Assembly: GCF_058153355.1 (NCBI RefSeq)
Contig: NZ_CM177019.1
Reading direction: 5' to 3' (one strand)
DNA: 64,000 nucleotides
Part shown: positions 1 through 64,000 of the stretch, one piece after another
Numbering within the stretch: the first letter of the stretch is position 1
How the letters are laid out: the number at the start of each line of letters is the position of its first letter
Notes under the pieces: model-generated
What the model saw: the letters and a program-made list of their open reading frames with translations, nothing else
What the model was told of the DNA's origin: nothing
Databases searched by the model: none
Translations under genes and position numbers: made by a program

Positions 1-39598: not shown

Positions 39599-39712
39599 GC
39601 AAAAGGGGAGCATGCAACGCGCGTTGCATCCCCCTTTTCCCTCGGGTGTTGTACTGATTTTTGAGCGGAATCGCGTTAGCATGGGTCAGGAACCAATCTA
39701 CCTGGGGAACTC

Positions 39713-40525
39713 ATGGCTATCAAACTCATTGCTATCGATATGGATGGCACCCTTCTGCTGCCCGATCACACCATTTCACCCGCTGTTAAAAACGCGATTG
39801 CCGCAGCTCGCGCCCGTGGCGTGAATGTCGTGCTAACGACGGGTCGCCCTTATGCAGGTGTTCACAACTACCTGAAAGAGCTGCATATGGAACAGCCGGG
39901 CGACTACTGCATTACTTATAACGGCGCGCTGGTACAGAAGGCCGCCGATGGTAGCACCGTGGCGCAAACCGCTCTCAGCTATGACGACTACCGTTTCCTG
40001 GAAAAACTCTCTCGCGAAGTCGGTTCTCATTTCCACGCCCTGGACCGCACCACGCTGTACACCGCCAACCGGGATATCAGCCCTTACACCGTGCATGAGT
40101 CGTTTGTGGCGACGATCCCGCTGGTGTTCTGCGAAGCGGAGAAAATGGACCCCAATACCCAGTTCCTGAAAGTGATGATGATTGATGAACCCGCCATCCT
40201 CGACCAGGCTATCGCGCGTATTCCGCAGGAAGTGAAAGAGAAATATACCGTGCTGAAAAGTGCGCCGTACTTCCTCGAAATCCTCGATAAACGCGTTAAC
40301 AAAGGTACAGGTGTGAAATCACTGGCCGATGTGCTGGGCATTAAGCCGGAAGAAATCATGGCGATTGGCGATCAGGAAAACGACATCGCAATGATTGAAT
40401 ATGCAGGTGTTGGTGTGGCAATGGATAACGCTATTCCTTCGGTGAAAGAAGTGGCGAACTTTGTCACCAAATCCAACCTGGAAGATGGCGTGGCGTTTGC
40501 TATTGAGAAGTATGTGCTGAATTAA
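39713..40525 (+). CDS. yidA: Sugar phosphatase, HAD superfamily (Cof-type)
   Basis: 270 aa, MAIKLIAIDMDGTLL... Confidence 0.93.
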   Translation: MAIKLIAIDMDGTLLLPDHTISPAVKNAIAAARARGVNVVLTTGRPYAGVHNYLKELHMEQPGDYCITYNGALVQKAADGSTVAQTALSYDDYRFLEKLSREVGSHFHALDRTTLYTANRDISPYTVHESFVATIPLVFCEAEKMDPNTQFLKVMMIDEPAILDQAIARIPQEVKEKYTVLKSAPYFLEILDKRVNKGTGVKSLADVLGIKPEEIMAIGDQENDIAMIEYAGVGVAMDNAIPSVKEVANFVTKSNLEDGVAFAIEKYVLN

Positions 40526-40568
40526 TCAGTGGGAGGGCAAACTGCATAAATGCGTTTGCCCGCAGCGA

Positions 40569-41342
40569 TTAACAATTTCTGGTCGTGCATAAAATCAGGA
40601 ACTGGAGTGGTGACGTTACTATATCCAGCGTAAGAGTGACTGGTAGCAGTGCATTAGCGAGGCCGCGCGGAACGCCATCAGTTGCTTTGTACTTATAAAA
40701 TCCCACCGTAAAGGGTTGATGGAAAACCATCACGTTTGAGTAATCCGCTTTTTTATTTTTCTGGTGGATAGAGCCTTTCAGGCCGTCAAGTGCCCAGGTA
40801 CAACGCTGGGTATTACAAATAAAACCATATTGTGTCGCCAGTGCTTTATCTTCCTCATTATCCCAGTCGTAATAGAGCGTTATTGAACCAGAAAAATTAG
40901 TATCACTGCTGCTTAAAATAAATTTCGCGTTATCGGAAACGGTGATTCTTTCGCCATGAATTGCCGGATCGTTCAGCATTTTAACCACCTCGCCGCCGCC
41001 CGTGGTCAACAGATAGTCCAACGATTCACCAACAAAAACATAGCCTTTCGTACCGTTACTATCCTCTGCCAGCGATAACCCCTTAATCGAGTCTGACCGC
41101 CATTGCTCGGCATGTGGAGGACTTGCGGTATTGGAAACCAACCCCCAAGTGAGACAACCGGTCAACGCAAATGCCAAAGAACACAAACCGGCAGCCTTAA
41201 AAAATCCCTTAAAATTCAACTTTATGACTAATCCTTTAAACGAGTAGCTAAGCCGTTGAAAGCATACTCTTCTTTCCCTCCTGTTTAGCGCCTGATATCC
41301 CTTTTCAGATTTCTGCCCGACGCATGTCATTTTTTTATGCAT
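40569..41342 (-). CDS. yidX: Putative lipoprotein
   Basis: Lipobox [11 protein letters not shown]-track N-terminus probably over-extended, true start uncertain (about 41220-41330). Confidence 0.7.
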
Positions 41343-41359
41343 TGTTCTTTTTGTGATCT

Positions 41360-41440
41360 AAATTGTAGTACAACAATATAACTTTGTACTACATTACGCA
41401 TACAGCAAACGCGAACGTCATCACGCTGGTACTACAAAAT
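41360..41440. promoter_or_regulatory. Candidate DgoR operator repeats in dgo promoter (three TTGTAnTACAA-like sites)
   Basis: aattgtagtacaa, tttgtactaca, tggtactacaa directly upstream of dgoR. Confidence 0.5.
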
Positions 41441-41502
41441 TGCCGCGTTATGCATCGATCGGGGTAAAGTAGAGAAGTACATACAGAGCACAAGGACTCT
41501 CC

Positions 41503-42192
41503 ATGACTCTCAATAAAACCGATCGCATCGTCATTACGCTGGGCAAACAGATCGTTCACGGCAAATACGTGCCAGGCTCGCCGCTTCCGGCCGAGGCGGA
41601 ACTTTGTGAGGAGTTTGCAACCTCGCGCAACATCATCCGTGAGGTGTTTCGTTCGCTGATGGCGAAGCGGCTGATTGAAATGAAACGTTATCGCGGGGCG
41701 TTTGTGGCACCGCGTAATCAGTGGAATTACCTCGATACTGACGTGCTGCAATGGGTGCTGGAAAACGACTACGACCCACGGCTTATCAGTGCAATGAGCG
41801 AAGTGCGAAATCTGGTGGAACCGGCGATTGCCCGTTGGGCGGCAGAGCGCGCGACTTCCAGCGATCTGGCGCAGATTGAATCAGCGCTGAACGAGATGAT
41901 CGCCAACAATCAGGACCGCGAAGCGTTTAACGAAGCGGATATTCGCTATCACGAGGCGGTACTGCAATCAGTGCATAACCCGGTGTTACAGCAACTTAGC
42001 ATTGCGATTAGTTCATTACAGCGGGCGGTTTTTGAACGAACCTGGATGGGCGATGAGGCCAACATGCCGCAAACGCTCCAGGAACATAAGGCGCTGTTTG
42101 ATGCGATACGGCATCAGGACGGCGATGCGGCAGAGCAGGCGGCGCTTACCATGATCGCCAGCTCGACACGAAGGTTAAAGGAAATCACATGA
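41503..42192 (+). CDS. dgoR: GntR/FadR-family repressor of D-galactonate operon
   Basis: 229 aa, N-terminal wHTH, operon context. Confidence 0.9.
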   Translation: MTLNKTDRIVITLGKQIVHGKYVPGSPLPAEAELCEEFATSRNIIREVFRSLMAKRLIEMKRYRGAFVAPRNQWNYLDTDVLQWVLENDYDPRLISAMSEVRNLVEPAIARWAAERATSSDLAQIESALNEMIANNQDREAFNEADIRYHEAVLQSVHNPVLQQLSIAISSLQRAVFERTWMGDEANMPQTLQEHKALFDAIRHQDGDAAEQAALTMIASSTRRLKEIT

Positions 42193-43067
42193 CAGCTCGC
42201 TACATCGCAATTGACTGGGGATCGACCAATCTGCGCGCCTGGCTTTATCAGGGCGACCACTGCCTGGACAGCAGGCAATCAGAAGCAGGCGTTACGCGTC
42301 TGAACGGAAAATCTCCGGCTGCGGTGTTAGCAGAAGTGACGACCGACTGGTGTGAAGAGAATACGCCAGTGGTGATGGCAGGAATGGTTGGCAGCAATGT
42401 CGGCTGGAAAGTTGCGCCGTATTTATCTGTTCCTGCCCGTTTTTCGTCTATTGGCGAACAATTAACGTCTGTTGGCGACAATATCTGGATTATTCCCGGA
42501 TTATGCGTTTCTCATGATGATAACCACAATGTGATGCGCGGCGAAGAAACACAATTGATCGGCGCGCGTGCTTTGGCTCCTTCCTCTCTTTATGTCATGC
42601 CCGGTACGCATTGCAAATGGGTGCAGGCCGATAGCCAGCAAATCAACGATTTTCGCACCGTGATGACCGGTGAATTACATCATTTACTGTTAAATCATTC
42701 ATTGATTGGCGCAGGTTTACCACCGCAGGAAAACTCTGCCGATGCCTTCGCGGCTGGCCTTGAGCGTGGTCTCAATGCGCCCGCCATATTGCCGCAGCTT
42801 TTTGAAGTTCGTGCCTCGCATGTGCTGGGAACACTTCCCCGTGAACAGGTCAGCGAATTTCTCTCTGGTTTGTTGATTGGCGCAGAGGTCGCCAGTATGC
42901 GCGACTACGTGGTCCATCAACACGCCATCACCCTTGTCGCCGGAACATCGCTGACTGCACGCTACCAGCAAGCCTTTCAGGCGATGGGTTGCGACGTGAC
43001 GGCGGTGGCGGGCGACACGGCATTTCAGGCTGGTATAAGGAGCATCGCTCATGCAGTGGCAAACTAA
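42189..43067 (+). CDS. dgoK: 2-dehydro-3-deoxygalactonokinase
   Basis: 292 aa, overlaps dgoR stop. Confidence 0.9.
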   Translation: MTARYIAIDWGSTNLRAWLYQGDHCLDSRQSEAGVTRLNGKSPAAVLAEVTTDWCEENTPVVMAGMVGSNVGWKVAPYLSVPARFSSIGEQLTSVGDNIWIIPGLCVSHDDNHNVMRGEETQLIGARALAPSSLYVMPGTHCKWVQADSQQINDFRTVMTGELHHLLLNHSLIGAGLPPQENSADAFAAGLERGLNAPAILPQLFEVRASHVLGTLPREQVSEFLSGLLIGAEVASMRDYVVHQHAITLVAGTSLTARYQQAFQAMGCDVTAVAGDTAFQAGIRSIAHAVAN

Positions 43068-43668
43068 ACTCCCGCTGATCGCCATTTTGCGCGGTATTAC
43101 GCCCGACGAGGCGCTGGCGCATGTTGGCGCGGTGATTGACGCTGGGTTCGACGCGGTTGAAATCCCTCTGAATTCCCCACAATGGGAACAAAGCATTCCC
43201 GCCATCGTTGATGCGTATGGCGACAAGGCGTTGATTGGCGCAGGTACGGTACTGAAACCTGAACAGGTCGATGCGCTCGCCAGGATGGGCTGTCAGCTCA
43301 TCGTTACGCCCAATATCCATAGTGAAGTGATCCGCCGCGCGGTGGGCTATGGCATGACCGTTTGCCCCGGCTGCGCGACGGCGACAGAAGCCTTTACCGC
43401 GATCGACGCGGGCGCTCAGGCGCTGAAAATATTCCCGTCATCGGCTTTTGGGCCGCAATACATCAAAGCGTTAAAAGCGGTATTACCGCAGGACATCCCG
43501 GTCTTTGCCGTAGGCGGTGTGACGCCAGAAAACCTGGCGCAGTGGATAGACGCAGGTTGTGCAGGGGCGGGCTTAGGCAGCGATCTCTATCGCGCCGGGC
43601 AGTCCGTAGAACGCACCGCGCAGCAGGCAGCAGCATTTGTTAAGGCGTATCGAGAGGCAGTGCAATGA
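43051..43668 (+). CDS. dgoA: 2-dehydro-3-deoxy-6-phosphogalactonate aldolase
   Basis: 205 aa KDPG-aldolase-like. Confidence 0.9.
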
Positions 43669-44702
43669 AAATCACCAACATTACTACGTATCGTTTACCT
43701 CCCCGCTGGATGTTCCTGAAAATTGAAACTGATGAAGGCGTGGTCGGTTGGGGCGAGCCCGTGATCGAAGGCCGCGCTCGTACGGTGGAAGCGGCAGTTC
43801 ACGAGCTGAGTGACTATTTGATTGGTCAGGATCCATCGCGCATCAATGACTTATGGCAAGTGATGTATCGCGCCGGATTTTATCGTGGCGGTCCGATTCT
43901 GATGAGCGCCATCGCCGGGATCGACCAGGCGTTATGGGATATCAAAGGTAAAGTGCTGAATGCGCCGGTCTGGCAACTGATGGGCGGCCTGGTTCGCGAC
44001 AAAATTAAAGCCTACAGTTGGGTCGGCGGCGATCGTCCGGCGGATGTTATCGACGGCATTAAAACGCTACGCGAAATCGGCTTCGATACCTTCAAACTGA
44101 ACGGTTGTGAAGAACTGGGATTGATTGATAACTCCCGCGCGGTAGATGCGGCGGTCAACACCGTGGCACAAATTCGTGAAGCTTTTGGCAATCAGATTGA
44201 GTTTGGTCTTGATTTCCACGGTCGCGTCAGCGCGCCGATGGCGAAAGTGCTGATTAAAGAACTGGAACCGTATCGCCCTCTGTTTATTGAAGAGCCGGTG
44301 CTGGCGGAACAAGCCGAATACTACCCGAAACTGGCAGCACAAACTCACATCCCACTGGCGGCGGGTGAGCGCATGTTCTCACGTTTCGATTTTAAACGTG
44401 TGCTGGAAGCTGGCGGTATTTCGATTCTGCAACCCGATCTTTCTCACGCAGGTGGTATTACCGAATGCTACAAAATTGCCGGAATGGCGGAAGCCTATGA
44501 CGTGACCCTTGCGCCGCACTGTCCGCTCGGCCCGATTGCACTGGCGGCTTGCCTGCATATCGACTTTGTTTCCTATAACGCGGTACTTCAGGAACAAAGT
44601 ATGGGCATTCATTACAACAAAGGCGCGGAGTTACTCGACTTTGTGAAAAATAAAGAAGACTTCAGCATGGTCGGTAATGCCGATCAGTTAAGGATCAGTT
44701 GA
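43665..44702 (+). pseudogene. dgoD: D-galactonate dehydratase, 3'-truncated by IS4 (last 9 codons read into the IS)
   Basis: Enolase-superfamily protein [31 protein letters not shown]...; ORF is 345 aa versus the ~382 aa I recall; reading frame crosses IS4 end at 44675. Confidence 0.8.
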
Positions 44703-46100
44703 CCGATCCAGTGGCTGTGTAAGAATCCGGAAACGCTCACTTGTTTCCGGATTTTTTTATGCACATTGGACAGGCTCTTGATCTGGTATCCCGTTACGAT
44801 TCTCTGCGTAACCCACTGACTTCTCTGGGGGATTACCTCGACCCCGAACTCATCTCTCGTTGCCTTGCCGAATCAGGTACTGTAACGCTACGCAAGCGCC
44901 GTCTTCCCCTCGAAATGATGGTCTGGTGTATTGTTGGCATGGCGCTTGAGCGTAAAGAACCTCTTCACCAGATTGTGAATCGCCTGGACATCATGCTGCC
45001 GGGCAATCGCCCCTTCGTTGCCCCCAGTGCCGTTATTCAGGCCCGCCAGCGCCTGGGAAGTGAGGCTGTCCGCCGCGTGTTCACGAAAACAGCGCAGCTC
45101 TGGCATAACGCCACGCCGCATCCGCACTGGTGCGGCCTGACCCTGCTGGCCATCGATGGTGTGTTCTGGCGCACACCGGATACACCAGAGAACGATGCAG
45201 CCTTCCCCCGCCAGACACATGCCGGGAACCCGGCGCTCTACCCGCAGGTCAAAATGGTCTGCCAGATGGAACTGACCAGCCATCTGCTGACGGCTGCAGC
45301 CTTCGGCACGATGAAGAACAGCGAAAATGAGCTTGCTGAGCAACTTATAGAACAAACCGGCGATAACACTCTGACGTTAATGGATAAAGGTTATTACTCA
45401 CTGGGACTGTTAAATGCCTGGAGCCTGGCGGGAGAACACCGCCACTGGATGATACCTCTCAGAAAGGGAGCGCAATATGAAGAGATCAGAAAACTGGGTA
45501 AAGGCGATCATCTGGTGAAGCTGAAAACCAGCCCGCAGGCACGAAAAAAGTGGCCGGGACTGGGAAATGAAGTGACAGCCCGCCTGCTGACCGTGACGCG
45601 CAAAGGAAAAGTCTGCCATCTGCTGACGTCGATGACGGACGCCATGCGCTTCCCCGGAGGAGAAATGGCGGATCTGTACAGTCATCGCTGGGAAATCGAA
45701 CTGGGATACAGGGAGATAAAACAGACGATGCAACTGAGCAGGCTGACGCTGAGAAGTAAAAAGCCGGAGCTTGTGGAGCAAGAGCTGTGGGGTGTCTTAC
45801 TGGCTTATAATCTGGTGAGATATCAGATGATTAAAATGGCGGAACATCTGAAAGGTTACTGGCCGAATCAACTGAGTTTCTCAGAATCATGCGGAATGGT
45901 GATGAGAATGCTGATGACATTGCAGGGCGCTTCACCGGGACGTATACCGGAGCTGATGCGCGATCTTGCAAGTATGGGACAACTTGTGAAATTACCGACA
46001 AGAAGGGAAAGGGCCTTCCCGAGAGTGGTAAAGGAGAGGCCCTGGAAATACCCCACAGCCCCGAAAAAGAGCCAGTCAGTTGCTTAACTGACTGGCATTA
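44675..46100 (+). mobile_element. IS4 insertion sequence, copy 2 (1426 bp), no target-site duplication
   Basis: Identical to 21-1446 in opposite orientation; flanks tcagcatggtcgg / gaccgatttggcc do not match. Confidence 0.85.
44759..46087 (+). CDS. insG: IS4 transposase
   Basis: Same protein as copy 1. Confidence 0.85.
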
Positions 46101-46134
46101 GACCGATTTGGCCCCGTTCTATTTTTTAGTGAAC

Positions 46135-48600
<2,466 letters not shown>

Positions 48601-50034
48601 CTATTTCAAGCGATAGTAAAGCTCACGGTACGACTTCGCCGCGACCTGCCAGCTAAAATCCATTGCCATAGCCTGACGTTGCACAAACCGCCACAGTGAA
48701 GGACGGGACCACAGTACAAAAGCACGTCGAATAGCCCGTAACAGCGACCAGGCATTACTATCTTCAAAGACAAACCCACTGGCGACGCCATCTGCAAGGT
48801 TCTCAAGAGAACAGTCAGAAACCGTATCAGCAAGCCCACCGGTGCGCCGCACTAACGGCAGCGTACCGTACTTCAATCCATAAAGTTGCGTTAAGCCGCA
48901 CGGTTCAAAACGGCTGGGCACCAGAATGACGTCCGCGCCGCCCATAATGCGATGCGAAAATGCTTCGTGATAGCCAATCTGAACGCCCACTTGTCCGGGA
49001 TATTCCGCGGCCGCGGCAAGGAAACCTTCCTGCAACACCGGATCACCCGCGCCGAGTAGCGCCAGCTGTCCGCCCTGCTCCAGAAGGCCTGGTAAGGCTT
49101 CCAGCACCAGGTCGAGACCTTTCTGGCTGGTCAGACGGCTCACCACTGCAAAAAGCGGCACTTTATCGTCAACCTTAAGCCCCATTGCGATTTGTAACTG
49201 GCGCTTATTCTCCGCTTTATCTTCCAATGTATCGCGGGTGTAACGCGAGGCCAACAGTAAGTCCGTCTCTGGACTCCAGATTTTTTCGTCCACGCCGTTT
49301 AGTACGCCGGAAAGACGCCCTTCACGGTGACGCTGCTGCAACAGACCTTCCATACCGTAGGCAAACTGCGGTTCGGTGATCTCGCGAGCGTAGGTCGGGC
49401 TGACCGCCGTAATATGATCGGCATAGTACAGACCAGCCTTCAGGAAAGAGATTTGTCCGTTGAATTCCAGCCCATGAATATTAAAGAATGACCATGGCAA
49501 TTGAATGTCATTCATGTGATGTGCATAAAACATGCCTTGATAGGCCAGGTTGTGCACAGTAAACACCGACTTCGCCGGACGCCCGCGCGCCGCCAGATAC
49601 GCAGGCGCAAGGCCCGCATGCCAGTCGTGCGCATGCACCACATCAGGGCGCCAGAATGGGTCAAGCCCGCTGGCCATTTCTGCCCCAACCCACCCAAGCA
49701 GCGCAAAACGCAATACGTTGTCAGTGTAGGCAAATAAGTTGGTATCGTGATACGGGCTTCCCGGACGATCATAGAGATGCGGCGCGTCAATCAGGTAAAT
49801 GCCAACCCCGTTGTAATGGCCGAACAACAGCGTGATATGCCCTGCGAAGGTATCACGGCGAGATACCACCTGCGCATCGGTTACGCCACGGCGAATATCG
49901 GGAAATGCAGGCAACAGTACGCGAGCGTCAACGCCGTCTGCGATTTGTGCTGCGGGTAATGCCCCAATAACATCAGCCAGACCGCCGGTTTTAAGCAGCG
50001 GGAACATCTCTGAACATACATGTAAAACCTGCAT
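48601..50034 (-). CDS. glgA: Glycogen synthase
   Basis: 477 aa, [22 protein letters not shown]... Confidence 0.97.
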
Positions 50035-51329
50035 TATCGCTCCTGTTTATGCCCTAACTTCCGTAGCATTTCGCGCGTTACCAGCACGATGCCTTCTTCT
50101 GAACGATAGAAACGACGTGCATCTTCCTCTGCGTTTTCACCAATCACCATGCCTTCCGGAATAACACAAGCACGATCAATGACGCAGCGGCGCAGACGGC
50201 ACGAGCGACCTACCCATACTTCCGGTAACAATACGGCGGAATCAATGTTGCAGAATGAATTCACGCGAACGCGCGAGAACAGAACGGACTGCACCACCAC
50301 CGAACCGGAGATCACACAACCGCCGGAAACCAGTGAGTTAAGGGTCATCCCGTGGCTACCGGAGCGATCTTGCACGAATTTCGCTGGCGGTAATGATTCA
50401 TTGTAGGTGCGAATTGGCCAATTGCGATCGTACATATCCAGTTCCGGCACCACTGATGCCAGATCGAGGTTCGCTTTCCAGTAAGCTTCAAGCGTACCCA
50501 CATCGCGCCAGTACGGCTCGGCATCCGGGTCGGATTGTACGCAAGAGAGCGGGAACGGGTGCGCATAGGCCAGACCGGCTTCGGTGATTTTGGGAATCAA
50601 ATCTTTACCAAAGTCGTGGCTGGAGTTCTCATCGCGATCATCTTCTTCCAGCAGTTCATACAGATAGTCGGCGTCAAAGACGTAGATACCCATGCTCGCC
50701 AGAGATTTGCTCGGGTCGTTCGGCATTGACGGCGGGTTAGCGGGTTTTTCAACGAATTCGATAATTTTATCGTTCTCATCAACCGCCATAACGCCAAATG
50801 CGGAGGCTTCTTCAATCGGTACAGGCATACAAGCGACGGTGCAACGTGCGCCTTTTTCGACGTGGTCGATAAGCATACGCGAGTAGTCTTGCTTGTAGAT
50901 ATGGTCGCCCGCCAGGATCACCACATATTCCGCTTTGTAACGGCGAATAATGTCGAGGTTTTGCGTGACCGCATCTGCGGTGCCGCGATACCAGTTTTCC
51001 CCTTTCATTCTCTGCTGCGCTGGCAACAGATCGACAAACTCGTTCATTTCTTCATTGAAGAATGACCAGCCGCGCTGAATGTGCTGCACCAGAGTATGGG
51101 ACTGGTACTGGGTGATCACGCCCATACGACGGATCCCGGAGTTGATGCAGTTAGACAGTGCAAAGTCGATAATGCGGAACTTACCGCCGAAGTGTACGGC
51201 CGGTTTTGCTCGCTTATTGGTTAAATCCTTCAGGCGGGTACCACGTCCTCCCGCCAGTATCAGGGCAACAGATTTCAATGGCAGCTGGCGCGCCAACATT
51301 AAGTGATCGTTCTTCTCTAAACTAACCAT
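50034..51329 (-). CDS. glgC: Glucose-1-phosphate adenylyltransferase
   Basis: [33 protein letters not shown]...; ORF-track start 51365 is over-extended. Confidence 0.95.
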
Positions 51330-51346
51330 GACTAACTCCTTTTTTA

Positions 51347-53320
51347 TCATCTCTGGAACACACACAATCCGTGTGCAGGTCCCTGCCAGACAGCCGTAAT
51401 CACTGGGTTATCCTCTCCAGCGAATGGGGGAATGGCGTGCCACTCCCCAGCAGGTAAAACAATCTCTGTTACCTCAAGCGTGGCGTTAATTGCGATCAAA
51501 AAGCGATCCGAGAGCAGAATTTGCAGCTGTTTCGGCCCGTTTTGCCACTCATCCGTGCTTAAAGGTTGAGCATATCGATTTAGCCAACGGACATTGCCGT
51601 CGCCTTCTTCCCACCAGCGATTCTCCACCAAAGCGGGAATGCGCTTGCGCAGATGGATTAACGCAGCGGTAAATGCGGTTAAACCACTGCTTGCCTGCGA
51701 CCAGTCCAACCAGGTTAATTGATTATCCTGACAGTAGGCATTGTTATTGCCATGCTGGCTATGACCATGTTCGTCACCGGCCAGTAACATCGGCGTACCC
51801 TGGGAGAGCAACAACGTTGTTAACAGGGCGTGAATGCTGTCGCGCCGCCGTTCAACCAGGTCAAGAGTACCGCCTAATCCTTCTTTACCATGATTGTTAC
51901 TGTAATTGTTGTTGGTCCCGTCGCGATTTTCTTCTCCGTTTGCTTCATTGTGTTTATGGTTGAAGCAAACGCAGTCGCGAAGCGTAAAACCGTCATGCGC
52001 GGTGACGAGATTAATCGCAGCACTCGGCAGACGACCATTACGTTTAAAAACATCGCTGGAGGCAGCAAAACGCCCGGCAAACGCCCCCAGAGGCAAATCA
52101 TAATGCAGCCAGAAACGACGGGCAGCATCACGGAAATGATCGTTCCACTCAGCAAACAGTGGCGGGAAATTTCCCACCTGATAACCACCAGGCGCAATAT
52201 CCCACGGTTCGGCAATTAACTTCACCTGCGAGAGCACCGGGCAGTTCTGAATTGCGGTAAACAACGGAGCATCCTGACGGAACTCAGGCGTACGGCCCAT
52301 GACTGCCGCCAGATCAAAACGGAAACCATCGACGTGGCAGGTTTCTACCCAATAACGCAGGCAGGCGCTGGCATAATCCACCACCGCCGGATGACTCAAA
52401 TTAAGCGTGTTGCCACAGCCTGTCCAATTGTGATAATCACCGTCTTCTCTTATCCAATAATAGCTACGGTTGTCGATCCCACGCAGAGAGAATAACGGAC
52501 CGTCGAGGTCCAGTTCCGCACTATGGTTAAGCACGATATCAAGAATGACTTCGATACCCGCTTTATGCAGTGCTTTGATTGCATCGCGAAACTCATTCAG
52601 CGCCGTTTCTGGCGAGCAGGCATACGCCGGATGCAGCGCAAACATCGCTACCGGGTTATAGCCCCAGTAGTTACTTAACCCCATACGTTGCAGGCGTGGT
52701 TCGCTGGCAAATTGTGCCACCGGCAGCAACTCCAGCGCAGTAATGCCCAACTGTTTCAAATAGTTGATCATCACCGGATGCCCCAGGGCTTTATAAGTGC
52801 CGCGGATATCGACCGGGATCTCCGGGTGCAGATACGTTAATCCTTTGACATGGGCTTCATAAATGATAGTGCTGCCCCACGGCGTGCGCGGCGGGGCATC
52901 ATCCTCCCAGTCATAGTGATCAACCACCACTACACATTTCGGCGCAATGGCGGCGTTGTCGCGATAGTCAGGTTCATTATGACCTGCGTGCAGCAGCGGG
53001 TTATCTTTAAACTCCCCGTCAATTTGCCGCGCGCAAGGATCAATCAACAACTTCGCCGGGTTAAAGCGATGTCCCTCGGCGGGTCGCCAGGGGCCATGAA
53101 CGCGATAACCATAACGCAAACCCGGACGCGCATCCGGCAGATAACCGTGCCAAATGTCGCCACTGTGCCCTGGCAAGTCATAGCGATGTTCCTGGCCATT
53201 GGCGTCAAAGATACACAGTTCTACCCGCTCGGCATGAGCGGAGAAAAGTGTGAAGTTGACGCCCTGACCGTCGTAATGCGCGCCGAGGGGTGCGGGTTTG
53301 CCAATGGCGAGTTGTGTCAT
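51347..53320 (-). CDS. glgX: Glycogen debranching enzyme
   Basis: 657 aa GH13. Confidence 0.95.

Positions 53321-64000: not shown

Follow-up and report, generated by a model that had tools for sequence, protein, structure and literature searches.

Three palindromes lie upstream of dgoR in the DNA analysed here, a stretch of 64,000 nt from contig NZ_CM177019.1 of assembly GCF_058153355.1 (hereafter the window; coordinates count from its first letter). They raise the question of whether all three are operators of the repressor encoded beside them, or only the two that have been studied experimentally in E. coli K-12, and what their presence means in a genome in which the operon is broken further downstream. 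The model that we consider very probable is that DgoR acts on the three palindromes to repress the dgo promoter and is released by D-galactonate, the third palindrome being an auxiliary site.

The dgoR upstream region and its three palindromes

The regulator gene, dgoR (41503-42192, plus strand), is an intact open reading frame of 229 aa encoding a repressor of the GntR/FadR family, with the GntR winged helix-turn-helix and FCD domains recognized by Pfam. The protein is identical to E. coli K-12 DgoR at 229 of 229 residues. A DgoR-type regulator is thus encoded directly beside the sites, and dgoK, dgoA and a truncated dgoD come after it.

Inspection of the sequence places the three 11-bp palindromes between 41363 and 41437, 75 bp from end to end (no strand is assigned to any of them). 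Operator 1 (41363-41373; TTGTAGTACAA), which corresponds to the published IR1, is a perfect palindrome with a central G. Operator 2 (41384-41394; TTGTACTACAT) corresponds to the published IR2 and the third, DgoR-type site (41427-41437; TGGTACTACAA) is predicted by comparative genomics; compared with the specific DgoR consensus TTGTA-S-TACAA, operator 1 has no mismatch and the other two have one each. All three also fit the FadR-subfamily operator pattern TKGT-N3-ACMA, with TKGT and ACMA boxes and 3 nt between GT and AC. The first-pass annotation had therefore been right to describe three TTGTAnTACAA-like repeats 5' of dgoR and to assign them the half-site pattern of FadR-subfamily GntR regulators. 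Its placement of the repeats within 80 bp upstream of the gene holds for their span but not for their nearness to the start: the operator centres are 135, 114 and 71 bp 5' of the dgoR ATG (41503), and the outer limits of the array are 140 and 66 bp from it.

Such a grouping is far from the background of the window. Allowing at most one mismatch, TTGTASTACAA matches four times in the 64 kb (0.82 expected), a count reached by none of 100 shuffles, and three of the four matches fall in the same 75 bp, 41363-41437. At the window rate, finding three matches in 75 bp would have a probability on the order of 1e-10 for each position window. For the 7-bp core GTASTAC, the window holds eight occurrences where 3.0 are expected, three of these being in the operator stretch. 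The fourth 11-mer match (ATGTAGTACAA, 30274-30284, one mismatch) and a GTAGTAC core at 30195-30201 were considered as a possible second pair of operators, and both were rejected as chance occurrences, because each sits within the yidC coding sequence at Tyr-Tyr codons, read on the minus strand.

A scan of 41200-41600 for sigma-70 promoters and terminators returned no consensus match, as expected for a weak activator-dependent promoter; since a generic scan is uninformative for a weak CRP-dependent promoter, we took the promoter positions from the literature. In K-12, a class II CRP site with TGTGA is reported at -160 to -140 from the ATG, and the wild-type -10 hexamer is TACATT, a non-optimal sequence within -120 to -100 (PMC6003448). 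The window has TGTGA at 41352-41356, or -151 to -147, inside the reported CRP interval, and the site as a whole (TGTGA-N6-TTGTA, 41352-41367, plus strand) shares its right half with operator 1. The TACATT hexamer at 41390-41395 (plus strand), placed from PMC6003448 together with the sequence, is the -10 element of the upstream, D-galactonate-inducible and CRP-activated promoter. The start site of this promoter can be placed near 41401, from the CRP centre at 41359.5 plus 41.5 bp and from the position of the -10 hexamer. Operator 1 therefore lies over the -35 region of the upstream promoter as well as the right CRP half-site, while operator 2 overlaps TACATT.

The same study describes a second RNA polymerase site, at -70 to -30 counted from the dgoR ATG (PMC6003448). 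The third palindrome, at -76 to -66, touches the upstream edge of this downstream site, and lies at about +27 to +37 relative to the inferred upstream start. Between the third palindrome and the Shine-Dalgarno sequence there is a conserved block, GGTAAAGTAG (41463-41472, plus strand), which probably represents the -10 region (TAAAGT) of the downstream polymerase site. Pairing this TAAAGT with TTGCCG as a -35 element leaves a 19-bp spacer and is not convincing.

Two further elements lie next to the operators. A GATC at 41355-41358, within the CRP site and adjoining operator 1, has its A at -147 and is invariant in the 70-sequence alignment described below; in Salmonella, the GATC at -147 of dgoR is hemimethylated (undermethylated) and has been tied to bistable, Dam-dependent expression (PMC7708049). 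Immediately 5' of the third palindrome is CGCGA-N6-TCACG (41410-41425), which is loosely CRP-like. Its TCACG half is invariant in seven close relatives and reaches a conservation of only 0.6-0.8 across 70 species.

Correspondence to the operators described in E. coli

The three palindromes are already on record, the first two as experimentally validated operators and the third as a published prediction. DgoR dimers repress the dgo operon through two closely spaced inverted repeats that lie over the D-galactonate-inducible promoter, IR1 being perfect and IR2 containing one mismatch, and D-galactonate frees the repressor (PMC11705089, PMC12288454, PMC7674646). Each monomer of the dimer takes one half-site (PMC11705089). 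Sort-Seq of the K-12 dgo promoter located a repressor site between -140 and -110, counted from the dgoR ATG (Belliveau et al. 2018, PMC6003448), an interval that maps to 41363-41393 of the window and covers operators 1 and 2. In the same study, DNA-affinity chromatography with mass spectrometry on a -145 to -110 fragment gave DgoR as the most strongly enriched protein, and the repression signal was gone in a dgoR deletion strain (PMC6003448).

The first two sites of the window have the same sequence as K-12 IR1 and IR2 and are placed as they are there with respect to the CRP site, the -10 hexamer and the ATG (PMC11705089, PMC12288454, PMC6003448). Motif comparison with the reported operators, proposed in the first-pass annotation as a check, gave an exact match of 41358-41379 to the published 22-mer IR1 oligonucleotide, CTAAATTGTAGTACAACAATAT, a one-mismatch copy corresponding to IR2, and all three sites in a published list (see below). 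By alignment, the core 11-mers of all three sites are identical to those of E. coli K-12 MG1655; the published experimental model for that promoter is without the third site. Outside the cores, the site neighbourhoods depart from K-12 at three bases, one ahead of site 2 (G to C), one following site 2 (A to G) and one following site 3 (G to A). Because DgoR and the sites are identical, the K-12 repression data carry over directly to the window. Direct, D-galactonate-sensitive binding of DgoR has been published for the IR1 and IR2 region of K-12 (PMC11705089, PMC6003448, PMC7674646).

The third site is included in the comparative study of Suvorova, Korostelev and Gelfand 2015 (RegPrecise data, PMC4494728 file S1), which lists CTAAATTGTAGTACAACAATA, TAAGTTTGTACTACATTACAC and CACGCTGGTACTACAAAGTTG as the DgoR sites of E. 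coli b4479. These are the three sites of the window, CACGCTGGTACTACAAAGTTG being the third. Three-site arrays are listed there also for E. fergusonii, Enterobacter sp. 638, Cronobacter, Klebsiella, S. flexneri, Salmonella and Serratia (PMC4494728). Site 1 of the listed S. flexneri array is mutated (TTGTAGCGCAA), whereas it is intact in the window. The same work gives a FadR-subfamily consensus with TKGT/ACMA boxes and, for DgoR, 3 nt between GT and AC (PMC4494728). Operators of the FadR subfamily in general (consensus NyGTM-N0-1-KACNy) likewise have GT and AC 3 nt apart, AT-rich arms and one half-site per monomer; the TTGTA/TACAA arms and the arrangement of three phased sites are particular to DgoR.

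Reg-Seq did not recover the DgoR "right site", and no information on the operator sites of DgoR is given in the P22 Pid/dgo paper or in the RegulonDB v12 paper. For the IR1 and IR2 operators of the dgoRKADT promoter in E. coli K-12, the primary paper is Singh et al. 2019 (J Bacteriol 201:e00281-18), as cited in PMC11705089 and PMC12288454. The experimental papers covered here (PMC11705089, PMC12288454, PMC7674646, PMC6003448) yielded no binding or mutational evidence concerning the third site. Accordingly, the reading of the repeats as autoregulatory operators of DgoR is established for sites 1 and 2, as IR1 and IR2, and stands for site 3 as a prediction from comparative genomics.

Conservation and probable role of the third site

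To what extent the array is shared can be seen in a survey of dgoR loci sampled at one genome per species (80 loci, 79 with upstream sequence). The chain of three sites was found in 76 of the 79 enterobacterial loci, in agreement with the published list and contrary to the idea that the motif might be missing from the dgo promoters of related species. In all 76 the centres of sites 1 and 2 are 21 bp apart; those of sites 2 and 3 are separated by 43 bp in 69 loci, 42 bp in six and 44 bp in one. The survey thus widens the three-site pattern to 76 species and adds the fixed spacing to the published listing. Site 1 is a perfect palindrome in 73 of the 76 loci, and sites 2 and 3 are perfect in none. 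A description of this conserved sub-optimality, one perfect and two imperfect sites, was not found in the literature searched. The central bases of sites 1, 2 and 3 are G, C and C in 68 of 76 loci, which orients site 1 opposite to the other two.

When 70 distinct upstream regions are aligned, column conservation, taken as the average share of the commonest base, is 0.99 for site 1, 0.95 for site 2 and 0.92 for site 3. It drops to 0.59 in the spacer between sites 1 and 2, to 0.53 in that between sites 2 and 3, and to 0.53 upstream of the CRP site. Other conserved blocks in these regions are the CRP-like TTTTTGTGATCTAAA at the CRP site (0.89), GGTAAAGTAG (0.94) and the Shine-Dalgarno region. Within site 3, positions 3-5 (G, T, A) and 9-11 (C, A, A) have frequencies of 0.99-1.00, and the forms that the site takes among genera (TTGTACTGCAA, TTGTACTTCAA, TAGTACTACAA and TGGTACTACAA) each retain the palindrome, with one or two mismatches. 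A pair of DgoR half-sites would be expected to show this pattern, and an unrelated element would not.

Several other explanations of the repeats can be weighed against this background. A chance cluster of AT-rich intergenic palindromes, with no regulatory role, is suggested by the short length of the motif and by nothing else; it has practically no probability and is excluded by the match count (4 where 0.82 are expected, three of these within 75 bp), by strong conservation at fixed positions across genera whose spacers have diverged, and by the K-12 experiments that support a function (PMC11705089, PMC6003448). As the transcript from the inferred upstream start runs through site 3, the conserved sequence of this site might instead work as RNA structure in the roughly 100-nt dgoR leader and not as a DNA operator. 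We find this exceedingly improbable: the leader folds at -22.1 kcal/mol (z = -0.34), no better than shuffled sequence, the sole Rfam match with E below 1 is to an implausible lncRNA family and scores far below the gathering threshold, and an 11-nt palindrome with a 1-nt centre cannot make a hairpin by itself. Binding by a different FadR-subfamily protein that recognises a similar GT-N3-AC motif, in place of DgoR or besides it, would draw on the fact that TKGT/ACMA boxes are common to the motifs of the subfamily (PMC4494728). It is nevertheless very improbable, given that DgoR was the top-enriched protein on the -145 to -110 DNA and that repression was lost on deletion of dgoR (PMC6003448), and that the motif always accompanies dgoR, both in our survey and in the comparative study (PMC4494728).

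The only live alternative, which we judge unlikely, is that just sites 1 and 2 are DgoR operators and that site 3, without meaningful binding of DgoR in vivo, is kept on other grounds, for instance because it forms an upstream or -35 element of the downstream promoter or binds another factor. The published experimental models name two repeats only (PMC11705089, PMC12288454, PMC7674646), and the repressor signal in Sort-Seq was reported at -140 to -110 only (PMC6003448). The site adjoins the polymerase site at -70 to -30 and is a perfect palindrome in none of the 76 loci, and its flanks, TCACG on the 5' side and AAA-TG on the 3' side, are also conserved, hinting at an additional or different constraint. 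However, the invariant positions 3-5 and 9-11 are those of the DgoR motif, the changes between genera preserve the palindrome within one or two mismatches, the distance to site 2 is held at 42-44 bp, and an independent comparative study assigned the site to DgoR (PMC4494728). On balance we lean, with some reserve, towards site 3 being a real auxiliary DgoR operator omitted from the two-repeat experimental model, although its conservation could be due in part to the overlapping downstream promoter.

With all three palindromes taken as DgoR operators, the array would work as follows. In the absence of D-galactonate, the three palindromes would each be bound by a single DgoR dimer, whose monomers contact one TTGTA half-site apiece. 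With sites 1 and 2 filled, RNA polymerase and CRP are kept off the inducible promoter, because site 1 lies over the -35 region and the right CRP half-site and site 2 over TACATT, and dgoR itself is repressed together with the catabolic genes. Binding of D-galactonate to the FCD domain then releases the repressor. For sites 1 and 2, these steps have been demonstrated in E. coli K-12, which has the same DgoR protein and core sites. Site 3 may serve as an auxiliary operator, either repressing the downstream promoter or cooperating with sites 1 and 2 to stabilise repression, or both; the distances of 21 bp and 43 bp, about two and about four helical turns, would align the three sites along the same face of the helix.

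Multi-operator repression with auxiliary sites is familiar from O1 and O2 of LldR and from O1, O2 and O3 of the lac system. The DgoR array resembles these in having one strong site and weaker, helically phased ones, with one weaker site downstream of the start. It differs in that DgoR is described as dimers (PMC11705089) and is not known to form tetramers or to loop DNA. If the third site is an operator, dgo would be repressed through three operators whose hierarchy, one perfect site and two imperfect ones, is conserved, and site 3 might silence a downstream promoter of the constitutive type or cooperate with IR1 and IR2 on the same helix face. The modest wider interest of the array lies in this site, whose position and imperfection are strongly conserved across Enterobacteriaceae, yet which is outside the models of the experimental papers covered. 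Otherwise, the finding matters little beyond correct annotation, in that it marks the well-studied DgoR- and CRP-controlled dgo promoter.

The broken operon and its lineage

Downstream of dgoR, comparison of the open reading frames with K-12 and E. coli 2013C-4282 identified dgoK (2-dehydro-3-deoxygalactonokinase; 42189-43067, plus strand, 292 aa) and dgoA (aldolase; 43051-43668, plus strand, 205 aa) as full length, with dgoK as long as in both strains. The next gene, dgoD (43665-44674, plus strand), is truncated after codon 337 of 382, at the point where homology to the intact operon ends. Its open reading frame of 345 aa reads through eight codons encoded by an IS4 element to a stop at 44702, and its enolase-type domains are cut at the C terminus (Pfam). 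The IS4 element itself (1426 bp; 44675-46100, plus strand) was recognized by its terminal repeats and by a transposase with Nterm_IS4 and DDE_Tnp_1 domains. Aligned to the unbroken operon of E. coli 2013C-4282, the sequence is 99.0% identical from gyrB as far as 44674, where the alignment ends, and the 3' end of dgoD, dgoT, cbrA and yidR have no match anywhere in the 64-kb window.

The gene that follows IS4, on the minus strand, is presumably glgP, as named from the layout and translation of its open reading frame. Because this gene follows the element, IS4 at 44675-46100 sits at a rearrangement junction. On the K-12 map, dgoD and glgP are about 0.3 Mb apart. A second IS4 copy, 100% identical and inverted, is found at 21-1447, about 43 kb from the first. 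The genes between the two copies include, besides yidC, gyrB and dgoRKA, those that we take, from the layout and translations of the open reading frames, to be pst, tnaA, mnmE, dnaA, dnaN and recF. Together, the inverted pair and the joint between dgoD and glgP indicate an IS4-associated rearrangement.

At this locus the galactonate pathway does not function, since the 3' end of dgoD has been removed and dgoT separated by IS4. The array would still control dgoR, dgoK, dgoA and the truncated dgoD. The first-pass annotation had remarked that the repeats remain intact although the operon is disrupted downstream, and this is borne out: the three sites are unaltered and IS4 cuts dgoD at 44674. The promoter region (181 bp) shows 100% identity to its counterpart in E. 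coli 2013C-4282, a strain with an intact operon. Since the operators, the promoter, dgoR, dgoK and dgoA are all intact, the disruption by IS4 is probably recent, as judged from the sequence. The intact operators carry little meaning beyond this; they point only to a recent disruption and do not suggest selection to keep them. The genome would therefore represent early decay of the pathway, with a complete regulatory region and repressor gene before an operon recently broken by IS4, as is typical of IS-rich Escherichia/Shigella lineages.

The segment 36543-44674 has 99-99.8% identity to only a handful of complete E. coli genomes, 2013C-4282 among them, while identity to most other E. coli genomes is 95-99% in gyrB and 90-95% across yidX-dgoD. 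Taken with the IS4 junctions, this pattern of identity suggests that the window comes from a minor Escherichia/Shigella lineage.

Follow-up and report, generated by a model that had tools for sequence, protein, structure and literature searches.

An IS4 element in dgoD and a probable chromosomal inversion junction in a rare Escherichia coli lineage

The dgoD gene of the Escherichia coli lineage studied here is cut short by an IS4 element, beyond which the chromosome continues not with dgoT but with glgP in the opposite orientation. We propose, with a probability of roughly 0.8, that, after IS4 had inserted into codon 337 of dgoD, recombination with an IS4 copy lying in inverted orientation at the glgP terminator flipped ~0.3–0.4 Mb of chromosome. 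Under this model a first step would be the transposition of IS4 into dgoD codon 337, and a second step homologous recombination between this copy and the inverted copy at glgP. The resulting inversion would carry the 3' end of dgoD and dgoT away from the dgo promoter, and the arrangement dgoRKA-dgoD'-IS4-glgP-glgA-glgC-glgX-glgB-asd would be one of two hybrid junctions. IS-made pseudogenes and inversion junctions arising from recombination of one IS with another are ordinary, already known kinds of event, and both IS-mediated inversions and IS-made pseudogenes are routine in E. coli. All positions below refer to the 64-kb stretch of DNA that was analysed (the window).

The truncated dgoD gene and the dgo operon

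The dehydratase reading frame (43665–44702, + strand) was originally predicted to run into IS4 and to end at 345 residues rather than ~382, and alignment confirms this. The chimeric ORF encodes 345 aa, consisting of DgoD residues 1–337, eight IS4-encoded residues (NADQLRIS) and a stop codon located inside IS4. The remaining gene, dgoD' (43665–44674, + strand), comprises the first 1010 nt of a 1149-nt gene (382 codons plus stop) and is collinear with dgoD of E. coli N96 as far as ...CAGCATGGTCGG. The dgoD sequence ends at base 44674 (...GACTTCAGCATGGTCGG), and IS4 begins at 44675 (TAATGCCGATCAGTTAAGG...). Codon 337 is composite, with GG contributed by dgoD and T by IS4, while the next eight codons and the stop belong to IS4; the earlier count of nine IS-encoded codons was thus essentially right. 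When aligned globally with the N96 enzyme (382 aa), residues 1–337 are identical except for G49S. The ORF scores 620.3 bits (cutoff 311) against the NCBIfam equivalog NF010624 (galactonate dehydratase), covering profile positions 1–336 of 382 only. The same 345-aa product is also called on the Logan contigs of SRR31441161 and SRR28786219. Judged by sequence, the dgoD of the window is a truncated member of the DgoD family and an IS4-made pseudogene.

The cut falls inside the MR_MLE_C domain. In the truncated protein the Pfam match stops at residue 323 (profile position 191 of 219), compared to residue 355 (position 218 of 219) in intact DgoD, so that the model loses its final ~27 positions and the window protein spans neither the 382-position family model nor a complete MR_MLE_C domain. 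The 45 C-terminal residues that are lost are well conserved: 32 of the 45 (71%, manual count) are identical in a Ralstonia homologue of solved structure (3RR1), which aligns with DgoD end to end, and the missing stretch includes PGLGVEID and APDWRNPLWRH..SVAEW. An alignment had been suggested as a check on whether catalytic residues are lost. None of the six residues concerned is lost, and what has gone is the C-terminal stretch of 45: D183, H185, E209, E235, H285 and E310, the metal-binding and acid/base residues of E. coli DgoD, are all present in the truncated protein. Hence, the damage to DgoD is structural rather than a loss of the active site. In enolase-superfamily enzymes the chain past the barrel goes back to the capping domain, and this, together with the conservation of the C-terminal residues and the interrupted MR_MLE_C domain, makes a loss of DgoD activity or stability likely. 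DgoD lacking these 45 residues is probably misfolded or inactive, while the retention of the catalytic residues means that some residual activity may persist.

An unrelated E. coli genome, GCA_900448625.1 (locus L020, 9242–9939), carries an IS1 in dgoD, located several codons before the IS4 site of the window. In that genome dgoT still lies directly downstream of the broken dgoD, making this an independent IS knockout of the same gene.

The original prediction that dgoR, dgoK and dgoA remain intact holds, with all three of full length compared to references. The yidX-dgoR intergenic region (41343–41502, + strand), the expected site of the dgo promoter and the DgoR operator repeats, shows a single mismatch in 160 nt to E. 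coli N96. dgoR (41503–42192, + strand) encodes a 229-aa protein with GntR and FCD domains that is identical to DgoR of N96 and EC42405. DgoR acts as a repressor of the operon at the dgo promoter, and DgoR inverted repeats overlap that promoter (PMC12288454). dgoK (42189–43067, + strand) encodes 292 aa that match the Pfam DGOK profile over positions 1–281 of 281 (E 3e-96), retaining the reference length with 2–5 substitutions relative to references, and dgoA (43051–43668, + strand) encodes 205 aa that score 338 bits against NCBIfam NF006600 (cutoff 207), with one substitution relative to each reference. The window therefore resembles the E. coli dgoRKADT operon in the order and overlaps of dgoR-dgoK-dgoA-dgoD, in the near-identical upstream region and in a DgoR identical to that of reference strains. 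It differs in that dgoD stops short and that IS4 followed by glgP replaces the downstream dgoT. Upstream of the operon, the longest yidX ORF (40569–41342) encodes 257 aa compared to the 218 aa annotated in references; this looks like a matter of start-codon choice and not a real extension.

No match to the 3' end of dgoD, dgoT, cbrA or yidR was found in the 64-kb window by blastn with 4 kb of N96 sequence, and neither DgoT nor the DgoD C-terminus gave a significant tblastn match there. DgoT is the D-galactonate transporter (PMC12288454). The reported absence of dgoT is thus correct for the window, but for the window only: the gene has most likely moved by 0.3–0.4 Mb, as set out below.

Two IS4 copies and the glgP terminator

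The element that interrupts dgoD (IS4-B; 44675–46100, + strand) starts TAATGCCGATCAG and spans 1426 bp, with terminal repeats TAATGCCGATCAGTTAAG and TAATGCCAGTCAGTTAAG that match at 16 of 18 positions. Its transposase ORF (44741–46087, + strand) is intact, encodes 448 aa (NCBIfam NF033592, E 9e-91) and has the same extent as the CDS in E. coli N25. IS4-B differs at 3 positions from an IS4 of N25, and at 3–9 positions from the IS4 copies of N25 and S21. It hence resembles IS4 (IS4 family, IS4 subgroup; insG in E. coli K-12) in its length, its imperfect 18-bp terminal repeats and its single DDE transposase ORF. In contrast to standard IS4, it lacks a target-site duplication and its flanks correspond to two insertion sites. 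The flanking sequences GAAGACTTCAGCATGGTCGG and GACCGATTTGGCC are unrelated, the left flank ending CAGCATGGTCGG and the right flank beginning GACCGATTTGGCC, with no repeat between them.

A second copy, IS4-A (21–1446, − strand), is 100% identical to IS4-B over 1426 bp, lies in inverted orientation and serves as an internal control. It is a simple insertion, bordered by a perfect 13-bp target duplication (CTGCCGACGGGCG at 8–20 and 1447–1459), within the 11–13 bp of IS4 target duplications. These two copies are the only IS elements identified in the 64-kb window. As the identical IS4-A has a duplication and IS4-B has none, the flanks of IS4-B derive from two different insertion events, and we regard this copy as recombinant.

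IS4-A itself lies within a hairpin resembling a terminator (AAAAGGGCTGCCGACGGGCGGCCTTTTTT), immediately upstream of the lpfA-O113 fimbrial operon. The 43-kb, dnaA-containing segment between the inverted IS4-A and IS4-B could itself invert. Within IS4-B, a 70-aa frame (45889–46101) is open through the right terminal repeat and is closed by a TAG made of the last two IS4 bases and the first base of the flank. If the reciprocal junction predicted below carries a 12-bp duplication, this frame would fuse in-frame to the last 45 dgoD codons.

To the right of IS4-B lies the right half of the glgP terminator (46101–46134, − strand), an IS4 hot-spot that begins with GACCGATTTGGCC, the would-be duplicated target. 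Next comes glgP (46135–48582, − strand; 815 aa), which heads the genes of the segment lying in inverted orientation to the dgo side. Beyond glgP the gene order is glgA, glgC, glgX and glgB, with the ORFs after glgB taken as asd, gntU, gntK and gntR from their size and position. In E. coli EC42405 the site is uninterrupted and reads AAAAAAAACGG GACCGATTTGGCC CCGTTCTATTTTTT, forming a hairpin and T-run just downstream of glgP in which GACCGATTTGGCC is present once. IS4 occupies exactly this position and orientation relative to glgP in 18 of 5,426 complete E. coli genomes. The flanks were read in two of the 18, revealing a duplication of 12 bp in N25 and 11 bp in S21; because these differ, the glgP terminator appears to be a recurrent, independently hit IS4 target. 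In both genomes IS4 lies between the glpD side and glgP, with yzgL (N25) or PstS-like genes (S21) as left neighbours. The window shares the position and orientation relative to glgP with all 18 genomes, but differs from the two inspected on the left in that its left flank is dgoD and not the glpD side.

The IS4-A and glgP targets have a common layout of an A-run, 3 nt, the duplicated 12–13 nt, 3 nt and a T-run, while the dgoD target is a looser version of it.

Evidence for an inversion and competing explanations

In reference chromosomes the two flanks of IS4-B lie at distant sites, and their relative orientation is the opposite of that in the window. On the EC42405 chromosome, the dgo side (window 41400–44674) corresponds to 8,465–11,739 (+), and the glg side (window 46101–64000) to 432,652 down to 414,753 (−). 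The junction therefore links 11,739 to 432,652 read backwards, an interval of 420,913 bp. The same arrangement is seen relative to R32_14_1F, where the joined positions are 57,280 and 398,757 and the interval is 341,477 bp; the flanks are thus 0.42 Mb apart in one reference and 0.34 Mb in the other. Leftward of dgo, collinearity with the reference is maintained toward pst-lpf, and window 1447–20000 corresponds to EC42405 5,099,306–5,120,073 (+), collinear with the dgo side across the record origin.

GC skew provides a test that is independent of any reference genome. In 4-kb windows the skew is positive from ~2 kb through 44,001–48,000, the interval that spans IS4-B, and is negative in every 4-kb window after 48 kb (−0.02 to −0.07). 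The sign thus changes at 44–48 kb and the cumulative skew has its maximum at IS4-B. A switch in the sign of GC skew is normally seen only at the origin or terminus of replication. The left part of the window holds dnaA, dnaN, recF and gyrB (domain calls on an identical contig), and on the K-12 map it is the origin-proximal side. On that basis the glg side has the wrong skew for its direction of replication, a mismatch that points to a recent event.

When inverted IS copies recombine, the stretch between them is flipped and a copy remains at either end (PMC5009759). The window matches IS-mediated inversions of E. coli and Shigella, and the pattern described in that study, in having an IS at the junction, distant inverted flanks and a lost target duplication. 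It differs from the usual cases in that only one of the two junctions is visible and in that the IS involved is IS4, an element that is usually single-copy and rarely active in K-12 (PMC5009759).

Separate assemblies carry the left half of the junction. Logan contigs of SRR31441161 (100% identity along 11 kb) and of SRR28786219 each assemble it independently, reaching 28 nt into IS4 before they stop. Contig AAXEGZ010000038.1 (GCA_015332025.1) is 43,222 bp long, equal to the distance from IS4-A to IS4-B, and ends 3 nt before the dgoD-IS4 junction. No complete E. coli genome among the 5,426 has the junction, and the best identity of the window to this set is only 97–99.4%. Three proteins of the window, namely DgoK, a 396-aa pentapeptide-repeat effector and a fimbrial protein, were matched exactly in no more than two NCBI E. 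coli assemblies and a handful of Logan runs. A Shigella origin, suspected from the limited identity to the complete genomes, was rejected because these lineage-specific proteins are labelled Escherichia coli and the two IS4 copies are the only IS elements identified in the 64 kb. Given that separate assemblies share it, we consider the dgoD-IS4 junction to be real and common to several isolates of a rare E. coli lineage.

The proposed inversion predicts a reciprocal junction, at which the glpD side would be followed by GACCGATTTGGCC, IS4, an 11–13-bp duplication ending CATGGTCGG, the last 45 dgoD codons (CGGCTTCTTTAAACCG...) and dgoT. Such a junction had been hinted at in the original prediction, where the inversion itself went unrecognised. 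The corresponding pattern (CTGACTGGCATTA-N3-10-GGTCGGCGGCTT) had no match in genome_contigs (species-representative genomes) or metagenome_contigs (JGI metagenomes); since a control pattern for the visible junction was equally unmatched there, this negative result is uninformative. Exact look-ups of an orphan dgoD 3' fragment in its 48-aa form starting MVGGFFKPL (M and T variants at residue 10) found none from the lineage; the records that matched were unrelated loci with a frameshift or an IS1 disruption, plus two short contigs of other samples. The IS4-fused dgoD 3' products expected for a 12-bp duplication gave no exact-sequence record. The GlgP and DgoT alleles occur in 81,612 and 16,502 blocks, respectively, and are too common to single out the lineage.

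The alternative that survives best, though we consider it unlikely, is a simple IS4 insertion in dgoD with the join to glgP being an assembly error across identical IS4 copies. In that case the dgoD 3' end and dgoT would follow directly after IS4, and the IS4 on the glgP side would have its normal glpD-side neighbour. The 100% identity of the IS4 copies over 1426 bp would favour such an error. Furthermore, the adjacency of IS4 and glgP comes from the window's assembly alone; every short-read assembly of the lineage breaks exactly at IS4, and the sequence beyond lies outside the reach of these drafts. Against a mis-join, the window contains two complete IS4 copies with unique flanks, so the assembly did resolve IS4 repeats, and a second, compensating mis-join would be needed elsewhere. 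The functional conclusion would barely be altered, as dgoD would still be disrupted and dgoT polar-blocked by the 1.4-kb IS4.

It is quite improbable that the genome has lost the dgoD 3' end and dgoT, whether IS4 mediated their deletion directly or a deletion came after an inversion. Such a loss would fit the absence of dgoT from the window and the fact that no dgoT-bearing contig of the lineage was found in the look-ups. It would also be tolerated: dgoRKAD' is without any match in 404 of the 5,426 complete genomes of E. coli, and this, together with the IS1-disrupted dgoD described above, indicates that the dgo operon is dispensable in nature. However, a deletion between direct repeats keeps the original relative orientation of its flanks, whereas here the flanks are inverted, and is therefore excluded as the sole event. 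On the K-12 map the interval from dgoT to glgP holds essential genes, so that it cannot have been lost as a whole. A simple deletion of dgoT was accordingly rejected, on the basis of both the flank orientation relative to references and the flip in GC skew. As the recombinant IS4-B joins dgoD to glgP in inverted orientation, dgoT is most likely moved, and we conclude that it is probably displaced by 0.3–0.4 Mb and not deleted.

We consider it very improbable that the inversion arose in one step, by intramolecular, replicative transposition of the glgP-terminator IS4 into dgoD. The end product would be structurally the same as that of insertion plus recombination, and the flanks fit both routes. 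However, the studied IS4-family transposases, those of IS10 and IS50, use non-replicative cut-and-paste. IS4 moreover rarely transposes in E. coli, contributing 8 of 758 new insertions in mutation-accumulation lines (PMC5009759).

Least credible of all is a pathway that still works, with truncated DgoD active and dgoT expressed at its new site from a neighbouring or IS4-borne promoter: the six catalytic residues are kept and the IS4 frame at 45889–46101 continues without a stop across the element's right end, but the C-terminal 45 residues are conserved down to the Ralstonia homologue, the last ~27 MR_MLE_C model positions are gone and there is no evidence of an outward promoter.

Predicted consequences and other loci in the window

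With insertion and inversion as the preferred reading, dgoT would be separated from the promoter that DgoR controls. The strain should hence be unable to take up or dehydrate D-galactonate despite its intact dgoR, dgoK and dgoA, and with neither uptake nor dehydration available we predict that it does not use D-galactonate. The original view that the pathway is likely broken is therefore well founded at the level of sequence, given the loss of 45 conserved residues and the separation of dgoT from the dgo promoter. What the present analysis adds is that IS4-B is probably a rearrangement breakpoint, with dgoT displaced rather than missing. In annotation, dgoD is best described as an IS4-disrupted pseudogene and IS4-B as a rearrangement breakpoint, not a simple insertion. 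D-galactonate use has been linked to E. coli gut colonisation (PMC12288454). The predicted inability of the lineage to grow on D-galactonate would thus add a minor detail about its niche.

For the study of chromosome organisation the inversion has modest relevance, as a large near-origin segment would run head-on to replication. On the K-12 map, the inverted segment would lie near the origin, inside a single replication arm. That a natural E. coli lineage with type III effector genes stably maintains a 0.3–0.4 Mb near-origin inversion in one replication arm is, in our view, unlikely. If true, hundreds of genes would be placed head-on to replication, and dgoT would lie beside glpD under new control. 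Being bounded by identical inverted IS4 copies, the segment could flip back and forth, or the inversion could have been selected.

Several other loci in the window were noted. A low-GC island (11600–16700; 0.31–0.39 GC) is located between phoU and yieH, where K-12 has the bgl genes. The island contains the 396-aa pentapeptide-repeat protein (12716–13906, − strand), annotated in sources as a type III effector, and an 815-aa ORF (14159–16606) without a Pfam match, the exact sequence of which is absent from a collection of 15 billion proteins. A second low-GC patch (0.41 GC) lies between ORFs whose size and position suggest tnaA and mnmE. At 26140–28325 it contains two ORFs, the first a 492-aa ORF that matches the N-terminal domain of the ShET2 enterotoxin (Pfam Toxin_15, E 3e-50), followed by a 221-aa ORF without a Pfam match.

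Follow-up and report, generated by a model that had tools for sequence, protein, structure and literature searches.

The second of the two IS4 elements in the window, by which we mean the whole stretch of 64,000 nucleotides that was analysed, joins the 5' part of dgoD to the region downstream of glgP. This junction is probably one end of an inversion of ~300-400 kb that arose by recombination between two inverted IS4 copies. An inversion via IS4 x IS4 recombination is strongly indicated, while the second junction, the recombination step itself and the correctness of the assembly are what we infer. The sequence-only reading that preceded this analysis had seen in the element the signature of a large inversion between inverted IS4 copies. 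The loci are indeed distant and in inverted relation, each flank corresponds to half of an IS4 target and the GC skew switches at the element, and the proposal is thereby supported. The features on which the argument is built are collected in Table 1.

Table 1. Features of the window around IS4 copy 2, with copy 1 for comparison, and calculated folding of four IS4 target sites
Feature	Position	Strand	Remarks
IS4 copy 1, simple insertion in the glmS terminator, outside the rearrangement	21..1446	-	perfect 13-bp duplication
dgoD 5' 88% (codons 1-337 of 382), truncated by IS4	43665..44674	+	frame enters IS4 for 8 codons and stops at 44702
T1, last 13 nt of dgoD before IS4	44662..44674	+	tcagcatggtcgg; putatively one copy of the dgoD::IS4 target duplication
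IS4 copy 2, complete element, rearrangement junction	44675..46100	+	1426 bp; from sequence reading and repeat search
Left terminal inverted repeat of copy 2	44675..44692	+	TAATGCCGATCAGTTAAG; 16/18 against the reverse complement of the right end
Intact IS4 transposase ORF of copy 2	44741..46087	+	448 aa if started at TTG; 442 aa with the ATG start of K-12 insG
Right terminal inverted repeat of copy 2	46083..46100	+	16/18 match with the left end
T2, 13 nt in the upper part of the glgP terminator hairpin	46101..46113	+	gaccgatttggcc; one copy of the glgP-terminator::IS4 target duplication
Start of the segment with strand composition inverted relative to replication direction	46101..64000	.	collinear with K-12 3,564,106-3,585,401
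glgP, complete	46135..48582	-	its Rho-independent terminator is the IS4 target
glmS terminator target (copy 1)			fold -20.9 kcal/mol; z -5.0
glgP terminator target			fold -17.6 kcal/mol; z -4.2
dgoD internal target			fold -7.7 kcal/mol; z -0.5
Target of the resident IS4 of K-12			fold -8.1 kcal/mol; z -1.6

Copies 1 and 2 were 100% identical and mutually inverted in a repeat search within the window; the arm reported by the tool has 1427 nt, of which the extra nucleotide is one flanking base that matches by chance. Compared to the annotated IS4 of K-12 MG1655 (insG), copy 2 carries three substitutions (1423/1426 identical). The two have in common the length of 1426 bp, the imperfect 18-bp terminal inverted repeats typical of IS4, with 16/18 matching positions, a single ORF for a DDE transposase and a dyad-symmetric target site. 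In the transposase ORF of copy 2 the Pfam domains Nterm_IS4 (PF13006, 3.1e-33) and DDE_Tnp_1 (PF01609, 9e-32) were detected. Judged by its sequence, copy 2 is IS4 (IS4 family, IS4 subgroup), and the lack of a target duplication casts no doubt on this identity. Whereas the K-12 element is flanked by a direct duplication of 12 bp, copy 2 has no flanking direct repeat, because its two flanks stem from two different insertion sites.

At copy 1 the sequence ctgccgacgggcg is present on both sides, at positions 8-20 and 1447-1459 (13/13), and the clean 13-bp duplication described for this copy in the sequence-only reading was confirmed. For copy 2 a target duplication of 11-13 bp would be expected, but none exists: tcagcatggtcgg on the left shows no relation to gaccgatttggcc on the right, whether the two are compared in the same or in opposite orientation. 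This also agrees with the earlier description, as does the placement of the left flank inside dgoD and of the right flank 34 nt from the glgP stop codon at 46135, which can be read directly from the sequence. A different definition of the IS ends had been named as a way in which matching duplications might still appear. However, the ends of copy 2 are fixed by its identity to copy 1, its identity to the K-12 IS4 and the 16/18 inverted repeats, and therefore re-defining them cannot yield, and did not yield, a target duplication. On the dgoD side the reading frame continues into the element, which results in a dgoD-IS4 fusion ORF at 43665-44702. Two other arrangements that involve both copies in the window were rejected, namely a composite transposon in which copies 1 and 2 enclose the intervening 43 kb, and an inversion by exchange between these two copies; neither agrees with the difference between the outer flanks and with the perfect duplication that copy 1 has of its own.

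The position of both flanks was determined by local BLAST against two stretches of the K-12 genome. Window positions 28475-44674 correspond to K-12 3,888,190 down to 3,871,989 in reversed orientation, and positions 46107-63633 to K-12 3,564,106 up to 3,581,628 in forward orientation. Thus, the orientation relative to K-12 is reversed on the left and forward on the right, exactly as had been proposed, and the distance, given there as about 300 kb, is 307.9 kb between the breakpoint positions 3,871,989 and 3,564,106, which stand in inverted relation. As the breakpoints are joined high side to high side, only an inversion-type exchange can have produced the junction; a deletion would join low to high. 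A deletion between direct IS4 copies was rejected accordingly, since by K-12 BLAST the flanks are in inverted and not in deleted relation.

At the dgo and glg loci the lineage of the window is about 4% diverged from K-12. The closest complete E. coli genomes show an identity of 98.5-98.9% for the dgo side and of 99.5-99.6% for the glg side. In all eight relatives that were listed for both flanks (EC42405, 2020CK-00188, MFDS1019527, MFDS1022581, 2017-02-2CC, E400634, E500002 and E600003), the dgoD and glgP flanks lie on opposite strands, 340-415 kb apart. Since this opposite arrangement is shared by all eight relatives and K-12, the K-12-like order is the ancestral one and the order in the window is derived. 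The dgoD-IS4 junction was found in none of 5,426 complete RefSeq E. coli genomes.

The strand composition changes at the same place. From the start of the window to about 46 kb the GC skew in 4-kb windows is at least -0.003 and mostly between +0.02 and +0.10, and beyond 46 kb it ranges from -0.022 to -0.070, so that the sign flips at IS4 copy 2 (44-46 kb) from about +0.04 to about -0.05. The left part, which contains lpf, pst, tna, dnaA, gyrB and dgo, has leading-strand composition; judged by its K-12 coordinates, it points away from oriC. Replication now passes through the glg side in the same direction as through the left part, yet the composition there is that of a lagging strand, as expected for the first kilobases of a block that was inverted recently.

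Each flank of copy 2 corresponds to one half of an IS4 target. For T2 this follows from the end of a contig of the same lineage and from simple insertions in other genomes, for T1 from its centring on a dyad. A simple IS4 insertion at the identical position and orientation in the glgP terminator is present in 18 complete E. coli genomes out of 5,426, among them N25, C11, XH988 and NCTC10444. Strain N25 carries the element between glpD/yzgL and glgP, with gaccctttggcc (12 bp) on both sides, and strain C11 shows an 11-bp duplication, gaccctttggc. At least two independent insertions of IS4 into the glgP terminator are thus represented. With respect to glgP, the 18 simple insertions have the same position and orientation as copy 2. 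They differ from it beyond the far end of the element, where they have the glpD/yzgL side or the PstS-like side together with a matching duplication of 11-12 bp and the window has dgoD. The nearest relatives on the glg side (99.5%, with EC42405 as the nearest) have an empty site with a single gaccgatttggcc.

By look-up of a PstS-like protein of EC42405 we retrieved the draft contig DAXYJU010000015.1 (GCA_043012465.1). The contig has 92 kb, carries rtcR-glpR-glpG-glpE-glpD and the PstS-like gene, and ends with ...GGCGAAAAAAAACGGGACCGATTTG. Its glpD-side end gaccgatttg is identical to the first 10 nt of T2. In this lineage T2 is therefore present on both the glpD and the glgP side, which is what an ordinary insertion of IS4 into the glgP terminator leaves behind. 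For the 502-aa PstS-like protein of EC42405 no record was obtained in the protein look-up.

On the dgo side the DgoK variant of the window could be used to follow the lineage. It occurs in five contigs only, from the Logan assemblies SRR31441161 and SRR28786219 and the NCBI assemblies GCA_015332025.1 and GCA_043012465.1, and is lineage-specific. Proteins of the glg side were rejected as lineage markers, being identical to common variants. All four independent assemblies of the lineage from short reads contain the dgoD-IS4 junction, which they match over 5-11 kb with 0-1 mismatch. One lineage draft contig has a length of 43,222 bp, which matches the 43,228 bp that separate the two IS4 copies of the window. 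The DgoD-IS4 fusion protein was found in Logan short-read assemblies only. The half-site consisting of the right IS4 end, T1 and the 3' part of dgoD was not retrieved from the lineage drafts by look-ups of the 48-aa C-terminal remnant of DgoD and of DgoT variants. The former were swamped by noisy assemblies with hundreds of dgoD genes broken by frameshifts, and the DgoT variants that were tried were either from outside the lineage or too common (16,502 blocks). One apparent dgoD3' junction, starting at CATGGTCGG (L021), was discarded as an adapter-bearing fragment that probably starts at a CATG restriction site.

In relatives whose dgoD is intact, the 13-mer tcagcatggtcgg occupies the exact centre of the dyad AAAGAAG-N19-CTTCTTT. 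The same geometry holds for all targets that were compared: T1, T2, the duplication of copy 1 and that of the K-12 IS4 each lie within 1 nt of a dyad centre, and the dyads have an A-rich left and a T-rich right arm. This is in agreement with the old IS4 target rule AAA-N20-TTT. Because T1 is centred on a dyad, the dgoD breakpoint looks, from its sequence, like a site of transposition and not like the endpoint of a random deletion or of illegitimate recombination.

These results can be combined in the following scenario. In an ancestor, one IS4 would have entered the terminator hairpin of glgP, a recurrent IS4 target, and made the T2 duplication. A separate IS4 in the opposite chromosomal orientation would have entered the dyad-symmetric site in dgoD codons 334-338 and made the T1 duplication, with 11-13 bp duplicated in each of the two insertions. 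RecA-type homologous recombination between the identical inverted copies of 1.4 kb would then have flipped the intervening ~300-400 kb. Such an exchange would swap the inner flanks, after which one IS4 reads dgoD5'-T1-IS4-T2-glgP, as in the window, and the flank exchange would explain why copy 2 lacks a duplication. The predicted partner is glpD side-T2-IS4-T1-dgoD3'-dgoT. Written in letters it would be ...GGCGAAAAAAAACGG[GACCGATTTGGCC]TAATGCCGATCAG...(IS4)...CTGACTGGCATTA[TCAGCATGGTCGG]CGGCTTCTTTAAACC..., followed by dgoD3' and dgoT, with ...AACGG directly before GACCGATTTGGCC in the glpD-side flank and TCAGCATGGTCGG-CGGCTTCTTTAAACC past IS4. Exact-pattern scans of genome_contigs and metagenome_contigs gave no match to this reciprocal junction; since the window's own junction was likewise absent from genome_contigs, this negative carries no weight. 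Since both IS4 copies of the window are identical, a hybrid copy would leave no readable signature.

The main rival of the inversion is an error of assembly, which we consider unlikely. According to this explanation the genome has two simple insertions, dgoD::IS4 and glgP-terminator::IS4, each with a duplication of its own, and their flanks were misjoined across the 1.4-kb repeat, which is identical at both sites. The inverted and the non-inverted configuration have all four half-junctions in common and contigs stop at IS4, and therefore the short-read drafts of the lineage fit an inversion and two simple insertions alike. The same point is made in PMC5009759, according to which IS-mediated inversions leave no new junction that is detectable with short reads. 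The long-range linkage across IS4 comes solely from the assembly of the window. However, the 64 kb of the window cross two identical IS4 copies unbroken, which suggests long-read or finished data, and a repeat of 1.4 kb is easily spanned by these.

A more complex history, in which several IS4 copies took part in one inversion or translocation after another, so that the partner junction is not the simple reciprocal one, appears rather improbable. Many IS4 copies are possible in E. coli genomes, as a query containing IS4 gave up to 26 matching places per genome, and the lineage has at least two copies, probably at least three, of which one junction is visible in the window. However, this junction together with the glpD-side contig end in T2 is what a single exchange predicts, and parsimony favours one event. 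An inversion coupled to transposition in one step, where a resident IS4 attacks a second site in an intramolecular replicative reaction and produces the copy and the inversion together, would lead to an indistinguishable final structure with T1 and T2 each split between two junctions; transposases of the IS4 family, for instance those of IS10 and IS50, work by cut-and-paste without replication, however, and for an enzyme of this kind such a reaction is very improbable. IS4 is grouped with IS10 and IS50 in PMC2266710.

Inversion by recombination between two inverted IS4 copies is thus the preferred explanation, and as such it is an already known phenomenon with a textbook mechanism. Inversions by IS recombination are familiar from Shigella and from E. 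coli evolved in the laboratory. With these the event in the window shares the missing duplication, the joining of distant loci in inverted relation, the half-target flanks and the discontinuity of the skew, and none of the traits that define IS4 or this class of inversion was contradicted. In difference to them, it lies within one replichore by the dnaA/oriC region, is not symmetric about origin or terminus and is seen from one breakpoint. Inversions of such a size inside a replichore are usually counter-selected, which counts against the inversion. In E. coli, recombination between inverted IS copies is the standard mechanism by which IS-mediated inversions arise (PMC5009759).

IS4 may favour dyad-symmetric sites, which would mostly be terminator hairpins and comprise few hot spots. 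It is conceivable, though we hold it only tentatively, that lineages are in this way pre-loaded with identical substrates for recombination, and that the same large inversions would recur and be in principle predictable or reversible.

For the strain itself the consequences are more immediate. The dgoD gene is a pseudogene that was inactivated by IS4, the use of D-galactonate is probably lost and dgoT is separated from its operon. If the inversion is true, ~350 kb beside the origin region have a reversed strand bias and are transcribed head-on to replication, including the glg operon. Analyses of this genome that are based on synteny or skew should expect a discontinuity at copy 2. The value of the finding lies mainly in annotation and strain biology.

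A further observation concerns the terminators. IS4 is present at the same site as copy 1 in four other genomes, and the glmS terminator is presumably an IS4 hot spot beside attTn7. Both in this terminator and in that of glgP, IS4 has hit an identical nucleotide position in independent E. coli lineages.

The IS4 copy at the left end of the window (copy 1; window 1-1459) is located within the Rho-independent terminator of glmS, in the neighbourhood of attTn7, and is framed by the 13-bp duplication ctgccgacgggcg. The same IS4 position and orientation at glmS were found in four further complete E. coli genomes. In these four genomes IS4 together with its flank shows about 90% identity, and the lpfA flank is far more diverged than IS4 itself. 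One junction was read among the four, that of strain 21AR0303, where IS4 lies 36 bp past the glmS stop and the duplication ctgccgaccggcg differs by one base from ctgccgacgggcg. It follows that the glmS terminator is a hot spot for IS4, hit independently in the window and in other genomes.

Four IS4 targets were compared: the duplication of copy 1 (window 8-20/1447-1459), the two 13-nt flanks of the copy joining dgoD to the region past glgP (T1 on the dgoD side, 44662-44674, and T2 in the glgP terminator, 46101-46113), and the target of the resident K-12 IS4 (L052 2079-3528). All four show dyad symmetry: an A-run lies to the left, a T-run to the right, and the centre of the duplication is at most 1 nt from the dyad centre in each case. 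Two of them (glmS, glgP) are strong terminator hairpins.

The NCBI drafts of the window's lineage end exactly 10 nt into the 13-nt T1 and T2, 3 nt before IS4 (the end of contigs L023/L024 at the dgoD junction, corresponding to window 44671, and the start of L027, draft contig DAXYJU010000015.1 of GCA_043012465.1). This offset is identical at both flanks and probably reflects assembler behaviour. Logan short-read contigs, unlike the NCBI drafts, extend 28 nt into IS4. The same L027 contig shows that in this lineage the PstS-like gene (502 aa) lying between glpD and the terminator of glgP has a 969-bp internal deletion in comparison to relatives (L027 1-176 / 167-6650); the deletion junction shows an overlap of 10 bp (microhomology).

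Segments of the window that differ from K-12
Feature	Window position	Size	Composition	Location
Chaperone-usher fimbrial operon	1729-6710			between glmS and pstS
Low-G+C island	11524-16752	5.2 kb	about 31-39% G+C
Insert relative to K-12	25848-28474	2.6 kb		between tnaC and mnmE

The fimbrial operon, absent from K-12, comprises a major subunit, a PapD-like chaperone, an usher and a second fimbrial subunit; annotations of relatives name it the lpf-O113 operon for long polar fimbriae. Where K-12 has bglGFBH-yieKL-cbrBC (9.4 kb), the window has the low-G+C island with ORFs of 396 aa (weak pentapeptide-repeat), 815 aa and 212 aa, the latter two without a Pfam match. The tnaC-mnmE insert contains the gene for a ShET2-enterotoxin-like protein of 492 aa (PF07906, 2.8e-50), together with an ORF of 221 aa that has no Pfam match. 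At 63633-63680 the yhhZ-yrhA::IS1E-yrhD-yrhB segment of K-12 (about 3.4 kb, 3,581,629-3,585,080) is missing, and ggt follows almost directly after yhhY. A small break in the K-12 alignment occurs between pstA and pstB (9923-9930; K-12 3,908,466-3,908,551 unaligned). Since a 34.8-kb Logan contig of SRR31441161 stops near this position too, a repeated element, e.g., a REP/BIME sequence, is suggested here.
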